Below, piece after piece: positions 1-64,000 of a DNA stretch of 64,000 nt (positions are counted from its first letter, which is position 1; each line of letters opens with the position of its first letter). The notes below the pieces were generated by a model. The model did not search any database. It was not told the origin of the DNA and worked only from the letters and a program-made list of their open reading frames with translations. The stretch is taken from positions 2,208,001 to 2,272,000 of the forward strand of contig OZ242005.1 in the NCBI GenBank assembly GCA_965204725.1, in the 5' to 3' direction. Source of the stretch: Candidatus Latescibacterota bacterium (GTDB lineage: Bacteria; Latescibacterota; UBA2968; UBA8231). Made by a program: the position numbers and the translations under genes.

Positions 1-508
1 TAAAAAGATGAGCGGCCAGCCGCTCCGCCCCGAGGTTGGCGGCTTGATACCAGTCGTGCCAGCCGTGGTATCCGCAAAACAGCACCTTGTCGCGGCCCGT
101 GACCCCGCGGGCGATCCGCACCGCAATGGCGCAGGCCTCGCCCCCGCCCTTGCAGTAGCGCACCATTTCCGCCGAGGGCACAATCCGCACCAGTGCTTCG
201 GCCAGCTCTACGGCCGACTCTTGCACGATGCTATAGATCGTCCCCCGGTCGATCTGGGCGCGGACCGCGGCATCGACGACCTCGTCGGCATAGCCCAAGA
301 TCACCGGTCCCACAGCACTCGTCCAATCGATGTATTCGTTGCCATCCACATCCCAGATGCGGCAGCCTTTGGCGCGCTCAGCGTAGATGGGGCTGACGCC
401 GAGCGCGGCCCGCGTCGGTCGCCGGCTGATGAGCTGGGTGGTGCCGGGGATGAGTGCTTTGGCGCGCTCGTAGATTTGCAACGAGCGGCGCACCGAATGT
501 TCTCGCAT
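1..508 (-). CDS. Class III PLP aminotransferase (glutamate-1-semialdehyde aminomutase-like), 3' part beyond window
   Basis: Not in the ORF track. Manual translation from ATG at 508: MREHSVRRSLQIYERAKALIPGTTQLISRRP...AKGCRIWDVDGNEYIDW...KGGGEACAIAVRIARGVTGRDKVLFCGYHGWHDW. AAGGAG RBS at 515-520. Confidence 0.85.
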   Translation of the reverse strand, partial: MREHSVRRSLQIYERAKALIPGTTQLISRRPTRAALGVSPIYAERAKGCRIWDVDGNEYIDWTSAVGPVILGYADEVVDAAVRAQIDRGTIYSIVQESAVELAEALVRIVPSAEMVRYCKGGGEACAIAVRIARGVTGRDKVLFCGYHGWHDWYQAANLGAERLAAHLF

Positions 509-520
509 GACAGGCTCCTT

Positions 521-2380
521 TTACCGCCCGCTGCGGAGCGGGTTCTCGCGTGAAAAAGGCGTTTGCGGCGCGTTGACCACGCGCAGCCAAGAGCGATACG
601 GCGAGCCGCCTTCCCCGGCGCTGGCAAAGTCGCACAAGCGCAGCTTGCGGCCGTCGGCCGCGGCAACATCCAGCGCGACCATAGTCTCGGCCTCCACCAA
701 ATTCCCCCGCAGGGCCACCGCGTCGAGTGCCGGCACCTCGTCCGGATCTACGGCGTTGAGCCGGCGGTCGTAGGTCAAGAGCACCGGCCCCCGAAAGATC
801 GAGACCTTATCGCGGCACTCCGCTTCACCGCGCCAGTAGTGCATTGATAGGTCCAAGTCGAGGTCAATGGTATCGCCGGGCTGCCAGCACCTAGCCAGCG
901 CCTGGTACGCCCCAGCGTCGGCCTTGCTTGCGGCCGCGCCGTTTACCCGCACCTCCGTTTGCTGCGACCAGTAGGGCACCCGCAATTTGAGCGCAAACTC
1001 CGCGGCCTCAGAGGGATCAACGCGGATGCGCACGCGCCCGTGGCGGGGGTACTCCGTCTGTTGGGTCAGCACCACGGTCAAGCCGCGCCGCAGCTCCACC
1101 TCCATCCGGCTCGGGCCGTACCAATTGAGCACCAACCCCTCCTCGTCGCGCATGAGTGCCCAGTCCGAGACCATCCCCAACCCACGCGGCCCATTGACGC
1201 TACAGCAGTTCAACTCGGGGCTGCCTTCGCGCGCCTGAAAGACGATCTCGTGGGCACTCGCCTTGCGCACCCCATCCATCGGCGTGTTGTACGTAACCCA
1301 GCGCCCGCTCGCCGAGTGCAGGCCGAGGATGGAGTTGAGGGTGGATAGCTCGATCTCGTCGGCCACAATCGAACAGCCAGTCAGCTTGAGCATTTCCACG
1401 CTCGCGGCCACCCAAGCGATGGTACAGCAGGTCTCGATCGCGCCTTGGTGGTAGGGGTTGCCTTGCGCGGCTTCGCCCGAAGAAAAGCCGCCGTTGTTGT
1501 GCCGGTCGAGTTCGACAATGCTCCACCAGATCTGCTCGAAAGCCCGGCGGTAGCGTTCCTCGCCCGTGATCCAGTACAACTCGGCCAAGGCCATGATCGG
1601 ATGGAGGCTTTCCCAGCGCGGCTTAGGCGTTTTGAAGAAGGGCTGACCGGCCAAGGCGCGATTGAGATAGTCGCCCGCCAGCGGCTGCCCGTCCGCGTCC
1701 AGCGCGGCGAACTCATCGACCCACTGCAAGGCCAAGTTTAGATAGCGATCCCGGCCGGTCTGGCGATAGAGGATGCACAGGACGTGGACCGGGGCCATGT
1801 TCATCTCCGTGCTGCCGGTATCGACCAGCCGCCGGCGCGTTTTGCCCATAAACTTCCGGGCCAATAGCTCGGCCATGGCCTCGACGCAATGCAATGCCTG
1901 TGCGTCGCGGCTTTCCTCGTACCACAGCAACAAGCCCAGCATGGCGTGATAGTGCCCCCAAGCATCCCACGTGGAACCGCGCTGGTTCGCGACGTTGGGC
2001 GCGTATCCCGTCAGGCGGTGGCGGTGCGGCCAAGGGCCGAGATAGCCGTCGGCGTCTTGGTGGGCGATGAGCCGAGCGACAAAGTCTTTCAGGTGTCTTT
2101 TTAGCTTGGGGTCGCCGGTCAGCCGCAGGATTTGCACGGCACTCGTCAGGTACTTGCCGGCAAATTCTCCGGCCCACGGCATCTGGTCGCGGTAGGGCTT
2201 GCGATCGCGGTCGGCAAACATGTCCAAAATCGCCGGATTGGCCGCGGGCGCGATGAGCAGCCACTGCTCGGTGACGGCGCGCAAGTAAGCCGCAAAGGGA
2301 CCGTCGAGGGCGTAGTGGGTGCGGGACGAGCGGGTCAGTGCGGGTTGCACCGCCGGACGGTGGTCAGAAAAAGGCTGCAT
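521..2380 (-). CDS. Glycoside hydrolase family 127/146 (beta-L-arabinofuranosidase-like)
   Basis: 619 aa with DGYLG, ETCC and NCCSVNGPRG motifs and a C-terminal RVPYW/RGPVLL beta-sandwich region. Confidence 0.85.
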   Translation of the reverse strand: MQPFSDHRPAVQPALTRSSRTHYALDGPFAAYLRAVTEQWLLIAPAANPAILDMFADRDRKPYRDQMPWAGEFAGKYLTSAVQILRLTGDPKLKRHLKDFVARLIAHQDADGYLGPWPHRHRLTGYAPNVANQRGSTWDAWGHYHAMLGLLLWYEESRDAQALHCVEAMAELLARKFMGKTRRRLVDTGSTEMNMAPVHVLCILYRQTGRDRYLNLALQWVDEFAALDADGQPLAGDYLNRALAGQPFFKTPKPRWESLHPIMALAELYWITGEERYRRAFEQIWWSIVELDRHNNGGFSSGEAAQGNPYHQGAIETCCTIAWVAASVEMLKLTGCSIVADEIELSTLNSILGLHSASGRWVTYNTPMDGVRKASAHEIVFQAREGSPELNCCSVNGPRGLGMVSDWALMRDEEGLVLNWYGPSRMEVELRRGLTVVLTQQTEYPRHGRVRIRVDPSEAAEFALKLRVPYWSQQTEVRVNGAAASKADAGAYQALARCWQPGDTIDLDLDLSMHYWRGEAECRDKVSIFRGPVLLTYDRRLNAVDPDEVPALDAVALRGNLVEAETMVALDVAAADGRKLRLCDFASAGEGGSPYRSWLRVVNAPQTPFSRENPLRSGR

Positions 2381-2507
2381 GGCGTCTCCTCTCGGTGGGT
2401 GGCTGTGGTGCGCTTTGGGCTATCTCGTTCGATAATTTGACAGCCCGTCTAAACTCCTCTTTTTTGGCGTCCAACCTCAACTCTCAACTTCTAAACGGAG
2501 CTTCATC

Positions 2508-3110
2508 ATGCAACGCGCCTTGTCTCTGCTCGCCCTCTTGCTCGCGCTGCCGCTCGCCACCTACGCCTTTGATGGAAGACGCGAGGGCTTTCTGTTCGGC
2601 TTTAGCCTCGGGCCGGGCTACCAGTTCGTCGAGCAGGAGTGGCTCATCAATGGCGAGCGATCCCAGCGCGAAGACCGCGACCCGACCTTTGGCACCGCCC
2701 TCCAGTTCGGCTACGGCCTCACCAACCACCTCGTCTTAGGCTGGGTCTTGGACTTGGGCCGCGACGCGGATGACGACGAGATCAAGCTCCTCGGCACCGC
2801 GGTCGAAAGGGGCAGTACCCGCTTTGAGATCGACGGCTTTAGCGCGACCTATTTCCTCAAAAAACGCGCTCCATCGCCCTTTGTCGAAGCCGTCATCGGC
2901 ACGGCCCGCTGGGACGACGGGGGGAACAACATCCTCGACGGCCTCGGGCTGGCCGGCAGCATCGGCTACGAGGTGCGCAAGCACTGGATGGTCAAAGGCA
3001 CCATCGGCTGGGGTGCGCCCAGCGCAGAGGCCACAATCGACGAGCGAGCGATCAAAGCCGACGTCACAGGCTGGGCCATCGCCTTCAACGCCAGCTATCT
3101 CTGGTACTGA
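2508..3110 (+). CDS. Outer-membrane beta-barrel protein
   Basis: Signal peptide, alternating amphipathic strands, C-terminal aromatic (SYLWY). Confidence 0.7.
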   Translation: MQRALSLLALLLALPLATYAFDGRREGFLFGFSLGPGYQFVEQEWLINGERSQREDRDPTFGTALQFGYGLTNHLVLGWVLDLGRDADDDEIKLLGTAVERGSTRFEIDGFSATYFLKKRAPSPFVEAVIGTARWDDGGNNILDGLGLAGSIGYEVRKHWMVKGTIGWGAPSAEATIDERAIKADVTGWAIAFNASYLWY

Positions 3111-3124
3111 ACAGCGGACGCGGC

Positions 3125-3240
3125 TCAGTCTCATTGTACCGCACTGGTCAAGTACTTGCCGGCAAATCTCTCCAAGCAAAATGTCTGGTATCTCCATAAC
3201 TAGTCGATAACACCATGATCCGCTTCTAAGGAGCCGCCAA
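3125..3240 (-). pseudogene. Decayed duplicate fragment of the GH127 N-terminal region
   Basis: 3141-3173 gcactggtcaagtacttgccggcaaatctctcc resembles 2140-2170 and reads FAGKYLTSAVQ on the minus strand, with stops and frameshifts around it. Confidence 0.6.
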
Positions 3241-3489
3241 AAAGCAGCAAATGCCTATATCGTAGTTATAATGTAGGCTAATGGTCTTCCTCAACCAAGG
3301 CAAAAGACTATTTCTGCCTTGCTTTTGGCCTTTATACTGCGCTTCTACCCCGATTGAACGGCTCTGGGGAAGTCAGCAGAAATGCGATAAGATAGCCCTG
3401 CCTATAGTTAGCCAAAATTTACTTTTTCTTTGTCTTGACAAGGCGACAATAGAATACCATAGTATAAAATACAAACTGCGGAGCGACTA

Positions 3490-4686
3490 ATGCAAAAGCC
3501 AACAATTATAGATTTATTCAGCGGGTGTGGAGGAATGTCTTGGGGGTTACATAAAGCGGATTTCAGTGTGCTAGCAGGTATTGATATATGGAGCAGGGCC
3601 TTAGAAACATTTCACTTTAATCATCCGACTGCGAGCACAATAAAAGCAGATATAGCTGACTTAGACCCAAATTCTTTAATGTCAATGCTGAAGTTAGAAA
3701 AGGGCACTCTTGATTGTCTCATTGGCGGCCCTCCTTGCCAAGGCTTCTCAAAAAATGTTCCAGCAGCCTATCGTTTTCTCGAAGATCCGCGCAATCAATT
3801 ATTCCGCGATTTTTTGCGTTTTGTTGAGGCCATGTTACCCAAAGTTGTCGTTATGGAAAACGTGGCGGAGATTTATAGGGCATACGATGGATCAGTACGG
3901 GCAGAAGTTATCAATAGCTTACGACAGCTTGGCTATGAAATAGATACCGCTATTTTATACGCACCAGACTATGGTGTCCCACAGCGTAGAAGGCGTTGCT
4001 TTTTCTTTGCTTCGAGAACGGGGATCAAGCCCGTACTTCCACCGCCTACTTTTGGCCCCGATCACGTAAACGTCTTATTCGGCACAGTAAAGCAGTACCA
4101 TTCCGCTTGGGAGGCAATCTCAGATTTGCCCGTTCTGGAAAATGGTGACGGGTATGAACCGATGGAGTACAGGCTTCAGCCTCAAAATGAATATCAAGCA
4201 GATATGCGGGAAGATTCATGTACTCTCTACGACCACATTACACGAGCGTTAAATGAAAAACAATTTACTCGAATCTCATCTTTGGAACCAGGCCAAGGAA
4301 TAAAAAACTTACCAAAGAGAATTAGACCAAAATCGGGATATAGTGGTGCTTACGGAAGACTTGATTTTGAAATGATTGCGCCGACAATTACTAGATGGGT
4401 ATTCCATCCCGGATCTGGGCGCTTCTGCCATCCTCGGGAAGCTAGATTGCTAACTATCCGAGAAGCGGCGAGGCTTCAGTCTTTTTCCGACGATTTTAGA
4501 TTTACGGGCACTTATATTGAAAAATCCCATCAAGTAGGAAATGCCGTCCCACCTTTAATAATGCAAAGTATGGCGACGAACATTAAGGTTTGCCTTCGAG
4601 TTTTGCCAAAAGAATCTCAACAACATCGCTTGCTGCGAGACGCTGCGGTTCAATACAAAACTCGTACGCATCTTCAGGAAAAATAA
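3490..4686 (+). CDS. DNA (cytosine-5)-methyltransferase of a Type II R-M system
   Basis: DLFSGCGG, GGPPCQGFS, ENV, QRRRR, REAARLQSF and QVGNAV motifs; AT-richer than flanks. Confidence 0.95.
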   Translation: MQKPTIIDLFSGCGGMSWGLHKADFSVLAGIDIWSRALETFHFNHPTASTIKADIADLDPNSLMSMLKLEKGTLDCLIGGPPCQGFSKNVPAAYRFLEDPRNQLFRDFLRFVEAMLPKVVVMENVAEIYRAYDGSVRAEVINSLRQLGYEIDTAILYAPDYGVPQRRRRCFFFASRTGIKPVLPPPTFGPDHVNVLFGTVKQYHSAWEAISDLPVLENGDGYEPMEYRLQPQNEYQADMREDSCTLYDHITRALNEKQFTRISSLEPGQGIKNLPKRIRPKSGYSGAYGRLDFEMIAPTITRWVFHPGSGRFCHPREARLLTIREAARLQSFSDDFRFTGTYIEKSHQVGNAVPPLIMQSMATNIKVCLRVLPKESQQHRLLRDAAVQYKTRTHLQEK

Positions 4687-5308
4687 AGCGTTCAAAGAAT
4701 TGTTTTTGATTCGGATACCACCGAAAAACCAGCACATTGTCTTTAATGCGTCTCGCCTGGAGGCCCTTTTTTGCAGTATTGGTCCAAGCCCATATCAAGT
4801 CACTCTCCCTATATTCAACCAGTTTCTCTTCAAAATAAACATAGTTTTTTCTATTTTTCGACTTTAACAAAATGGAGACACGTCTTTCTTTAATCCCCCG
4901 ATCTTTTGCATCTTGCTGAACTTTCTCTTCATACCAATGTTTGAGCAGAGCAGCACCGAGGTCTTCAGGAGAAGATTTGGTAGAGAGAGCGCTAAAGCCA
5001 AGATCCTTCGCTTTTGTAAAAATATCTGCTCGCTGTATGACGACCGCAAACTCACGAGGCAGAATGATTGCATCTTGATTTACTTGAGCTGCCTTAATTG
5101 ACCAGCCAATTTTTCTTTTTTTATCAACTACGTCGAATAGATTTTTGCTCCTAGTATGTGAGAGAGGATCAACAGATGGAATACCTTTGGCGTACGTAAA
5201 TATGGCTTCCCAAATATAATCTTTTATATCATCGACAAAAGGAATCGCGTAAACCGCACGGATGGCTTCGACTAAACGTCGTTTCTCTTTCTCTTTTAGG
5301 TGGTACAT
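4583..5308 (-). CDS. Putative Type II restriction endonuclease, convergent with the MTase
   Basis: 241 aa, basic, AT-rich; FDVV...WSIK resembles a PD-(D/E)XK-type motif; adjacent to a C5 MTase. Confidence 0.65.
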   Translation of the reverse strand: MYHLKEKEKRRLVEAIRAVYAIPFVDDIKDYIWEAIFTYAKGIPSVDPLSHTRSKNLFDVVDKKRKIGWSIKAAQVNQDAIILPREFAVVIQRADIFTKAKDLGFSALSTKSSPEDLGAALLKHWYEEKVQQDAKDRGIKERRVSILLKSKNRKNYVYFEEKLVEYRESDLIWAWTNTAKKGLQARRIKDNVLVFRWYPNQKQFFERFIFPEDAYEFCIEPQRLAASDVVEILLAKLEGKP

Positions 5309-5323
5309 TGCTCAGACGCTTCG

Positions 5324-6187
5324 TTAGCAGCCAAACAGCGCGAAGGCGAAATTCGGCGGCGGCGCGACGATATCGCTCCGATTTTGCAGGTAGCGCCGCG
5401 CCTGCGCTGGCGGCAGCAGGCTTTCCAACTCCGCCCAGCCGATGTGCTCCATTTCGGCGTTGAGCTCCTCGGGCGCAAACTCGGATAGCATTGGCTCGCC
5501 CAGCCGCTTCACGAGGCGTTCTAGCTTGTCGTTGAGGGGTACACTCTGTTCGGGGATTAGCGATCTAGCCAGCTTGTAATCGCAGACGAGGCGGCTGCCC
5601 GGGGCCGCGACCGCCGCAATACATCCAAGCGTCTCCCTTATGGCGTCCTGGGTCAGATAGTAGGTCGTCCCCAGCCACGAAAAAAATGCGGGTTGCCCCG
5701 CGTCGAACCGACTGTTCCCAAGCACCTCGTCTAGCGGGTCGGTCTCAAAGTCAACCGGCACGAACGCCACGTTGGGTGGGATGTGCCCCGCCACCCGGCG
5801 CACGCGCTCGCGCTTGATGCGCTGGGTCGCGGGATGATCAACCTCAAAGACCTGCACCCGATCCGCCAACTCGCGACCGCGCAGGGAAAAGGTGTCGAAA
5901 CCAGCACCGAGAATCACGTACTGCACAAGGCCCGCTCCTATGGCCTCGTAAAGACAGTCTTCGGCGTAGCGGACGCGGAGGAGGTTCTCGGTGTGAATGG
6001 GGTGGAACGGCGCCAGCAGCTTATTGACCACCAGCCAGTTGAGCAAGCGATTTTTGACGATGAGACGCCACCCCAGCGACACCATATCCACCGCGTACTC
6101 GTCGGCAAAAATCGGCGCGGGATTCCACTGCCAGTGATGGGCGCGGATGCCGGCTGCCAACGAGGCGGTCGTACTCGTGCGGCGCAT
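5324..6187 (-). CDS. SAM-dependent methyltransferase, LCM/YktD family
   Basis: QYVILGAGFDT, FEVDHPATQ, VDFE and WLGTTYYL motifs. Confidence 0.9.
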   Translation of the reverse strand: MRRTSTTASLAAGIRAHHWQWNPAPIFADEYAVDMVSLGWRLIVKNRLLNWLVVNKLLAPFHPIHTENLLRVRYAEDCLYEAIGAGLVQYVILGAGFDTFSLRGRELADRVQVFEVDHPATQRIKRERVRRVAGHIPPNVAFVPVDFETDPLDEVLGNSRFDAGQPAFFSWLGTTYYLTQDAIRETLGCIAAVAAPGSRLVCDYKLARSLIPEQSVPLNDKLERLVKRLGEPMLSEFAPEELNAEMEHIGWAELESLLPPAQARRYLQNRSDIVAPPPNFAFALFGC

Positions 6188-6201
6188 GTCTTACGCCAGC
6201 C

Positions 6202-7194
6202 TCACTCCTGCTCTTCCATCTGGTCGTAGAACTGGACTATTTTGCCCCGATTCTCAGAGGCGTTGAAAGCCATGCCGGCTCGCGGGTGTTGGTTGAGCAG
6301 GCCGGTGATCATGTAGGGATAGTCGTAGCCCCACAGCAGCTTGGAGCGGAGCGGCTCAATGTATTGCTCAATGCACTTGAGCACTGGACGCAAGCGAAAC
6401 TTCGGGTTGTGCAAAAAGCCCAACAAAAGCTCCATCTGGCAATTGCCCGCGCCGCGACCCAAGCCGGCAAAACTCGCATCCACGCAGTTGGCCCCCAGTA
6501 TCGCGGCTTCGATGGTATTGGCAAAGGCCAGTTGCCGATTGTTGTGGGCGTGGATTCCGACCTCTATCGGGGTGCCCTCGCAGTATTGGAAAAACGTGTT
6601 GCAAAGCGCGCGGATCTGCTCGCCGTAGAGCGAGCCAAAGCTATCGACCACGTACACGGCCCCCACGTCTGAGCGCACCAGCATCTCCAGCGCGCTTTTG
6701 ACCTCGGACTCCGGCACAGTGGAAACGGCCATGAGGTTTAAGGTCGTCTCATAGCCCTTGTCGCTGGCGTCCTTGATCATGTCCAGCGCCAGCGGCATCT
6801 GGTGGATATAGGTGGCCACGCGGATCATGTCCAACACGCTTTCAGACGCCGGCAGGATGTCCGTTTTGTAATCGCTTTTTTCGGCGTCGGCCATAGCCGC
6901 CAACTTCAGCGGGGTGTCGTTGTTGCCGACGATGCGGCGCATGTCCTCTTCGAGGCAGTGCTTCCACGGCCCAAACTCGCCGGGCGGAAATTGCGCCCGC
7001 GAGTTGATGTAACCGATCTCCATGTAGTCAATCCCGGCCTCGATGCAGGACTCGTACACGCCGCGGACTACGTTGTCTTCAAACCAATGGTCGTTCATCA
7101 GGCCGCCATCGCGGATGGTGACGTCAACGACCTTGATTTCCTCCCGATACCCAAGCCAATTGTCGGCCCAAGTTGCTCGGTTTTCCTCGCTCAT
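6202..7194 (-). CDS. DRE-TIM metallolyase / aldolase catalytic-domain protein (HMGL-like)
   Basis: DVTIRDGG, VDSFGS, HAHNN and GLGRGAGN motifs. Confidence 0.88.
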   Translation of the reverse strand: MSEENRATWADNWLGYREEIKVVDVTIRDGGLMNDHWFEDNVVRGVYESCIEAGIDYMEIGYINSRAQFPPGEFGPWKHCLEEDMRRIVGNNDTPLKLAAMADAEKSDYKTDILPASESVLDMIRVATYIHQMPLALDMIKDASDKGYETTLNLMAVSTVPESEVKSALEMLVRSDVGAVYVVDSFGSLYGEQIRALCNTFFQYCEGTPIEVGIHAHNNRQLAFANTIEAAILGANCVDASFAGLGRGAGNCQMELLLGFLHNPKFRLRPVLKCIEQYIEPLRSKLLWGYDYPYMITGLLNQHPRAGMAFNASENRGKIVQFYDQMEEQE

Positions 7195-7287
7195 TGCCCT
7201 CTCCTCGTTGGTATGTAAATCAAGTGTTGTCGAACCGATATATACTGAGGCGCGACCAGCAAAAGGTCAAACCGGCCCCGGCCCGGT

Positions 7288-8364
7288 CTAGGCTTCCATT
7301 GTGGTCAGGGTACTCAGCTTGTACTCGTCGATCACCACGCCCAGCCCAGCCCCTTCAAACGGATACAAGTAGCTGCCTCGGGCCCGCACCCTTTGCACGG
7401 CCGGCGATTCAGTGTACAGCAACGGCCCCATCGGGTCGCAGGGCAAGTTGGTGTTGGGCATGGCAATGCCAACGCTGACTTGCGCTGAAGTCCCCAGCGT
7501 CGATTCTTGGTCCGTGCCGATCAGGCAGCGGAACCCGGCCGCCTCCGCGAGGGCGAAAAGCCGGCGGATATGCGTCGGGCCGCCGCAGACGCAGGCGACA
7601 TTAAAGGCCGTACAGGCCCTTCTTTCGATGGCTTCCATTCCCAAGGCTAGGCTGTTGATGTGGCAACTCACCGGCAGGTCAACGCGCCGAACAAACTCGG
7701 CCGAGACCCGCATACTGTACGAGGGCTGCTCAAAGTGATACGGCTCGTGATGGCGGAGGACATCGGCGTAGCGGAGGGCCGTCTCCCAATCGGTGAAGCG
7801 CCCGGAAAAGTCAATGGACTTGAGCTTGAGCTGGTCTTTGTAGCGGTACTTGACCTCGCTTAAGAAGTAGTCGTCGAGTTTGCTATCGCCCGACACGTAG
7901 TAGCGGAACAGGTGATGCCCCAAGTCGAACAGCCGCTGGATATAGCTCATCGCATGCGGGAGGCTCTCTTTTACCTGCCAGCCAAAGATCGGATAGCAGC
8001 AATAGAGCTTCTCCCGCATCTTGCCGCCCAAAAGCCGATAGGCTGGCACCCCTAGGAACTTGCCATTGAGATCGTAGAGTGCCATATCAATGGCCGAGGC
8101 GAGGTGGAGGTCGGTCACGGAGCTGTTGAAGGCGTGGCCGAGCAACAGCTCGTTGATCTCGGTAATAGAGCTGGGGTCCAGCCCCACCAACATCTCGTTG
8201 TACTGCCGGGCAATGGCCGCCAAATCCTCGGCGCGACTGTCGGACGCTTCGCCCCAACCTATCGGGCCGTCATCGACAAAGACCTTGACCAGCACGTGCC
8301 CGGAGAGGTGGCCGTAGTAGCGCTGGGTCGCTATCTGGAAGGTTTCTACTTTGGTGATTTTCAC
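7288..8364 (-). CDS. Mandelate racemase/muconate lactonizing enzyme (enolase superfamily)
   Basis: MKITKVE start, SAIDMALYDLNGK..GVPAYRLLGG, FEQP and GLGVVID motifs. Confidence 0.88.
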   Translation of the reverse strand: MKITKVETFQIATQRYYGHLSGHVLVKVFVDDGPIGWGEASDSRAEDLAAIARQYNEMLVGLDPSSITEINELLLGHAFNSSVTDLHLASAIDMALYDLNGKFLGVPAYRLLGGKMREKLYCCYPIFGWQVKESLPHAMSYIQRLFDLGHHLFRYYVSGDSKLDDYFLSEVKYRYKDQLKLKSIDFSGRFTDWETALRYADVLRHHEPYHFEQPSYSMRVSAEFVRRVDLPVSCHINSLALGMEAIERRACTAFNVACVCGGPTHIRRLFALAEAAGFRCLIGTDQESTLGTSAQVSVGIAMPNTNLPCDPMGPLLYTESPAVQRVRARGSYLYPFEGAGLGVVIDEYKLSTLTTMEA

Positions 8365-8409
8365 GTACGCCTCCTTTGCTTTGTCAAAATAGACGAAAAC
8401 GAGGGCCGC

Positions 8410-10005
8410 CTACTGGTTGTAGCGGTCCCGGTACATCGCCCTGAGCGCTTCGGCCTCTTTGGGATCAAGCCCCTTCATCCACGCATGCTCTTCCTCGGCC
8501 AGCAACGCCTCTACCTGAGCGCGGTACTTGTGCTCCATGGCTTGGCTCTTGCTCGCCGCCGCTTCTACCACAGCCGGCAGGAACTCCATGTAGTAGTGCT
8601 TGGCCACTTCGTACATGCCGTGCCAATGCGTGTAGTCGGGGCCCATCATGCTGGCGCCGTGGCGGGCGCGGCGGCCTTCGTGATGCCACAGCTCCCAGAA
8701 CACCCACTGGACCTCGTGTTCAAACGGAGCGTCCGGCTTTAAGACCCCGTCGGCCTTGAGTTCGTCCATCATAAGTTTGGCCGGGCGGGCGAACTTCTCG
8801 TTGTAGAGGACGACCAAGTCGTCGAACTGCTTGTAGAAGTTATCGACGTACGTGTCGCTGTGGCAGTTGAGACAGGCCCCTTTCATCTTCTCGCGCCGCT
8901 CTTGCCAAGTGACGATTTTTTGGACCACTCGCGGCACCGTCTTGCTGACGAGTTGTTCGTTCTCCACGACCTTCTCGACCGTCTCGACGACCGCCCCCGA
9001 GTCGGGCAAGGCCCTCGTATCGGGATAGTCTTCCCTAAAGCCATCCGCAAAAATGACCAAATTCTGTTTGGTGCTAATAATCGGTCGCAAGGTCCAGCTA
9101 ATGCGCTCGCCCACGTCGTGGCTGTTGGCTTCGTACACGCCCTGCGGCGTCATGTAGCTGCTGATGTGACAGGTGGCGCACGTCGGGGCCGCCGAGTAGT
9201 CGCGGCCGAGAACCCAGTCGCCCTGCTTGTCCAGCGCCATGCGGTCGCGGTTGGCGTAGAAGGCGATGCCGTGCTTGGACTCGTTGTAAATCTCAATCTG
9301 CGGATGGTCAGGCCCCATGTGGCACTTGCCGCAGTTTTCGGGCGAGCGCGACAGCTTGGCTTGGAAGGCGTGGCGCGAGTGGCAGGCGTGGCACGACCCT
9401 TTCGAGCCGTCGGGATTGAGCCGCCCCATGCCGCTGTTGGGCCACGTGTCGGCGTCGATTACCGGCTTGTTCTCCTTGCCGGTGCGCACGATGTCGCCCG
9501 CCTCGTCGCGCTCAAAGCGCACGATGCTGCCGTGGCACTGCCAACAGCCGTTGACGGCGTCGGCGATGTTGTCCGGCAGCCCGGCCGCTTTCTCGGCGAG
9601 CACGTTGTCGAGACTGGCCAAAATTTCACCGGCGCGGGCGTGGTGGCTCACGGAAAACTGCTCAAACTCGCGGACGTGGCAGGTGGCGCAGTCCTTGGGC
9701 GTCACCAGCGCCGATACCCAAACCCCTTCGTGTTTCCATGCGTCTTCGTCCGTGCTGTTGGCCGCGTGGCAGTCGAAACACCCCACCCCTAATTCGGCGT
9801 GGCGCGACTCCTCCCATTCCATGACCAACGCCGGGCTATCTTGGCGATGGCAGGTCACGCAGGCCTCGCTCGACTGCTTGACCACCGGCCCGGGGGCCTC
9901 CTCCTCGCGGGCCATTCTCGACTCGTGGTACGCAACGACGAGCAGCGACAGCAAGAACAGAAACGAAAGAACCGCCACGATGTAGCGCTTAACCGTCAGT
10001 GTCAT
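8410..10005 (-). CDS. Octaheme cytochrome c, hydroxylamine oxidoreductase (HAO/OCC) family
   Basis: N-terminal TM/signal; 8 CxxCH (CVTCH, CFDCH, CATCH, CWQCH, CHACH, CGKCH, CATCH, CLNCH); GPDHPQIEIY..SKHG and GPDYTHWHG motifs. Confidence 0.92.
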   Translation of the reverse strand: MTLTVKRYIVAVLSFLFLLSLLVVAYHESRMAREEEAPGPVVKQSSEACVTCHRQDSPALVMEWEESRHAELGVGCFDCHAANSTDEDAWKHEGVWVSALVTPKDCATCHVREFEQFSVSHHARAGEILASLDNVLAEKAAGLPDNIADAVNGCWQCHGSIVRFERDEAGDIVRTGKENKPVIDADTWPNSGMGRLNPDGSKGSCHACHSRHAFQAKLSRSPENCGKCHMGPDHPQIEIYNESKHGIAFYANRDRMALDKQGDWVLGRDYSAAPTCATCHISSYMTPQGVYEANSHDVGERISWTLRPIISTKQNLVIFADGFREDYPDTRALPDSGAVVETVEKVVENEQLVSKTVPRVVQKIVTWQERREKMKGACLNCHSDTYVDNFYKQFDDLVVLYNEKFARPAKLMMDELKADGVLKPDAPFEHEVQWVFWELWHHEGRRARHGASMMGPDYTHWHGMYEVAKHYYMEFLPAVVEAAASKSQAMEHKYRAQVEALLAEEEHAWMKGLDPKEAEALRAMYRDRYNQ

Positions 10006-10041
10006 CCGAGCAACCCTCCCGATTTAGCTCCAGTGAATCAT

Positions 10042-11127
10042 TCAAGGTATGTGTCCGGTGTCGAGGCTCTCCCACACGGTCAGCGCGAGAAACCCGAGAA
10101 AGGCGACGACGCCCAGACACACCGATGCCGCGTCCGAGAAGCGCAAGCGCCTTTGCAGCCAGCTTTCGATGAAGGGCCAGAACAAAAGCACCACCAACCC
10201 CGCAGCCATCAGCAACACGCTGAGCCGCAGCGAGGTCAGCTTGAGCAGGCGAAAGCTAAAGTAGAAATACCACTCCGGTTTGATGTGCGCCGGGGTTTGC
10301 GCTGGATTGGCCGGTTCGCCGAGGCCGGCCGGAAAAATCAGCGCCAACAAGGTCAGCAGGTACATCAGCAGCACGCCGATTAGCAACTCAGTTGTAGCGT
10401 GATCGGGCCAAAAGCGAAAGAAGCGCCCCTCGTCTTGGACTTCCTCGTCGTCGAAAACCTGCTCGGTGACCCCCTGCGTTCGGACCAATGCGATGTGCAG
10501 CCCGACGAGTGCGAAGGCAATGGTCGGCAGTACGCCGATGTGGAGGATGAAAAACCGCGTCAGCGTATTCGCCCCGATTGCCTCACCGCCGCGCAACAGG
10601 TGCGCCGCGACCGTCCCCACGAGGGGCAGCGCTTCAACCAAGTTGGCCGCGACCGTCGCCCCCCAGAAGCTGAGCTGCTCGTAAACGAGCGAGTACCCAG
10701 TGAACCCGAAAGCGAGCGTCGTCAGCAGCAGGCCGACGCCCACCATCCAGTTTAGCTGGCGCGGGTGCCGGTACGAAGCGGTGAAGTAAACGCGCAGCAG
10801 ATGCAGGAACACGGCGACGATCATGAGATTGGCAGCCCACTTGTGCAGCGAGCGGATGTACCAGCCAAAGCGCACGTCGCGCGTGATCGTCTCGACGCTG
10901 GCGTACGCTTCTTCGGGCGAGGGCACGTAGTAGAACGTCAGCGCGATGCCGGTGAGAATTTGCACGATAAACAGGTACGCCACCGTGCCCCCGAGACAGA
11001 ACCACCATTTCTTGAGGTGATAGGGCACTGGCTCGGCCCCGGCATGACGCACCCACTCCCAGTCGATCGGCAACAACTCGCTCCAGCGCCGCCCGCCGGT
11101 GGAGGGGCTATCGCTCGGCGCGCTCAT
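10042..11127 (-). CDS. Cytochrome b of a Rieske/cytb complex (unsplit, b6-like)
   Basis: WFCLGG, four heme-ligand His, PEWY motif. Confidence 0.92.
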   Translation of the reverse strand: MSAPSDSPSTGGRRWSELLPIDWEWVRHAGAEPVPYHLKKWWFCLGGTVAYLFIVQILTGIALTFYYVPSPEEAYASVETITRDVRFGWYIRSLHKWAANLMIVAVFLHLLRVYFTASYRHPRQLNWMVGVGLLLTTLAFGFTGYSLVYEQLSFWGATVAANLVEALPLVGTVAAHLLRGGEAIGANTLTRFFILHIGVLPTIAFALVGLHIALVRTQGVTEQVFDDEEVQDEGRFFRFWPDHATTELLIGVLLMYLLTLLALIFPAGLGEPANPAQTPAHIKPEWYFYFSFRLLKLTSLRLSVLLMAAGLVVLLFWPFIESWLQRRLRFSDAASVCLGVVAFLGFLALTVWESLDTGHIP

Positions 11128-11591
11128 CGGGGCGCATCTACTTCGAGATAGACCACCTGATTTTCGTCATCGACAACGAGTGGAGCCGGATAGAGGTTTT
11201 GCCCGGCGTCGGCCGGCGGTCCCGAGACCGCGACGCCGTCGGCGTTAAAAACCCCGTTGTGGCAGGGGCAGAAAAAGCGCGCTGCGTCGGCCTCCCAGCG
11301 CACCTTGCACCCCAAGTGAGGACAGGTTGAGCTAAAGGCTTGAAAGCCGTCTTCGGTGCGCTTGACCAGCACCTCGTCGCCTTTGAGATCGCGGATGGGG
11401 CGCACGGCGTCCGTCGGGAACGCCTCTACCGGCCCGACGAAAATCCGCCGCTTGCGTTTTCCCGTCGGCAAAAGAAAACTCAGGGTCTGACCGGCTAAGG
11501 TGCCGTAACTGGCCAACAAGCCGACGCCCATGAGCACCGACGCCAGCCAAGAACGGCGCGAGGGCTTGCCATTGTCGTGCGTATCTGTCAT
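11124..11591 (-). CDS. Rieske [2Fe-2S] subunit
   Basis: Tat-like SRRSWL; CPHLGC and CPCH boxes; GPP; 4-bp overlap with cytochrome b. Confidence 0.92.
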   Translation of the reverse strand: MTDTHDNGKPSRRSWLASVLMGVGLLASYGTLAGQTLSFLLPTGKRKRRIFVGPVEAFPTDAVRPIRDLKGDEVLVKRTEDGFQAFSSTCPHLGCKVRWEADAARFFCPCHNGVFNADGVAVSGPPADAGQNLYPAPLVVDDENQVVYLEVDAPR

Positions 11592-11692
11592 ACCGGGTCT
11601 GCTTTCTCCGCGATTGGCGTGGAATTTTTCCTTATCAAGTTAAAAAAAAGGCCATGCGGGGGCGCAAGCCCTCGCGCTTAGGGCCGGCGTCC

Positions 11693-12985
11693 TCACGGCT
11701 CGGCGCGCACAATCCGCACGTCGCGCTGCGGGAACGGAATTTCGATGGCGTTCTCTTTTAGCACATCCCAAATCATAAGGAGCAAATCGGCGCGGACTCG
11801 GTTTTCCCCGTCATCAATCCCAAGCATCCAAAACTCAACTAGGATGTTGACGCCCGAATCGCCGAAGCTGCTGATTTCCGCGTCCGGCCGCTCCTCAATG
11901 GGCAACTCCGGTCCAGACAGCACCTTCGGGTGCTGGGTGACGACCTCCTTCACGAGTTGGAGCACGACGCGCAGATCCGTCTTATAGGCCACTGAAAACT
12001 CAAGGGAGTAGCGCTGTTTTTTGTTGTTGTGCGTCCAGTTGACAAAGGACAGCGTGATGAACTGTTCGTTTGGAACGATGATGTCCTTGCCGTCAAAGGT
12101 CTCCAGCGTTGCCGAGCGCATATTCAACTCGCGCAGCGTCCCGGCGCGTCCGTCGTCAAACCCAATGTAGTCGCCGGGTGTGATCGAGCGGTCAAAGAGA
12201 ATGATGATTCCAGAGATGAAATTCGCGGCGATCTTTTGCAGGCCGAACCCAAGCCCGATGCCCAGTGCGCCGCCAAACACCGCGAGCGCGGTGAGATTGA
12301 TACCCATCGCCCCAAGCAGCAACAGGAAGATGCCGGCATACAGCCCGATTTGGAACAACTTGATGACCAACTCACGCGTACCGACACCCAGCGTGTGCAG
12401 GTTGCGAATGGCTTCCTTGCCAAATGCGTTTAAGAGGCTGCCGAGCCGAAACAGCACCCCGCCCGCAACCAAGGTGCGCCCGAGCGCGAGCAGAGAAATT
12501 CGGATGCTACCAATATCGACGAGGGCAATGGCATCGAGCCACGCACTGACTTCATCAAGCAAACCAAAGCCGCGAAGCGTCTCCACGGGGATCACGAGCC
12601 ACCTGAACAGCGAGGCAACGAGCGGATTCTCGACAAAATTTGCGATGACTCGATAGAGGAGCACGACCATCGCAACGCTTTGGGCCATTTGGACCAGCCA
12701 ACTCTGGCCCACGGCCGCGACGCAGACCTCAATCGCGACGCCCAACAGCAGCACACTGAGCGCGGGAGCGGCTAGATTGCGCGTCCGATAAAGCATAGTA
12801 CGCAGGTAGAGCAGCGGCCCGGCCTTCGGCTCAGCCGCAAACCCGCGGACCCGGCTTCGGACCACTAGGCCGATCAGCAGCACGACGAGGACCGCGGCAC
12901 CCTGTTCCCCAAGCCCCGGAAGCAACGCCTCGGCGTCGGTCCGCCAGAATTGTTGCGCGTCGTCGAGAATCCCTTCAATGGTCAT
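11693..12985 (-). CDS. Small-conductance mechanosensitive channel (MscS family)
   Basis: GIGLGFGLQ..ANFISG, VPNEQF and IPFPQRD motifs. Confidence 0.93.
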   Translation of the reverse strand: MTIEGILDDAQQFWRTDAEALLPGLGEQGAAVLVVLLIGLVVRSRVRGFAAEPKAGPLLYLRTMLYRTRNLAAPALSVLLLGVAIEVCVAAVGQSWLVQMAQSVAMVVLLYRVIANFVENPLVASLFRWLVIPVETLRGFGLLDEVSAWLDAIALVDIGSIRISLLALGRTLVAGGVLFRLGSLLNAFGKEAIRNLHTLGVGTRELVIKLFQIGLYAGIFLLLLGAMGINLTALAVFGGALGIGLGFGLQKIAANFISGIIILFDRSITPGDYIGFDDGRAGTLRELNMRSATLETFDGKDIIVPNEQFITLSFVNWTHNNKKQRYSLEFSVAYKTDLRVVLQLVKEVVTQHPKVLSGPELPIEERPDAEISSFGDSGVNILVEFWMLGIDDGENRVRADLLLMIWDVLKENAIEIPFPQRDVRIVRAEP

Positions 12986-13027
12986 CTTACAAAAATCCCA
13001 TGGCGTGAACTTGAAAACCAGTCAGAT

Positions 13028-13037
13028 TGTATATACA
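13028..13037. promoter_or_regulatory. Palindrome TGTATATACA, likely autoregulatory operator of brnTA
   Basis: Perfect 10-bp palindrome 20 bp upstream of the brnT start. Confidence 0.45.
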
Positions 13038-13056
13038 TTTTAATCGGCGACAATCA

Positions 13057-13320
13057 ATGTACGAATGGGACGAAAGCAAGCGGCAAGTCAATTTGGCCAA
13101 GCACGGCGTGGACTTTGCCGACATGAACGCCTTTGAATGGGACACCGCCGCGATCGACTCGGACGAGGAGCGCGCCGAACCGCGCTGGATCGCCATAGGT
13201 TTTATCGGCGCGGTTCTCTACTTTGTCGCCTTCACAGAGCGCGGCGACAACATCCGCATCATCAGCCTGCGCAAAGCCACTAGCAGAGAGGCCCGCAACT
13301 ATGTCGAAAGCCAAGCATGA
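13057..13320 (+). CDS. brnT: BrnT family toxin
   Basis: MYEWDESKRQVNLAKHGVDF...IRIISLRKATSRE; start placed at the ATG at 13057. Confidence 0.93.
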   Translation: MYEWDESKRQVNLAKHGVDFADMNAFEWDTAAIDSDEERAEPRWIAIGFIGAVLYFVAFTERGDNIRIISLRKATSREARNYVESQA

Positions 13321-13618
13321 CATCGTCCTTCCCACGCCAGCGGAAGACACAGCCATCCGCGCTGGCATCGCCGCCGACCCAGACGCACATGAGCGCACCG
13401 CCGAAGAGCTCGCTCGTATGCGCCCGGCCAGCGAGGTCGTCCCGCACATCGTCGAACGCCATCGGCGCATCCGGGGCAAACAGAAAGCTCCGACGAAAAA
13501 GCACGTATCGATTCGCCTCGACGCCGATCTCGCGGAGCATTTCCGCAGCAGCGGTCCAGGCTGGCAGACGCGGTTGAACGACGCGCTGCGGCAAGCGGTC
13601 TTTGGCGATTCGGAATGA
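13301..13618 (+). CDS. brnA: BrnA family antitoxin
   Basis: RGKQKAPTKKHVSIRLDAD...GPGWQTRLNDALR; overlaps the brnT end. Confidence 0.92.
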   Translation: MSKAKHDIVLPTPAEDTAIRAGIAADPDAHERTAEELARMRPASEVVPHIVERHRRIRGKQKAPTKKHVSIRLDADLAEHFRSSGPGWQTRLNDALRQAVFGDSE

Positions 13619-13632
13619 CGCGCCCGGCACAC

Positions 13633-14802
13633 CTAGCTCCTTTGCTTTGCCAAGCGGCTCAGTGCCGCGAGCAGCTCGTCGATTTCGGCCTCTAGCAAGA
13701 AAAAGGCGATGCTGGCGCGCAATCCTTCGCGCCCGTGTGGCAGCGGCTTGATCACCATGTTCCACTCGGCTCTGAGGGCGCGGCTTAGCTCCTCTCCCTT
13801 CCATCCCGCCAGTCCAAAGCTGACCAGCGCCGCAGACCGCTGTGGGGAGCGCGGCGTGTAGAGCACCGCACCCGGAATCTGCGCCAACCCCTCCTTTAGC
13901 CGCTCGGCCAACGCCACCGTCCGCGCCCAGATCGCCTCCAGCCCGATGGCCGATAAGTACTCGACGGCACTGGCCCAAGCCAGCACCAGCGGCCAGCACC
14001 AAGGACCGTACTGAAAGCGCTCGGCCGTCTCGTGCAGCGCGAAGGTGCCCGCCACCGGGTCCAACCACTGCTCAGCCCGGCCGCCGGCATAGCGCACCTG
14101 CACCGCGTCGAGGGCCTCCGGCCGCACGTAGAGCAACCCCGCGGCATACGGCGCGTACATCCACTTGTAGGAGAGCAAACCGGCAAAATCGCATCCCAGC
14201 GCGTCCAAGTCCAAAGGGTACAGCCCGGCCGAATGCGCCAGATCCAAAAAGCTACGCACCCCCCGCGCCCGCGCTGCCGCGCAAATCCGCTCCACGGGCA
14301 GGCGGAATCCCAAGTCGGTCGTCACGTGGCTCAGAGCCACCAGCTTGGTCCGCTCCCCCAGCCGCTCCTCCACGGCCTGCACCTGTCCATCGTCGTCGTC
14401 AATCAGCGGCACCCGGACCACCTCAACCCCATGCACATCCCGCAAGTGCAGGGCCGGCAAAAGCAGGGCCGCCTCCTCGTCCGCGCTGATCGCGATCTCG
14501 TCCCCAGCCGCCCAGTCCATCCCCCGCACGACCGTCTGAAACCCCTCGCTGACCCCCCGCATCAACGCCAGTTCCCTAGCCGCCACCCCAAAAAACCGCG
14601 CGAGCTGGTCCATCGCCGCCTTGCGCCGCGGATACTCCTCGGCTGGATAGACGATGTGCAAAGGCCCCCGCCGCACCGTCTCTTCCGTCCACCGTGCGTA
14701 CTCAGCGGCCACCGGCTCCGGCGTGATACTCACCCCCCCATTCTGGAACCAAGTGTACTGGGCTAGCGCGGGGAAGTCGCGGCGAATCGCTTGGACATCC
14801 AT
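13633..14802 (-). CDS. Class V PLP aminotransferase (cysteine desulfurase-like)
   Basis: IRRDFPAL, LSHV, DLAHSAG and SYKW (PLP Lys) motifs. Confidence 0.88.
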   Translation of the reverse strand: MDVQAIRRDFPALAQYTWFQNGGVSITPEPVAAEYARWTEETVRRGPLHIVYPAEEYPRRKAAMDQLARFFGVAARELALMRGVSEGFQTVVRGMDWAAGDEIAISADEEAALLLPALHLRDVHGVEVVRVPLIDDDDGQVQAVEERLGERTKLVALSHVTTDLGFRLPVERICAAARARGVRSFLDLAHSAGLYPLDLDALGCDFAGLLSYKWMYAPYAAGLLYVRPEALDAVQVRYAGGRAEQWLDPVAGTFALHETAERFQYGPWCWPLVLAWASAVEYLSAIGLEAIWARTVALAERLKEGLAQIPGAVLYTPRSPQRSAALVSFGLAGWKGEELSRALRAEWNMVIKPLPHGREGLRASIAFFLLEAEIDELLAALSRLAKQRS

Positions 14803-14808
14803 GGCATG

Positions 14809-15987
14809 TCAATCCGGGGATACAACGCCGCAATAATCGGCCGCCGCCAGCGCGTACACTTGCGCCGCCCTTTCCAGCCGATCCACCTCTACCCACTCCA
14901 CATCTGCATGCGCCGTCTCGTTTGAGGGGCCGTAGTAAAAGGTCGGCACCCCCGTCCCATGGACGTATAAATTGGCGTCCCCCACAATCCGCATCCCCAC
15001 CAACTCCGCCGCTTGGCCGGTCACCTGCTCGTGCGCTCGTCCCACCGCTTGCACGGCCGCATCGCTGGCGGGCGTCTCAAAAGGCTCGCGCTCGTGCTCC
15101 ATCTCAATCCGCAGGCTCAACCTTCCAGCCTCGGCCAACGGCCGCGCTAGCTCTTTTAGCTCGGCCAATACCTCCGGCGCGGTGCGCCCCGGCAGCCAAC
15201 GCCGAGTGCCCGTCAGCGTACAGCACAGCGGCGTGCGATTGAAATAGTCGCCCCCGGCGACCATGCCTAAGTCGATTCGCTCGGGACCGGCGAGCGCGTG
15301 GGCTGGCCCAGCGTCGAGCGCGCATTGACACTGGTGGATCTGCTCAATGAGCGCCCCCACAAAGCGGAGCGGGTTCTCCGCAAAGGGCACGTACTGGGTG
15401 TGCTGACCGCCAGCGGCCGATTCGAGGGTGATGGTAAAGACCATGGACCCCATGCTCATCACCCACAGCGCGTCGCGCCCCTCGACAATCAAAATTCGGT
15501 CGCCGCCAATCCGGCCGCTGTTGCGATCGGCGATTAGGGCCAGCGGTCCGTCCTTGCGCGCTTCGGGTTCCTCGTGCCCCACAATGGCCGTCAGCCACAA
15601 GTCGCCCCGCAATTCCACCCCGCTTTCCAAAAGTGCCTTAACCGCGCCCAACGCCGCGGCCATGCCCCCCTTCATGTCGGTCGCTCCCCGTCCGTACACG
15701 CGGTTGCCTTCGCGCCGAGCGGGCGGGCAGGCCCCTACGGGAATGGTGTCGAGATGACCGTTGAGCATCAGCGCGGGGCCATCCCCTCGGCCGGCGATGT
15801 GCGCGTAGAGGTTGTTGCGCCCCGGAGTCACTTCGCGCACATCGACCGCCAAGCCGACCTCGCGCATCATGTCCTTATAGGCGCGACACACTTCGGCTTC
15901 GGCCATGGTGACGCTGTAAATATCGACCAATTCCCGGGTCCGCTCGGCCACCCATTCTCGGTCAATCGCTGCGATTAATTTTTCCAT
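14809..15987 (-). CDS. M20 metallopeptidase / ArgE-like deacylase
   Basis: LNGHLDT, GRGATDMKGG, HEE and AH..VE motifs. Confidence 0.88.
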   Translation of the reverse strand: MEKLIAAIDREWVAERTRELVDIYSVTMAEAEVCRAYKDMMREVGLAVDVREVTPGRNNLYAHIAGRGDGPALMLNGHLDTIPVGACPPARREGNRVYGRGATDMKGGMAAALGAVKALLESGVELRGDLWLTAIVGHEEPEARKDGPLALIADRNSGRIGGDRILIVEGRDALWVMSMGSMVFTITLESAAGGQHTQYVPFAENPLRFVGALIEQIHQCQCALDAGPAHALAGPERIDLGMVAGGDYFNRTPLCCTLTGTRRWLPGRTAPEVLAELKELARPLAEAGRLSLRIEMEHEREPFETPASDAAVQAVGRAHEQVTGQAAELVGMRIVGDANLYVHGTGVPTFYYGPSNETAHADVEWVEVDRLERAAQVYALAAADYCGVVSPD

Positions 15988-15991
15988 TCTA

Positions 15992-16011
15992 TAGCCGTCC
16001 TACATCCTTCA
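15992..16011. repeat. End of the same MITE family as 63269-63383
   Basis: TAGCCGTCCTACATCCTTCA matches TAGCAATCCTACATCCTTCA at 63269 in 18/20 positions and is preceded by TA; no clear second end found. Confidence 0.55.
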
Positions 16012-16042
16012 TACGGGATGTTCTGGATGGAGTTTTGGGTAT

Positions 16043-16138
16043 GAGATACTTCGCTGCGCTCAGTATGACAAGGTCTGGGGTACGAAGCCCTCGTCTCGGT
16101 GTCATGCTGAGCGTAGCATAGCGCAGTCGAAGCATCTC
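16043..16138. repeat. REP-like inverted repeat pair
   Basis: gagatacttcgctgcgctcagtatgac (16043-16069) is inverted relative to gtcatgctgagcgtagc...cgaagcatctc (16101-16138). Confidence 0.7.
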
Positions 16139-16188
16139 TACACGCTTGCATCGCCGGTAGGCGGGGCCTTCTTTAGGCCCTAATATAA

Positions 16189-16231
16189 ATGATGACGAAA
16201 CGACGGCACGACGAACCGCTGCGATTGAACC
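16189..16231 (+). pseudogene. Degenerate copy of the first ~45 bp of the Type ISP-like gene
   Basis: atgatgacgaaa-cgacggcacgacgaaccgctgcgattga-acc versus gtgatgacgaaaacgacggcgcgacgaacggcagcggttgagacc at 18041. Confidence 0.65.
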
Positions 16232-16253
16232 TTCACAACCGCGAGGAAGTAAT

Positions 16254-17354
16254 ATGCCAACATTGAAGAATATCAAGATCAGGGGCTTTCGGTCCATTAA
16301 AGAAACGACGCTGGAACTTAGGCCGCTCAATGTTTTGATCGGCGCCAACGGGGCGGGTAAGAGCAACCTGATTGCCTTCTTCAAGCTAGTAAATGAACTA
16401 ATGGGCGGACGGCTTCAGCAGCATATTGGGGCGACCGGGCGGGCCACGGCCAACTTGCATTTTGGCCCGAGGCGAACCCCTCAATTGGAAGCGGAGATGG
16501 CGTTTGAGGTAGAGAATGGAACAGACACCTATCGGATGCGGCTGTTCCACGCGGCCGGTGATTCGATGATTTTTGCCGAAGAGACGCTTTCCTGCCAGCA
16601 AACAAATTTTTCGCGCCCAAAGGTCGTATCGCTGGGGATGGGTCATCAGGAAACGCGGATTGGCGACGAGGCTGAAAGGGACGAACCTACGGCAAAAGCA
16701 CTCAGGCATTTGCTGAACCGCTGTCGCGTCTATCACTTCCACGATACCTCGCCGGCTTCGAGAGTCCGGCAGTATTGTTACGTCGGCGACAATCGCTGGC
16801 TGATGCCCGATGCGGCGAATTTGGCCGCGATCCTACATGAACTGAAGTCCAGCAAAGAAACGGTGTATCGCCGGATCGTGAGGACCATTCGGCAGGTGGC
16901 CCCGTTCTTTGCAGACTTTGATCTAGAGCCGACCGACTCCAAAGACATCATTCTCAATTGGCGGCACTGCGAGTCCGATCGCGTTTTTGGTCCCCATCAA
17001 CTCTCGGACGGTACACTGCGGGCCATCTGCCTGATTTCGCTGTTGTTACAGCCCAAGGAAAATCTCCCCTATCTGATTGTGGTGGATGAACCGGAACTCG
17101 GATTACACCCCTACGCGCTCAATGTGATTGCCTCGCTGATTCGCGCCGCAAGCCACCATACGCAGGTTCTCGTCAGCACGCAGTCCAGCGCGTTTCTCGA
17201 CAGCTTTGAGCCGGAGGACATCGTGGTCGTTGAGCTAAAGAATGCAGCTACGGAGTTCGACCGGCTAGAGGCCGAAAAGCTCAACGCATGGTTGAAGGAC
17301 TACTCGCTCGGGGAAATCTGGGAGAAAAACGTCATTGGCGGAGGGCCGCACTGA
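16254..17354 (+). CDS. ABC-type AAA ATPase (AAA_21/AbiEii-like), putative defence
   Basis: GANGAGKS Walker A, LSDGT signature, VVDEPE Walker B. Confidence 0.9.
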   Translation: MPTLKNIKIRGFRSIKETTLELRPLNVLIGANGAGKSNLIAFFKLVNELMGGRLQQHIGATGRATANLHFGPRRTPQLEAEMAFEVENGTDTYRMRLFHAAGDSMIFAEETLSCQQTNFSRPKVVSLGMGHQETRIGDEAERDEPTAKALRHLLNRCRVYHFHDTSPASRVRQYCYVGDNRWLMPDAANLAAILHELKSSKETVYRRIVRTIRQVAPFFADFDLEPTDSKDIILNWRHCESDRVFGPHQLSDGTLRAICLISLLLQPKENLPYLIVVDEPELGLHPYALNVIASLIRAASHHTQVLVSTQSSAFLDSFEPEDIVVVELKNAATEFDRLEAEKLNAWLKDYSLGEIWEKNVIGGGPH

Positions 17355-18037
17355 TGGCGCGACTTTACCTCTTCGCCGAAGGTTTAACCGAGCAGACGTT
17401 TGCCGATACGGTCTTGAAGCCGCATCTAGCGAACTTCGGCGTCTATATGCAGAAACCAACCTTGATTGCACACTCCCGAAGGAGGGGAAGAGTACATCGC
17501 GGCGGCGGAAGAAATTTCCCAGCGATGCAAAACGACATCAACCGCCGTCTCAAGCAGGAGTCGGGGCATGACGTATTTTTTACCACGATGATTGACCTTT
17601 ACGCCTTGCCGGCGAAATTTCCCGGCGTTGAAGAAGCGGAGAAACTGCGCCACGACCCGTATAAACGGGTGGAGGCTCTCGAAAGATCGTGGTTCGATGA
17701 GACCAGCGATCATCGCTTCATCCCGTTCATTCAGTTGCATGAGTTTGAAGCGTATTTGTTTGCTGATGTATCCCAGTTCGCTTTCTTCTTTGACAATGCC
17801 GATTCCCAAATTTCCGCTTTGCATGATGTCCAGTCCCCAGAACGGATCGACGACGGGCAACATACCGCTCCATCGAAGCGGATCATCGCCCAATTTCCCG
17901 AATACGAATCCGCGAAAACAACGGTAGGACCACAGATGGCCGAACAGATTGGCTTGGAGAACATCCGCTCCAAGTGTCCCCATTTTAAGGCGTGGGTCGA
18001 GCGACTCGAGAAACTCGGAGCACCGGAGAGATCATAA
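17354..18037 (+). CDS. DUF4276 family TOPRIM-like protein, partner of the ATPase
   Basis: TGATG-coupled start at 17354; FAEGLTE, TTMIDLY, QLHEFEA and CPHF motifs. Confidence 0.85.
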   Translation: MARLYLFAEGLTEQTFADTVLKPHLANFGVYMQKPTLIAHSRRRGRVHRGGGRNFPAMQNDINRRLKQESGHDVFFTTMIDLYALPAKFPGVEEAEKLRHDPYKRVEALERSWFDETSDHRFIPFIQLHEFEAYLFADVSQFAFFFDNADSQISALHDVQSPERIDDGQHTAPSKRIIAQFPEYESAKTTVGPQMAEQIGLENIRSKCPHFKAWVERLEKLGAPERS

Positions 18038-18040
18038 CAA

Positions 18041-21000
18041 GTGATGACGAAAACGACGGCGCGACGAACGGCAGCGGTTGAGACCTATCTCGCTGACCTG
18101 CAACGGGTGCGGGCTTCCGGCGGCGCAACCGGCGAGCGGTCGAGCTACGGACCGCTGGCGAGCCTGCTCAATGCCATCGGCGCAACGCTCAAGCCCAAGG
18201 TCTTTTGCGTCGGCGAGTTGGCCGATCAGGGAGCGGGGCATCCCGACTTTGGGCTGTATGCGGCCAAGCAGGTGCAGAAGGGGCAACCTAAGCAGGGACA
18301 AGTGCCGGAACGGGGCGTGGTTGAAGTGAAGGCGGCGGACGATGACGCTTGGTTGACGGCGGCGGGCGATCAGGTTAGCCGCTATTGGGGACGCTATCGG
18401 CTGGTGCTGGTGACCAATACGTGCGACTTCGTGCTCGTCGGCGAGGACGCAGCCGGGCAACCGGCGACGCTCGAAACGTTTCGGCTGGCCGAGAGTGCCG
18501 AGGAATTCGCGCAACGCTTAGAGAATCCGCGAACTTTTGCTCGCGAGGTCGGCGCGGGGTTAGGGGAATATCTGTGCCGGGCGTTGTCGCATCGGGCGCG
18601 GCTGGCCGAGCCGAAGGATTTGGCTTGGCTGTTGGCGTCTCATGCCCGCGATGCGCTGGCGCGGGTCGAGGCGGCGGGTGATGCGCCGGCATTGGCGGCA
18701 GTGCGGACGGCATTGGAAGAGGCTCTCGGCGTCCGCTTTGAGGGCGAGCGCGGTGCGCGGTTTTTTCGCTCAACGCTGGTGCAGACGCTGTTCTACGGCG
18801 TGTTCTCCGCTTGGGTGCTGTGGGCGCGGCACACGACACAGGCCGGGAAAGCGTTCAATTGGCGCGAAGCGGTCTGGCATTTGCGAGCACCCGTCATGCA
18901 GGCATTATTCCAACAACTATCGCAACCCGGTCGGCTACAACCGCTCGGCCTCGTCGAAGTGCTGAATTGGACATCTGCGGCACTCGACCGGGTGGATCGC
19001 GACGCCTTCTTTGCCCGCTTCAACGAAGGCGAGGCCGTCACCTACTTTTACGAGCCATTCCTCCAAGCCTTTGACCCTGAACTGCGGAAACAACTCGGCG
19101 TCTGGTACACGCCGTCCGAAGTAGTGCGCTACATGGTCGCCCGCGTTGACAAGGCTTTGCGGGACGATCTCGGCTTGGCCGATGGGCTGGCGGCGGAAAA
19201 CGTCTATGTGCTCGATCCATGCTGCGGCACCGGGGCCTATCTGGCCGAAGTGCTGCGCCGCATCGCCGCCAATTTGAACAATCAAGGCTTGGGTGCGCTC
19301 ACCGGCGCCCGGGTCAAACAGGCGGCAACCGAGCGCGTGTTCGGCTTCGAGATCATGCCGGCGCCGTTTGTCGTCGCCCACCTGCAAGTTGGATTGACCA
19401 TGCAGGCACTCGACGCAGCCCTATCCGATGACGGGCAGGAACGCGCCCAAGTGTTTCTGACCAACGCACTAACCGGCTGGGAGCCGCGTCCGAGCAAGCC
19501 GCTGCCTTTTCTCGAACTGGAGGAGGAACGCGACCGGGCTGAGCGGGTCAAACAGGACACGCCGATCTTGGTGATCTTGGGCAATCCGCCCTACAACGGC
19601 TTTGCGGGGATGGCGATGGACGAAGAGCGGGAACTGTCGGTCGCCTATCGCACGACCAAGCGGGTGCGCCGCCCTGAAGGGCAAGGGCTCAACGACCTCT
19701 ACATCCGCTTTTTCCGCATGGCTGAGCGACGCATTGCCCAGACTGGTCGAGGCATGGTGTGCTTCATTTCCAACTATTCTTGGCTTGATGGGCTGTCGCA
19801 TACGGGAATGCGGGAACGCTATTTGGAGACATTTGACGCGATACGGATTGACTGCTTGAACGGCGACAAGTTCAAGACCGGCAAGGTCGCGCCGGATGGC
19901 TCGCCGGACCCAAGCATCTTTTCGACAGCGGACGATCCGGTCGGCATTCAGGTAGGCACTGCCATTGCGACGCTGGTACGTAAGCTCGACCACGCGCCAA
20001 CCGAGGCGGTCGGATTTCGGCATCTATGGGGGCAGGCCAAGCGCGAGGAGTTGCTTGAGACGGAGGAAGTGGAACCGGAAAAGCTCTACGAAAACATCGA
20101 TCCAGTGTTGCCGCTCGGCCTGCCGTTTGTACCAACGGCTGTCAGCAAGGATTGGTTCGACTGGCCGGCCCTGCCCGATTTATTTCCGGTATCCTTCCCG
20201 GGCGTGAATACCAGCCGCGACCCATTTCTCGTCGATACCGATCTCGACCGGCTCAAGGCGCGGCTGGCCGATTACTTCGATGCGAGTCTGAGCCATGACG
20301 AGATTGCGCGGCACTATCCAATCGTAATGAAAACCACGAGACGTTTCGACGCTCGCAAGGTACGCGACGCGCTGCTCGGACGCGGCTGGCCGATTGATGC
20401 TGGATTTATCCGCTTTACGTACCGGCCTTTTGACATTCGCTGGCTCTATTGGGAGGCAGAGACGAAACTGCTGGACGAAAAGCGTGCCGACTACAAGCCG
20501 CATGTGTTCGAGGGAAACGTCTGGCTGTCTGCCGCACAGCACCTGCGCCGAGACGCCAACCAGCCGCAAGCCTGTTTCACAAAAATCATGGCCTCGGGGC
20601 ACCTGATTGAGCGCGGCGCAAGCATGTTCCCCGCCTATCTGCGCGAGGAGGGCGATCTCAGCAATGGTGGCCAAGCCAGCACCCGCCCCAACCTATCGCC
20701 GGCCGCCCAACGCTACCTCAAGCATCTCGGTGCGACCGTCGAAGACCTCTTCTACCACGCCCTCGCCACTCTCCACGATCCCGCGTATCGCACGGCCAAT
20801 GCCGGAGCACTCAAGATGGAATGGCCGCGCATCCCCCTGCCGGGCTGGCCTGATAGCAAGACGGACAGTGCCGCCGAGACGCTCGCTACCTCCGCAGCAC
20901 GGGGTCGCGAGTTGGCCCGCCTGCTCGACCCCGACGCCCCCGTGCCGGGCGTGACCCAAGGCACGTTGCGTCCCGAGATCGCCGCCCTCGCCGTGCCCGC

Positions 21001-21394
21001 CACTACCGATAGCCGCAACATGACGGGCGACGATTTCGCGCTCACCGCCGGATGGGGCCATTTCGCAACGGGCGACGCCGTAATGCCGGGGCAAGGCCGC
21101 CTCATCGAGCGCGATTACACCCCGGACGAACGCGCCGCGCTGGGCGATGCCATCCCCGCCCTCGGCGCAAAGACGCTGGATGTGTACCTGAATGACCGCG
21201 CCTTCTGGCGCAACGTGCCCGCCGCGATTTGGGACTACAAACTCGGCGGCTACCAAGTCCTCAAGAAATGGCTCTCCTACCGCGAACACGCTGTGTTGGG
21301 ACGAGTGCTGACGCCGGAGGAAGTGCAGTACTTTGCGGAGATGACGAGGAGGATTGGAGGGATGTTGAAATCGACACGATCCCCTGATGGATGA
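18041..21394 (+). CDS. Type ISP/IIG-like fused REase-N6-adenine MTase-TRD (no helicase), copy 1
   Basis: HPDF...VVEVK nuclease motif; GVWYTP, DPCCGTG and GNPPY MTase motifs; LlaBIII-type C-terminus (FTYRPFD, GGYQVLKKWLSYRE). Confidence 0.9.
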   Translation: MMTKTTARRTAAVETYLADLQRVRASGGATGERSSYGPLASLLNAIGATLKPKVFCVGELADQGAGHPDFGLYAAKQVQKGQPKQGQVPERGVVEVKAADDDAWLTAAGDQVSRYWGRYRLVLVTNTCDFVLVGEDAAGQPATLETFRLAESAEEFAQRLENPRTFAREVGAGLGEYLCRALSHRARLAEPKDLAWLLASHARDALARVEAAGDAPALAAVRTALEEALGVRFEGERGARFFRSTLVQTLFYGVFSAWVLWARHTTQAGKAFNWREAVWHLRAPVMQALFQQLSQPGRLQPLGLVEVLNWTSAALDRVDRDAFFARFNEGEAVTYFYEPFLQAFDPELRKQLGVWYTPSEVVRYMVARVDKALRDDLGLADGLAAENVYVLDPCCGTGAYLAEVLRRIAANLNNQGLGALTGARVKQAATERVFGFEIMPAPFVVAHLQVGLTMQALDAALSDDGQERAQVFLTNALTGWEPRPSKPLPFLELEEERDRAERVKQDTPILVILGNPPYNGFAGMAMDEERELSVAYRTTKRVRRPEGQGLNDLYIRFFRMAERRIAQTGRGMVCFISNYSWLDGLSHTGMRERYLETFDAIRIDCLNGDKFKTGKVAPDGSPDPSIFSTADDPVGIQVGTAIATLVRKLDHAPTEAVGFRHLWGQAKREELLETEEVEPEKLYENIDPVLPLGLPFVPTAVSKDWFDWPALPDLFPVSFPGVNTSRDPFLVDTDLDRLKARLADYFDASLSHDEIARHYPIVMKTTRRFDARKVRDALLGRGWPIDAGFIRFTYRPFDIRWLYWEAETKLLDEKRADYKPHVFEGNVWLSAAQHLRRDANQPQACFTKIMASGHLIERGASMFPAYLREEGDLSNGGQASTRPNLSPAAQRYLKHLGATVEDLFYHALATLHDPAYRTANAGALKMEWPRIPLPGWPDSKTDSAAETLATSAARGRELARLLDPDAPVPGVTQGTLRPEIAALAVPATTDSRNMTGDDFALTAGWGHFATGDAVMPGQGRLIERDYTPDERAALGDAIPALGAKTLDVYLNDRAFWRNVPAAIWDYKLGGYQVLKKWLSYREHAVLGRVLTPEEVQYFAEMTRRIGGMLKSTRSPDG

Positions 21395-21404
21395 GACATT
21401 CAAG

Positions 21405-21600
21405 ATGAAACCCACCGCATACATCGAGACATCGATCACCAGCTATCTCACCGCGAGACCTTCCCGAGATGTCGTGGTCACAGCGTATCAGCAAGGGTGG
21501 CGCAACGCTCGGGACTGATTTGACCTCGTCGCGTCAGAGCTTGTTATCGCCGAAGCCAGTGCCGATGATACATGTACCCCCAACGAACTAATGGAACCCG
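21405..21600 (+). pseudogene. PIN-domain (VapC-like) toxin remnant, N- and C-terminal parts only
   Basis: MKPTAYIETSITSYLTARPSRDVVV...RD*FDLVASELVIAEASA...CTPNELME, with an in-frame stop and a large internal deletion. Confidence 0.75.
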
Positions 21601-21610
21601 GAACCCAACC

Positions 21611-21805
21611 ATGAAGCCATCACAACCCGAGCCGGTCATCGCTGAAATCCGAACCGTCCGCGACCCACACGCGGCCCGGTTTGGTTACGACGTCAAAGCA
21701 ATTTTCAGAGACATTCAAGCCAGACAAGAGGCTTCTGGTCGCCAATACGTCCGCTACCCCGCTCGCCGCACAGCCCCTGAGTCCGGAGCTCAGGCGACCC
21801 GGTGA
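21611..21805 (+). CDS. Small protein of the type found downstream of this PIN family (putative antitoxin)
   Basis: EPVIAEIRTVRDPHAARFGYDVKAIFRDIQARQ. Confidence 0.6.
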   Translation: MKPSQPEPVIAEIRTVRDPHAARFGYDVKAIFRDIQARQEASGRQYVRYPARRTAPESGAQATR

Positions 21806-21950
21806 GATCGGCTGGCCAAAGTCTCTCGTGTTGGGGGATGGCCTTTGCCGGATTGGTGCCGATCATGGCCCCGACGATGCTGGTGTACACTTTCTTGCAG
21901 CAATACCTGACAAAGAGGATTCCTATTGGGCACTCAAGAGGTAGAAAGGG
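21757..21950 (+). repeat. Spacer repeat copy A, containing a carbohydrate ABC permease 3' tail remnant
   Basis: Near-identical to 25431-25623; degenerate WGMAFAGLV.IMAPTMLVY.FLQQYLTK. Confidence 0.8.
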
Positions 21951-21959
21951 CCGTGATCG

Positions 21960-24900
21960 GTGATGACGAAAACGACGGCGCGACTAACGGCAGCGGTTGA
22001 GACCTATCTCGCTGACCTGCAACGGATTCGTTCATCGGGCGGCGCAACCGGCGAGCGGTCGAGCTACGGACCGCTGGCGAGCCTGCTCAATGCCATCGGC
22101 GCAACGCTCAAGCCCAAGGTCTTTTGCGTCGGCGAGTTGGCCGATCAGGGAGCGGGGCATCCCGACTTTGGGCTGTACTCGGCCAAGCAGGTGCAGAAGG
22201 GGCAACCGAAACAGGGACAAGTGCCCGAAGGGGGTGTGGTTGAAGTGAAGGCGGCGGACGATGACGCTTGGTTGACGGCGGCGGGCGATCAGGTCAGCCG
22301 CTATTGGGAACGCTATCGGCTAGTGCTGGTGACCAATACGTGCGACTTCGTGCTCGTCGGCGAGGATGCGGCCGGGCAACCGGCTACGCTCGAAACGTTC
22401 CGGTTAGCTCAAGGTGCGGAGGAATTCGACCGTCGATTGGAGACGCCGCGTGCTTTTGCTCGCGAGGTCGGCGCGGGTTTAGGGGAATATCTGTGCCGGG
22501 CACTGGCGCATCGGGCGCGGCTGGCCGAGCCGAAGGATTTGGCTTGGCTGTTGGCGTCTCATGCCCGCGATGCGTTGGCGCGGGTCGAGGCGGCGGGCGA
22601 TGCGCCGGCGTTGGCAGCAGTGCGGACGGCATTGGAAGAGGCCCTCGGTGTCCGCTTTGAGGGCGAGCGCGGCGCACGGTTTTTCCGTTCAACGCTGGTG
22701 CAGACGCTGTTCTACGGCGTGTTCTCCGCTTGGGTGCTGTGGGCGCGGCACACGTCCGGGGCCGCTCGGTTCGACTGGCGCACGGCGGTCTGGCATCTAC
22801 GGGCACCGGTGCTACGGGTGCTGTTCCAACAAATCTCCGATCCCGGTCGGCTGTACCCGCTCGGCCTCGTCGAAGTGCTGGACTGGACGGCTGCTGCACT
22901 CGACCGAGTGGATAGAGACGCCTTCTTCGCCCGCTTCAACGAAGGCGAGGCCGTCACCTACTTTTACGAGCCGTTCCTCCAAGCCTTTGATCCCGAACTG
23001 CGGAAACAACTCGGCGTCTGGTACACGCCATCCGAAGTAGTGCGCTACATGGTCGCTCGCGTGGACCAAGCCCTCCGGGACGATCTCGGCTTGGCCGACG
23101 GGCTGGCCGCGGAAAACGTCTATGTGCTCGATCCATGCTGCGGCACGGGAGCGTATCTGGCCGAAGTGCTGCGCCGCATCGCCGCCAATTTGAACAATCA
23201 AGGCTTGGGGGCGCTGGCGGGTGCCCGAGTCAAGCAGGCGGCAACCGAGCGCGTGTTCGGCTTTGAGATTATGCCCGCGCCGTTTGTCGTCGCCCATCTG
23301 CAAGTTGGGTTGACCATGCAGGCACTCGACGCGGCCCTGTCCGATGACGGAACGGAACGCGCCCAAGTGTTTCTGACTAATGCGCTGACCGGCTGGGAGC
23401 CGCGTCCGAGCAAGCCGCTGCCTTTTCTCGAACTGGAGGAGGAACGCGACCGGGCTGAGCGGGTCAAGCAGGACACGCCGATCTTGGTGATCTTGGGCAA
23501 TCCACCTTACAACGGTTTTGCGGGGATGGCGATGGACGAAGAGCGGGCATTATCAGAAGCCTATCGCACGACCAAACGGGTGCGCCGTCCCGAAGGGCAA
23601 GGGCTGAACGACCTCTACATCCGCTTTTTCCGCATGGCCGAACGACGCATTGCCCAGACCGGCCAAGGCGTCGTGTGCTTCATTTCCAACTATTCGTGGC
23701 TCGACGGGCTGTCGCATACCGGGATGCGGGAACGCTATTTGGAGACATTTGACGCGGTTCGGATTGACAATCTGCACGGCGACCGCATCATCTCGGAGTA
23801 TGCACCCGATGGGCGGACCAGCGAAACCGTCTTTGCGCTTCAGGGACAATCGCCGGGCATTCGGGTTGGCACCAGCATCGCCATGCTTTCCAAGTCGGGA
23901 ACCGCCGATCTATCGACACGCCGACGCATTCTGTATCGCGATCTCCATCAGGCCAGAGCGGATGAAAGACGACAAGCCCTGTTGGACAGCCTCGACGCCG
24001 AAATTGATGCAGGCTATACCGCATTGAAACCCAATTTTCGCCTCGGCTTGCCATTCAAGCCAGCGGCTGTCAGCGAAGATTGGTTCGACTGGCCGGCCCT
24101 GCCCGACCTGTTTCCAGTGTCGTTCCCCGGCGTCAAAACCAGCCGCAACGGATTCCTCATCGACATTGACCTCGACCCGCTCAAGGCGCGGATCAACGAA
24201 TACTTCAACGCGGAGTTGCGCCCCGACGACATCGCCCGCCGCCATCCGGCCATCATGCAGCAATCCGCGCTGTTCGACGCCCACGCCGTGCGCGCTGAAC
24301 TGCTGGCCCGCGGCGGACCCAACCCCGCCGGGTTCATCCGCCATACCTATCGACCCTTTGACCAGCGCTGGCTGTATTGGGAAGCCGATTCAAAGCTGCT
24401 CGACCGACCGCGCCCCCAGTACAAGCCGCATATATTCGAGGGGAATCTGTGGCTGTCTGCCGCGCAGCACCTGCGCCGCGACGCCAACCAGCCGCAAGCC
24501 TGTTTCACAAAAATCATGGCCTCGGGGCACCTGATTGAGCGCGGCGCGAGCATGTTCCCCGCCTATCTGCGCGAGGAGGGCGACCTCAGCAATGGCGGTC
24601 AGGCCAGCACCCGCCCCAACCTATCGCCCGCTGCCCAACGCTATCTCAAGCATCTCGGCGTGACCGTCGAAGACCTCTTCTACCACGTCCTCGCCACCCT
24701 CCACGATCCCGCGTATCGCACGGCCAATGCCGGGGCACTCAAGATGGAATGGCCGCGCATCCCCCTGCCGGGCTGGCCCGATGGCAAGGCGGACAGCGCA
24801 GCCGAGACGCTCGCTACCTCCGCAGCACGGGGCCGCGAGTTGGCCCGCCTGCTCGATCTCGACGCCTCCGTGCCGGGCGTGACCCAAGGCGCATTGCGCC

Positions 24901-25322
24901 CAGAGATCGCCACCCTCGCCGTGCCCTCCACTACCGATAGCCGCAACATGGCCGGCGACGATTTCGCGCTCACCGCCGGATGGGGCCATTTCGCACCGGG
25001 CGACGCGGTGATGCCGGGTCAAGGCCACCTCGTCGAGCGCGATTACACCCCGGACGAACGCGCCGCGCTGGGCGATGCCATCCCCACCCTCGGCGCAAAG
25101 ACGCTGGACGTGTACCTGAACGACCGCGCTTTCTGGCGCAACGTGCCCGCCACAATTTGGGACTACAAACTCGGCGGCTACCAAGTCCTCAAAAAATGGC
25201 TCTCCTACCGCGAACACGCTGTGTTAGGACGGGTGCTGACGCCGGAGGAAGTGCGGTACTTTGCGGAGATGACGCGGCGGATTGGGGCGATATTGAAATC
25301 GACACGATCCCCTGATGGATGA
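21960..25322 (+). CDS. Type ISP/IIG-like REase-MTase-TRD, copy 2
   Basis: Same motifs as copy 1; different segments after RID (NLHGDRIISEY...) and after FPGV (KTSRNG...DRPRPQ). Confidence 0.9.
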   Translation: MMTKTTARLTAAVETYLADLQRIRSSGGATGERSSYGPLASLLNAIGATLKPKVFCVGELADQGAGHPDFGLYSAKQVQKGQPKQGQVPEGGVVEVKAADDDAWLTAAGDQVSRYWERYRLVLVTNTCDFVLVGEDAAGQPATLETFRLAQGAEEFDRRLETPRAFAREVGAGLGEYLCRALAHRARLAEPKDLAWLLASHARDALARVEAAGDAPALAAVRTALEEALGVRFEGERGARFFRSTLVQTLFYGVFSAWVLWARHTSGAARFDWRTAVWHLRAPVLRVLFQQISDPGRLYPLGLVEVLDWTAAALDRVDRDAFFARFNEGEAVTYFYEPFLQAFDPELRKQLGVWYTPSEVVRYMVARVDQALRDDLGLADGLAAENVYVLDPCCGTGAYLAEVLRRIAANLNNQGLGALAGARVKQAATERVFGFEIMPAPFVVAHLQVGLTMQALDAALSDDGTERAQVFLTNALTGWEPRPSKPLPFLELEEERDRAERVKQDTPILVILGNPPYNGFAGMAMDEERALSEAYRTTKRVRRPEGQGLNDLYIRFFRMAERRIAQTGQGVVCFISNYSWLDGLSHTGMRERYLETFDAVRIDNLHGDRIISEYAPDGRTSETVFALQGQSPGIRVGTSIAMLSKSGTADLSTRRRILYRDLHQARADERRQALLDSLDAEIDAGYTALKPNFRLGLPFKPAAVSEDWFDWPALPDLFPVSFPGVKTSRNGFLIDIDLDPLKARINEYFNAELRPDDIARRHPAIMQQSALFDAHAVRAELLARGGPNPAGFIRHTYRPFDQRWLYWEADSKLLDRPRPQYKPHIFEGNLWLSAAQHLRRDANQPQACFTKIMASGHLIERGASMFPAYLREEGDLSNGGQASTRPNLSPAAQRYLKHLGVTVEDLFYHVLATLHDPAYRTANAGALKMEWPRIPLPGWPDGKADSAAETLATSAARGRELARLLDLDASVPGVTQGALRPEIATLAVPSTTDSRNMAGDDFALTAGWGHFAPGDAVMPGQGHLVERDYTPDERAALGDAIPTLGAKTLDVYLNDRAFWRNVPATIWDYKLGGYQVLKKWLSYREHAVLGRVLTPEEVRYFAEMTRRIGAILKSTRSPDG

Positions 25323-25327
25323 GACAT

Positions 25328-25432
25328 CTCACACAGAAGTTACTCGAGCAGAGAGCGGTCCCCCACACGGCTGCGGAAGATGCGGCTCATATTGCCATCG
25401 CCGTTGCAAACGGAGTCCGTTATCTTGTAACC
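25328..25432 (+). pseudogene. PIN-domain remnant, central part
   Basis: Reads LTQKLLEQRAVPHTAAEDAAHIAIAVANGVRYLVT, the region deleted from the 21405 remnant. Confidence 0.7.
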
Positions 25433-25623
25433 CGCTCGCCGCACAGCCCCTGAGCCGAAGCTCAGGCGACCCGGTGAGATCGGCTGGCCAAAGTCTCTCG
25501 TGTTGGGGGATGGCCTTTGCCGGGTTGGTGATGATCATGGCCCCGACGATGCTGGTGTACGCTTTCTTGCAGCAATACCTGACGAAGGGGATTACTGTTG
25601 GGGCACTCAAGAGGTAGAAAGGG
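25431..25623 (+). repeat. Spacer repeat copy B with ABC permease C-terminal remnant
   Basis: Encodes WGMAFAGLVMIMAPTMLVYAFLQQYLTKGITVGALKR*, a MalG-like C-terminus. Confidence 0.8.
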
Positions 25624-25634
25624 GGCGGCGGTAG

Positions 25635-28600
25635 GTGATGACGAAAACGACGGCGCGACTAACGGCAGCGGTAGAAACCTATCTCGCTGACCTGCAACGG
25701 GTGCGGGCTTCGGGCGGCGCAACCGGCGAGCGGTCGAGCTACGGACCGCTGGCGAGCCTGCTCAATGCCATCGGCACAACGCTCAAGCCCAAGGTCTTTT
25801 GCGTCGGCGAGTTGGCCGATCAGGGAGCGGGGCATCCCGACTTTGGGCTGTACTCGGCCAAGCAGGTGCAGAAGGGGCAACCTAAGCAGGGACAAGTGCC
25901 AGAACGGGGCGTGGTTGAAGTGAAAGCGGCGGACGATGACGCTTGGTTGACGGCAGCAGGCGATCAGGTTAGCCGCTACTGGGGACGCTATCGGCTGGTG
26001 CTGGTGACCAATACGTGCGACTTCTTGCTCGTCGGCGAGGATGCGGCCGGGCAACCGGCGACGCTCGAAACGTTCCGGCTGGCCGAGAGTGCCGAGGAAT
26101 TCGCACAACGATTGGAGACGCCGCGAACTTTTGCTCGCGAGGTCGGCGCGGGGTTAGGGGAATATCTGTGCCGGGCGTTGTCGCATCGGGCGCGGCTGGC
26201 CGAGCCGAAGGATTTGGCTTGGCTGTTGGCGTCTCATGCCCGCGATGCGCTGGCGCGGGTCGAGGCGGCGGGCGATGCGCCAGCGTTGGCGGCGGTGCGG
26301 ACGGCACTGGAAGAGGCCCTCGGCGTCCGCTTTGAGGGCGAACGCGGAGCGCGGTTTTTCCGTTCAACGCTGGTGCAGACGCTGTTCTACGGCGTGTTTT
26401 CCGCTTGGGTGCTGTGGGCGCGGCACACGTCCGGGGCCGCTCGGTTCGACTGGCGCACGGCGGTCTGGCATTTGCGGGCACCCGTCATGCAGGCATTGTT
26501 CCAACAACTATCGCAACCCGGTCGGTTACAACCGCTCGGCCTCGTTGAAGTGCTCGACTGGACGGCTGCTGCGCTCGACCGAGTAGATCGCGACGCCTTC
26601 TTTGCCCGCTTCAACGAGGGCGAGGCCGTCACGTATTTCTACGAGCCGTTCCTCCAAGCCTTTGACCCCGAATTGCGGAAACAACTCGGCGTCTGGTACA
26701 CGCCATCCGAAGTGGTGCGCTACATGGTCGCCCGCGTGGACCAAGCCCTGCGGGACGATCTCGGCTTGGCCGATGGGCTGGCCGCAGAAAACGTCTATGT
26801 GCTCGATCCCTGCTGCGGCACCGGGGCCTATCTGGCCGAAGTCCTGCGCCGCATCGCCGCTAATTTGAACAATCAAGGCTTGGGTGTGCTGGTGGGTGCC
26901 CGGGTCAAGCAGGCGGCGACCGAGCGCGTGTTCAGCTTCGAGATTATGCCGGCGCCTTTTGTCGTCGCCCATCTGCAAGTCGGGTTGACCATGCAAGCAC
27001 TTGACGCAGCCTTGGCCGATGACGGAGCGGAACGCGCCCAAGTGTTTCTGACCAACGCGTTGACCGGCTGGGAGCCGCGCCCGAGCAAGCCGCTGCCTTT
27101 TCTCGAACTGGAGGAGGAACGCGACCGGGCTGAGCGGGTCAAGCAGGACACGCCGATCTTGGTGATCTTGGGCAATCCACCCTACAACGGTTTTGCGGGG
27201 ATGGCGATGGACGAAGAGCGGGCATTATCAGAAGCCTATCGCACGACCAAGCGGGTGCGCCGTCCCGAAGGGCAAGGGCTCAACGACCTCTACATCCGCT
27301 TTTTCCGCATGGCCGAGCGACGCATTGCCCAGACCGGCCAAGGCGTGGTGTGCTTCATTTCCAACTACTCGTGGCTCGACGGGCTGTCGCATACGGGAAT
27401 GCGGGAACGCTATTTGAAGACATTTGACGCAGTTCGGATTGACTGCTTGAACGGCGACAAGTTCAAGACCGGCAAGGTTGCGCCGGATGGTTCGCCGGAC
27501 CCGAGCATTTTTTCGACGGCGGACGATCCGGTCGGCATTCAGGTAGGCACTGCCATTGCGACGCTGGTGCGTAAACTCGATCACGCGCCAACCGAGGAGG
27601 TCGGCTTTCGGCATCTGTGGGGGCAGGCCAAGCGGGAGGAGTTGCTTGAGACGGAGGAAGTGGAACCGGGAAAGCTCTACGAGCACATCGATCCAGTGTT
27701 GCCGCTCGGCTTGCCGTTTGTACCAACGGCCGTCAGCGAAGATTGGTTCGACTGGCCGGCCCTGCCCGACCTGTTCCCGGTGTCGTTCCCCGGCGTCAAG
27801 ACCAGCCGCAACGGATTCCTCATCGACATTGACCTCGACCCGCTCAAAGCACGAATCGACGATTACTTCAACGCGGAGTTGCGCCATGAGGCCATCGCCC
27901 GCCGCCATCCGGCCATCATGCAGCAATCCGCGCTGTTCGACGCCCACGCCGTGCGCGCTGAACTGCTCGCTCGCGGCGGACCCAACCCCGCCGGATTCAT
28001 CCGCCATACCTACCGACCCTTTGACCAGCGCTGGCTGTATTGGGAAGCCGATTCAAAGCTGCTCGACCGACCGCGCCCCCAGTACAAGCCGCATATATTC
28101 GAGGGGAATCTGTGGCTTTCCGCCGCGCAGCACCTGCGCCGCGATGCCAACCAGCCACAAGCCTGTTTCACGAAAATCATGGCCTCGGGGCACCTGATTG
28201 AGCGCGGCGCGAGCATGTTCCCCGTCTATCTGCGCGAGGAGGGCGACCTCAGCAATGGCGGTCAAGCCAGCACCCGCCCCAACCTATCACCGACCGCCCA
28301 ACGCTACCTCAAGCATCTCGGCGCGACCGTCGAAGACCTCTTCTACCACGTCCTCGCCACCCTCCACGATCCCGCGTATCGCACGGCCAATGCCGGAGCA
28401 CTCAAGATGGAATGGCCGCGCATCCCCCTGCCGGGCTGGCCCGATAGCAAGACGGACAGTGCCGCCGAAACGCTCGCGGCATCAGCGACGCGAGGGCGCG
28501 AACTGGCTAGTCTGCTCGATCCCGACGCCTCCGTGCCGGGCGTGACCCAAGGCACGTTGCGCCCAGAGATCGCCGCCCTCGCCATGCCATCCACCACTGA

Positions 28601-28976
28601 CGGTCGCAACATGACCGGCGACGATTTCGCGCTCACCGCCGGGTGGGGCCATTTCGCACCGGGCGACGCGGTGATGCCGGGTCAAGGCCACCTCGTCGAG
28701 CGCGATTACACCCCGGACGAACGCGCCGCGCTGGGCGATGCCATCTCCGTGCTCGGCGAAAAGACGCTGGACGTGTATCTGAACGACCACGCCTTCTGGC
28801 GCAACGTGCCCGCCGCAATTTGGGACTACAGACTCGGCGGCTACCAAGTCCTCAAGAAATGGCTCTCCTACCGCGAGCACACTGTGTTGGGACGGGTGCT
28901 GACGCCGGAGGAAGTGCGGTACTTTGCGGAGATGACGAGGCGGATTGGGGCGATGTTGCTGATGACCTATATGTAA
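25635..28976 (+). CDS. Type ISP/IIG-like REase-MTase-TRD, copy 3 (mosaic of copies 1 and 2)
   Basis: First variable segment like copy 1 (CLNGDKFKTGK...), second like copy 2 (KTSRNG...DRPRPQ); altered C-terminus overlapping the pAgo stop. Confidence 0.9.
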   Translation: MMTKTTARLTAAVETYLADLQRVRASGGATGERSSYGPLASLLNAIGTTLKPKVFCVGELADQGAGHPDFGLYSAKQVQKGQPKQGQVPERGVVEVKAADDDAWLTAAGDQVSRYWGRYRLVLVTNTCDFLLVGEDAAGQPATLETFRLAESAEEFAQRLETPRTFAREVGAGLGEYLCRALSHRARLAEPKDLAWLLASHARDALARVEAAGDAPALAAVRTALEEALGVRFEGERGARFFRSTLVQTLFYGVFSAWVLWARHTSGAARFDWRTAVWHLRAPVMQALFQQLSQPGRLQPLGLVEVLDWTAAALDRVDRDAFFARFNEGEAVTYFYEPFLQAFDPELRKQLGVWYTPSEVVRYMVARVDQALRDDLGLADGLAAENVYVLDPCCGTGAYLAEVLRRIAANLNNQGLGVLVGARVKQAATERVFSFEIMPAPFVVAHLQVGLTMQALDAALADDGAERAQVFLTNALTGWEPRPSKPLPFLELEEERDRAERVKQDTPILVILGNPPYNGFAGMAMDEERALSEAYRTTKRVRRPEGQGLNDLYIRFFRMAERRIAQTGQGVVCFISNYSWLDGLSHTGMRERYLKTFDAVRIDCLNGDKFKTGKVAPDGSPDPSIFSTADDPVGIQVGTAIATLVRKLDHAPTEEVGFRHLWGQAKREELLETEEVEPGKLYEHIDPVLPLGLPFVPTAVSEDWFDWPALPDLFPVSFPGVKTSRNGFLIDIDLDPLKARIDDYFNAELRHEAIARRHPAIMQQSALFDAHAVRAELLARGGPNPAGFIRHTYRPFDQRWLYWEADSKLLDRPRPQYKPHIFEGNLWLSAAQHLRRDANQPQACFTKIMASGHLIERGASMFPVYLREEGDLSNGGQASTRPNLSPTAQRYLKHLGATVEDLFYHVLATLHDPAYRTANAGALKMEWPRIPLPGWPDSKTDSAAETLAASATRGRELASLLDPDASVPGVTQGTLRPEIAALAMPSTTDGRNMTGDDFALTAGWGHFAPGDAVMPGQGHLVERDYTPDERAALGDAISVLGEKTLDVYLNDHAFWRNVPAAIWDYRLGGYQVLKKWLSYREHTVLGRVLTPEEVRYFAEMTRRIGAMLLMTYM

Positions 28977-30484
28977 TGTCTAAACGGCAACGGTGGCAGA
29001 TCAGGAACAGGTGCAGCAGTAAGAATCTCACCTACTGCATCAGCAAACTTGAGTGTAACAGGCTGTCCGTCTGCGAACTGACAGGTATTGAAGTTGATCT
29101 TGGTTAGGCCCATCACATCCGTCATAACCCTGAGCAGATCTGCATCGCCTCTGTGGATTTCGACTAGTAGAGGATTGGGCACCTCCCAACCGGGATAGGT
29201 ATCGAGCCGAGGTGTAAAACCCTTGGTCCAAAGGTATCCTCTTCGTTTTGTCGAAAGGTATGCAGTACCACGCAACACGGGCATTTTACTCGATCGATAG
29301 AGCTTCAGCTCACTAGTTGGGCGAATACGTACCCCGACTAGGTTGGTCTCGTTTGGGACAACACCTCTGAAACCTTCCCACTCATCGTTGTTAAATCTCG
29401 TTTTGCCGTGAATAAAAAGCTCAGTAGGCGGCTCTCCGTGGAGGTCTCGATATGACTTCACCACTAGGCTCATCAACTCAGAGGCTTTCTCCTTGCTAAG
29501 GTGAAATTCGTGCGTATCCTTCGAGAACCAAGGACCAACTGCACCTCTGAAAACAACGCCATCTCCCGAGTCCAAAAACATTTGAGCACCGCAACAGGCA
29601 TTGCCGGCGGCTAGGTCGGTACTATCCATCTTGTAAACTAATCCTACGTAGCAGACCCCTAGTCGGACCGACGCTAGTTTCCACGGTTTGCCACTGGCCT
29701 TGAAGAACGCTGTCGTGCAGAGGTTCCAAGCGATTGTGGCGGGGTCTTCTGGTTCACGGATTAGGTGCCCATCTCGAGTGAATCGGTGAGGCGTAAGTGT
29801 CGTGTCGCGTACAATCTGAAGGACAGCTCTCTGTTCCAAGAGACGCGCTTTCATCTGGTGGTGAAAATTAAGCTCGTAGCGGTAAATTTCTGCGGCTTCT
29901 CGATCGTCAAAAAAAAGCGAACCTTCGCGGAGAATCCGCCGTCCGGCCTTCGCGGAGAAAGGCTGGTTTCCTGTAATGCGCTCTTCCTTCGGTACAACTG
30001 ACTTAGGTCGCCCATAGCGGTAAACCTCTTCCGGTATGATAACGAACCACATGGTAGGCGGTGCTTCGTCTTGACGTAAATGCCTGCGTATCGGCTCTTC
30101 AAAAAGCTCGACAGTCTTGTATATTGCTTCGTGCCGATCAGTAAGCCGGATTGAAGTACGGACATCATCTTCCAAGACAGTTAGTTCAACTAGAGGGTCT
30201 TCTGGCCACTGAGCACCAAAAACGGCTTGGAATCCAGGCCAACCAGCGTGGTGAGGTTCATTCGGGTTCTTGGACGGAATGTAGCGTCGAATACTTTCTA
30301 CCCATTCGCGAAAGCAGTTCAGACCATTCGGCGTCCCAATGACGCCGATACGCATTTCGGCAGGGTTAGCTTTATCATCCCAAGGGCCGAACAGGAAAAG
30401 TCCGTCCTTCGGGTGTTCCACCTCTTGGCCGTAGCGGAAGCCTAATCGTGGCTCTTTGATGTGTTGGAGCAACGAGTCTGTCAT
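28967..30484 (-). CDS. Short prokaryotic Argonaute (MID-PIWI, catalytic tetrad absent), SPARTA type
   Basis: 505 aa; GLFLFGP, FHHQMKAR, GKPWKL, VCYVGLVYK, CCGAQMFLDSGDG, FIHGKTRF, LTKINFN and C-terminal PFRHYI; coupled to the upstream APAZ frame. Confidence 0.92.
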   Translation of the reverse strand: MTDSLLQHIKEPRLGFRYGQEVEHPKDGLFLFGPWDDKANPAEMRIGVIGTPNGLNCFREWVESIRRYIPSKNPNEPHHAGWPGFQAVFGAQWPEDPLVELTVLEDDVRTSIRLTDRHEAIYKTVELFEEPIRRHLRQDEAPPTMWFVIIPEEVYRYGRPKSVVPKEERITGNQPFSAKAGRRILREGSLFFDDREAAEIYRYELNFHHQMKARLLEQRAVLQIVRDTTLTPHRFTRDGHLIREPEDPATIAWNLCTTAFFKASGKPWKLASVRLGVCYVGLVYKMDSTDLAAGNACCGAQMFLDSGDGVVFRGAVGPWFSKDTHEFHLSKEKASELMSLVVKSYRDLHGEPPTELFIHGKTRFNNDEWEGFRGVVPNETNLVGVRIRPTSELKLYRSSKMPVLRGTAYLSTKRRGYLWTKGFTPRLDTYPGWEVPNPLLVEIHRGDADLLRVMTDVMGLTKINFNTCQFADGQPVTLKFADAVGEILTAAPVPDLPPLPFRHYI

Positions 30485-31243
30485 GCCCCCTCTTCGTATT
30501 CTTCGTCTTCAGAGTCGAGAATATAGTCAGAATCTGTTTCATTCAAGTCCCTGTTGAAATCATCCAGAGCGTCAGCCTCCGTTTCGTCTTCTGCATGGTC
30601 TTCTTCAACTGTGGCCCCTGAGCCTTTCTCAGTAATAGACAGAGGAGCCTCAAAGCTCATCGGAGAAGCGGCTATTGTCGCCACGGCGTCTCCTCCCAGA
30701 GCTAGGGAGAATTCCTCTTTGCCGTTTGCTAGGTCCGCTACAAAAGCGCGAAGCAGGTCGCGCCAACGATCATTCCACCAATTCTTGCAGAAACTCTTTC
30801 GTAGGCGATCAGCGCGAGATCGGCTATCGAGCGGCGTCTTACCATCTTGGGTAAAGACGACGTGAGTGCGCAAGGTAAGGTGACGTGGGTCAGCGATGCT
30901 GATCTTGTCTGACACCGCAAAGTGCCAATAGACGCCTCTTTTTTCGCTTCGGCCAACTAGCCGCCGTCGCCGTCTCTTGCCGTTCTCATCTTGAAAAATG
31001 GCAATGTTTTCTTCGATTAGATTGAGGGGAACGAACCACGCGCTTCCGTGTGCAAATTTATAAAGCAATAGGCCGTGACTCCGTGCGAATTGCTCCCATG
31101 CCTTGCGGAGAAGTCCAGTTACCATGTTTCGAGCATCCCACCAAGAGACTTGGCCCTGACCATTAAGAAATTGTGCCAGCGGAACACAATAAGCGTGTTC
31201 AAGTGGAATATCGGGAGTTTCCATTTGAAGCGTATCCGCATTA

Positions 31244-32087
31244 GAAGCTATCTCATAAATACCGTAGCAGTATGAGGATGCATCCGAGTTGTACAAAGCC
31301 GAGGTAGTTTTCAGCATAGTATTCGTATCGAACCACGATGCGGCGGAAGTTATGCAACCAAGCAAACAGTCTTTCTATTTTCCAGCGTCTTTTGTAGCCC
31401 CGCAACCGCCGCCCGTCCTGGGTTTTGGCCTGCGTACGATTGCGGCGATGCGGCGCGATCATCTCAATGCCTTGGTCGGCCAGGCTCGCATCCAATCGAT
31501 CCGAGTCGTAGGCTCGGTCCCCGATGAGTCGTTGCGGTCGGGGCTGGACCCATCGGTTTTCCAGGGTGGCTTCTACGAGGGTGACTTCGTGCGGCGAAGC
31601 ACTTTGGATGAGTACGGCGATAGGAAGACCAGCGCGGTCTGCCACTGCCATGAGCTTCGTACCTTTGCCCCGCTTGGTCGGACCCACTTGGTCCCCCCTT
31701 TTTTCGCCGCGACAAACAGGCCATCGATGAAGCATTCGCTCACATCAAGGCCCCCGCGCTCATGCAAGTCGTGCGCGAGGGTGCGCAGAATATGTTCAAA
31801 GGTGCCATCAGACGACCACTGTTGGAATCGACGATGGCAGGTCTGGTAGGACGGATAGCGAGCAGGCAGGTCATGCCCAGGCGCCCCGGTGCGGAGAATC
31901 CACAGAATACCATTGAGCACCGCTCGGTTACAACGCCACGGACGACCCCGGCCATCGCGGCGTTTGGGACACGCCGGCAGCAGTGGGGACACTATCGACC
32001 ACTGTTCGTCTGTAAGATCCATAAGAGATACCTCCGAAAGGGAATACCACTAACGTAGCACAGCCAGACTATTTATGAGATAGCTTC
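31244..32087 (-). mobile_element. IS5-family (IS427-group-like) insertion sequence, 844 bp
   Basis: Perfect 18-bp TIRs GAAGCTATCTCATAAATA / TATTTATGAGATAGCTTC; TA duplication at 31242-43 and 32088-89. Confidence 0.92.
31253..32022 (-). CDS. IS5-family transposase in two overlapping ORFs joined by a probable -1 frameshift
   Basis: [12 protein letters not shown]...[11 protein letters not shown]; ORFB GDRAYDS...[14 protein letters not shown]; A6G6 slippery run near 31693-31704. Confidence 0.88.
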
Positions 32088-32799
32088 TAGCAAAGCTGAC
32101 GGCCAGCCGCATATGCCGAGCCGTGGGACTTTGAAATTCGTCAAACGCATGTTGTACTGCCTCTTTTGATTGTGACGCATCGAAACGAGAAAAATTGATA
32201 TGAGACGGTAGAGAACAAATTTGAAACCAGTTAGAGAATACTGACTCCGGTGTATCAGAGGTGGAGGCACTTTGCCGCAGCTTAAACTTTTGCCAAGAGG
32301 CCAAGGCTTCCCCGAAATCACCAGTTGATTGCGGAACTTGGGTGTCTTTGAGGGTCTTTAGAAGTTTGCTGAATCCGTCGGCCCAGTTAGGAGAGAAGTC
32401 AATGGCGTTTAGACGAATTAGCTGTTCGGGAAAGTCCGAAAACGGAAGATCATCAAGGAGGATAGGTATGATGAATTGTTGTTTGTTGAGTTGCCTGCCT
32501 GTGTTTACAGCAAGAGCAATTTCATTAAGGACGCCATCTTTTTTATAGGACTCATGGGATAAGGCAACGATGACGGTGGCAGCTTCTTCCTTGATCGCAT
32601 CACCAATATCTCTCCAGAATGTCTCACCGCCTAGCAGATTGAGTAGATCTGCCCATACTTCATAGCCAGCGGCAGTCAACCGCGTGCCTAACCAAGAAGC
32701 AAACTCGTTGTTTTCGGGATTGGCGTGGCTAATGAAGACAAGACGACGTTCTTTCATACAGTTCTCACCTTGATCTTTTCCTTAAACGAATTACACCGT

Positions 32800-32957
32800 T
32801 ACCCTCTCGTACTTGGCGCATCAGGGCAGAAATACACTCCGTGCGCGTCCCCCACCAAATGACCATAGCAGGATCCTCGACGAGGCTCTCTTGTACCGTA
32901 GCCGAATTGGGCTCCTGCACACAGCGGCACCACAGCCGACGTATCCCAGAACTTCAC
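32800..32957 (-). pseudogene. VapC/PIN toxin, frameshifted and truncated
   Basis: MKFWDTSAVVPLC / QEPNSATVQESLVEDPAMVIWWG / TRTECISALMRQVREG across shifting frames; ends just before TIR-APAZ. Confidence 0.75.
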
Positions 32958-33244
32958 CGGCTTTCCTCCCGCTCCCGCAAGACCGCTGAACGCACAGTAG
33001 CTTGAGGGTCGGCAGGACGCGGCAGGTCCCAAAAATCCTCGGGTAAGGGCTTCTCCCCGCGCTTGAGGAGGCCCTTTTCTTCGAGGTCTTTCAAGTGCTC
33101 GGGGAGCGGCACAGGACTCACAAGAGGCAGCAAACGCGCAATGGGACGACCATGCTCGGTGATTATCACTTCTTCACCAGCTTTGACTTGGCGCAAGTAG
33201 GCACTCAACGACATTTCGAGTTGTGATACCGTTGTAGTCTGCAT
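32954..33244 (-). CDS. Phd/YefM family antitoxin
   Basis: LSAYLRQVKAGEEVIITEHGRPIARL. Confidence 0.9.
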   Translation of the reverse strand: MQTTTVSQLEMSLSAYLRQVKAGEEVIITEHGRPIARLLPLVSPVPLPEHLKDLEEKGLLKRGEKPLPEDFWDLPRPADPQATVRSAVLREREESR

Positions 33245-33260
33245 GGAACCCTCTTTCTAG

Positions 33261-33305
33261 TTACTTAGCCAGCCACTGACGAGCAAGTTCAGTCTCGGCG
33301 GACAT
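33261..33305 (-). pseudogene. Probable HEPN toxin stub (14 codons)
   Basis: MSAETELARQWLAK* overlaps the MNT 3' end, as HEPN partners do. Confidence 0.5.
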
Positions 33306-33627
33306 AGACCGTTTTGCTCTCGCGCATCGCGGCAGAAATAAAGGAAAGGGGAGACCGTTGGGCTTTTTTTATTTCTTCTGGAGTATAGACCAACAAGTCC
33401 ATAGCGAATGGATAGGGGCGCAGCGACTGGTAGAGGGCGCGGCTGCGTTTGAAGCGCGGCAGGTCGCTTGGGGCGATCACGAGTAAATCGACGTCGCTGT
33501 GCTCAGTAGCCTAGCCACGGGCATAGGAGCCGAATAAGACGACCCGCTCAGCATCTGCTTGGCGACCAATGTGTTCGGCGACGCGCCGTATTTCTTGCTC
33601 TTCAATTTTCTTTAGCACGGCGTCCAC
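33289..33627 (-). pseudogene. MNT-type nucleotidyltransferase with an internal TAG stop
   Basis: GTG start with AAGGAG RBS; VVLFGSYARG*ATEHSDVDLLV...; stop at 33511-33513 in an otherwise continuous frame. Confidence 0.8.
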
Positions 33628-33634
33628 GTCTCCT

Positions 33635-35149
33635 TTATCGCGCCTCCGAGCGCAAAACCTCCATCTCCAACTCCATATCCGAATCCAGCGGAAAAAAGGG
33701 CCGCGCCCGCCGGACAAAAGGCAGGTGCCGCACCGTCGCCGGCGTCGGCCCCGGGGTGTCGAGCACAAAAACGGCCTGGGCCATGGCACCGTAGGCGAGG
33801 CGGTAGTTCATGGGGTTTTTGGCCACGATAAAGCGGGCCTGCGCCGCGTCCATCCCCAAGGCCGCAAACTGCTCGCCTTCCCATTCGTACGTAGGATGCG
33901 ACGCCAACAAGACCTGTATCGGCCCCAACGCCAGCACGGCCGCCGGTCCCATCTGCCCTTCGACGCCCTCCCAAATACCACCCCGATAGCGGAAGCGGCC
34001 ATCGCTCAACCGCAGCACCCGACCGCGCACGGCGATCGGTTGCCCCCAACGAGGGTCGTGCCCGTGCCCCAGCATCAACTCGACCTCGGCCCCAACGCCC
34101 GCTTGGTGACAGGCCGAGGCCGCACGGGCATCGACCAAGGGCACCAACGCCGGTCTGTCCAACTCGGCCTGCAACAGCGCCGCCAGCGTAGCCACGCTGT
34201 CGCCGGCCGCCCCACCGCCGCAGCAGTCTGCGGCCTCCACCAAGACCACCGGACCGCCCTCAACGGCCAAGCCAGCGCACACGGCATCCGCCGGCGAGTA
34301 CAAGGCTGGCTCTAAGGCAAAGCGCCGCTCCCAGTACGCTGCGGCTAGCGCACGAGCGAGGGCTTCGGCCGCGGCAAAGTCGCCGTCGGCAATCACCAGC
34401 CCGCCGCTGCCCATGCCAGCAAAATCGAGATAGGGATGCACCAAGATCGCACTCGTCGAGAGGATGCCGTTGCGCTGCTCGCCGGCCTTGGCCAAGGCCA
34501 TTACTTGCGCGAAGGGATCGTCGTCCTCAGTCGAGCCGTGAATGGCCCCGGTGAGCACCGGCACCTTGGCCATGGCCATCGCGGGTTTGCACACGCCAGC
34601 GAGCACATCGCACAGCAGGCGCGCCCCGCGCTCGCCCGTGGAAAAGGCATCGCGGTGCGGATAGGTTTCCCAAGCGACCAAACCATCGGCGGCACCCATC
34701 ATTTGCGCGGAAATATGGGCGTGTAGATCGAGCGTGGCGACCATGGGCACCGCGTCGCCGACAACCGCCCGCACGGCCGCGAGCAAATCCCCTTCCAAAT
34801 CGACGACGCCCTCGACCGCGGCCGCCCCGTGCAGCGGCATGAGGACGCCATCAACAGGGAGCACCGCGTTGAGCCGCGCCAAAAGCTCTTCCTTGAGCGA
34901 GTCGTAACAAGCCCGTGTCAGCGGCCCGCCGGGACAGGTGCTGGCAAACAACAGGGGCGCGACTTCCACGCCGCGCGCCGCCAGCACGCCGAGCATCCCG
35001 CCGACCACGCCGTCTTCGGCTGCGAGCACCTCGCGCCCGCGCCGCAGCTCATAGCGTTCAAACCACGACCGATCAATCGGCTCGCCGCCGAACTGATTGC
35101 ACTCGGTAAAAATCGCGCCTAGTGCTACGCGCTGTTTCTCAGGTTCCAT
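33635..35149 (-). CDS. M81 metallopeptidase (MlrC family)
   Basis: TECNQF, LHGA, LDLHAH, TYPHRD and DCCGGG motifs. Confidence 0.9.
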   Translation of the reverse strand: MEPEKQRVALGAIFTECNQFGGEPIDRSWFERYELRRGREVLAAEDGVVGGMLGVLAARGVEVAPLLFASTCPGGPLTRACYDSLKEELLARLNAVLPVDGVLMPLHGAAAVEGVVDLEGDLLAAVRAVVGDAVPMVATLDLHAHISAQMMGAADGLVAWETYPHRDAFSTGERGARLLCDVLAGVCKPAMAMAKVPVLTGAIHGSTEDDDPFAQVMALAKAGEQRNGILSTSAILVHPYLDFAGMGSGGLVIADGDFAAAEALARALAAAYWERRFALEPALYSPADAVCAGLAVEGGPVVLVEAADCCGGGAAGDSVATLAALLQAELDRPALVPLVDARAASACHQAGVGAEVELMLGHGHDPRWGQPIAVRGRVLRLSDGRFRYRGGIWEGVEGQMGPAAVLALGPIQVLLASHPTYEWEGEQFAALGMDAAQARFIVAKNPMNYRLAYGAMAQAVFVLDTPGPTPATVRHLPFVRRARPFFPLDSDMELEMEVLRSEAR

Positions 35150-35174
35150 TCAATGCCCCCTTTGCAACTGCCTC

Positions 35175-35567
35175 TCATGCGGCTCTGCCACCTATTACCA
35201 GCAAGAAGGCACTGTCCTCTAGCGCTTTGACGCTGTGGGATAAATGTGCGGCGCAGACCGCGACCTCACCGGCCTGTAATCTCAATGGCTCGGGTTCGGT
35301 CGCCGTCGAAAACTCGAGATGCCCAAAGAGGGTCGTCACGGTGATCGGGGCGGGAGCGGTATGTTCGTGCAGCACGGCTTGGTCTTTTAAGACGAGCAAG
35401 ACGACGGTTAAATCGTTTCCACGCACTAAGGATAGGGAATTTCGTCCGGTATTTTCGACGACCTCCTCCTCCATTAGTTGAGCGGCCATACTCCGTAAAG
35501 AAAAGGACGCCACCGTGGAATCGGTTATTTCAATGGGCCGAAATGGACGTTCATAGGCTCGTTTCAT
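35175..35567 (-). CDS. Cupin domain protein
   Basis: LHEHTAPAPIT...HSVKALEDSAFLL. Confidence 0.8.
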   Translation of the reverse strand: MKRAYERPFRPIEITDSTVASFSLRSMAAQLMEEEVVENTGRNSLSLVRGNDLTVVLLVLKDQAVLHEHTAPAPITVTTLFGHLEFSTATEPEPLRLQAGEVAVCAAHLSHSVKALEDSAFLLVIGGRAA

Positions 35568-35682
35568 GCGATGCTCTCCAGTAGGTGTCAGGTGGGATTG
35601 GGTGATTTCGAGTTGATAGGTAAATGGCCAAAGTCGGATATGATCTACACTCGTAAACCATTGGACCGGAGCACTCCCCCAG

Positions 35683-36759
35683 CTACCAAGCCAACGGCTC
35701 GAACCCCATGCGCTTGGTCAGCTTGCGAGCCGCGTGCGCCACCTGCGGGTGGGGGTCGTAGAGCGCGGCTTCAAAACTGTCGCGATGGGTGCGCGGGTCG
35801 AGGCGGTCGAGGAATTTGGCCGCGCTCAGCCGCACGTGCGGCACCGGGTCGGTCAGGCCGCGCCAAAACCACTTTGGCGCCTCTTGCCCGCTGCGTAGGA
35901 CGAGCACTTCAATGGCCGCGCCGCGCACCGCTTTGTGCTCGCTCTCCGCATACGGTGCCAGCACCTCCGGCTGAATGTCTTCGCAACGCCGCATTACCTT
36001 GAGGATGCCGACCGCGCTTTGCGGATGGCCCTCGCCGAGCAGCAATAGGCACCACTCAAACAGGTCTGGGTCGGCTAGGTCGGCCAAAAGCTGGAGGCCG
36101 CGCACCTGCCGCTGCGGCTTATCCGATTCCAAGCAAGCGATGGCCTCTTCCTCGCGGCGATCAACCGGGGCCATGCTTTCGGGCGCGGCCTGCCGCGCCT
36201 CAGCTTCCCGCGCCACCTTGGGCCAGACCCGCAAGTGCTCAAAGTCGATCTCCACGCCGGCAAAGCGCTCGGGAACCCACTGCGCGGCGCGGGCGAGCAA
36301 CTCCTTCTCGCCGATGCGCGCATTGGGATAGGTCGCCAGCCGGTTGTCGATCCAGCGGGCCAAGCGCACGACGCCCTCGTGGCGAGCACTGACGCCCTTG
36401 TGCGCCTTGACGCCCAAGACGGCGTTGATCCAGCGCGCGATCTCCTCGGTACTTTCCGGGATTCCCAACCCGTAGTGGCTGCGCAGCGAGGAAGCGGGAA
36501 TGGCCCCGTTGATCGAGATGACCCCGCCGCTTTCGCGCACCTGCCGACTGCCGTAGCGCTGACGCAACGTTTTCAAATCGATATCTACGGCCAGCACGAT
36601 GGGGCGGTCTCGCGTGCGCCGCGATTTGGCGTGTGCTCGCTGCTTGGCGTAGCTCTTGCTCCGCGAAAGCCACACCCGCCGCGAGGGCGACCGCGGCTGA
36701 AAGCCGTCGCGGGCAATCCGGCGGGCAGCGCGGCGCGTCGTGCCGTGATAGACGATCAT
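35683..36759 (-). CDS. ADP-ribosyltransferase-like N-terminal domain fused to HEAT repeats
   Basis: VYHGT...VWLS...SYA at the N-terminus; C-terminal HEAT repeats (VRGAAIEVL, DPVPHVRLSAA, DPHPQVAHAA). Confidence 0.6.
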   Translation of the reverse strand: MIVYHGTTRRAARRIARDGFQPRSPSRRVWLSRSKSYAKQRAHAKSRRTRDRPIVLAVDIDLKTLRQRYGSRQVRESGGVISINGAIPASSLRSHYGLGIPESTEEIARWINAVLGVKAHKGVSARHEGVVRLARWIDNRLATYPNARIGEKELLARAAQWVPERFAGVEIDFEHLRVWPKVAREAEARQAAPESMAPVDRREEEAIACLESDKPQRQVRGLQLLADLADPDLFEWCLLLLGEGHPQSAVGILKVMRRCEDIQPEVLAPYAESEHKAVRGAAIEVLVLRSGQEAPKWFWRGLTDPVPHVRLSAAKFLDRLDPRTHRDSFEAALYDPHPQVAHAARKLTKRMGFEPLAW

Positions 36760-36809
36760 AGCAACCTCCCTTCAGTCGTTTTCAAGCAATAGTGACGTAC
36801 GTCACAATG

Positions 36810-37700
36810 TCAAGTTTCTCTACAGCGAACCAAGCAGCGCAACGCAGTGAACGCATCGCTTGGACCCTTCCTTTGATACGCGCCCACCCGCTCCAGCCAT
36901 TCCGCCTCCCAAGCACCCCCCTGATAGCGGCACAGCGTCGCCAAGGCCCCTACGGCTGCGGCTTGGACCGCCCCGGGCTTTTCCGCGCTCCAGACGCCCG
37001 CACGGTACGCGCTGCGGATGCCGCCTGCAACCGGGTCCCAAGCCGCCTCTACGTGTTGGCGCAGGTAGCGACCCACCACGGCGCAGAGGGGCGTCTCGTT
37101 GCGGCGGCCGGCCTCGTCCAACATCGCGGTCAGCGCGGCGAGGGCCGCTTCGCTATATACGCAGGTTCCCCAGCCATCGTCAAAGCGGAAGAAGTCGCGG
37201 CGGACAGCAAAGAGCAACAGCCCCAAGTCCGGGTGGTAGTGGTAGTTCAAGATGGCGGCTACGGCGCGGGCGGCCGCTATTTGCAACGCGCGGTCGGCGC
37301 GGGTGTGCAAAAGGCGCGTACCCGCGCTCAGCACCTGCGCCCACTCGTCGAGGCTACGCGCCCCTGGGGGCATGGGTTGTCCCTCGGGCGACGCGCCGAT
37401 GTAATCCGCCGCGTCGCAACGCGCCAAGCTGTGCAGCACGAGCGTCCGCGCCCGTTCCCAATATCCACAGGCCGCCAGCCCTTCGGCTAACGAGAGGACG
37501 CCGCGGACCGTAGCCCGGTCGTACGCCTTGCGTTCACTGCCCTCGGCCACCTGTTCAGCCAGCATCCGGTAGCGCGGCTGATCTTGCAAATGCGCCAAGG
37601 CCGACAACAACTGACCGTCCCGGAGCGCACTCGCGCCCGTACCGCCCGCCAACAGCACTTTGACGGACTGGGCGGCCGCCTCGGCGATCGGCTCAGCCAT
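36810..37700 (-). CDS. Hypothetical helical protein, weakly AGE/epimerase-like
   Basis: Coupled to the upstream epimerase; WDPVAGG motif; no firm family. Confidence 0.5.
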   Translation of the reverse strand: MAEPIAEAAAQSVKVLLAGGTGASALRDGQLLSALAHLQDQPRYRMLAEQVAEGSERKAYDRATVRGVLSLAEGLAACGYWERARTLVLHSLARCDAADYIGASPEGQPMPPGARSLDEWAQVLSAGTRLLHTRADRALQIAAARAVAAILNYHYHPDLGLLLFAVRRDFFRFDDGWGTCVYSEAALAALTAMLDEAGRRNETPLCAVVGRYLRQHVEAAWDPVAGGIRSAYRAGVWSAEKPGAVQAAAVGALATLCRYQGGAWEAEWLERVGAYQRKGPSDAFTALRCLVRCRET

Positions 37701-37702
37701 GG

Positions 37703-38707
37703 CTAGAACTGCCCACTGCGGGATTCGTAGCGGGTCGGCTTACCCAAGCTCGGGCCGCCGGCCATGACCCACTCGGCCACCGCGTGCAGGATATGATCCG
37801 GGCCGACGCGCGGGCGACCAAATTCCGCACACAAGCGCCGACTATCCCCCAACAGGGCGTCTGGGGCCGGCGCGCCCGTAAAGCGGGGCGTCCTACCCAT
37901 GATTTTCCCTAGTTGTTCGGCGAGATCGCGCACGGATAAGGTCGCCGGCCCCGTCAGGTTGATGACGTTGGCCGGGCTGTGGCACAGGGGGAAGAAACGG
38001 CACAAATAGGCGTTGGCGTCGCCCTGCCAAATTTGGTTGACGTACCCCATAGTCAGATCAATCGGCTCTTGCTGCCACACCTTATCGGCGAGATCGCGGA
38101 TGATGCCGTAGCGCGGCTCAGTGGCGTAAAACAGCCGCACAATCAGCAAGGGCGTCCCCCGCATCCGCGACGCGTACTGGGCAATTCGCTCCCCGCCCAA
38201 GCGCGATTGGGCGTATTCGCCCACCGGGCCTAAAGCCCCGTCTTCGGCGGCCCCCGGCCCGGGAGCCTTGGAATACGCGTACACATTGCCCGAGCTGACA
38301 TAGACGATCCGCGCCTGTGCATAGCGTTCCATCACCGCGCCGGGCAATGCGGCATTCACCGCCCACGTCGCGTCTTCATGGCCGGTGGCCCCAAACTTAA
38401 ACCCGGCGAGCAAGAGGACATTGGGCGCGTCGGGCAGTTTTTTCAGCGCCTCGTCGGCGAGCAAGTCGCAGGCGACGGTTTGCACACCCACGCTCTCCAA
38501 GTAGCACCGCTTTTCTGCATCCGCAAAGCGCGCCACTCCCACCACCTGCTGCGCCCCGGCCCGCACCAACAGCTCGGCCAGCGTTGGTCCCATCTTGCCG
38601 CTAACCCCCAGCAGCAGAACCGGTCCGTCCAACTGACGCACGGCCTCCACGACTTCAGGGGTCGGGGTCGTCATGTCGTCTATGAGCGCGGCTTCACGGA
38701 CCATCAT
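37703..38707 (-). CDS. NAD-dependent epimerase/dehydratase
   Basis: LLGVSGKMG, SSGNVY and EYAQSR motifs; start moved to ATG 38707 (AGAGAGG RBS). Confidence 0.87.
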   Translation of the reverse strand: MMVREAALIDDMTTPTPEVVEAVRQLDGPVLLLGVSGKMGPTLAELLVRAGAQQVVGVARFADAEKRCYLESVGVQTVACDLLADEALKKLPDAPNVLLLAGFKFGATGHEDATWAVNAALPGAVMERYAQARIVYVSSGNVYAYSKAPGPGAAEDGALGPVGEYAQSRLGGERIAQYASRMRGTPLLIVRLFYATEPRYGIIRDLADKVWQQEPIDLTMGYVNQIWQGDANAYLCRFFPLCHSPANVINLTGPATLSVRDLAEQLGKIMGRTPRFTGAPAPDALLGDSRRLCAEFGRPRVGPDHILHAVAEWVMAGGPSLGKPTRYESRSGQF

Positions 38708-38859
38708 AGTACCTCTCTTTCGCGCATTGTACGCCCTCGGCGGCAAGGCCGCGTTTATTATAGCCCTCTTCTATCGTATCGACAATCAGATGTGCGCTGG
38801 GCCAAACACCCCCGTATTGGTCTTAACGGGGCGAGAAAACGCGGCCTGCGACGCCGTAG

Positions 38860-38904
38860 AAAAATCGTATAAAATCGTATATAATACGATTTTATACGAT
38901 TTTT
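38860..38904. promoter_or_regulatory. Perfect 21-bp inverted repeat made of tandem AAAATCGTAT units; candidate activator/operator site
   Basis: aaaaatcgtataaaatcgtat-ata-atacgattttatacgattttt in a divergent intergenic region. Confidence 0.6.
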
Positions 38905-38972
38905 TATGGTTCCTCATTGCGCGTGTATGGGCTGAAAAAAAGAAAATTAAATTTTATAACTCCTATATTTTC

Positions 38973-38999
38973 AATCCTTTAGGATCATCCTAAAGGATT
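38973..38999. promoter_or_regulatory. Perfect 13-bp inverted repeat upstream of the sigma54 promoter
   Basis: aatcctttaggat-c-atcctaaaggatt. Confidence 0.5.
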
Positions 39000-39021
39000 T
39001 TTTTGTGCGTACCCTGATTTT

Positions 39022-39037
39022 TGGCACGCAATTTGCA
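39022..39037 (+). promoter_or_regulatory. Sigma54 (-24/-12) promoter
   Basis: TGGCAC-GCAAT-TTGCA, exact TGGCAC-N5-TTGC consensus. Confidence 0.8.
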
Positions 39038-39047
39038 TACATAATTC

Positions 39048-39187
39048 GTAGAAACAAGGCCGATGAGGAAAGAAAGGAGGGGATACGAACTTTAATATCG
39101 GCTGTTTTTCAACACTCACTTCACTCACTTCCAGTGCCGTAGCGGTATCGGGCCGCGGGCGCACTGGGCAACTTAGGAGAAAAAATC
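39048..39187 (+). ncRNA. Candidate structured 5' leader RNA, copy A
   Basis: Homologous to 44220-44348, with covarying stem CCAGTGC/GCACTGG versus CCAGTAT/ATACTGG. Confidence 0.5.
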
Positions 39188-39469
39188 ATGCAGATCTTGA
39201 GGGAGTTCTTCACGTCGTCGAGCGGGTTGGCGCCGGCTCGGCAGGGTTTGGCCCTTGGTTGGGTCATCAGTGCCCTCACGGGGATCACCGTCCTGCTCGG
39301 GGCGAAGGAAGCCGAAGCCGGTAAGTGCGAGAACCGCACTTCTGAGGACTGCGGTTACAATGCTTGGTGCGATGATGATACGGACGGGGCCGAGCCGCTC
39401 AGGTGCTGCGAAGTTACACGGCACCGTGACTGTAGCTTTTCTACAGGAGATTGCTACTGCACCGCCTAA
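39188..39469 (+). CDS. Small secreted cysteine-rich peptide (8 Cys in a 49-aa core)
   Basis: AGGAG RBS; hydrophobic leader ending AEA; core GKC...CC...CYCTA. Confidence 0.7.
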   Translation: MQILREFFTSSSGLAPARQGLALGWVISALTGITVLLGAKEAEAGKCENRTSEDCGYNAWCDDDTDGAEPLRCCEVTRHRDCSFSTGDCYCTA

Positions 39470-39526
39470 GACAACCTCAGCTATAGACCAATAGCTTTAG
39501 GGTCGTTGCTTAGGCTAAGAAGCTGA

Positions 39527-39570
39527 AGGGTCCGGCTCAGGATCTATTCTTGAGCCGGTCCTCTTTTCCT
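39527..39570 (+). terminator. Stem-loop, likely intrinsic terminator or attenuator after the peptide gene
   Basis: ccggctcagga-tctat-tcttgagccgg followed by a pyrimidine/T tract; a second hairpin lies at ~39463-39515. Confidence 0.5.
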
Positions 39571-39630
39571 TCGTACTTACGGACCGTGTCCAGTTTTCTC
39601 TTTTGGAAATGTCTCTATGGAGGTGATAGC

Positions 39631-41808
39631 ATGTTGAAGTTCGCCGTTGTTGTCGCTGTTGTGCTGTGGGGTGGCCCCGCCGGGGCGATTCGGTGGGAGT
39701 TCGACGATGGGACGACGCAAGGATGGTTTGCCAAAGAAGATCGTGTGTGGGGTGGGGAGCGTGAATTTCATCAGTTTCCGGGGGTGGTTGAAGATGGCGT
39801 GTGGCGGATCGAGGTCGATCCCGCCGTCACCCAGGGGAGTTCCTCTACGCCGAAGGTCGAATTGATTTCGCCGACCATTGGGTACGATTCGGGTCTGTTC
39901 GACCACGTCCGCATCCGCTGCCGCACCGTCCACCACCGCCCTACAATGGGTAAGTTTTCGGTCGCTTGGACCAACGAGCACAACGCCCTGCCCTCAGGTT
40001 GGGATCTTGCGTTTGGAATCCGCTCACAAGATATACTCTATACTACCGAGTGGCAGGAAGTGGTGGTTGTCTTGGCAGGTCGCGACGACAAGAGATGGGA
40101 GGGTATTCTAAAAGATATTCGGCTCGGTTTTTCACTAGATCGTTGGGAAGCCGAGCCGGCGTCCGATGTGGTTGAGTGGTTTGAGATAGACTGGATCGAG
40201 TTGACCGGCGTGGAAGAGTTGCTACAGGGGGAACTGCCACCGCCGCCGGTAGCGTATCTTCGCTGGGATGCGGCTGGGCTTTTTGCGCCGCCGCTGTTCT
40301 ATCCGATTGCGCCGGGCACCGGGCACGATAAAGGCCTTTTAGGAGGGCCGCCGGGTGTCTTGACGGATTTGGATGGCGATGGGGCCTTAGACCTGTTTGC
40401 TGTTTGGAGTGCCCCGTACGAGGAAGAGGATCAGCCGGGGTATCAAACGGGCTGGCTGATGGCCCTCAACGACGGGCACGGGGTCTTGGAACTGAGGCGC
40501 ATAGAGGAAGTAGCGGGCGCAGGGCTGCTTAGTACCGATGCGGAAACTGGAAGTATAACCGTCACCGGGGTGCTCTTAGATGCGCTAGGGGCGGACTTGA
40601 ATGGCGATGGCCAAGACGAAATCGCGTTGTATGCAAGCGCCGGGGAGGAAGCGGCAGTAGAAGTGTGGTCTATCGGGACGGACCTCCAAGTCGAGGTGCT
40701 GGTGCGAATTGAGGATCGAGATCTCGTGGATGCCGCGGATTGGGATGGCGACGGCCGGGTCGAACTATTTGTTGAGGGGAGCACCTTAGAGGTGTGGGAT
40801 GTGGAACAGGGCGTGTGGACGTCCTCTGAGGTGGCCGAGGCCCAACACCATGTGGCCCATCGGGTTGGCGATTTTACCGGCGATGGGGTGCTCGATGTGG
40901 TGTGGACACCGATTGTCGGGCAGGCGAAGACGTGGGGGGTGGGAGCCTTGGGCGATGAGTTTCAGCGAAACGAGGTCTTTGAATTCGAGGCTTGGAATCC
41001 GCTGTCAGAGGTCGGCAATGAGGCCTGGGGTCCGCTGTCAGAGGTCGGCAATGAGGGTTGGAAGCCGCTGTTAGGGGTAGGCGATTTTGATGGCGATGGA
41101 CAGGTGGATGTACTCACCGAGTTCACTTGGGATCGACTTGAAGGGAGTAAGGGGCTCGTCTGGCTGAGCAATAGTACTGGCGGCGCAGAATCGGCGGTGT
41201 TGTATGATGATCGGCTGTTTCGACGCTCGCCAGTGCTGATGCGCGATCTCAATGCCGATGGAGTTGACGACTGGGTGTTTATCGGCGGAGACCGCGCTTC
41301 GGGCTTTGGGGTGTTCGTCGAATGGGGAGGGGGCGTCCAGCCGACCCAAGACGGGGAGCGGCATCGGCTGACCGGCAGTGCGACCCGTGTGCTGTCCGGG
41401 GATATGGATGGCGACGGCGATGAGGACTTGGTGGTGTTGGATCCGATCTGGGGTGGGGTGCATGTCCTCAAGAATTCGCTGGCTTCGACGCCGACGGCAG
41501 TACAGATGTCGGCGGCTGCGCGACCGGCGCAGTACCGGCTGGGCGACAGCTATCCCAACCCGTTCAATCCGGCGGTGGTGTTGCCCCTTGATTTGGCTAA
41601 GGACGCGGCGACGGTGTCGCTGCGGGTACATGACGTGTTGGGGCGTCGGGTGCGTCAGGTGTGGCAGGGGTCGCTGGGGGCAGGTCAGCATCGTTTTACT
41701 TGGGATGGCCGCGACGAGGCAGGCAGGGCGGTGGCGGCGGGCGTGTATATCTATCGGGTCGAGATGGACGGGCGGGTGGAAGCGAAAAAAATGACCAAGC
41801 TGCCGTAA
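39631..41808 (+). CDS. Secreted FG-GAP/VCBS-repeat protein with C-terminal FlgD-Ig/T9SS-type domain, paralogue 1
   Basis: GGAGGT RBS and ATG 39631; signal peptide; multiple DxDGDG repeats; YPNPFN...WDGRDEAG...GVY. Confidence 0.85.
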   Translation: MLKFAVVVAVVLWGGPAGAIRWEFDDGTTQGWFAKEDRVWGGEREFHQFPGVVEDGVWRIEVDPAVTQGSSSTPKVELISPTIGYDSGLFDHVRIRCRTVHHRPTMGKFSVAWTNEHNALPSGWDLAFGIRSQDILYTTEWQEVVVVLAGRDDKRWEGILKDIRLGFSLDRWEAEPASDVVEWFEIDWIELTGVEELLQGELPPPPVAYLRWDAAGLFAPPLFYPIAPGTGHDKGLLGGPPGVLTDLDGDGALDLFAVWSAPYEEEDQPGYQTGWLMALNDGHGVLELRRIEEVAGAGLLSTDAETGSITVTGVLLDALGADLNGDGQDEIALYASAGEEAAVEVWSIGTDLQVEVLVRIEDRDLVDAADWDGDGRVELFVEGSTLEVWDVEQGVWTSSEVAEAQHHVAHRVGDFTGDGVLDVVWTPIVGQAKTWGVGALGDEFQRNEVFEFEAWNPLSEVGNEAWGPLSEVGNEGWKPLLGVGDFDGDGQVDVLTEFTWDRLEGSKGLVWLSNSTGGAESAVLYDDRLFRRSPVLMRDLNADGVDDWVFIGGDRASGFGVFVEWGGGVQPTQDGERHRLTGSATRVLSGDMDGDGDEDLVVLDPIWGGVHVLKNSLASTPTAVQMSAAARPAQYRLGDSYPNPFNPAVVLPLDLAKDAATVSLRVHDVLGRRVRQVWQGSLGAGQHRFTWDGRDEAGRAVAAGVYIYRVEMDGRVEAKKMTKLP
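40987..41085 (+). repeat. In-frame 33-bp tandem repeat x3
   Basis: EAWNPLSEVGN / EAWGPLSEVGN / EGWKPLLGVGD; single copy in paralogue 2. Confidence 0.85.
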
Positions 41809-41902
41809 GGAGTGGTTGAAACGTGAGCCGGTGAGAGGGCATAAGACCGCCTAAATCATCTATACCTGACTGGAGCCGAAATTGTTGCAAAGGAGATGTG
41901 CT

Positions 41903-44053
41903 ATGCTACTGCTATTCGCCGTTGTTGCCGCCGTGATGCTGTGGAACGATCCCGCCGCGGCGATCAAGTGGGAGTTCGACGATGGGACGACGCAAGGGTG
42001 GTCTGCCACAGAAGGACTTATAGGGGTGGGAGGGCCACGTGAAACGAACCTGTTTCCGGGCGAGGTCGACGAAGGCGTGTGGCGGATCGCGGTCGATTCC
42101 TCCAGCACCAGAGGGCGGGATTCCCAGGCGGATTTCAAATTGATTTCCCCGACTATCGGGTACAATTCAGACCTGTTCGACCGGGTCCGCATCCGCTGCC
42201 GCACCGTCCATCATCGTCCTACAGTTGGTCATTTTTCGATCGCTTGGACCAACGAGCACAACGCCTTGGCTGCCGGTGAGGATCTAGGAGACCCGCTGTT
42301 GTCGCTCAGCCGGTTTGAAACCTCCGTCCAAGAAATAGTCTATACCACTGAGTGGCAGGAAATCGTGCTGTCGTTGGCCGGTCAAGACGAGAAGATATGG
42401 GAGGGGTTATTGAAAGATATTCGGCTCCGTTTTCTTCTCGATACAGAGGTAGATCTTTGGTCGGCGGCGGCCGTGGTTGAGGTTGCGTGGTTCGAGGTTG
42501 ACTGGATCGAGTTGACCGGCGTGGAAGGGCTCTTACAGGGGGAACTGCCGCCGCCCTACGTAGAGTATTTTCGCTTGGACGGGATCGGCCTTTTTGCCGC
42601 GCCGGCGTTCTATCCGATTGCCCCGGGCATAGGGGGCGGTACTTATGGAGAGGAGGTCGGCGTCTTAACGGACTTGGATGGCGATGGCGACTTAGACCTG
42701 TTCGCCGTCTGGGAAGATGGTCAGATAGGGGTGGGGACTAAAGATGGCTGGCTGATGGCGCTCAATGACGGGCACGGGGCCTTGAAACTAAGGCGCACAG
42801 AGGAAGTAACGGCCACCGGGGAGACGAGTACGGATGAGGACACAGGCGTGACGAGCAGTTTCGGGGTGGTCTTAGGGGTGCTGGGTGCGGACTTGACCGG
42901 CGATGGTCGCGACGAAATCGTGCTATCTACAAGCAACGAGGGAAAGAGAACAGAAGTGTGGTCTATCGGGCCGGAACTGCAAGTCGAGGTGCTCGTGCCG
43001 ATCGCGGATCGGTGGGTCGCGGATACAGCGGATTGGGACAGCGACGGTCGGGTCGAATTATTTGTGCAGAATGTTACGTATGAGGGCAGCACGTTAGAGG
43101 TCTGGGATGCAGCCGAGGGCGGGTGGACCGCCGAGGAGGTAGCGGCCGACCCAAACTATGCGCCCAGTCGGGTCGGCGATGTTACTGGCGATGGGGTCTT
43201 AGACGTGGTGTGGGTGCCGATCGCCGGGCGGTCAAACAGGTGGCTTGTGCAGGCTTTGGGCGGGGACTTGCAGCAAGGCGAGAGCTTTGCATTCGGCGAG
43301 GGGTATAGGCAGCTATTGGGGGTGGGCGATTTTGATGGCGACGGGCAGGTGGATTTCCTCACCGAGTCCACACGGGATCAATTTGAAGGGAGTAAGGGGC
43401 TCGTCTGGCTGAGCAAGAGTACTGGCGGCGCAGAATCGGCGGTGCTCTATGATGATCGGCTGTTTCGACGCTCGCCGGTGCTGATGCGCGATCTCAACGG
43501 CGATGGAGTTGACGACTGGGTGTTTATCGGCGGAGATCGTGCTTCGGGCTTTGGGGTGTTCGTCGAATGGGGGGGACGTGTCAATCCGACCCAAGACGGG
43601 GAGCGGCATCGGCTGCAAGGCAGCGCGACCCACGTGCTGTCTGGGGATATGGATGGCGACGGCGATGAGGACTTGGTGGTGTTAGACCCGATCTGGGGTG
43701 GGGTGCATGTCCTCAAGAGTTCGCTGGCTTCGACGCCGACGGCCGTGCAGACGTCGGCGGCAGCGCGACCGGCACAGTACCGGCTGGGCGACAGCTATCC
43801 CAATCCGTTTAATCCGGCGGTGGTGCTGCCCCTCGATTTGGCGACGGACGCGACGGAAGTATCGCTGCGGGTGCATGACGTGTTGGGTCGTCGGGTGCGT
43901 CAGGTGTGGCAGGGGCCGCTAGGGGCAGGTCAGCATCGGTTTGTATGGGATGGTCGCGACGAGGCGGGCAAGGCGGTGGCCGCGGGCGTGTATGTCTATC
44001 GGGTGGAAATCGACGGGCGGGTGGAAGCGAAAAAGACGACCAAGCTGCCGTAA
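41903..44053 (+). CDS. Secreted FG-GAP/VCBS-repeat protein with FlgD-Ig/T9SS-type domain, paralogue 2
   Basis: AAGGAG RBS and ATG 41903; colinear with paralogue 1; near-identical C-terminal third. Confidence 0.85.
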   Translation: MLLLFAVVAAVMLWNDPAAAIKWEFDDGTTQGWSATEGLIGVGGPRETNLFPGEVDEGVWRIAVDSSSTRGRDSQADFKLISPTIGYNSDLFDRVRIRCRTVHHRPTVGHFSIAWTNEHNALAAGEDLGDPLLSLSRFETSVQEIVYTTEWQEIVLSLAGQDEKIWEGLLKDIRLRFLLDTEVDLWSAAAVVEVAWFEVDWIELTGVEGLLQGELPPPYVEYFRLDGIGLFAAPAFYPIAPGIGGGTYGEEVGVLTDLDGDGDLDLFAVWEDGQIGVGTKDGWLMALNDGHGALKLRRTEEVTATGETSTDEDTGVTSSFGVVLGVLGADLTGDGRDEIVLSTSNEGKRTEVWSIGPELQVEVLVPIADRWVADTADWDSDGRVELFVQNVTYEGSTLEVWDAAEGGWTAEEVAADPNYAPSRVGDVTGDGVLDVVWVPIAGRSNRWLVQALGGDLQQGESFAFGEGYRQLLGVGDFDGDGQVDFLTESTRDQFEGSKGLVWLSKSTGGAESAVLYDDRLFRRSPVLMRDLNGDGVDDWVFIGGDRASGFGVFVEWGGRVNPTQDGERHRLQGSATHVLSGDMDGDGDEDLVVLDPIWGGVHVLKSSLASTPTAVQTSAAARPAQYRLGDSYPNPFNPAVVLPLDLATDATEVSLRVHDVLGRRVRQVWQGPLGAGQHRFVWDGRDEAGKAVAAGVYVYRVEIDGRVEAKKTTKLP

Positions 44054-44165
44054 GAAGCGTTCTTAAAACTCACGTTGCTTTCGGCCTAGTCTTGCACGAC
44101 GACTCTAGGGGTCATTCCCGCGAACGCGGGAATCCAAAAAAGGACCAAGCCGAAAGGCACGTCCT
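44050..44165. repeat. Dispersed ~110-bp repeat with REP palindrome GTCATTCCCGCGAACGCGGGAATCCA
   Basis: Homologous to 60484-60585; core at 44111-44136. Confidence 0.75.
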
Positions 44166-44193
44166 GAAGGATTTTTGTTTCGAGGCTGTTCGT

Positions 44194-44209
44194 TGGCACG
44201 AAACTTGCG
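44194..44209 (+). promoter_or_regulatory. Sigma54 (-24/-12) promoter
   Basis: TGGCAC-GAAAC-TTGCG, at the same position relative to the shared leader as 39022. Confidence 0.75.
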
Positions 44210-44219
44210 TATTTATAAT

Positions 44220-44348
44220 TCGCAACGGCGAGACCGAGACCGACGAAAGGAGGTGAGATAAACCCGTATCGGCTGTTTTTCAACGTTCACTTCCAGTATC
44301 GTAGCGGCAGAGAGCCGCCAACATACTGGGCAACTAAGGAGCAGGATT
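44220..44348 (+). ncRNA. Candidate structured 5' leader RNA, copy B
   Basis: GAAAGGAGG...TATCGGCTGTTTTTCAAC..TCACTTCCAGT..CGTAGCGG..GCCGC..ACTGGGCAACT.AGGAG shared with copy A. Confidence 0.5.
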
Positions 44349-45224
44349 ATGAACTATCGATCCATGCTAATCGTCTGCTTGACGACGCTGGGGCTAGCCG
44401 CCGCTGGCTGGGGACAAGCCGACGGGAAAATAGCGTTTATCTCCGACCGCGAAGGGCACAGTGACGTGTGGATTATGCAAGCGGATGGGAGCAACCCCGT
44501 CAACCTAACCCAAGGACGGGATTGCACTAGCCCGGCGTGGTCCCCAGATGGCGCGAAGATCGCCTACATTGACCGGGGCGAAATCTGGTTGATGGATGCC
44601 GACGGCCGCAATCCGCAACAGGTGACAGACGATTCAGTCGATAAAGCGAGGCTTTGGTGGTCTAACGACGGAAGTAGCATTTACTATATCGCCGCCGTGA
44701 CCGCGCCGCTTGCGGACGAGTGGGACGGCCCTGAGGCCTTCGTTACACAACTAGATGGCAGTGGCTCCTCGCCTGCGGACTGGCGAGAGATGTACCACCG
44801 CTTCCTCCCCGGTCGTTCCCCAGACGGAACCCAACAGGCAATCATCACGTTGTGGGATGGAGGGGGCCATATCCATGCCAATTTCCTTATCCAGAGCAGT
44901 GTCAGCGACCATGAGCATCCGGGTATTCTCCTGCCTGAATCACTCCTGAATAGGCTGACTGCGGAGGAAGATAGGGATAGTTGGCAAACTTTTCCTACTT
45001 GGTCGCCCGACGGCATGAGAATAGCCTTTGCGGCCTTGATCCAGTTCAAGGGTCAGTTTGAGATTTGGGCCGCTGATATAGACGGGGACAACTGGGTCGA
45101 ATTGACTAACGGCTTAGGTGGACATTCTCCTGCTTGGCAACCGATGCTCCCTGTGGCTACGAGCGTCGAGTCCCAAACGTGGGGACGGATCAAATCGCTG
45201 CTTTCAAGTGAGCCTCGTCCGTAG
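44349..45224 (+). CDS. Secreted TolB-like (PD40) beta-propeller protein with C-terminal TWGRIK motif
   Basis: KIAFISDREG; PAWSPDG/PTWSPDG repeats; ATSVESQTWGRIKSLL tail. Confidence 0.82.
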   Translation: MNYRSMLIVCLTTLGLAAAGWGQADGKIAFISDREGHSDVWIMQADGSNPVNLTQGRDCTSPAWSPDGAKIAYIDRGEIWLMDADGRNPQQVTDDSVDKARLWWSNDGSSIYYIAAVTAPLADEWDGPEAFVTQLDGSGSSPADWREMYHRFLPGRSPDGTQQAIITLWDGGGHIHANFLIQSSVSDHEHPGILLPESLLNRLTAEEDRDSWQTFPTWSPDGMRIAFAALIQFKGQFEIWAADIDGDNWVELTNGLGGHSPAWQPMLPVATSVESQTWGRIKSLLSSEPRP

Positions 45225-45246
45225 AGGCGGTTCGCAAGCCGCCCCG
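45221..45246. repeat. GTAG-type REP-like palindrome
   Basis: GTAGAGGCGGTTCGCAAGCCGCCCCG. Confidence 0.5.
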
Positions 45247-45347
45247 TTATTACCACCGTAGCGGCTTCGGGCCGCGAAATCAATAGTTCTGCGGCGGAAG
45301 CCAAGGTATTAGGCTTCCGCCGCCCCCCAAGATAGAGGCACTCCACT

Positions 45348-46193
45348 ATGCGTATCGACGCCCACCTACACGTCTTCGCCCGTCCCAGCGCCGAATTCCC
45401 ACGCGAGATCACCCCGAGCATGCCCGCCGAGCGCGAAGCACCCGTCGAGGCACTCTTGGCGCAGATGGCCGCCCACGCCATCGACAAGGCCGTGCTCGTG
45501 CAAACCGGCGGCACCAGCCTCGCGCATCACGCCTATTTACAACACTGCCTACGCACCTATCCCGACCGCTTCTTGGGTATCGGCTTGATACCGCCCGACG
45601 CGCCCGCGCCTGCCGACCAGATGGACCGCCTCGCTGAAGACGGCTCGATCATCGGCTTCCGGCTCCGCTCGCTCGGCGACTTTTCTCGTCCTATCTGGGA
45701 ACACGCCGCCCGCCAAGACTACGTGCTCTGGCTCTACCTGCGCGCGGACGCTGCCCGGCGGCTGCCCCAGTTCCTCACGGCTTTTCCCCAAGTGCGCGTC
45801 GTGATCAATCACCTCATGGTCTGCCCACGTGCGGATCGGTTTACTTGGGACGCCAAGGGCCGTCCGCAAATCGACGTGGAGATGCCGCCGCCGACCGGAC
45901 TCCTCGGCCCCGCGCCCGATTCGCCCAACGTCTGCGTCCACCTATCGGGCCAATACGCCATGAGCAAGGCGGCCTATCCCTATCTCGACTTGGCCGCTTG
46001 GCACCGCCGCCTGCTGTCCGCTTTTGGGGCCGCCCGCCTGCTATGGGCTTCGGATTTTCCTTGGATTGTAGCCGATCCCGGCTACGGAAAGTGCGTCGAG
46101 GTGCTCGACCACCTGCTGCCCGACCTGAGCAGCGGTCAGCGCCAACTCATCATGGGCGAGACCGCCCGGCACTTCCTCGGCTTTGGGGATTAA
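45348..46193 (+). CDS. Amidohydrolase family 2 (lactonase-like)
   Basis: IDAHLH, VINHL and WASDFP motifs. Confidence 0.88.
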   Translation: MRIDAHLHVFARPSAEFPREITPSMPAEREAPVEALLAQMAAHAIDKAVLVQTGGTSLAHHAYLQHCLRTYPDRFLGIGLIPPDAPAPADQMDRLAEDGSIIGFRLRSLGDFSRPIWEHAARQDYVLWLYLRADAARRLPQFLTAFPQVRVVINHLMVCPRADRFTWDAKGRPQIDVEMPPPTGLLGPAPDSPNVCVHLSGQYAMSKAAYPYLDLAAWHRRLLSAFGAARLLWASDFPWIVADPGYGKCVEVLDHLLPDLSSGQRQLIMGETARHFLGFGD

Positions 46194-47203
46194 CGCGCCG
46201 ATTCATTTTGCCCCACTTCGACGGCGCGCAATTTCTTCACCGCCTGCCCCACACCGCGCACCATCTCGGGCATCCCACGACCGCTGATGGCCGAGACCAA
46301 AAATCGCGGCGCACGCAGGTTGCCAAAAGGGTCTTTGAACTCCGCGTCTGGTCCCAACAAGTCAGCTTTGGTCAGCGCAATGCCAGCGGGCTTGTGGCGC
46401 ATTCCAGCGTCGAAAAATTCCAACTCGCGGCGGAGGGCCTCCAGCTCGCCACACAGGTCCGGGCCGGTGCAATCAATGGCAAACAGCAGGATGCGCGTGC
46501 GCTCAATGTGGCGCAAAAATCGCGTCCCCAAGCCCTTGCCCTCGTGAGCACCCTCGATCAGCCCCGGCAAGTCGGCCAACACAAAGCTCTCGCCCTCGGC
46601 CCATTGCACAATCCCCAAGTTCGGCTCCAAGGTCGTAAAGGGATAGTCGGCAATTTTGGGACGAGCCGCAGAAAGCCGCGCCAGCAGCGTGGATTTGCCC
46701 GCGTTGGGGAAGCCCACCAGCCCGACATCCGCCAGCAACTTTAGCTCTAGCCGCACCACCATTTGCGCGCCCTCTTGCCCGGGGTCGGCGCGCCGTGGGG
46801 CCTGTACGCGCGCCGTGGCAAAGCGGGCATTGCCGCGGCCCCCGCGCCCGCCCGCCAGCAGCACCAGCTCTTGCCCATCCTCGACCATGTCGCGGATCAG
46901 CGCGCCCTTTTCGTCGCGCAAGATGGTGCCCGGCGGCACGCATATAACCGCGTGCTCGCCGCGCCGACCTGTCTTGCCCTTGCCCTCGCCGTGGGCGCCG
47001 CGGCCGGCGCGGAGGTGGCGTTGGTAGCGGAAATCGTGCAGCGTGTTTAGCTGGGCATCGACGCGAAAGATCACATCGCCCCCGTCGCCCCCGTCGCCCC
47101 CATCCGGGCCGCCTCGTGGCACGTACTTCTCGCGCCGAAACGAACAGCAGCCGCGGCCGCCATGGCCCGACTCCACCGCGATGGTCACTTCGTCGATGAA
47201 CAT
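46190..47203 (-). CDS. obgE: GTPase ObgE
   Basis: FRREKYVPRGGPDGGDGG, GFPNAGKST, YPFTTL and DLPG motifs. Confidence 0.97.
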   Translation of the reverse strand: MFIDEVTIAVESGHGGRGCCSFRREKYVPRGGPDGGDGGDGGDVIFRVDAQLNTLHDFRYQRHLRAGRGAHGEGKGKTGRRGEHAVICVPPGTILRDEKGALIRDMVEDGQELVLLAGGRGGRGNARFATARVQAPRRADPGQEGAQMVVRLELKLLADVGLVGFPNAGKSTLLARLSAARPKIADYPFTTLEPNLGIVQWAEGESFVLADLPGLIEGAHEGKGLGTRFLRHIERTRILLFAIDCTGPDLCGELEALRRELEFFDAGMRHKPAGIALTKADLLGPDAEFKDPFGNLRAPRFLVSAISGRGMPEMVRGVGQAVKKLRAVEVGQNESAR

Positions 47204-47210
47204 GGGCCGA

Positions 47211-48593
47211 CTAGTATTCTTCCGGCTCCGTGCGCCAGTCAGGGGCCATCATCTCGTAGGTGGCACTTTCCTTGTTCCACATCAGAGGCACCGAGTCAAC
47301 CGGGCCGTTGCGCTGCTTGCCGACGATGATCTCGGCAGTGCCCTCAAGACTCTCGCCATCCGGGGACTTGAGCCCGTACATCTCCGGGCGATAGATGAAC
47401 ATCACCACATCGGCGTCCTGCTCCAAGCTGCCCGATTCCCGCAAGTCCGAAAGCTGGGGCCGCCGGTCCGTGCGGCTTTCTACGGCGCGCGACAACTGCG
47501 ACAAGGCCAAAACCGGCATGTCCAATTCTTTAGCCATGGCCTTGAGGCCGCGCGAGATCTGCGAAATCTCCTGCTCGCGGCTTTGGGTCCTAAGATGACC
47601 GCTCATTAGCTGGAGGTAGTCGATCACGACCATGCCAATCCCGTACTCGCGCAGTTGTCGTCGCGCCTTGGCCCGCGCTTCGAGCACTGAGATACCCGGG
47701 GTGTCGTCTATGTAGATCGGTGCTTGGGCTAAGCGGTCGATATTGCGCGTTAGGTGCATCCAATCGTCTTCGGTCAGCCGACCGGTGCGGAGCTTGTGCA
47801 AATCGACCTTGGTCTCCGCGCTGAGCAGGCGCTGGGCCAGTTGCATCTTAGACATTTCCAAGCTGAAAATCGCCACCCCGACTCCGGCATCCACGGCCGC
47901 ATTGCGCGCCAGCGTCAGCGCGAGGGCTGTCTTGCCGACGCTGGGCCGCGCCGCGAGAATGATCAGATCGCCCTTCTGAAAGCCCGACGTCAGGTCGTTG
48001 AGATTGGCAAAGCCCGTATCCACCCCCAAGACCGTGTCCGTCTTGGCGTGGATGCGCTCAATGTGCTCGAACGCGTCGCCCATCACCTTGTCGAGCGGCT
48101 CAAAGCCCTCGCCGATTTGGTTTTCGCTCAGGCTGAAAAGCTGCTGCTCGGCCTTGTCGATCAGGGTCTGGACATCCTCGTCGGCCGCGTACGCCCGCTC
48201 GCTGATCTCGCTGGCGACTTCGATCAACTTGCGGCTTAGTGCCTTCTCAAAAACGATCCGCGCGTGAAAGTCTATATTGGCCGCCGTGGCGACCTCAGAC
48301 CCCAGCTTGGCCAGATAGACGACCCCGCCGACATCGTCGAGTTGGCCGCGGCGCTTGAGCTCTTCGGTCAGGGTCAGCTGATCAACGGCCGTGCCCTGCT
48401 CAAACAGGGTGTGCATGGCCTCGAATATCCGACCGTGTGAGGCGTGATAAAAACAGCTTTTGTCGAGGATTTCAAAGGCGCGGCTAAGGGCTTGCTGCTC
48501 TAGCATCATCGCCCCGAGCACGGCCTGCTCGACCTCTACGGCCTGCGGCGGCATCCGCCCGAGATCTTGCGTCTGCGTTGGACTCTGGGTCAT
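47211..48593 (-). CDS. dnaB: Replicative DNA helicase DnaB
   Basis: AARPSVGKT, FSLEM, DYLQL, LRESGSLEQDAD and KQRNG motifs; no intein. Confidence 0.97.
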   Translation of the reverse strand: MTQSPTQTQDLGRMPPQAVEVEQAVLGAMMLEQQALSRAFEILDKSCFYHASHGRIFEAMHTLFEQGTAVDQLTLTEELKRRGQLDDVGGVVYLAKLGSEVATAANIDFHARIVFEKALSRKLIEVASEISERAYAADEDVQTLIDKAEQQLFSLSENQIGEGFEPLDKVMGDAFEHIERIHAKTDTVLGVDTGFANLNDLTSGFQKGDLIILAARPSVGKTALALTLARNAAVDAGVGVAIFSLEMSKMQLAQRLLSAETKVDLHKLRTGRLTEDDWMHLTRNIDRLAQAPIYIDDTPGISVLEARAKARRQLREYGIGMVVIDYLQLMSGHLRTQSREQEISQISRGLKAMAKELDMPVLALSQLSRAVESRTDRRPQLSDLRESGSLEQDADVVMFIYRPEMYGLKSPDGESLEGTAEIIVGKQRNGPVDSVPLMWNKESATYEMMAPDWRTEPEEY

Positions 48594-48610
48594 GGTTCAG
48601 CTCCAAAAAT

Positions 48611-49300
48611 TCAGAGATCGACTCCGTCGTAGAGCTTCCGCACCCGCTTGATGTCCTCCCAAGTCGGGCGCTTCCACTGGGGATTGCGCAAGAGGGCCGC
48701 CGGGTGATACGTGGCCACCAAGGGGATGCCCTCGTAGTGGTGAGACTGGCCGCGCAACCGGCCCATAGGCTCGCGGCTGCGGAGCAGGGTTTGCGCGGCA
48801 AACCGGCCCAAGGTGCAGATGACGCGGGGCTGGACAATTTCGATCTGGCGCTTGAGATACGGCTCGCACTGCTCGATCTCGTCGGGCTGGGGGTCGCGGT
48901 TATTCGGGGGGCGGCACTTGAGTATGTTGCAGATATAGACCTCGTCGCGGGATAGGCCCATGGCTTCGATGATCTTAGTCAGCAGTTGACCGGCTTTCCC
49001 CACAAAGGGCTGGCCCGCGCGGTCTTCCTCGGCCCCTGGGGCCTCGCCGATGAACAGGATACCGGCCGCTGGATCGCCGCTGCCAAACACGAACTGCTGC
49101 CGCGTCGCCCCCAGCCGACAGCGGGTACAATCGCAAATCTGACGGCGAAAGGCCTCCAGCGCACCGACGGCTGGTTCCTCCGCACTAGGCGCGGCAGCCG
49201 GCTCCGGCTCCAGTCCGGTGAATTGGGTCCCTTCAAAGGCCACTAAGTCGGACAAATAGCGCCGGGCCTCGCCCAGCACATCCTCGTTCTGCTCTTTCAT
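48611..49300 (-). CDS. Uracil-DNA glycosylase family 4
   Basis: [19 protein letters not shown] and YHPAA motifs. Confidence 0.93.
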
Positions 49301-49332
49301 GGCAATATCCTCAATTTCTTCTCAAACTCCCA

Positions 49333-50523
49333 TCACCTGCGTCGCGTCTGTACCCAGTCGAGGATGCGGTCGGCGACCGCTGATTTGCTCAGCAGGGGGA
49401 GTGCTTCCTCGCGGCCGGCCGCGTCGATTAGGGTGACGCGGTTGGTGTCGCCCGCGAAACCAGCTCCTGTGTCGTTGAGCATGTTGAGCGCGACTAAGTC
49501 GCCTCCCTTGCGGGCCAGCTTCTCCCGCGCCCGCGCCAGCCCCTGTTCCGTCTCCATCGCAAAGACGACCAGCAGCCGCTGGCCCTTGCGCCGACCCAAC
49601 CCGGCGGCAATGTCCGGGTTTTCGACCAACTCAATGGAGCGGGACGCTGCGCCGCGCTTGATTTTTTGCGCGGCCACCTCCTTGGCGCGGTAGTCGGCTG
49701 GGGCCGCGGCCAAAATCGCTCCATCGACCTGCTCAAATAAGGCTTCGACCACGCGCTGCATGTCGAGCGTCGAGCGCACCAACTGCCGCTCCACGCCAGC
49801 CGGCACCGGCAGGGCGGTCGGCCCGGACACCAGCCATACGCCGGCCCCGCGGGCCGCGGCTCGCTCGGCTATTGCATAGCCCATCTTGCCGGACGAGCGA
49901 TTGGAAATAAAGCGCACTGGATCGAGGTCCTCGACCGTGGGGCCGGCCGTTACCAGCAGCTTCAGCCCATCCAAGTCGCCGCTAAAATGCGCGGCCACCG
50001 CCGCGACCAACTCCGCTGGCTCGGGCAGCCGCCCGCGACCCACAGCACCCGATGCCAAAGGCCCGACCCCCGGATCAATTAGGTGGAACCCCCGCTGCGC
50101 CAAGGTTTGCACATTGGCCTCGACCGCAGCATTGGCGAACATGGTTTCTTCCATCGACGGAGCCAGCAAAACGGGCCTATCCGCGCACAACAACACCGAG
50201 GACAGCAAGTCGTCGGCCAAGCCGCCGGCGACGCGCCCCAAGCAGTGCGCCGTGGCCGGTACGACCAAAATCAAGTCGGCCCACTCGGCCAACCCCACGT
50301 GCAGAACGGGAAATTCCGCAGCGCGGCCGAACAAGTCGCGGTACACCGGATGACGCGAAAGCACCTCCAGCGTCTTGGGAGCGACAAACTCGCCAGCCGC
50401 ACGGGTCAGCACGACCCGCACCTCGGCCCCAGCAGCGGTCAGCAGCCGCACGATCTCCGGCGTCTTGTACGCGGCAATGCCGCCGGTGATCCCGAGCAGG
50501 ATGTTGCGGCCCTGCAAGCTCAT
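49333..50523 (-). CDS. coaBC: Bifunctional phosphopantothenoylcysteine decarboxylase/synthetase
   Basis: GITGGIAAYK and TAGPT.E.LDPVRFISNRSSGKMG motifs; start ATG 50523 coupled to the cmk stop. Confidence 0.96.
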   Translation of the reverse strand: MSLQGRNILLGITGGIAAYKTPEIVRLLTAAGAEVRVVLTRAAGEFVAPKTLEVLSRHPVYRDLFGRAAEFPVLHVGLAEWADLILVVPATAHCLGRVAGGLADDLLSSVLLCADRPVLLAPSMEETMFANAAVEANVQTLAQRGFHLIDPGVGPLASGAVGRGRLPEPAELVAAVAAHFSGDLDGLKLLVTAGPTVEDLDPVRFISNRSSGKMGYAIAERAAARGAGVWLVSGPTALPVPAGVERQLVRSTLDMQRVVEALFEQVDGAILAAAPADYRAKEVAAQKIKRGAASRSIELVENPDIAAGLGRRKGQRLLVVFAMETEQGLARAREKLARKGGDLVALNMLNDTGAGFAGDTNRVTLIDAAGREEALPLLSKSAVADRILDWVQTRRR

Positions 50524-51053
50524 GGCCGATCGAGACACGCCAAGATGCGCGCACAGGCGGCTTGGGGATCGCAGCACTCGGTATCGACGACCAAGTCGTA
50601 CACCGACAAGTCGCTTAGGGCGATTTGGTGATGCGCTGCAAAGCGCTGGGCCTCAGACGCCTCGCGCTGGCGCGTTTCCGCGAGGGCTTGCGCCAGCGGC
50701 TTGCCCTCGCGCTGCCCCACGCGCTCGGCCCGCACGGCGAGTGCCGCTTGCAGCCAGACCTTGAGGGCCGGAAGTTGGTGCCGCTGGGCCATCCAGCCGG
50801 TGACTCTCCCTTCAACGACGACCGGGGCGCGCTCCCGCGCTTGCGCGACTAAGCGCAGGTCGAGCTGGCGGTCAATGCAGCCATCGGCTTCGGCCCGCCG
50901 GCCCAGCTCGGCCAAGCTCAAGCCCGCCTCTTGCGCCAGCCCCCGAAAGATGGCCCCGGCGTTGACATAAGCCCAGCCCAGCCGCGCACACAGCCGGTCG
51001 CACACCGTAGTGGTGCCGCTGCCAGCCAAGCCGCTGATGGTAATGACTTGCAT
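50520..51053 (-). CDS. cmk: Cytidylate kinase, archaeal type
   Basis: ITISGLAGSGTTT, AGAIFR, IDRQLD, VVEGR and YDLVVDT motifs; ~177 aa. Confidence 0.8.
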   Translation of the reverse strand: MQVITISGLAGSGTTTVCDRLCARLGWAYVNAGAIFRGLAQEAGLSLAELGRRAEADGCIDRQLDLRLVAQARERAPVVVEGRVTGWMAQRHQLPALKVWLQAALAVRAERVGQREGKPLAQALAETRQREASEAQRFAAHHQIALSDLSVYDLVVDTECCDPQAACARILACLDRP

Positions 51054-51058
51054 GGGTC

Positions 51059-52027
51059 TCACGCCAAGTTTTGCACCTGCTCGCGCAGCCGCTCGATTTC
51101 CTCTTTGATCTCGACCACGCAATGGGCGATCTCAGCGTCTGCGGCCTTGGCGCTCATGGTGTTGGCTTCGCGGTTCATTTCCTGCAAGAGAAAGTTCAGG
51201 CGCTTCCCCACCTCGCCTCCCTGCGCCAAGGCCGCGAGGAACTGGGCGTTGTGGCTGCGGCCGCGCACGATCTCTTCGACGATGTCGCTGCGCTCGGCGA
51301 TCAGGGCGATCTCCGTGGCGAGGCGATCTTCGGCCACCGCCCCGGGCGCGAGCAAAGCGGCGACCTTTTCGCGCAGCCGCTCGGCGACTTGTCCCCGGGT
51401 CGCCTGCGCACGCGCGGCCACGCGCTCCAGATGCCCCTCGATAGCCTCGACGCGGTCTTGCAGATCGGCGGCGAGGGCCTGGCCTTCGGCCGAGCGCATG
51501 GCTACCAACTCGGCCAGCGCTTGGTCCAACCCCGCCCACAGTACCTCTTGTACGACCGCGCTATCTAGTGGTATGGCTTGGACGCGAAAGAGCTTGGGCA
51601 GCTTCGCCAGCAGCACCCGCTCGACCCCGACGTCGAGCCGTTCTAGCCCCTTGAAACGCGCAAAAAACGCCTTCTGCCGCGGCAGCGTTGCCCGGCTCTC
51701 CGCGGCTTCGATGTGGGTCAATTCAGCGAGCCGCCGCAGTTGGGCCAGATAGTGCTTGGCGGCCTCCTCGTCTAGCTGGGGCAGAGCCTCCAACGGGCTT
51801 TCCTCGGCCCAAGCGATGTGCGCGCTAATTTTGCCGCGGCCGACCCGCGCCTGAATCCGCTCGCGGATGGCCGCCTCAAAGGACTGGAGGTCGGCTGGGC
51901 AGCGCACCTGTATATCGAGGTAGCGGCTGTTGACCGACCGCAACTCGACGGCAAGCCGCCAACTCTGCCGTTCGACCGCGGCGCGGCCAAATCCGGTCAT
52001 ACTGTGGATGGAAACGGGCTCGGTCAT
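51059..52027 (-). CDS. yicC: YicC/YloC family endoribonuclease
   Basis: SMTGFG, SVNSRYLD, LQEMNREANT and REQVQN motifs. Confidence 0.93.
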   Translation of the reverse strand: MTEPVSIHSMTGFGRAAVERQSWRLAVELRSVNSRYLDIQVRCPADLQSFEAAIRERIQARVGRGKISAHIAWAEESPLEALPQLDEEAAKHYLAQLRRLAELTHIEAAESRATLPRQKAFFARFKGLERLDVGVERVLLAKLPKLFRVQAIPLDSAVVQEVLWAGLDQALAELVAMRSAEGQALAADLQDRVEAIEGHLERVAARAQATRGQVAERLREKVAALLAPGAVAEDRLATEIALIAERSDIVEEIVRGRSHNAQFLAALAQGGEVGKRLNFLLQEMNREANTMSAKAADAEIAHCVVEIKEEIERLREQVQNLA

Positions 52028-52102
52028 AATAGGTTCTCGTAAAGTTGACTGTGGTTGGTGAGTGAAGGAAGGTCGCTACGGAGCAAAACCCATGCAAGCG
52101 CG

Positions 52103-53344
52103 CTAGCGGCCTGGATCCACGGCAATGCGGACGATGGACGAAAAGCCATCAAGCCGCGCAAGCGCTTGGCCCTCAGGCGCGAATTTCAACAGCGCGGTGC
52201 CGGTCGCAATCCAAGCCCGCTGCTGCACCGCGTCGAACGACAGGGCACTACCCCCGGGCACGTCGGTCCAGTGCTGCTCCAAGGCCCCGTCGGCCGCGAA
52301 CAGCGCCAAGTCCCGTTCCCCTAGCACCCAGCAACTGCCGCGCACACCGTCCACGGCCAGCCCTACGGCTGCGGCAAAAGGCAACTCCACATCGAGCATG
52401 GTGCCCGTGCGGCCCAGTCGCGTCAAGCTGCGGCCCTCGCTGCCCAGCACCCACACCGGCCCCTCCGCACCGGCCGCCAACGCCTTGGGGGCCGCCAAGG
52501 CGCGGAATTCAGCAGCGCGCGTGCCGTCGGTCTGGTAAAACAGCACGCGACCTTGGGCTTGGTCGGCGATCCAGCAACCCCCGGCCTGCGCGACCAACGC
52601 CACGGGCTGGACAAAGGTCGCATCAACCGGGACTAGGGCGAGCGAATCGGCCGCGGTCAAGGAAAACCAAAAGACCCGCTGCCGCCCCGCGTCGATCAGC
52701 CAGCCAATCCGCGTCCCGGCGTCAATGGCCAAGTCCCCGGGCGTCTCCACAGCCGCAGCCAGCGCGACCAACGCGCCATCGCTCGGAATCCGGTACAGCC
52801 CGGCAAACCCCCGGTCGCTGACCCAACACGAGCCATCGGCCCCGTCGAGCGCAATCGTCGCCAAGTCGAAAAAGTGCCCTTGGGCAAAATGCGCTTGGCG
52901 CGCATCCGCGCTGACTTTCCACACCAGCCCAGAGTGGCGGTCGGCCACCCAAGCGACTTCCGGGCCGGGCGTCGCGAGCACGGGCCGGCCGCTGGGGCGC
53001 TCCCCTTCTCCGGCCACGAGCAAGTTGAGCTGGTACTCGTAGTTCGTCCCGTTTTGCACCTCGGCATCCGTGTATTCGGTCGCGTTCGGGGCCAGCACCG
53101 GCGTTACCGGCGTCCACTCGTCCTCGGGCTGACGGCGGTAGAGTCGGTAGCCTTCGACATCAAAAAAATGGGAAAAATGCCACTGCAACTCGACTTGGCC
53201 ATCGAGTGCCAAGGCCCGCAAATCTCGCTGTGGCTCGCTGTGCGGGTCTTTGGCTTGCGGATCGAGGGGATTGCGCCGCGGGCGGTCGCTGCAAGCCAAA
53301 ATCAGGACGCCGATGCAGCACCCTATCCAGAAGTTGCGGCTCAC
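52103..53344 (-). CDS. Lipoprotein with FN3-like and beta-propeller regions
   Basis: ILAC lipobox, NPLDP, GYRLYR and repeated WVAD/WVSD blades. Confidence 0.7.
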   Translation of the reverse strand: MSRNFWIGCCIGVLILACSDRPRRNPLDPQAKDPHSEPQRDLRALALDGQVELQWHFSHFFDVEGYRLYRRQPEDEWTPVTPVLAPNATEYTDAEVQNGTNYEYQLNLLVAGEGERPSGRPVLATPGPEVAWVADRHSGLVWKVSADARQAHFAQGHFFDLATIALDGADGSCWVSDRGFAGLYRIPSDGALVALAAAVETPGDLAIDAGTRIGWLIDAGRQRVFWFSLTAADSLALVPVDATFVQPVALVAQAGGCWIADQAQGRVLFYQTDGTRAAEFRALAAPKALAAGAEGPVWVLGSEGRSLTRLGRTGTMLDVELPFAAAVGLAVDGVRGSCWVLGERDLALFAADGALEQHWTDVPGGSALSFDAVQQRAWIATGTALLKFAPEGQALARLDGFSSIVRIAVDPGR

Positions 53345-53784
53345 GATCTAGACCTAAAAAAGAGCAGGTACGAACTGAGCACTATGCCTACTTCCATGCC
53401 GACAAACGCCGCGCCGGCCATGCGGTCAAAGCGCTTGGCCGCGGCCAATTCTCGCTCTTGATGCTTAGGGCTGGCCGAGCGCAAATAGCGGTCGTACGCA
53501 GCGTCGGCCCGTTCCTTGCTCCAATAGGCCACCGCGCCGGTCCCCACAGCCAAGGCCGCGCTCAAATACAGCTTCCGGCGCGAGCGTTTCTCCTCGCTCG
53601 GAGCCGCAGCAGTAGCTGGCATCGCCTGCGGCCTACGCAACGGCTGCTCGGCCCATTGCGCCGTCAAAGCTGCTTCCAACGGCACCAGCCGCAACGGTAG
53701 CTCCAACGATTCGGGCCGCGCCGGCGTACCACTCGTGGCTAGCGCCAGCAGCAGGCCGTAGGCAATCGTCTTGATCTTGTCCAC
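53341..53784 (-). CDS. Hypothetical exported/membrane protein
   Basis: Signal peptide and two hydrophobic segments; coupled to the downstream gene. Confidence 0.65.
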   Translation of the reverse strand: MDKIKTIAYGLLLALATSGTPARPESLELPLRLVPLEAALTAQWAEQPLRRPQAMPATAAAPSEEKRSRRKLYLSAALAVGTGAVAYWSKERADAAYDRYLRSASPKHQERELAAAKRFDRMAGAAFVGMEVGIVLSSYLLFFRSRS

Positions 53785-53859
53785 AAAATTCCTTTCAGAC
53801 GGACGCAGTGTTGCTGGCTCAACGCGTTATCTCGGGAATGGGTCGATTTGATGCCTAGG

Positions 53860-54243
53860 CTAGCGGTGGGCTTCGCTGGACAGCTCAACGGGACTTTTGC
53901 TTATCCACTCGGGGGCATGGAGCAGGACGGGTGCCCGGTCTTCGCCAGACCAAATTGGTTCGTCAAGCCCCCAGTAAAAGAAATGCACGCGCTTGCCATC
54001 GGGCAGTACCTTCTCGTTGATCTGGCCGCTCTTTGTGTAGAGCACGACGAGATCGCCTGATCTGACTTCCTTGTACGGAAACCAGTACGTATGATGCGTA
54101 GCTATCGTTACGCTATCGCCTTGGAAGTCCGACTGAATCAAGATGTAATCCCCGACATCCGTACCGGCTCGCACTCTCAAGACCAAGCGCTCTTTGTCCG
54201 CATGGCCCCGGTCTGCAATGTATTGAATGGCAAGTCTCATCAT
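53860..54243 (-). CDS. Hypothetical beta-rich protein, possibly lamin-tail-like fold
   Basis: Start re-placed at the ATGATGA overlap with the upstream gene; KERLVL, YWFP, VVLYTK and FYWG motifs. Confidence 0.65.
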   Translation of the reverse strand: MMRLAIQYIADRGHADKERLVLRVRAGTDVGDYILIQSDFQGDSVTIATHHTYWFPYKEVRSGDLVVLYTKSGQINEKVLPDGKRVHFFYWGLDEPIWSGEDRAPVLLHAPEWISKSPVELSSEAHR

Positions 54244-54671
54244 GACTCCTTTACTTTTTTTGCATAGATACCGCCACCGAGAAGGACTGCCCCCAATGCC
54301 CCTACAATCAACCCCAATGGTTCCGGCCAAGGTGCTTTTATCTGTCCTATCGCTAGGCCACCGCATGTCAGACATGTCCCAGATAGGATCTCAAGGGCCA
54401 ACTTTGTCTTACCTTTTTCTTCTAATACCGCCACCTTTTTGTCTGCTTCGTGAAAACGCTCCATATAGACCCTGTATTCTTCTTTTTCTGTTTCAAGACG
54501 ATCTAAATTGCCCACCAAGAGTTTCTGAACGGCTGGATTCGCCAAGTCTTCCTCTGTGAGTTCTCGTGGGATCTTCCGAAACGCCTGTAGAGCTTTCGAT
54601 CTGCTGACTCTAGATTCATTCCCAGTATCCTCATCTTCTTGGTCGAGGTTGTTAATATCCTGCTCTACCAT
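54240..54671 (-). CDS. Hypothetical coiled-coil protein with two C-terminal TM helices
   Basis: GGAGG RBS; charged N-terminus then two hydrophobic segments; AT-richer than flanks. Confidence 0.7.
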   Translation of the reverse strand: MVEQDINNLDQEDEDTGNESRVSRSKALQAFRKIPRELTEEDLANPAVQKLLVGNLDRLETEKEEYRVYMERFHEADKKVAVLEEKGKTKLALEILSGTCLTCGGLAIGQIKAPWPEPLGLIVGALGAVLLGGGIYAKKVKES

Positions 54672-54749
54672 GATGCCTCCGTTTCAGTGCGGGTGTGAGC
54701 CCTTTCAAAAGTATGCTGTCTCGACCCAAAGGGCGCAATAAGCCGCCGC

Positions 54750-55805
54750 TCAGCGGCCAAACACATACAACGTCCGCTTCTCGGTAGCCACCACGACCTC
54801 GTCTCCCAACGCCACCGGCGCTAAAACCGGCCCGTCCAAGCGGTATTTCCACAACAGGTGGCCGTCTTGGAGATCCACGGCGTAGAGGTAGCCGTCGCTG
54901 GAAGCACTGTATGCGGTGTGATCCGTGGCGGCCGGACTGCTTCGCACCACGCCTCCGGTGGCAAACGTCCACCGCACGGCTCCGGTGGCCGCGTCTAGCC
55001 CGTATAAGTAGCGGTCGGCGCAACCGACCACCAACACGCCAGCGGCCAGCGCTAACTCCGCAGTCGGCAGCGCACCCAAGGCTCGCTCCCACACCACCCG
55101 GCCAGAGTCGCGGCGCGCGGCTAATACCCGACCAGAGGCCGTCGCCGTCACCACGCGGTCGCCGGCCGGTACGGGCCGCGAGCGCACGGCTTCCCCCAAG
55201 CTAGTGCGCCAGCGCTCGTTACCCGTAGCCGCGCTCAGGGCAACCAAATCCCCGGCCGCGGTCCCGGCAACCGCGAGCTCGCCGCTCAGCAACAGCCCGG
55301 TCCGCGATAGCCCGCCCAATTCGGCGCGCCACAGCATAAGCCCGTCGGCCATGCGCAACGCCTGAACCGCGCCTTCGTCATCCACCGCAATCAGGGTATC
55401 GCCGCGCACGACCGGCACCTGACAAAACGCCCCCTCATGCCGCCAACGCTCAACGACGGTCCGCCGGTCCAAGACCCGCAAACTAGGCTTGCGGCCCAGC
55501 ACCCCCAGCGCGTATAGCTCCCCAGCCAACTGCCCGGGGGCACACGCCATCTTGTCGTAGCCGTGCTTGCCCAACAAGGTGCCGTTGCCCCGCGCCAGCG
55601 CGTAGAGGGTGGGCGAGGTAGTCAGTTGGAGGATCAGGTCGCCGGCAAAGAGCGCCCTCCCCAGCGGCGAGCCATCCATTTTGTGCGTCCACAAAAGTTG
55701 CAGCGGCGGCTCAACCCCCATCGCGCCGTGCCTCGGCTCGCCGAGGTAGAGCACCTTTTCGCCACAGGCCGTCAAGAGGCAGAAGCCGAGCAGGGCGTAG
55801 CGCAT
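54750..55805 (-). CDS. PQQ-like beta-propeller lipoprotein (BamB-like)
   Basis: LTAC lipobox; repeated A.D..TG..RW blades. Confidence 0.85.
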   Translation of the reverse strand: MRYALLGFCLLTACGEKVLYLGEPRHGAMGVEPPLQLLWTHKMDGSPLGRALFAGDLILQLTTSPTLYALARGNGTLLGKHGYDKMACAPGQLAGELYALGVLGRKPSLRVLDRRTVVERWRHEGAFCQVPVVRGDTLIAVDDEGAVQALRMADGLMLWRAELGGLSRTGLLLSGELAVAGTAAGDLVALSAATGNERWRTSLGEAVRSRPVPAGDRVVTATASGRVLAARRDSGRVVWERALGALPTAELALAAGVLVVGCADRYLYGLDAATGAVRWTFATGGVVRSSPAATDHTAYSASSDGYLYAVDLQDGHLLWKYRLDGPVLAPVALGDEVVVATEKRTLYVFGR

Positions 55806-55812
55806 CGAATAC

Positions 55813-58605
55813 CTAATAGTCCCAGCCAAAGAAGAAGTCCCAGCGCGTGTCGTCGTCTATGGACTTGAAGTCCGTGCGCCGCGCCGCATCCAAGCGAAAG
55901 ACAAAAACCCCGCCCAAGGCCAAGCGCACCCCCGCGCCAAACGCCGCACGCCATTGCTCAAAGTCGTCGTTCCACGCATTGCCCACATCGAAAAAGAGCG
56001 CGCCCCGAAAGGCACTGAACTCCATGGCTCCGAATGGAAAGTGGAGCAGAAACCGATCGACCAAGGGAAAGCGCAACTCTTGGTTGTACAACACCATCTT
56101 GCTGCCCCACAGCGAGCGCCAGCTATAGCCCCGCAACGTCCAACTACCCCCCAAGGAGAAAAACTCAGGCACTGCGCCGGTGGACCGCCGGCCCATCAGG
56201 CGCACGGCCAACGCGCTGCGCTGGGAGAAGCGGAAGTAGTGCCGGTAGTCGCCAAAGAGCGTGATATTGAACCGCCGCGAGGTCTTAAAGTCAACGGTCT
56301 GCGCCAGCCCAACGCTGTAGCGCCGGCCCTCCAGCGGCCCGGTCGGAATCCACAGGCTGCTGTCGTGGGTATAGCTGACGTAGTTGTTGGCCAGCCAGCC
56401 CGATAGCTTCCGCCCCTCGAATTGCCGGTCGATCTCAGCGCGGCGCAGCGAGAGCCGGGTATCGATGCGGTCGTGTTGGGAAAAGGGATAGCTCAACCCA
56501 ATGTGGGCCCCCACGCGCTTTTCGCGCACGAACCGGCCAAAGCGGCTCGAAAAGCGGTCGTTGAGCCGGAACAGGCCCCAATACACGTTGAGCCGCTGAC
56601 CGAGGTGCAGGCGCGACAAGGCCACGTTTAGGCCATCGAAGAAGCCCGAGCGGCTGGCGGCAATGTGCGAAAGCACGAAGTGGTACTGGTCGTTGCCGAG
56701 CACATCGGTCAGGGCCACTTGGATGCCGCCTGAGGTGCCAAATTCCGGGTCCTGCGAGATCTGACCTTGGGCTATGTCAAAGCTCATCTTGCGCTCGTAA
56801 GGCTGACTGGCGACCTCGCTCTGGGCATGTAGGCTCGCCAGCGACCACGGCTCGGCCGGTGCTTCCTCCACGCGCTGATAGCTGACCTGCGCGCTGTCGG
56901 CCCAATCCACGGCGAGCTCGTAGATCTGGAAGCCTCCTCTCTCATAGCCAGAAAAGAGCAGGTGCTGGCCGTCGGCCAACAGCACCGGATCAAACGCCCC
57001 GGTCAACACTTGGGTCAACTGCCGAGTCGCAGCGCGATCGCCGGCTAGCTGCAAGGCATAGATGTTGTACGCGCCAGCGCGGTCGGAGCTAAAGACGATG
57101 CGCTCGCCATCGGGAGACCAGCGCGGCTGCCCGTCGTTGTGCTCGCCGTGGCTGAGGGCCGCGATCTGGTCGGTCGCCAAATCGTACAGGAACAGGTTGT
57201 AGCGGCCGCGCCGCCCACCGGACCAGCGGTCGGAGCTAAAGACGATATGCCGACCGTCGGGCGACCAGTCGGGCTCGCGGTCGTGATACAGGTCGCGGCG
57301 CAAGGCGCGGAGGCTGTCGCCCGCTACATCGACCAGATACAGGTCGGTCCAGCCCCCTTCGTCGCTGCCAGCAAAGACCAGCCGCTGCCCGTCGGGTGCA
57401 AACGACGGCGACTCAATAGCGACGATCGCGGCAAACGACAAATCCCTCACCGCGCGCTTTTGTTCCACATCCCATATATACAGGTGATCGCGGCCCCGGC
57501 TCTTGGCGGCAAACGCCAGCCACTTGCCGTCGGGCGAGGCAGCCAGCCGCGTCGAGAGCGGGTGCAGGGACTCAAAGACCGGCAGACGCTCGCCTTCGAC
57601 CACGACCTCGGGCGCGCGGCCGTTGCGGTGGGCGCGGACGATCTGCGTATAGCCTTGATCGTTGCGGAAGTGATAGAATGCGCTGCTGTCTCCAGGGGCG
57701 ATTTCGGGCTTGATGTTAAAGCCGCGCTGCGTGCGGGCGGTGGCCAATTCGGATGGCGGATCGCGGTCGGCAATCGCCGGCAGGTGGCGCTTGTGCAGGT
57801 GGTATTGCCAAGCCTGATCGAACTTCTCCAAGCTCTCGCCGGTCGTGACCGCAAAAATTTCGCCAAAGGTCTCGCCGCGCCACCAGTTGGCAAAGAGCTG
57901 CTCAAACACGTCGGGGCCGTGCCGCGCCGCCATGAAGTGGCAAATCGACTCGCCTTCCTTGTACATCTGATAGGTGCCGTAGATGCGGTACATCTCGGCG
58001 ATGGACACCAGCCGCCGCGCAAAGAGCGCGTCGCGCACCACCATGTCGCCGAAGCTGGTGCGCTCGCTCGACCAGTACTCGGCCAGCCCTTCGGAAAACC
58101 ACAGCGGCGCCGGGCGGAAGTCCAACACCCCGTGCCGCGCCAGCACCCGGGCGATGCGGTCAAACGCGAAGACGTGGACCAACTCGTGGTGCAGCACCCG
58201 CTCGAATTCGGGCAGGGAGCCGCTCAGCGGCAGCGCGACCCGCCCCTTGAGGTATTCGGTGAAACCCGCGACCCCCTCGGGCAGGATATTGGGGATGATA
58301 TTGGTTTGTTCAAAGTAGATGTGCGAGGAGTAGATCACCAGCGGCACCCGCCGCTGCACGGTGTGGGCGAACTTCTTTTCCAAGTCGGCGAACTGGCGCT
58401 CGGCCATTTGCGCGGCATACGCGGCCAGTTCGGCCTCTTCGGCAAAGAAGTACACGTCAAAGTGCGCGGTCTCCATTTTCCGCCACGCAAATTCCGCGTA
58501 CTGCACCTTGTTTTGGCCAAAGCCTTGGCCGGCGGCCGCCGAGGCCACGAGCAGCCAACCGAACGCGACATATACCCAGCCGCGCATGACAACCCGCTCT
58601 ACCAC
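55813..58605 (-). CDS. Omp85/BamA-TamA family outer-membrane protein with N-terminal zincin-like and PD40 domains
   Basis: FGQNKVQY, HHELVH...EGLAEY, WSPDG repeats, LRGY and a C-terminal barrel ending FFFGWDY. Confidence 0.85.
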   Translation of the reverse strand: MVERVVMRGWVYVAFGWLLVASAAAGQGFGQNKVQYAEFAWRKMETAHFDVYFFAEEAELAAYAAQMAERQFADLEKKFAHTVQRRVPLVIYSSHIYFEQTNIIPNILPEGVAGFTEYLKGRVALPLSGSLPEFERVLHHELVHVFAFDRIARVLARHGVLDFRPAPLWFSEGLAEYWSSERTSFGDMVVRDALFARRLVSIAEMYRIYGTYQMYKEGESICHFMAARHGPDVFEQLFANWWRGETFGEIFAVTTGESLEKFDQAWQYHLHKRHLPAIADRDPPSELATARTQRGFNIKPEIAPGDSSAFYHFRNDQGYTQIVRAHRNGRAPEVVVEGERLPVFESLHPLSTRLAASPDGKWLAFAAKSRGRDHLYIWDVEQKRAVRDLSFAAIVAIESPSFAPDGQRLVFAGSDEGGWTDLYLVDVAGDSLRALRRDLYHDREPDWSPDGRHIVFSSDRWSGGRRGRYNLFLYDLATDQIAALSHGEHNDGQPRWSPDGERIVFSSDRAGAYNIYALQLAGDRAATRQLTQVLTGAFDPVLLADGQHLLFSGYERGGFQIYELAVDWADSAQVSYQRVEEAPAEPWSLASLHAQSEVASQPYERKMSFDIAQGQISQDPEFGTSGGIQVALTDVLGNDQYHFVLSHIAASRSGFFDGLNVALSRLHLGQRLNVYWGLFRLNDRFSSRFGRFVREKRVGAHIGLSYPFSQHDRIDTRLSLRRAEIDRQFEGRKLSGWLANNYVSYTHDSSLWIPTGPLEGRRYSVGLAQTVDFKTSRRFNITLFGDYRHYFRFSQRSALAVRLMGRRSTGAVPEFFSLGGSWTLRGYSWRSLWGSKMVLYNQELRFPLVDRFLLHFPFGAMEFSAFRGALFFDVGNAWNDDFEQWRAAFGAGVRLALGGVFVFRLDAARRTDFKSIDDDTRWDFFFGWDY

Positions 58606-58612
58606 GCGCCGC

Positions 58613-59482
58613 TCAGTGCAGGGCGCGCAGAAACGACGGGCTGAGCACGCCGCGCGCCACTTCGGCGACCGGCCCCTTCATCGTCAGGTCGTAGCGCGCG
58701 TCCACGTCGATGTGCAAGGTTCCGCCCGGGGCCTTAACCGCAACCGGACTTTTGACCAAGTCCAGCCGCACGGCCGCACTCGCGGCCGCACACGCCGACG
58801 ACCCCGACGCCTGCGTGGGGCCGGCACCGCGCTCCCAGATCAGGATATAGATCGCGTGGGGGCCCACAGGCACGGCGAGTTGGACATTGGTGCGCCGGGG
58901 GAAGAGCGGGTGATTTTCCAGTGCCGGGCCTAAAGAGCGCAACTCGTCCTCGGTCCACTGCGCGCCCTGCTCGCGGAAGACGATGCAATGGGGGTTGCCA
59001 ACGCTGACGCCGGTAAAGGTCAAGGGCTGCCCATGGACGTCAATCGGCTGCTCAACGAGCTCTTCGGCCTCCAAGGTGCAGGGCAAGGCGTGCGGCGCGA
59101 ATGTGGCGCGGCCCATGGCCACTGTGGCCGTGCTGGCGTCGCCATGCTCGTCAAGGTGCAACTCGACGCGCACTAGGCCGCCCTCCGTATCGACGGTGAA
59201 CTGCTGCTTTTGCACTTGCCCGGTCGCGTGTAGATAGCGGGCGAATATCCGCAGACCATTGCCCGACTTTTCCGCCTCGCTGCCATCGGGGTTGTAGATC
59301 CGCAGGCCAAAGTCGGCTTTTTGCGACGGCGCCAGCGCGAGAATGCCGTCGCTGCCCACGCCCCAATGGCGGTCGCAAATCGCCCGGATATTGTCCGGCG
59401 TCAACTCAAAGCTGAGCGCGGCCGGATCGACAGCCAAGTAGTCGTTGCCGAGGCCGTGTCCCTTGAAAAATTCGTTGTCCAT
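58613..59482 (-). CDS. dapF: Diaminopimelate epimerase
   Basis: KGHGLGNDY, NPDGSEAEKSGNG, GNPH and ERG motifs; Ser appears in place of both canonical Cys. Confidence 0.85.
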   Translation of the reverse strand: MDNEFFKGHGLGNDYLAVDPAALSFELTPDNIRAICDRHWGVGSDGILALAPSQKADFGLRIYNPDGSEAEKSGNGLRIFARYLHATGQVQKQQFTVDTEGGLVRVELHLDEHGDASTATVAMGRATFAPHALPCTLEAEELVEQPIDVHGQPLTFTGVSVGNPHCIVFREQGAQWTEDELRSLGPALENHPLFPRRTNVQLAVPVGPHAIYILIWERGAGPTQASGSSACAAASAAVRLDLVKSPVAVKAPGGTLHIDVDARYDLTMKGPVAEVARGVLSPSFLRALH

Positions 59483-59579
59483 AGATGCCCTTTTTCGTTG
59501 CTAGTCCAAAACTTAGGCCCCTACTCAGGCAGGGTCAAACGGAGTTGCTGAGGGGCTGCCAGCCGGTATATTAGCCATC

Positions 59580-60386
59580 ATGTTGTGCTTCGTCGTCGCC
59601 TTGGCCGCCGAGGCTCGCCCCTTGTTAGCGCACTACCGGCTGCGAGCCTTAGAGGGACACCATCCCTATCGCATGTACGAGGCCGAGCAGACGCGCCTGA
59701 TAGTCTCCGGCGTCGGCAAAGTGGCCGCGGCGGCGGCCGCCGCGTATTTGCGCGCCCTGATTGGGGCGGCACCAGCGGCTTGGCTCAATATCGGCGTCGC
59801 CGGCCACGGTCGCCAAGCGGTGGGCACACCCCTGCTCGTCCACAAGGTCGTCGATGCGGCCAGCGGCCAGCCCTTTTACCCCGCCTTCACCGCGCCCCCA
59901 TCTTGCCACACCACCTTGCTACACACCGTAGATCGCGCCCAGCCCGCCGCCGGCGACATCGCGTATGACATGGAGGCCAGCGGCTTTTGCGAGGCCGCGC
60001 AACGCTTTGCCACCAGCGAGCGGGTCCACTGCCTCAAGGTCGTCTCCGACAATCCGCAATCTCCCTATCAGACGCTCAACGCAGAGAAAGTGGCAGCCCT
60101 AATAGAAGCCCAACTCGATACAGTCGCCCACGTTGGCGAACACCTGCGAACACTCAGCCGGCAGCTCCACGCGCTCCACGCCGACCCGCCCGGCTTGGCC
60201 GAGCTAACCGCCCGCTGGCAATTTACCGCCACGCAAAAGCACCAGTTGCGCGGCTTGCTAGTGCGCTGGCAAACGCTCACCGGGGAACCGTTCAGCACCG
60301 CCGACGTCCTCGCCTTGCAAAGCCGCGATGAGGTCCTAGCCCATCTCAAGCAGCGGCTGACCGATGTGGAACTAATTTTGGCCTAG
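59580..60386 (+). CDS. Nucleoside phosphorylase (PNP/MTAN-fold) domain protein
   Basis: VALAAEA, SGVGK, NIGVAG, DMEA and KVVSD motifs. Confidence 0.8.
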   Translation: MLCFVVALAAEARPLLAHYRLRALEGHHPYRMYEAEQTRLIVSGVGKVAAAAAAAYLRALIGAAPAAWLNIGVAGHGRQAVGTPLLVHKVVDAASGQPFYPAFTAPPSCHTTLLHTVDRAQPAAGDIAYDMEASGFCEAAQRFATSERVHCLKVVSDNPQSPYQTLNAEKVAALIEAQLDTVAHVGEHLRTLSRQLHALHADPPGLAELTARWQFTATQKHQLRGLLVRWQTLTGEPFSTADVLALQSRDEVLAHLKQRLTDVELILA

Positions 60387-60483
60387 TGAGTATACCGTCG
60401 CGACCTAGGGACAACCACTCCTTGATCCTATCCTACGGCAGGAATTCTTGACCGGGTGCAAGCGATTCGATACTTTGGCGACC

Positions 60484-60585
60484 GTAAGAAGCGTTCTAAA
60501 ACTCCTGTTGCTTTTGGCTCGTCTTGCCTGACGACGCGAGGCGTCATTCCCGCGAAAGCGGGAATCCAGAAAAGGACCCAGCCCA
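60484..60585. repeat. Second copy of the ~110-bp REP-containing repeat
   Basis: gtaagaagcgttc...GTCATTCCCGCGAAAGCGGGAATCCA...aaggacc. Confidence 0.75.
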
Positions 60586-60616
60586 ATCAGAAACGGAAAC
60601 CCTAAGTGAAATCAGA

Positions 60617-61774
60617 ATGAATGGTTACAAAAGATATAATGCGCTAAGTCTTTTCTCTGGGGCCGGAGGAATGGATATAGGAGTACAGGATGCGGGATTC
60701 AACATTCTGGCACAGATAGAAACAGATGAACACTGCTGCAACACCCTACGTGCGGCAAGAGAACGCGAAAAAAGGGATACCAAAATTGTTGCGTCAGATA
60801 TTAGAAAAATTGATCCAGCCGAACTTCGCAAAGACCTGTATCTAGAGAAAGGCGAACTCGATCTTCTTTTTGGCGGCCCTCCGTGTCAATCTTTCTCCTT
60901 AGCAGGAAAGCAACTCGGCCTAAAGGACGAGAGAGGCATGTTATTATTCGAGATTGTTCGGTTTTCCAAAGAATTGGAACCAAAGGTGATTTTAGTTGAG
61001 CAAGTAAAAGGGCTTCTTTCATCAAAAGGATCCAAGCAGCGCAAAGGCGAAATTTTTGAAAAATTTTTAATCGCCTTAGAAAATGCTGGGTACTCTTCCA
61101 AGTGGAGAGTTATCTTAGCCGCAGATTACGGTGTACCTCAACTACGAGAGCGATTATTCGTGGTAGCCACCCTAGGGAAAAACGGCTTTTCCTTTCCAGA
61201 ACGAATATATGCCCCGCTAGAAGAATGTAATGGATTGTTTTCGTATAAACCTCACATCGGCATCGGTTCCGCAATTGAAAATTTAGGAATACCTTCACCG
61301 AAAATTAAGGGAACTACCTTCTATAACCGCGAGGACAGCCACGTCGATGTAACGCCAGCTAGGGACCGGGAACGCATCGCCCAAGTTCCCGAGGGGTCAT
61401 ATCTGGCCGCGCAACCTCATTTGGGCGAAAAACTGCTTAGAGGTCTTAAACCGAAAGATACCACAAAGTATTTAAGGCTGCATCGGGACAGGCCCGCTAA
61501 TACATTGCGCTGCGGAGAGATTTTCTATCATCCCGTCGAAGATAGGTATCTCACGCCGCGGGAATACATGAGAATTCACGGCTATCCCGATTCGTATATA
61601 CTAAAAGGCCCCATACGCAGCAGAACAGGTACCGTGAAAAACTTAGACCAGCATCGACAGGTTGCAAATTCGGTTCCACCCCCTCTCGCAAAGGCCCTAG
61701 CGAGCAAAATTTTCGATCACTTATGGAGATCGCTCTTCCGCAAGTCTCCATGCGGTAGCCTTAATAGGACATAG
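60617..61774 (+). CDS. DNA (cytosine-5)-methyltransferase, no obvious cognate REase adjacent
   Basis: LFSGAGG, GGPPCQSFS, EQV (ENV variant), QLRER and QVANSV motifs; start ATG 60617. Confidence 0.93.
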   Translation: MNGYKRYNALSLFSGAGGMDIGVQDAGFNILAQIETDEHCCNTLRAAREREKRDTKIVASDIRKIDPAELRKDLYLEKGELDLLFGGPPCQSFSLAGKQLGLKDERGMLLFEIVRFSKELEPKVILVEQVKGLLSSKGSKQRKGEIFEKFLIALENAGYSSKWRVILAADYGVPQLRERLFVVATLGKNGFSFPERIYAPLEECNGLFSYKPHIGIGSAIENLGIPSPKIKGTTFYNREDSHVDVTPARDRERIAQVPEGSYLAAQPHLGEKLLRGLKPKDTTKYLRLHRDRPANTLRCGEIFYHPVEDRYLTPREYMRIHGYPDSYILKGPIRSRTGTVKNLDQHRQVANSVPPPLAKALASKIFDHLWRSLFRKSPCGSLNRT

Positions 61775-61799
61775 CCGCCTCATGTCCGCTGTGCGGCAT

Positions 61800-61874
61800 T
61801 TATCCTTGCAAAGCCGCGACGCGGTGTTATTTTACCTTCGGAAGCGGCTAAACGCTGTAGAGTTGCTCTTGACC
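61800..61874 (+). pseudogene. Diverged duplicate of the 3' end of the phosphorylase-fold gene
   Basis: LSLQSRDAVLFYLRKRLNAVELLLT versus LALQSRDEVLAHLKQRLTDVELILA; shared ccttgcaaagccgcga. Confidence 0.7.
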
Positions 61875-61900
61875 AACGAGATTCAACGAGGGAAATCACA

Positions 61901-63271
61901 ATGAAGCTGACCATCAATAACTTTGGCCCACTGGACGACGCGACGATCCAAATCGGCGATTTTACCGTCCTCGCTGGCCCCAACAACACCGGCAAGAGCT
62001 TCGTGTCCAAATCTCTGTATTCGCTATTCGATGCCATAAACGCGAACCATGCACTAGTGGCATTTGAAGCCATGATACAACCGTTAGAAATGTTGTTGCC
62101 ATTTCTTGAAAAAGTTGGATATACGAGCGAAAAAATCTCGTTGTCCGCCCTGAGAAAAGAGAATCAAAAGGTGGAAGCTATCATCCACCAAACCCTTTCC
62201 GCTGATTTCCCTCAAACCGAGAGCGAAATCGGTAAAACTATAGAAATTCAGCCCCATCTAACCGAGGCTATTGATCGGCTAGTGGATAATTATTCAACAT
62301 TATTAAGAGAAATGCTAAGAAAACAAGAAAATCATTTCCCGGCTATTTCTCTAGATTTTCTCGACGAGTTAAAAGAAACATTCAGTGATGCTGAGCTCGT
62401 CACCAAATTCGGCTTACATGTTAAAGCTACCCAAAATATACAAGAAAATTTCCAAGTCCCTGATCCTTCATATCTAAAAAGAGAAAAATCCTCTCCTCTT
62501 CGCTTACACATTGAAGGAATCGGTGAATTTAAGGAAGAAAAAGAAGAGTATAGCTTCCGTCCATATCCCGGCGGCATTCAGAAACTGCGACAGCACTCTA
62601 GGGTACTCTATCTAGAATCTCCCATTTATTGGAAACTGAAGGAAGCTCTTGAAAGCCTAAGACTCAACCCACGGTTCTCTAGCAATAAAAAACAAATGAA
62701 CGGCGTTCCCGGTTATTTCTACGGTTTGGTCTCCGCCCTCCTCACGTCGTCTCCACATAACGACATCTTCTATCCACATAACTACATATCCCAAGACTTG
62801 GATGAACAGTTAGCCCAAGCGGTTGGTGGCAAAATAGTAATTTCCGACAACAATGAATTGCTATTCCAAGAGAACGGCAAGTCCTTTCCCTTGTCGCAAG
62901 TAGCCACGGGAGTCTCTAACCTTGGCTTTCTGGGCTTACTAATCGAGAAAGGAATTTTAGATAGAGGAACTTTTCTGTTTATCGACGAACCCGAAGCACA
63001 TCTGCACCCGGCTTGGCAGGTAATAATGGCAGAGATTCTCTTCGAGCTTGCTCGTCAAGGCGTCAAGGTCGTCATTGCTACCCATAGCGTGGACATCATA
63101 CAGTGGCTAGAAGTGCATATAAAGAAACATCCAGACGATGAGAAGATCGTCGCGCTAAATAAATTTCCGGTCAAGAACAGTGACGTCGATGAAGATTTTG
63201 AAACCAAGATAGCAAAAATTAGCGAAGAATTAACCACGCCCTTCTCCGATCTTTACATAGAGGGAATATAG
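61901..63271 (+). CDS. AAA_15/AbiEii-like ABC ATPase, putative defence
   Basis: GPNNTGKS, VATG, FIDEPEAHLHP and ATHS motifs. Confidence 0.9.
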   Translation: MKLTINNFGPLDDATIQIGDFTVLAGPNNTGKSFVSKSLYSLFDAINANHALVAFEAMIQPLEMLLPFLEKVGYTSEKISLSALRKENQKVEAIIHQTLSADFPQTESEIGKTIEIQPHLTEAIDRLVDNYSTLLREMLRKQENHFPAISLDFLDELKETFSDAELVTKFGLHVKATQNIQENFQVPDPSYLKREKSSPLRLHIEGIGEFKEEKEEYSFRPYPGGIQKLRQHSRVLYLESPIYWKLKEALESLRLNPRFSSNKKQMNGVPGYFYGLVSALLTSSPHNDIFYPHNYISQDLDEQLAQAVGGKIVISDNNELLFQENGKSFPLSQVATGVSNLGFLGLLIEKGILDRGTFLFIDEPEAHLHPAWQVIMAEILFELARQGVKVVIATHSVDIIQWLEVHIKKHPDDEKIVALNKFPVKNSDVDEDFETKIAKISEELTTPFSDLYIEGI

Positions 63272-63383
63272 CAATCCTACATCCTTCAAGACTGGACTCC
63301 CGCTTTCGCGGGAATGACGCCTCAGAGATAAAAAAGACCGTGCCGATCAACATTCCATGCTTTCGAGTCATTTAGGATGGCTA
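63269..63383. mobile_element. 115-bp MITE with TA target duplication (IS630-like) carrying a REP palindrome
   Basis: TIRs TAGCAATCCTA / TAGGATGGCTA (1 mismatch); TA at 63267-68 and 63384-85; internal tggactcccgctttcgcgggaatgac. Confidence 0.7.
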
Positions 63384-63384
63384 T

Positions 63385-63942
63385 ATGACCACACTCGCCG
63401 ACTTTCTGGAACCCATCAAGGTTGCCGGTACGCCGCTCGCCGAAAGCTGCAAAGGATACCTCATGGATGGCACATCGCCAGGACCTGATATGAGAAAAAC
63501 TGTCGGTTTAGGAACTTGTAATTGCTGTGACTACCTTACCATCAAGGACGACACTGTCGTCTTGATAGAAGAGACTCAACTCATGGAAATGATCAAAAAT
63601 TTGAAAAGCGAATACCAATACCTCTCAGAAGACGACAAAAATAAGTTTGTCGATAAGTATATCCTGCAAGAAAACAAGCTGAAAGTTTATGGATCAATAC
63701 TCGTACTCTGCCGCTTGGATACTGCATGTAACGATGCAAAAATTCTCCGCAAAAAAAGATACGATTTTTGGCTCGTCGTCAGTGGCGTATATAAAAAGAA
63801 GGATTCTAGACTGTTTTCTACTCTAAAGAGCCGTTTATCAGATCTCTTGAGAAGTTCTCTGGGAAAAATGATGAATGCTGTCGAAGTCATACCGGCCGAT
63901 GAGCTAGCGACCAAACTAGCAGCCAATACAAGCACTCCTTGA
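63385..63942 (+). CDS. Hypothetical partner of the ATPase, possible PD-(D/E)XK-like nuclease
   Basis: CDYL...VVLIEE...ENKLK..GS; AT-rich. Confidence 0.6.
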   Translation: MTTLADFLEPIKVAGTPLAESCKGYLMDGTSPGPDMRKTVGLGTCNCCDYLTIKDDTVVLIEETQLMEMIKNLKSEYQYLSEDDKNKFVDKYILQENKLKVYGSILVLCRLDTACNDAKILRKKRYDFWLVVSGVYKKKDSRLFSTLKSRLSDLLRSSLGKMMNAVEVIPADELATKLAANTSTP

Positions 63943-63963
63943 ACCGGCTGACGGCATAGAGCC

Positions 63964-64000
63964 ATGTTCGACTTCATCTACGCCGAAAATTCCATCCGCG
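63964..64000 (+). CDS. Start of a gene running off the window (MFDFIYAENSIR...)
   Basis: ATG at 63964, frame open to the window end; too short to identify. Confidence 0.35.
   Translation, partial: MFDFIYAENSIR

Follow-up and report, generated by a model that had tools for sequence, protein, structure and literature searches.

Two leaders behind sigma-54-type promoters

The window, a stretch of 64,000 nt from a Latescibacterota genome, carries two similar leaders, A and B, which like all window features described here lie on the plus strand. Leader A precedes the gene of a 93-amino-acid member of a Cys-rich peptide family (39188..39469), for which no Pfam hit was obtained, and leader B that of a 291-amino-acid secreted PD40/TolB-like beta-propeller (44349..45224; PD40/DPPIV_N). 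They align over 217 columns with a mean column identity of 82%, and the window has exactly two occurrences of a 17-mer common to both, TATCGGCTGTTTTTCAA, where 0.08 would be expected. On re-reading the sequence we recovered both leaders together with every shared block listed in the first-pass annotation.

Each leader is headed by a perfect match to the sigma-54 pattern TGGCAC-N5-TTGC (39022..39036 in copy A and 44194..44208 in copy B), and the promoter geometry would place the transcription starts near 39048 and 44220, respectively. Nine matches with at most one mismatch occur in the window (5.67 expected), and the two exact ones are those of A and B; with rpoN present in the genome, the assignment of both promoters to the sigma-54 type holds. 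Farther upstream of copy A, a palindromic array of 10-bp-phased AAAATCGTAT repeats, two direct and two inverted (38860..38904, roughly -190 to -145 relative to the predicted start), is a candidate activator site or DNA bend. A AAAATCGTAT-type array is also found at three other promoters of the regulon, while others have different repeat arrays at the same position. Nearer to the promoter of copy A, the inverted repeat ATCCTTTAGGAT-c-ATCCTAAAGGAT is followed by a T-run (38975..39006, centred at about -60); copy B has its 3′ half only, GTCCTGAAGGAT, with the T-run (44162..44177). Among 35 cassettes the mean identity of this proximal repeat, which occurs at eight promoters in this genome, is 0.82, and that of the -24/-12 letters 0.93. 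The proximal element is also present at the genome's peptide-maturation operon.

The leaders are built of two modules. [quoted passage not shown] This super-SD is a perfect complement, 10-13 nt long, of the 3′ tail of the genome's own 16S rRNA (...GGAUCACCUCCUUUCU) and precedes the real start codon by about 95-110 nt; in copy B it reads GAAAGGAGGUGA (44245..44256), complements 12 nt of the tail and has no start codon behind it. The block that follows in copy B (44257..44292) contains P1 (GAUA 44257-60 / UAUC 44267-70), the UCGG arm, the linker GUUUUUCAAC and the anti-SD-like UCACUU (44287-92).

The 3′ module has the order CUCACUU, hairpin P2, SD. In copy A the linker GUUUUUCAAC and the anti-SD-like CACUCACUU occupy 39104..39130, the latter in a perfect 9-nt tandem duplication (39113-21 and 39122-30) opposite which copy B has a 9-nt gap. 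P2 spans 39130..39168 in copy A and consists of an outer stem (CCAGUGC 39131-37 / GCACUGG 39161-67), an internal loop, an inner stem (GCGGU 39142-46 / GCCGC 39152-56) and the loop AUCGG; in copy B (44292..44330) the outer stem is CCAGUAU 44293-99 / AUACUGG 44323-29, the inner stem GCGGC 44304-08 / GCCGC 44314-18 and the loop AGAGA. Both the outer-stem base changes and the constant inner stem with its altered loop, as reported at first reading, are thus present, and wobble intermediates between the GC/GC and AU/AU forms were observed in other copies. The true SD, AGGAG, stands at 39175-79 with its ATG at 39188-90 in copy A (39175..39190), and at 44337-41 with its ATG at 44349-51 in copy B (44337..44351).

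A modular leader family in one genus

The two leaders had been presented as a pair of isolated loci, a framing that did not survive the wider search. Three full copies were found in this genome and about 70 across the genus (71 matches were aligned to a covariance model, with which copies A and B score 116 and 121 bits), distributed over 19 of the 31 genomes of one uncultured Latescibacterota genus, with up to 11 model matches in a single genome (G019). None of the 101 genomes from other genera of the same class had a match, and in a broad pattern scan that returned 30 stretches, 17 were from Latescibacterota and the remaining 13 failed to match the model. No Rfam family matches either leader, in agreement with the earlier remark that it resembled no named riboswitch. 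The leader, about 140 bases long, is real and lineage-specific; the general type of control is familiar and its exact role putative.

Both modules are present in 46 matches, whereas 18 have P2 only and five the super-SD only. Several of the P2-only copies start right behind the stop codon of the preceding gene, and the five super-SD-only copies precede other genes. Recombination break-points, situated near P1, and tandem arrays of cassettes are visible. P2 directly precedes one Cys-rich secreted peptide family in 60 of 64 copies (58 recognized by regular expression, L095 and L125 by eye); the N-terminus of this family, MQxLREFFxSSSGLAPARQGLxLGWVISALTG..AKEAEA, is conserved and its tail variable. 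Some family genes have no leader, for example that at C1:3149343, which is fused behind a stop codon.

The argument drawn from unrelated proteins behind a shared leader is weaker than it looked, resting on one exceptional copy: nearly all P2 copies precede the same family, and none of 15 close orthologues of the copy B gene carries P2. This PD40 gene is the only intact gene outside the family that we found behind P2. Its nearest orthologue has in common with it no more than the promoter and the 5′ portion as far as GGAGGTGA, and the stretch missing in the G046 orthologue begins at the 44257..44292 block. To judge from these comparisons, copy B looks like a recombinant, which would have arisen when module 2 was placed in front of the PD40 gene.

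Conservation and pairing in the leaders

Given its restriction to one genus, its almost constant association with one gene family, its clear break-points and tandem arrays, and the family genes that do without it, the leader might itself be functionless, conserved only as part of a single 5′ cassette with promoter and signal-peptide codons that was duplicated recently and is homogenised by gene conversion among paralogues. However, conservation is site-specific. Among 35 distinct cassettes, mean pairwise identity is 0.93 in the super-SD, 0.90 and 0.85 in the arms of H1, 0.86 in the outer and 0.81 in the inner stem of P2 and 0.81 in the true SD, as against 0.54 in the P2 loop, 0.57 in the linker, 0.62 in the spacer between SD and ATG, 0.65 in the internal loop and 0.64 at third codon positions. 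The stems and the super-SD are conserved like codon positions 1 and 2, and the loops drift like third positions. The CACUU stretch is conserved at about 0.8-0.9.

Pairing itself was assessed on 57 distinct modules aligned independently of structure. The inner stem is paired in 96.5% of cases, with double changes in four of its five pairs, and the outer stem in 83.6%, with double changes in four of nine; G·U outnumbers A·C by 113 to 16 in 739 cells. Single substitutions from the paired state kept pairing 48 times and broke it 40 times (37% expected to keep; p = 7e-4), and in 40 full leaders 57.5 substitutions kept pairing and 35 broke it (38% expected; p = 2e-6), although such tree-based event counts are not fully independent because the copies are recombining paralogues. 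Diverged copies keep the hairpin with other letters (CCCGUAG/CUACGGG in L130, UCGGC/GCCGA in L095 and L128). Taken together, the excess of G·U over A·C, the excess of pair-keeping substitutions and the conservation of the stems point, at the level of sequence comparison, to selection on sense-strand RNA pairing. The G·U bias is not expected under homogenisation, the pair-keeping excess and the diverged hairpins likewise count against a cassette devoid of function, and we consider such a cassette quite improbable.

The same data bear on the possibility that P2 is a DNA element, bound by a dimeric protein as its operator or roadblock or serving as the site of recombination by which the peptide cassette moves. 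P2 is indeed an inverted repeat in DNA, and the cassette has clearly been reshuffled, with break-points near P1. The sevenfold excess of G·U over A·C counts against this reading because wobble matters only for sense-strand RNA; moreover, the half-sites change jointly instead of each being held at a consensus, the loop varies freely in length and letters, and no integrase or transposase neighbourhood was seen among the 10 window ORFs examined. We regard a DNA element as scarcely credible.

The earlier claim of selection on RNA structure beside the ribosome-binding site is upheld in part, by the P2 stems, the G·U excess and the preserved pairing, but not by covariation in the strict sense, a test on which the annotation had itself made the claim depend. 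In an R-scape-like test no pair was significant, the lowest all-pairs E value among the proposed pairs being 184 (alignment A4) and, scaled to the 24 proposed pairs, 1.36, with power low because there are only 0-6 substitutions per paired column. This lack of covariation also suits a cassette without function. In the first 22 leaders, double changes were no commoner than in shuffles, occurring in five of 24 pairs, a value reached by 78 of 500 shuffles; RNAalifold on the 57 modules retained only the 5-bp inner stem, no covariation was seen where it was looked for in an extension of H1, and the folding z-scores of the whole leaders are unremarkable (-1.91 for A, -0.67 for B). The leader elements exist, recombine as modules and are under purifying selection, and the pairing of P2 is preserved on the sense strand; that the leader is a functional cis-acting RNA structure appears probable to us.

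The super-SD and possible modes of action

The duplex of the super-SD with the 16S tail is predicted at -18.8 to -22.2 kcal/mol, that of the true SD at -7.3 to -10.5 (in copy A, -18.8 vs -7.3; the super-SD of copy B, -21.7). As the first-pass annotation had noticed, the upstream GGAGG(T/G)GA has no conserved start codon: in 34 of 48 distinct leaders, A and B included, no ATG, GTG or TTG lies 4-13 nt behind GGAGG. The case for a short leader peptide controlling the downstream gene comes from 10 of the other 14, in which a GTG within a GAGGT duplication, 4 nt behind GGAGG, opens a frame of 16-83 codons (36 in six of the 10) that runs through P2 and mostly to the main start or beyond; the remaining four are divergent 5′-only leaders with an ATG or GTG of their own at 9-12 nt. 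Yet a spacing of 4 nt is too short for normal initiation, indels of 1 and 5 nt destroy any common frame, and no upstream ORF is conserved among the 48 leaders, which makes such a peptide the least credible of the readings considered. In PD40 orthologues GAAAGGAG-N8-ATG serves as a real SD and, given this use, the super-SD may in part descend from what was once a true SD. In a distant peptide subclass (C1:4.877-4.888 Mb) the SD is likewise preceded, at about 95 nt, by an upstream sequence of its own, AGAAAGGAGGU, and the spacer is a different one.

The annotation had also paired GGAGG(T/G)GA with TCACTTCC. This pairing is favourable as an isolated duplex (-8.0 to -16.1 kcal/mol) but not inside the full leader, where forcing it costs 8.9 to 12.6 kcal/mol over the MFE in all five leaders tested. 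It would form one state of a three-part translational switch, an extension of the annotation's idea: with the internal 16S-tail mimic, CUCACUUCC, paired to the true SD the switch would be off, with the mimic captured by the super-SD as anti-anti-SD it would be on, and an unspecified signal or 30S binding would make the choice. The three segments are mutually complementary (mimic with true SD, -4.2 to -7.4 kcal/mol), and in the MFE folds of A, B and many 3′ modules P2 stands on a basal helix of CUC-A-CU with AGGAG, which is 82.2% paired across the 57 modules; the 4.877 Mb subclass shows the same trio, its pyrimidine stretch pairing in MFE folds with the super-SD in one copy and with the true SD in another. 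Against this, only one of seven pairs between super-SD and mimic has a double change, one column pair is unpaired in 11 of the 21 sequences with letters at both positions, and L091 and L107 have altered both partners, so that no compensation is seen where either side varies. The mimic is kept in 18 copies that have no super-SD and the super-SD in five that have no mimic, and the mean predicted probability that CUCACUU occludes the SD is just 0.35 (63 modules), so the true SD is predicted to be occluded in part only. Translational riboswitches and thermometers work through SD-sequestering hairpins or platforms of anti-anti-SD, anti-SD and SD, and the leader resembles them in its upstream anti-SD-like pyrimidine stretch, in the hairpin that brings this stretch to the SD and in a third segment able to capture it. 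However, it has neither a conserved ligand-binding, aptamer-like domain nor an Rfam match, its alternative fold is the costlier one and the switching helices do not covary. We consider a switch of this kind unlikely.

It seems very improbable that the leader is released, whole or in part, to act in trans as a small RNA or to soak up 30S subunits or an RNA-binding protein like a sponge. Titration of partners is conceivable in principle, given so strong a complement of the 16S tail, a mimic of that tail and many copies per genome; but the processed small RNA proposed at first reading has no support, there is no terminator behind P1 or P2, a U-run follows H1 in some subfamilies only, the element always stands at a fixed 8-12 nt upstream of SD and start codon, and CsrA was not found in a search of the genome.

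We favour, with the chances about evenly balanced, a 5′ UTR that works in cis and adjusts either the stability or the translation of mRNAs in a sigma-54 regulon of small secreted Cys-rich peptides. Such a genus-specific, modular UTR would be transcribed from the sigma-54 promoters and act post-transcriptionally to set peptide output. Module 1, behind the transcription start, would present the super-SD within H1, with no start codon after it; module 2, adjoining the start codon and tied to the peptide genes, would combine CUCACUU, the 14-bp irregular hairpin P2 and, behind a linker of 6-7 nt, an SD of moderate strength. For the particular mechanism of docking and stabilisation we claim less, and propose it tentatively: the super-SD may dock 30S subunits without initiation, in the manner of STAB-SD or of a ribosome standby site, and a docked subunit could shelter the 5′ region and be passed on to the ribosome-binding site nearby, which is weaker and partly structured. 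With P2 in front, the peptide cistron would stand in a constant structural setting, even when internal to an operon and preceded by an FG-GAP gene; P2 might also shield a 5′ end left by processing or keep CUCACUU close to the SD.

STAB-SD has the sequence GAAAGGAGG, with the same core as the super-SD. In the account given in PMC4113751, the STAB-SD of Bacillus thuringiensis cry3A (Agaisse & Lereclus 1996; Mathy et al. 2007) is a 5′ mRNA stabiliser that blocks the 5′-3′ exonuclease RNase J1. As described there, it is like the super-SD in that an SD-like stretch of the 5′ UTR precedes the start codon by about 100 nt or more, is complementary to the 16S 3′ end without directing initiation (here there is no start codon), and belongs to a gene whose product, secreted or deposited, is made in abundance. 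In contrast to that RNase J1 block, no RNase J was found above the cut-off in this genome, which is 94% complete (best match 33 bits, cut-off 400), RNase E/G being the only one found, and the super-SD lies within a long-range helix, coupled to a second module. The standby site of E. coli tisB is, according to the accounts in PMC6690012, PMC7708055 and PMC5934652, a 5′ structure combined with a single-stranded region that precedes the ribosome-binding site by 100 nt. The leader invites comparison with this site and with the MS2 coat standby model, its super-SD being 96-108 nt ahead of the start codon and H1 starting a few nt from the predicted 5′ end. However, the tisB region is described as single-stranded and S1-dependent and not as an SD complement, whereas the predicted unpaired probability of the super-SD (0.48) does not distinguish it from the true SD (0.47), itself only partly occluded, or from the whole leader (0.43).

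Prochlorosin procA genes are a precursor-peptide family with an invariant leader, a hypervariable core and conserved 5′ regions, much as the many paralogues here share promoter, UTR and N-terminal coding sequence in front of a hypervariable mature part, a comparison that covers peptides, not RNA; we know of no leader RNA motif described for families of the procA type. In the 5′ hairpin of E. coli ompA, in papBA and in Rhodobacter pufBA, 5′-terminal or intercistronic stem-loops stabilise those parts of the mRNA that encode abundant small proteins. P2 differs in its distance of about 80 nt from the primary 5′ end, as predicted, and its processing is putative, but like them it is a stable hairpin directly 5′ of a cistron for a small, probably abundant product, also where this cistron is internal in an operon, and the U-rich single-stranded linker just upstream of it is a candidate RNase E site.

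Two leader copies, their promoters and their range

Reading of the window bore out every block and coordinate that the first-pass annotation had given for the two leaders. Copy A (39022-39190) and copy B (44194-44351) have in common ATAATTCG, GAAAGGAGG, GATA..TATC, GGCTGTTTTTCAAC and TCACTTCC, then GCAACT(T/A)AGGAG and an ATG. The arms of P2, the hairpin next to the true Shine-Dalgarno sequence (the AGGAG beside the real ATG, hereafter true SD), lie at 39131-37/39161-67 in A and 44293-99/44323-29 in B. Over 217 aligned columns the mean column identity of the two copies is 82%, and a 17-mer common to both occurs twice in the window against 0.08 occurrences expected. At 39113-39130 copy A has the anti-SD-like stretch twice, as a perfect tandem duplication of 9 nt (CACTCACTT CACTCACTT), and a similar insertion is found at this position in L079/L093, from another genome of the genus (G008).

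The sigma-54 promoters claimed for both copies are indeed there: TGGCAC-N5-TTGC is matched exactly at 39022 and 44194 and nowhere else in the window, and a pattern scan finds GG at -24 and GC at -12 with the fixed spacing at both. The genome has a sigma-54 gene (one Sigma54_DBD match of 199.9 bits, in a 492-aa open frame), and the -24/-12 letters show a mean pairwise identity of 0.93 among 35 distinct complete cassettes. About 60 bp 5′ of the predicted start stands a proximal element made of two adjacent 12-mers, ATCCT-NN-AGGAT, and a T7 run. The inverted repeat and T-run occupy 38975-39006 upstream of copy A, and copy B has a half-site only (44162-44177). This element is present at 8 promoters in all in the window's genome, including C1:4874267 and 4887557 in the peptide-maturation operon region, and has 0.82 identity across the genus; the promoter-proximal 34-43 nt occur by themselves at three further places in the same genome. 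The proximal element resembles a terminator hairpin, yet copy B and its orthologues keep the 3′ half alone, which suggests a protein-binding site.

The sigma-54 promoters of the regulon are preceded, at about -130 to -190, by palindromic arrays of 10-bp-phased A-tract repeats, namely at 38860-38904 in the window, where the array covers about -190 to -145, and, on contig C1 of its genome, upstream of 2193717(-), 2184260(-), 2170712(-), 4874267, 4887557 and 1005230(-). They are of three sequence types: copy A and three other promoters have AAAATCGTAT, the peptide-maturation operon has AAAAGTTGTGC, and copy C, a third full copy of the leader (C1:1005075-1005230(-), 81% identity), has AAAAGTTGTTC/AAAATCTGTTC. 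No array was found at copy B. The arrays may bind activators or be intrinsically bent DNA, and copies A and C would then respond to different inputs.

The genome that holds these three copies measures 5.43 Mb in 2 contigs, with 60% G+C. A search of the whole window against Rfam 15 at gathering thresholds, as the first-pass annotation had advised, returned no match, and at E values up to 10 the region 38700-44600 gave 12 weak matches, none of which overlaps 39022-39190 or 44194-44351. Nor does the repeat look like the end of an insertion sequence or another mobile element: what is repeated begins with the promoter and extends into roughly the first 44 codons of a single gene family, 60 of 64 copies are tied to that family, and no transposase was found among the 10 neighbouring ORFs scanned. 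A covariance model built from 22 leaders matched 19 of the genus's 31 genomes, with as many as 11 matches in one genome, and none of the 101 genomes from the other genera of the class. All matches were fetched and 71 were aligned to the model (alignment A3). When 185,579 species' genomes were scanned with a pattern, 30 stretches were recovered, 17 of them from Candidatus Latescibacterota/Latescibacteria records. The remaining 13, from other phyla, gave no match to the covariance model, and by our own arithmetic 18 fixed bases in 596 Gb are expected to match about 17 times by chance, which is consistent with the 13. The leader is confined to one genus, tied to one gene family and absent from Rfam, and literature searches on STAB-SD/cryIIIA and on Latescibacteria, sigma-54 and cysteine-rich peptides gave no description of it.

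Members of the gene family in question have the N-terminus M-x-x-LREFF-x-SSSGLAPARQGLGLGWVISALTG...AKEAEA and, after it, a Cys-rich tail that is hypervariable. By regular expression, 58 of 64 P2-like matches precede a member, and inspection of the sequence adds L095 and L125, whose genes start 4 nt further on, for 60 of 64; the other four are copy B, two degenerate copies (L117 and L108) and one doubtful call (L136). Within the genus the N-terminus occurs in 21 of 31 genomes; the rest of the class gave a single weak match, in a sister genus. The product of copy A is a 93-aa peptide with no Pfam match. Its gene is followed in the window by two tandem genes for FG-GAP + FlgD_ig proteins (FlgD_ig being a T9SS-type C-terminal domain) at 39550-41808 and 41882-44053, and in other genomes units of peptide and FG-GAP gene form tandem arrays, as in G043, where four model matches are about 2.6 kb apart. 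One family gene of the window's genome (C1:3149212-3149343(-), N-terminus 89% identical) has no leader at all: its ATG comes 12 nt after the stop of a FlgD_ig-type gene, and only the GAGAAGAGAAUC spacer is kept. On the practical side, the covariance model can be used to screen new genomes of the genus for the peptide genes and the promoters that belong to them.

Two modules and the origin of copy B

In the alignments the elements follow the order proximal inverted repeat with T-run (about -60), sigma-54 promoter, module 1 and module 2. Module 1 has the form ..GAAGGCGAGGCCGAUGCGGAAGAAAGGAGGUGA, a small hairpin P1 (GAUACG/CGUAUC) and UCGGUCGUUGCUCAAC, and it contains the super-SD, a start-codon-less complement of the 16S rRNA tail. 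Module 2 consists of CUCACUU, P2 (CCAGUAC..GCGGC-loop-GNCGC..GUACUGG), GCAACUA, AGGAG, 8 to 12 nt and AUG. Both modules are present in 46 of the 71 matches, P2 without super-SD in 18, super-SD without P2 in 5, and neither in 2. Several of the 18 P2-only copies directly follow the stop codon of an upstream FG-GAP/FlgD_ig gene, and the 5 super-SD-only copies precede other genes. The leader is made of two modules that recombine.

For the 22 leaders RNAalifold predicts P2 and a long-range helix, H1 (GGCCGA/UCGGUC), that encloses the super-SD and P1, and single-sequence folds of copies A and B agree with both. An extended H1 helix was rejected, as it is compatible (86.4% paired) but its double changes are no higher than in shuffles. 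An attenuator or terminator after H1/P1 was also set aside, a U-run being present in some subfamilies only and GUUGCUC in its place in others. A further class of leaders (L131, L135 and L137 in G022, L097 in G006, L136 in G013) keeps the 5′ module in the form AAAGGAGGCCGCACC, with a possible mini-ORF MA(S/L)FV starting 9 nt after it. In L131, L135 and L137, P2 is replaced by a different, very stable 13-bp GC-rich hairpin before the SD.

The first-pass annotation had drawn its main argument from the retention of the leader before unrelated genes. Indeed, copy B precedes a gene for a PD40/DPPIV_N beta-propeller, unrelated to the peptide of copy A and itself multi-copy. However, neither P1 nor P2 was found in any of the 15 closest orthologues of this gene in other genomes (67-78% identity). 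In seven of the 15 the proximal repeat and a TGGCAC-type promoter are present, and the leader after them is of a different kind, short in three of the seven (L151, L156 and L158); close PD40 orthologues mostly use GAAAGGAG as their real SD, with 8 nt between it and the ATG. The nearest relative of copy B, a broken copy in genome G046, has the promoter and leader of B as far as GAAAGGAGGUGA and then unrelated sequence. Because the 15 orthologues lack P1 and P2 and the G046 relative diverges at this point, copy B appears to be a recombinant into which module 2 was brought, and its super-SD may descend from the former SD of the PD40 gene. The argument from independent retention is thereby removed, as it rests on this one recombinant copy. 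Copy B still has a perfect P2, in which a single step separates its U-A pair from the U·G of 15 other copies. The G046 copy (L114, C13:2270755-2270988) has two TGA stops in its first 79 codons and lies 130 nt downstream of a family peptide gene.

Substitutions in the P2 hairpin

The first-pass annotation had seen compensatory changes between the two copies as a sign of selection on RNA structure, to be verified with R-scape. We used our own re-implementation of such a test (a G-test with APC, its null generated by placing the substitutions inferred on the tree at random positions), and no proposed pair fell below E = 1. On A4, a structure-independent alignment of 57 distinct 3′ modules, the lowest E among proposed pairs was 184 in the all-pairs test, and for 40 full leaders it was 1.36 when scaled to 24 pairs. 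The power of the test is low, since only 0-6 substitutions are inferred per paired column. Also against selected structure, RNAalifold on A4 keeps no more of P2 than its inner stem. In the first 22 leaders double changes occur in 5 of 24 pairs, a value reached by 78 of 500 shuffles, and in A3, which is fitted to the model and thus biased towards the structure, in 16 of 24 pairs, a value that none of 500 shuffles reaches.

Other properties of the substitutions do point to pairing. In A4 the inner stem of P2 is 96.5% paired, and 4 of its 5 pairs show double changes; for the outer stem the values are 83.6% and 4 of 9 pairs, and in slid controls only 29-51% of cells are paired. Of the single substitutions that the tree places on paired cells of A4, 48 preserve and 40 break the pair, where the spectrum of unpaired columns leads one to expect 37% kept (p = 7e-4). 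Among the 40 full leaders the corresponding values are 57.5 kept and 35 broken, with 38% expected (p = 2e-6). The 739 cells of P2 contain 113 G·U against 16 A·C combinations, and this excess indicates a sense-strand RNA and makes both an antisense RNA and a palindrome acting as DNA less likely. Diverged leaders have a hairpin of the same size in the same place written in other letters, CCCGUAG/CUACGGG in L130 and UCGGC/GCCGA in L095 and L128.

The mean pairwise identities of the 35 complete cassettes agree with this picture. They are low at third codon positions (0.64), in the terminal (0.54) and internal (0.65) loops of P2, in the linker (0.57) and in the SD-ATG spacer (0.62), so that neutral-looking sites had time to change, in contrast to the outer (0.86) and inner (0.81) stems of P2, the H1 arms (0.90 and 0.85) and the super-SD (0.93). 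The true SD stands at 0.81, and codon positions 1 and 2 at 0.85 and 0.91. From the substitution pattern and the site-specific conservation, and not from classical covariation statistics, we conclude that P2 is in all probability a selected sense-strand RNA hairpin. The proposed selection on RNA structure therefore stands as far as pair-keeping substitutions, the excess of G·U and conserved stems with free loops are concerned, and falls short in significant covariation; the leader remains a lineage-restricted candidate motif with weak covariation.

The start-codon-less SD and its possible action

The 16S rRNA of the genome ends in ...GGAUCACCUCCUUUCU, with the tail GAUCACCUCCUUUCU. The super-SD, located 96-108 nt upstream of the start codon, extends to AGAAAGGAGGUGA, a 13-nt perfect complement of this tail, with 10 contiguous nt in copy A and 12 in copy B. 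Its predicted duplex with the tail has -18.8 to -22.2 kcal/mol, against -7.3 to -10.5 for the true SD. As the first-pass annotation had remarked, no conserved start codon follows it: 34 of 48 distinct leaders have none 4-13 nt downstream. Of the 14 that do, 10 owe it to a 5-nt GAGGT duplication, and the other 4 are divergent 5′-only leaders with their own ATG or GTG. A conserved uORF was rejected, since indels of 1 and 5 nt leave no common reading frame. Predicted accessibility does not separate the two SDs, the unpaired probability being 0.48 for the super-SD, 0.47 for the true SD and 0.43 on average over the leader.

The feature is real and selected, and can be described as a structured 5′ UTR whose upstream SD is a putative decoy or standby site. 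We commit to a cis-acting leader, in which the super-SD would dock 30S subunits, the docked 30S would protect or feed the downstream ribosome-binding site, and P2 would fix the local structure of the ribosome-binding site of the peptide cistron.

Its closest precedents are the STAB-SD of cry3A and the tisB standby site. The STAB-SD is described as an SD-like sequence that binds 30S without initiating and stabilises the mRNA (PMC4113751). The leader resembles it in the complementarity of up to 13 contiguous nt to its own 16S 3′ end and, judging by the start codons missing from 34 of 48 copies, in a super-SD that would not initiate. It differs in that RNase J, the 5′-3′ exoribonuclease blocked by bound 30S, was not found in the genome, which is 94% complete (best TIGR00649 match 33.4 bits against a cut-off of 400), so a mechanism other than the classical STAB-SD one would be needed. 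RNase E/G is present, and CsrA was not found in the genome. In tisB, a 30S-binding region lies 100 nt upstream of a structured ribosome-binding site and is accompanied by a 5′ structure. The distance of the super-SD fits such a standby site, and its unpaired probability (0.48) compares with a leader average of 0.43.

If it works in this way, the leader would add a post-transcriptional layer to a sigma-54 regulon whose secreted Cys-rich peptides form a large and hypervariable family, in Latescibacterota that are uncultured and apparently associated with sponges. To our knowledge, almost nothing is known about gene regulation in this phylum. It would also be a case of a start-codon-less super-SD, resembling a STAB-SD or a standby site, beyond the models known from Firmicutes and enterobacteria.

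The main rival to such docking is a three-way switch, in which the super-SD, the CUCACUU-type mimic of the 16S tail and the true SD would exchange partners. The complementarity of super-SD and TCACTTCC noted in the first-pass annotation does allow an isolated duplex of -8 to -16 kcal/mol, and CUC-A-CU:AGGAG is paired at the base of P2 in many minimum-free-energy folds, this helix being 82% paired. However, as a main fold the pairing of super-SD and TCACTTCC is unsupported by folding energies or covariation. When forced, super-SD:mimic pairing gives folds that lie +8.9 to +12.6 kcal/mol above the minimum free energy in five of five full leaders; double changes occur in 1 of 7 pairs of this helix and in 1 of 5 of mimic:SD; one column pair is unpaired in 11 of 21 sequences with letters at both positions; changes in L091 and L107 are uncompensated; and super-SD and mimic are each kept in copies without the partner. 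Measured against the anti-anti-SD/anti-SD/SD riboswitch platform, the leader thus fails on folds of comparable energy and on covarying switching helices. A consistent occlusion of the true SD was rejected as well, being partial only: the CUC-A-CU:AGGAG helix has an average ensemble probability of only 0.35, and this accounts for 0.35 of the predicted paired probability of 0.61 of the true SD, the region concerned being CUCACUU.

A more far-reaching version is a ribosome-mimicry device, in which free 30S subunits and the internal mimic would compete for the decoy SD and the loser would decide whether the true SD opens, so that peptide output after sigma-54 activation would track spare translational capacity. 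It is suggested by the trio of a near-perfect 13-nt target of the 16S tail, a copy of the tail with one changed letter (CUCACUUCC against UCACCUCC in the rRNA) and a weak true SD, but we regard it as quite improbable. A distant peptide subclass in the region of the maturation operon (C1:4877403, 4880223 and 4887822; N-terminus 47% identical) carries a AGAAAGGAGGU of its own some 95 nt upstream of the true SD and a pyrimidine-rich stretch like the 16S tail, with an otherwise different spacer; under the ribosome-mimicry reading, recurrence of the trio with an unrelated spacer would mark a designed principle and not an accident. In this subclass a GTG stands 8-9 nt after the upstream SD, but in two versions that are in different reading frames.

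Follow-up and report, generated by a model that had tools for sequence, protein, structure and literature searches.

Results

A cysteine-rich precursor gene with its own promoter

The window, by which we mean the whole 64-kb stretch of DNA analysed here, belongs to a genome of 5.43 Mb in two contigs (94% complete, 10% contamination). It contains an open reading frame for a 93-aa peptide (39188..39469, forward strand), which is accompanied by the following features.

38861..38903, forward strand: AT-rich inverted 10-mer array (AAAATCGTAT twice, plus its inverse), a candidate locus-specific activator UAS
38973..38999, forward strand: palindrome AATCCTTTAGG-ATCAT-CCTAAAGGATT followed by a T-run, common to the regulon
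39022..39037, forward strand: sigma54 -24/-12 element TGGCACGCAATTTGCA, with no mismatches
39048..39187, forward strand: conserved 5' UTR of about 140 nt with two predicted hairpins (30 sequences aligned)
39188..39319, forward strand: leader, residues 1–44, delimited by leader alignment, conservation and -3/-1 statistics
39320..39469, forward strand: core, residues 45–93 (eight cysteines, scaffold I), and stop codon, from sequence, alignment and model
39532..39558, forward strand: hairpin after the peptide gene, a terminator or attenuator, or an mRNA-stabilising 3' end
39631..41808, forward strand: cognate partner 1, with a signal peptide, CBM-like beta-sandwich, FG-GAP beta-propeller and T9SS type A sorting domain
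41882..44053, forward strand: second FG-GAP/T9SS paralogue of the array, from domain searches
44194..44209, forward strand: second sigma54-like element, with one mismatch and the same 5' UTR, upstream of the PD40 gene
44349–45224: PD40 beta-propeller gene

Pfam searches of the eight genes flanking the peptide gene showed an epimerase, a HEAT-repeat protein, an M81/MlrC peptidase and a PD40 protein, along with two FG-GAP/T9SS proteins and one unknown protein. In agreement with the initial annotation of this locus, none of these neighbours is a radical SAM, LanM, YcaO or peptidase-transporter gene, nor is there an immunity gene or exporter among them.

That annotation had described an open reading frame with a ribosome-binding site, a 44-aa leader ending in AEA and an eight-cysteine core, all of which are present in the sequence: AGGAG lies at 39175–39179 with the ATG 8 nt further on, and the cysteines of the 49-aa core are spaced C-x7-C-x5-C-x11-CC-x7-C-x6-C-x-C. 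The gene is real, as judged from 159 homologues in a large protein database, eight cysteines that are invariant among 36 same-scaffold sequences, and the codon-position 1/2/3 entropies of the leader (0.38/0.27/0.89 over 35 distinct nucleotide versions). Sixteen of the 44 leader residues, the start methionine and 15 others, remain invariant despite synonymous change, indicating that the amino-acid sequence of the leader is selected, well beyond what a Sec signal needs.

The leader combines two kinds of sequence signal. Its n-region contains the invariant residues E6, F7, S10–S12, G13, L14, P16, R18 and G20, and is followed by a hydrophobic helix (L21–G38) and an A-x-A at positions 42–44 (AEA). 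By sequence, n-, h- and c-regions with small residues at -1 and -3 predict a Sec signal peptide; across the triplets listed, position -1 is Ala without exception, and position -3 holds A, G, T or V in all but one (DKA), so that the A-x-A fits predicted cleavage by signal peptidase I. Within the same leader, R18-Q-G20 stands directly before the hydrophobic segment, as in class III signals, and this [RKH]-x-[GA] motif is kept in distant members of the family; the +5 residue of the class-III-like site is Trp, not the Glu of pilins. Domain searches found no T9SS type A sorting domain in the 93-aa peptide.

A lineage-restricted family with nearly invariant leaders and hypervariable cores

Nine clear members of the family and one marginal member were identified in the genome of the window. 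Two close paralogues have nearly identical leaders and different cores, with six and four cysteines, which is the pattern of conserved leader and variable core that the initial annotation had proposed to look for. Divergent members are clustered at 4.872–4.893 Mb, some as fusions with a T9SS sorting domain (TIGR04183, 37.7 bits). None of the 159 homologues carries a Pfam domain or a name, and no family for the peptide was found in NCBIfam. A leader-only profile retrieved 76 representative clusters among 1.84 billion proteins, and all members sampled were either small cysteine-rich proteins or fusions to a T9SS domain. Relatives are labelled as Candidatus Latescibacterota MAGs, apart from one labelled Gemmatimonadetes. 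Within the phylum, the peptide profile matches 24 of 168 genomes, all in one family, and 20 of 30 genomes of the window's own genus, with up to 19 matches per genome.

Across the family, the cores are hypervariable while the leader is nearly invariant. Several cysteine frameworks occur; that of the window is found in 36 of 120 proteins, and a second framework is commoner. The number of cysteines is even in 143 of 147 family sequences (eight in 117), which fits complete disulfide pairing. The earlier view of a secreted, disulfide-rich peptide with a leader/core architecture is supported, and the open reading frame at 39188..39469 encodes, in precursor form, a secreted mini-protein for which four disulfides are predicted and which belongs to a lineage-restricted family. 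Our literature search returned no description of the peptide family or of the operon introduced below, nor of A24 enzymes acting with cysteine-rich peptides. In the portion of PMC12993501 drawn on here, FG-GAP, T9SS and sigma factors go unmentioned, and the corresponding portion of PMC12426817 deals with cysteine-bridged peptides of sponges (barrettides, asteropsins) without mention of Latescibacteria.

An AlphaFold2 model of the core based on 36 sequences (pLDDT 84–88) has a beta-alpha-beta-beta arrangement. Foldseek found no PDB match to the peptide model at E<=0.001, and the best VIA Z-score was 3.6. For the core, VIA rows were tied at Z 2.8–3.0 and comprised laterosporulin (Z 3.0, rmsd 4.0 over 43 residues), the SSV1 A100 DNA-binding scaffold, monellin, RpfB and a stefin; two archaeal pilins appeared among the weak rows for the whole peptide model (Z 2.1–2.2). 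The knottin or defensin-like fold suggested previously is not borne out by these searches, as neither a knottin nor a defensin appears among the VIA or Foldseek results, and the CxC of the CS-alpha/beta motif is present (C89, C91), whereas helix 59–64 holds C61 alone, leaving no CxxxC in the helix. In its length of about 49 aa, its several predicted disulfides and its modelled topology the core recalls laterosporulin and the CS-alpha/beta defensins; it departs from laterosporulin3 and the defensins in the Z of just 3.0, the empty Foldseek search and the missing CxxxC helix motif.

A sigma54 promoter with a fixed upstream architecture

The element TGGCACGCAATTTGCA is the sole zero-mismatch match to TGGCAC-N5-TTGCW within the 64-kb window. 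When one mismatch is allowed, four matches are found against 2.32 expected, which is not beyond chance, so the weight of the element rests on its conservation: a -24/-12 element lies 136–178 nt ahead of the ATG in 27 of 37 related loci, bearing out the sigma54 control proposed earlier. The genome encodes rpoN (Sigma54_DBD, 199.9 bits) and an enhancer-binding activator (Sigma54_activat, 1.8e-61, with HTH_8). Two full-length activators of about 1,050 aa were found, combining Reg_prop repeats, Y_Y_Y, a sigma54 AAA+ domain and an HTH. One of these propeller-type activators adjoins the A24 operon described below. The promoter adjacent to the second matches that of the window through the UAS, the palindrome and the -24/-12 element, and on this sequence likeness the activator at C1:2184479-2187673 is probably the one that serves the window promoter, acting in trans. 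More widely, an activator gene ends no more than 1.5 kb upstream in 13 of the 37 related loci.

The palindrome CCTTTAGG-n-CCTAAAGG with its T-run occurs at six sites in the genome, at five of which the sigma54 element begins exactly 46 nt after the palindrome start; at the sixth, the -12 is degenerate. The five sites lie at the window peptide, at the peptide of locus L002, at a peptide-less FG-GAP array, at the A24 operon and, separately, at a rearranged second copy of the A24 operon promoter. Among the related loci the palindrome is present in 16 of 37, and 15 of these have a sigma54 element, always at offset 46. We considered whether the palindrome is a plain terminator of the upstream gene, a reading rejected at this locus in view of the divergent orientation of that gene and the fixed offset to the promoter. 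Further upstream of each promoter are long inverted arrays of 10–11-mers whose sequence differs between loci. The array type at 38861..38903 recurs upstream of FG-GAP arrays at C1:2170842, 2184381 and 2193848, and a different 10–11-mer array occupies the equivalent position at the A24 operon and at L002.

Besides the true RBS AGGAG, the 5' UTR contains an internal SD-like GAAAGGAGG and an anti-SD-like CACTTCC, and the same 5' UTR precedes the PD40 gene at 44349. We also evaluated it as a structured riboregulator. Its sequence is strongly conserved, whereas covariation is weak (compensatory changes in just 5 of 22 predicted pairs; covariation term -1.05 from 30 sequences), so that a structure is not claimed, and an Rfam scan of 38700–39700 gave nothing close to a gathering score. 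Downstream, the terminator-like hairpin noted initially is present at 39532–39558, and strong hairpins of differing sequence (dG about -20 to -34 kcal/mol) follow the stop codon in most related loci.

The peptide gene is followed by that of a predicted FG-GAP/T9SS partner

The peptide had been described as stand-alone. This is incorrect, as a cognate FG-GAP/T9SS protein, predicted to bind the core, is encoded directly downstream, and the peptide gene heads a conserved module: in 33 of 37 related loci an FG-GAP gene starts within 900 nt downstream, on the same strand, and three of the remaining four are fused peptides carrying a T9SS domain of their own. The sorting domain of the window's partner scores 29.8 bits against a TIGR04183 cut-off of 23. 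Twenty FG-GAP paralogues are encoded in this genome, in arrays, and a peptide gene stands first in several of these; one of the promoter copies drives an FG-GAP gene that no peptide gene accompanies. The N-terminal domain of the partner, which carries no annotation, is modelled as a beta-sandwich (pTM 0.67) that resembles CBM28 (VIA Z 12.2, rmsd 3.1 over 149 residues) and has 46 Foldseek matches at E<=0.001, CBM4 first.

In a quick IQ-TREE phylogeny of the 36 adjacent FG-GAP proteins, from which the four loci without an adjacent FG-GAP gene were excluded, proteins group by the cysteine framework of their peptide and not by genome. Five label changes were needed, compared with a mean of 16.9 for shuffled labels, and none of 200 shuffles reached five; scaffold II falls in one clade of 11 rows from eight genome records (SH-aLRT 100). 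Such co-clustering of scaffold and FG-GAP subfamily is also expected from simple co-duplication.

We then consider the predicted complex of partner residues 21–640 with core residues 45–93, which gave ipSAE values of 0.85, 0.84 and 0.85, while the best of three controls scored 0.00. The partner was modelled at pLDDT 81–82, at least 88% of contacts agree between runs, and nearly all core residues contact the CBM-like domain, the linker or the propeller. Of 157 solved complexes, 116 reach the ipSAE pass mark, as do 2 of 215 mismatched pairs, counts that hold only roughly here since our own alignments were used; the score itself expresses a model's confidence. At that level, the prediction supports binding of the core to its neighbour.

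We regard it as firm that, in the window's genus, the peptide family is genetically tied to cognate FG-GAP/T9SS proteins. Outside the genus the downstream gene changes. In families f3 and f4 a MacB_PCD/FtsX permease follows the peptide instead of an FG-GAP gene; in genera g8, g9 and g18 it is an unnamed secreted family of about 330 aa, and at one locus a PD40 propeller and then a member of the ~330-aa family follow. That the gene downstream of the peptide varies by lineage argues for a derived rather than an ancestral FG-GAP partnership, and makes free secretion plausible for some members of the family at least.

In our judgement the best explanation for the peptide gene, held with somewhat better than even confidence, is that its product, directed by the leader and folded by oxidation, binds the neighbouring protein and travels with it to the surface. 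A serious, though less probable, possibility is that the peptide is a freely secreted bioactive molecule, bacteriocin-like or directed at a host or competitor, which would be exported by Sec, fold in the periplasm and be released by a pump or by leakage, with the FG-GAP genes being co-regulated neighbours rather than encoding binding partners. Toxin and antimicrobial peptide families likewise combine a conserved leader with hypervariable cysteine-rich cores, and the hairpin after the gene suggests that the peptide is made in excess. MacB-family pumps expel periplasmic disulfide-bonded peptides, which fits the permease genes of f3 and f4, and a bacteriocin, laterosporulin, is among the weak tied fold rows for the core. 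Against this, the complex prediction passed strongly with nearly the entire core in contact, FG-GAP adjacency is the rule and the forms without it have a T9SS domain of their own, peptide scaffolds cluster together with FG-GAP subfamilies, and the genes flanking the peptide gene include no immunity gene or exporter.

A distant operon encodes candidate maturation proteins

Maturation in trans had been raised as an option, and a candidate for it is present. At 4.874 Mb, 2.63 Mb from the window peptide, a sigma54 promoter precedes an operon of four genes, which encode a 381-aa protein of the A24 family, two CxxC thioredoxins that resemble ResA/MauD and an FMN_bind-like protein; sister peptides and FG-GAP genes come next. 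The A24-like protein matches PF01478 at 26.9–30.3 bits (cut-off 26.5), all seven of its orthologues match the same family (best E 2.7e-9), and the catalytic Asp motifs YTTYTD and GxGDAKL are invariant in the seven aligned orthologues. Its nearest named Atlas clusters are archaeal-type A24 proteins with an Arc_PepC tail; its profile has no match among PDB sequences, and NCBIfam holds no family for it. One of the thioredoxins shows a weak MauD match (TIGR02661, 40 bits against a cut-off of 188.6).

The A24-like protein is the sole A24 match in the genome. No match was obtained for T2SSE (PF00437) or T2SSF (PF00482) with all candidates scored, nor for N_methyl (PF07963), and likewise none for DsbA, DsbB or VKOR. 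Given the completeness and contamination of the genome, the absences of T4P and Dsb components are strong but not absolute. PorU is present (623 bits), together with about 50 proteins that have a T9SS sorting domain.

Across the 168 genomes of the phylum, 21 have both the peptide and the A24-like gene, 3 the peptide only, 11 A24 only and 133 neither. Within the genus, 18 of the 21 genomes with the peptide have the A24-like gene, compared with 0 of the 10 without it. Of the 32 A24-positive genomes of the phylum, 28 lack a T2SSE match (10 candidates per genome scored). Linkage in one island and shared genome ancestry partly explain this co-occurrence. We also note the arrangement of genes elsewhere, in 14 A24 regions from 10 other genomes, 8 of which had been scored as 'A24 only'. 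In nine regions a small ORF with leader and cysteines comes within 230 nt after genes in the order FMNb-Trx-Trx-A24; in two the ORF lies between Trx2 and A24, in one it lies 3.5 kb off and heads an FG-GAP gene, and in two it was not found. Leader-profile E-values of these ORFs lie between 7e-9 and 2.3; where they were weak, the ORF was accepted by its position and by reading of the sequence. From these ORFs, all eight 'A24 only' genomes examined do have peptides. The distant leaders follow the grammar [ST]-[ES]-[ES]-G-x3-[PQ]-[RKH]-x-[GA]-[LI]...W...hydrophobic...A-x-A, and FMNb-Trx-Trx-A24-peptide constitutes the conserved core in other genera and families. We regard it as firm that this is a real, secreted, disulfide-rich peptide family under sigma54 control that is genetically tied to the A24/thioredoxin/FMN_bind operon.

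A linked A24 peptidase of archaeal type, an [RK]-x-[GA] motif ahead of a hydrophobic stretch of about 18 residues, and the two archaeal pilins among the weak fold rows could together indicate a type IV pilin-like protein, from which A24 would remove residues 1–20 and whose retained helix would anchor a cysteine-rich head in a membrane or filament. We consider this very unlikely, as the genome lacks an assembly ATPase, a platform protein and an N_methyl pilin, Trp replaces Glu at +5, and the A-x-A site after the helix is invariant. Moreover, T9SS cargo must be soluble in the periplasm, so the hydrophobic helix should be removed in the fused forms that carry a T9SS domain.

Even less likely is a classical RiPP precursor whose core is further modified (thioethers, radical SAM crosslinks) by enzymes encoded elsewhere. 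The leader/core architecture with its invariant leader agrees with this idea of the initial annotation, as does maturation by genes that are not adjacent in the window, but the radical SAM, LanM or YcaO chemistry finds no support: no conserved context examined contains a tailoring enzyme, the linked genes encode a peptidase and thiol-disulfide oxidoreductases, and even cysteine counts fit plain disulfides. A periplasmic, metallothionein-like metal-binding peptide, suggested by the high cysteine content and the CC and CxC motifs, is barely credible for a peptide that is exported, linked to thioredoxin-like oxidoreductases, even in its cysteine count and modelled confidently as a compact beta-alpha-beta-beta fold, with no typical metal-site His or Cys clusters and no metal-homeostasis genes nearby.

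Discussion

Our favoured account, in which the folded peptide travels with its neighbour, may be set out as a sequence of steps. A propeller-type enhancer-binding protein would activate transcription of the peptide gene, and the hairpin after the gene would let the peptide message exceed that of the partner. The precursor would insert via Sec, and signal peptidase I would free the core at the A-x-A, after A44. The orphan A24 peptidase is a candidate for cutting the invariant n-region at the class-III-like [RK]-x-[GA] followed by [LI] (G20/L21); since the A-x-A alone would be enough for secretion, A24 may act elsewhere or merely clear leftover signal peptide. In a cell apparently without DsbA, DsbB and VKOR, the two thioredoxin-like proteins may form the disulfides, with the FMN_bind-like protein as a possible electron relay. 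The folded core would then bind its cognate neighbour, in the space between CBM-like domain and propeller, and, having no sorting domain of its own, would leave on the T9SS signal of the partner as a bound small subunit or a plug of the ligand site.

A bolder version consists of three claims, which are doubtful when taken jointly: that an archaeal-type A24 GxGD protease has been repurposed as the dedicated leader peptidase of a hypervariable disulfide-rich peptide family, in bacteria that have lost their type IV filament machinery; that its cut, on the cytoplasmic side, frees the invariant 20-residue N-terminal fragment, which then reports export to the TPR protein of the module or to the propeller-type activator; and that the core is the specificity-determining small subunit of a lectin-like propeller protein, constituting the first case of T9SS hitchhiking, with DsbA/DsbB-independent folding by thioredoxin and FMN proteins.

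Several known systems share parts of this arrangement. Class III signals and their A24 peptidases (PilD, TadV; archaeal FlaK, PibD and EppA) have in common with the family a basic residue, a Gly or Ala, a hydrophobic helix and a linked A24 gene. Unlike in those systems, there is no pilus, T2SS or Tad ATPase here, no platform protein and no N_methyl substrate; the n-region is 20 residues long and invariant, Trp takes the place of Glu at +5, and an invariant A-x-A follows the helix ahead of a hypervariable, cysteine-rich cargo of about 50 aa.

Venom-peptide superfamilies such as the conotoxins comprise hypervariable disulfide-rich peptides behind a conserved signal or leader, with several cysteine frameworks in one family. 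The window's family has the same three properties, whereas it is bacterial, controlled by sigma54, linked to a peptidase and thioredoxins, and paired with a large cognate protein. Small cross-linked subunits on seven-bladed propellers are found in methylamine dehydrogenase (the light subunit, with MauD) and in quinohemoprotein amine dehydrogenase (the gamma subunit); here too the core is predicted, from the complex model, to lie against a beta-propeller, and an operon thioredoxin has a MauD match, a weak one far below the cut-off. In contrast to the amine dehydrogenases, the cores are hypervariable and without the invariant residues that form a cofactor, and the partner is an FG-GAP/CBM-like T9SS cargo. 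Heat-stable enterotoxin II is exported by Sec, oxidised by DsbA and then passed through MacAB-TolC. From sequence, the peptides would likewise be exported by Sec and acquire periplasmic disulfides, and a MacB-type permease gene follows those of f3 and f4; the window module differs in lacking a MacB-type gene, and the family in its dedicated A24 peptidase and its invariant, extended leader.

For export of one protein on the signal of another, a precedent exists in the Tat pathway, where a signal-less hitchhiker has been proposed to travel bound to a signal-bearing protein, according to the part of PMC4273604 drawn on here. The case of the window would use T9SS instead, and we found no paper reporting hitchhiking through T9SS in the literature searched. 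T9SS moves folded proteins, as stated in the portion of PMC9251779 considered, which says no more on hitchhiking.

On a conservative reading, annotation gains an unnamed family and a conserved five-gene operon. If the fuller account is true, A24 prepilin peptidases would gain a substrate class outside the pilins, a question that is directly testable because these genomes offer no competing substrates. The family would also be a bacterial counterpart of the venom-peptide gene families of animals, with its own folding machinery, and a source of stable mini-protein scaffolds made by a possible DsbA/DsbB-independent disulfide route. A small protein would leave the cell bound to T9SS cargo, the cognate pair having diversified together, which would suggest that this poorly known, uncultured phylum has a variable recognition surface.

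Conserved 5′ UTR and probable regulon membership

Upstream of the peptide gene, the 5′ untranslated region (UTR; window 39048–39187, about 140 nt) is more strongly conserved than the coding leader itself (alignment A8). It contains both a Shine-Dalgarno (SD)-like GAAAGGAGG and an anti-SD-like CACTTCC, which could compete for the true ribosome-binding site. Covariation across this region was insufficient for calling a structure. The conserved UTR recurs upstream of a PD40 beta-propeller gene in the window, which is preceded by a second sigma54-like element with one mismatch (element and gene together span 44194–45224) and by just one remaining half of the palindrome common to the regulon; this gene is probably a further regulon member.

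At the sixth palindrome site of the genome (G000:C1:4637702–4639849), the −12 element is degenerate, and the ORF that follows begins with a signal peptide and an Fn3-like sequence. This stop-to-stop ORF also matches the sigma54 AAA+ region of the propeller-type activator (6e-98), an odd pairing.

Rearranged and related loci

The promoter of the A24 peptidase operon is present in a second copy at locus L008 (approximately 15510–15765; G000:C1:4887511 onward), behind which the opening codons of A24 are fused to the end of the gene for the second thioredoxin. This joint is the scar of a deletion or duplication, and its effect is that a peptide gene sits directly behind the promoter copy; a comparable joint, between an A24 tail and a leader, was observed in the metagenome protein P0133.

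At locus L003 (1768–3212; G000:C1, approximately 3.150 Mb), the FG-GAP gene 5′ of the four-cysteine paralogue is interrupted, with one ORF of 236 aa overlapping another of 265 aa, and is probably a frameshifted pseudogene. Within an FG-GAP array elsewhere, a 267-aa protein (G000:C1:2177913–2178713) combines a related leader, two cysteine-rich modules and a T9SS domain, with the first module ending in C-x7-C-x6-C, similar to the core of the window peptide.

Secretion machinery and a shared C-terminal motif

Searches of the whole genome returned no match for DsbA, DsbB or VKOR, nor for a type IV pilus/T2SS ATPase, platform or pilin; despite these absences, PorU is encoded, as are about 50 proteins that carry a T9SS sorting domain. 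The PD40 protein of the window carries the C-terminal motif (A)VES-x-[ST]-W-[GAS]-R-I-K-[AS] (45180–45224), which it shares with an unnamed family of about 330 aa (loci L049, L054, L059 and L061) encoded after the peptides in other genera. This motif may represent an unrecognised sorting or anchoring signal.
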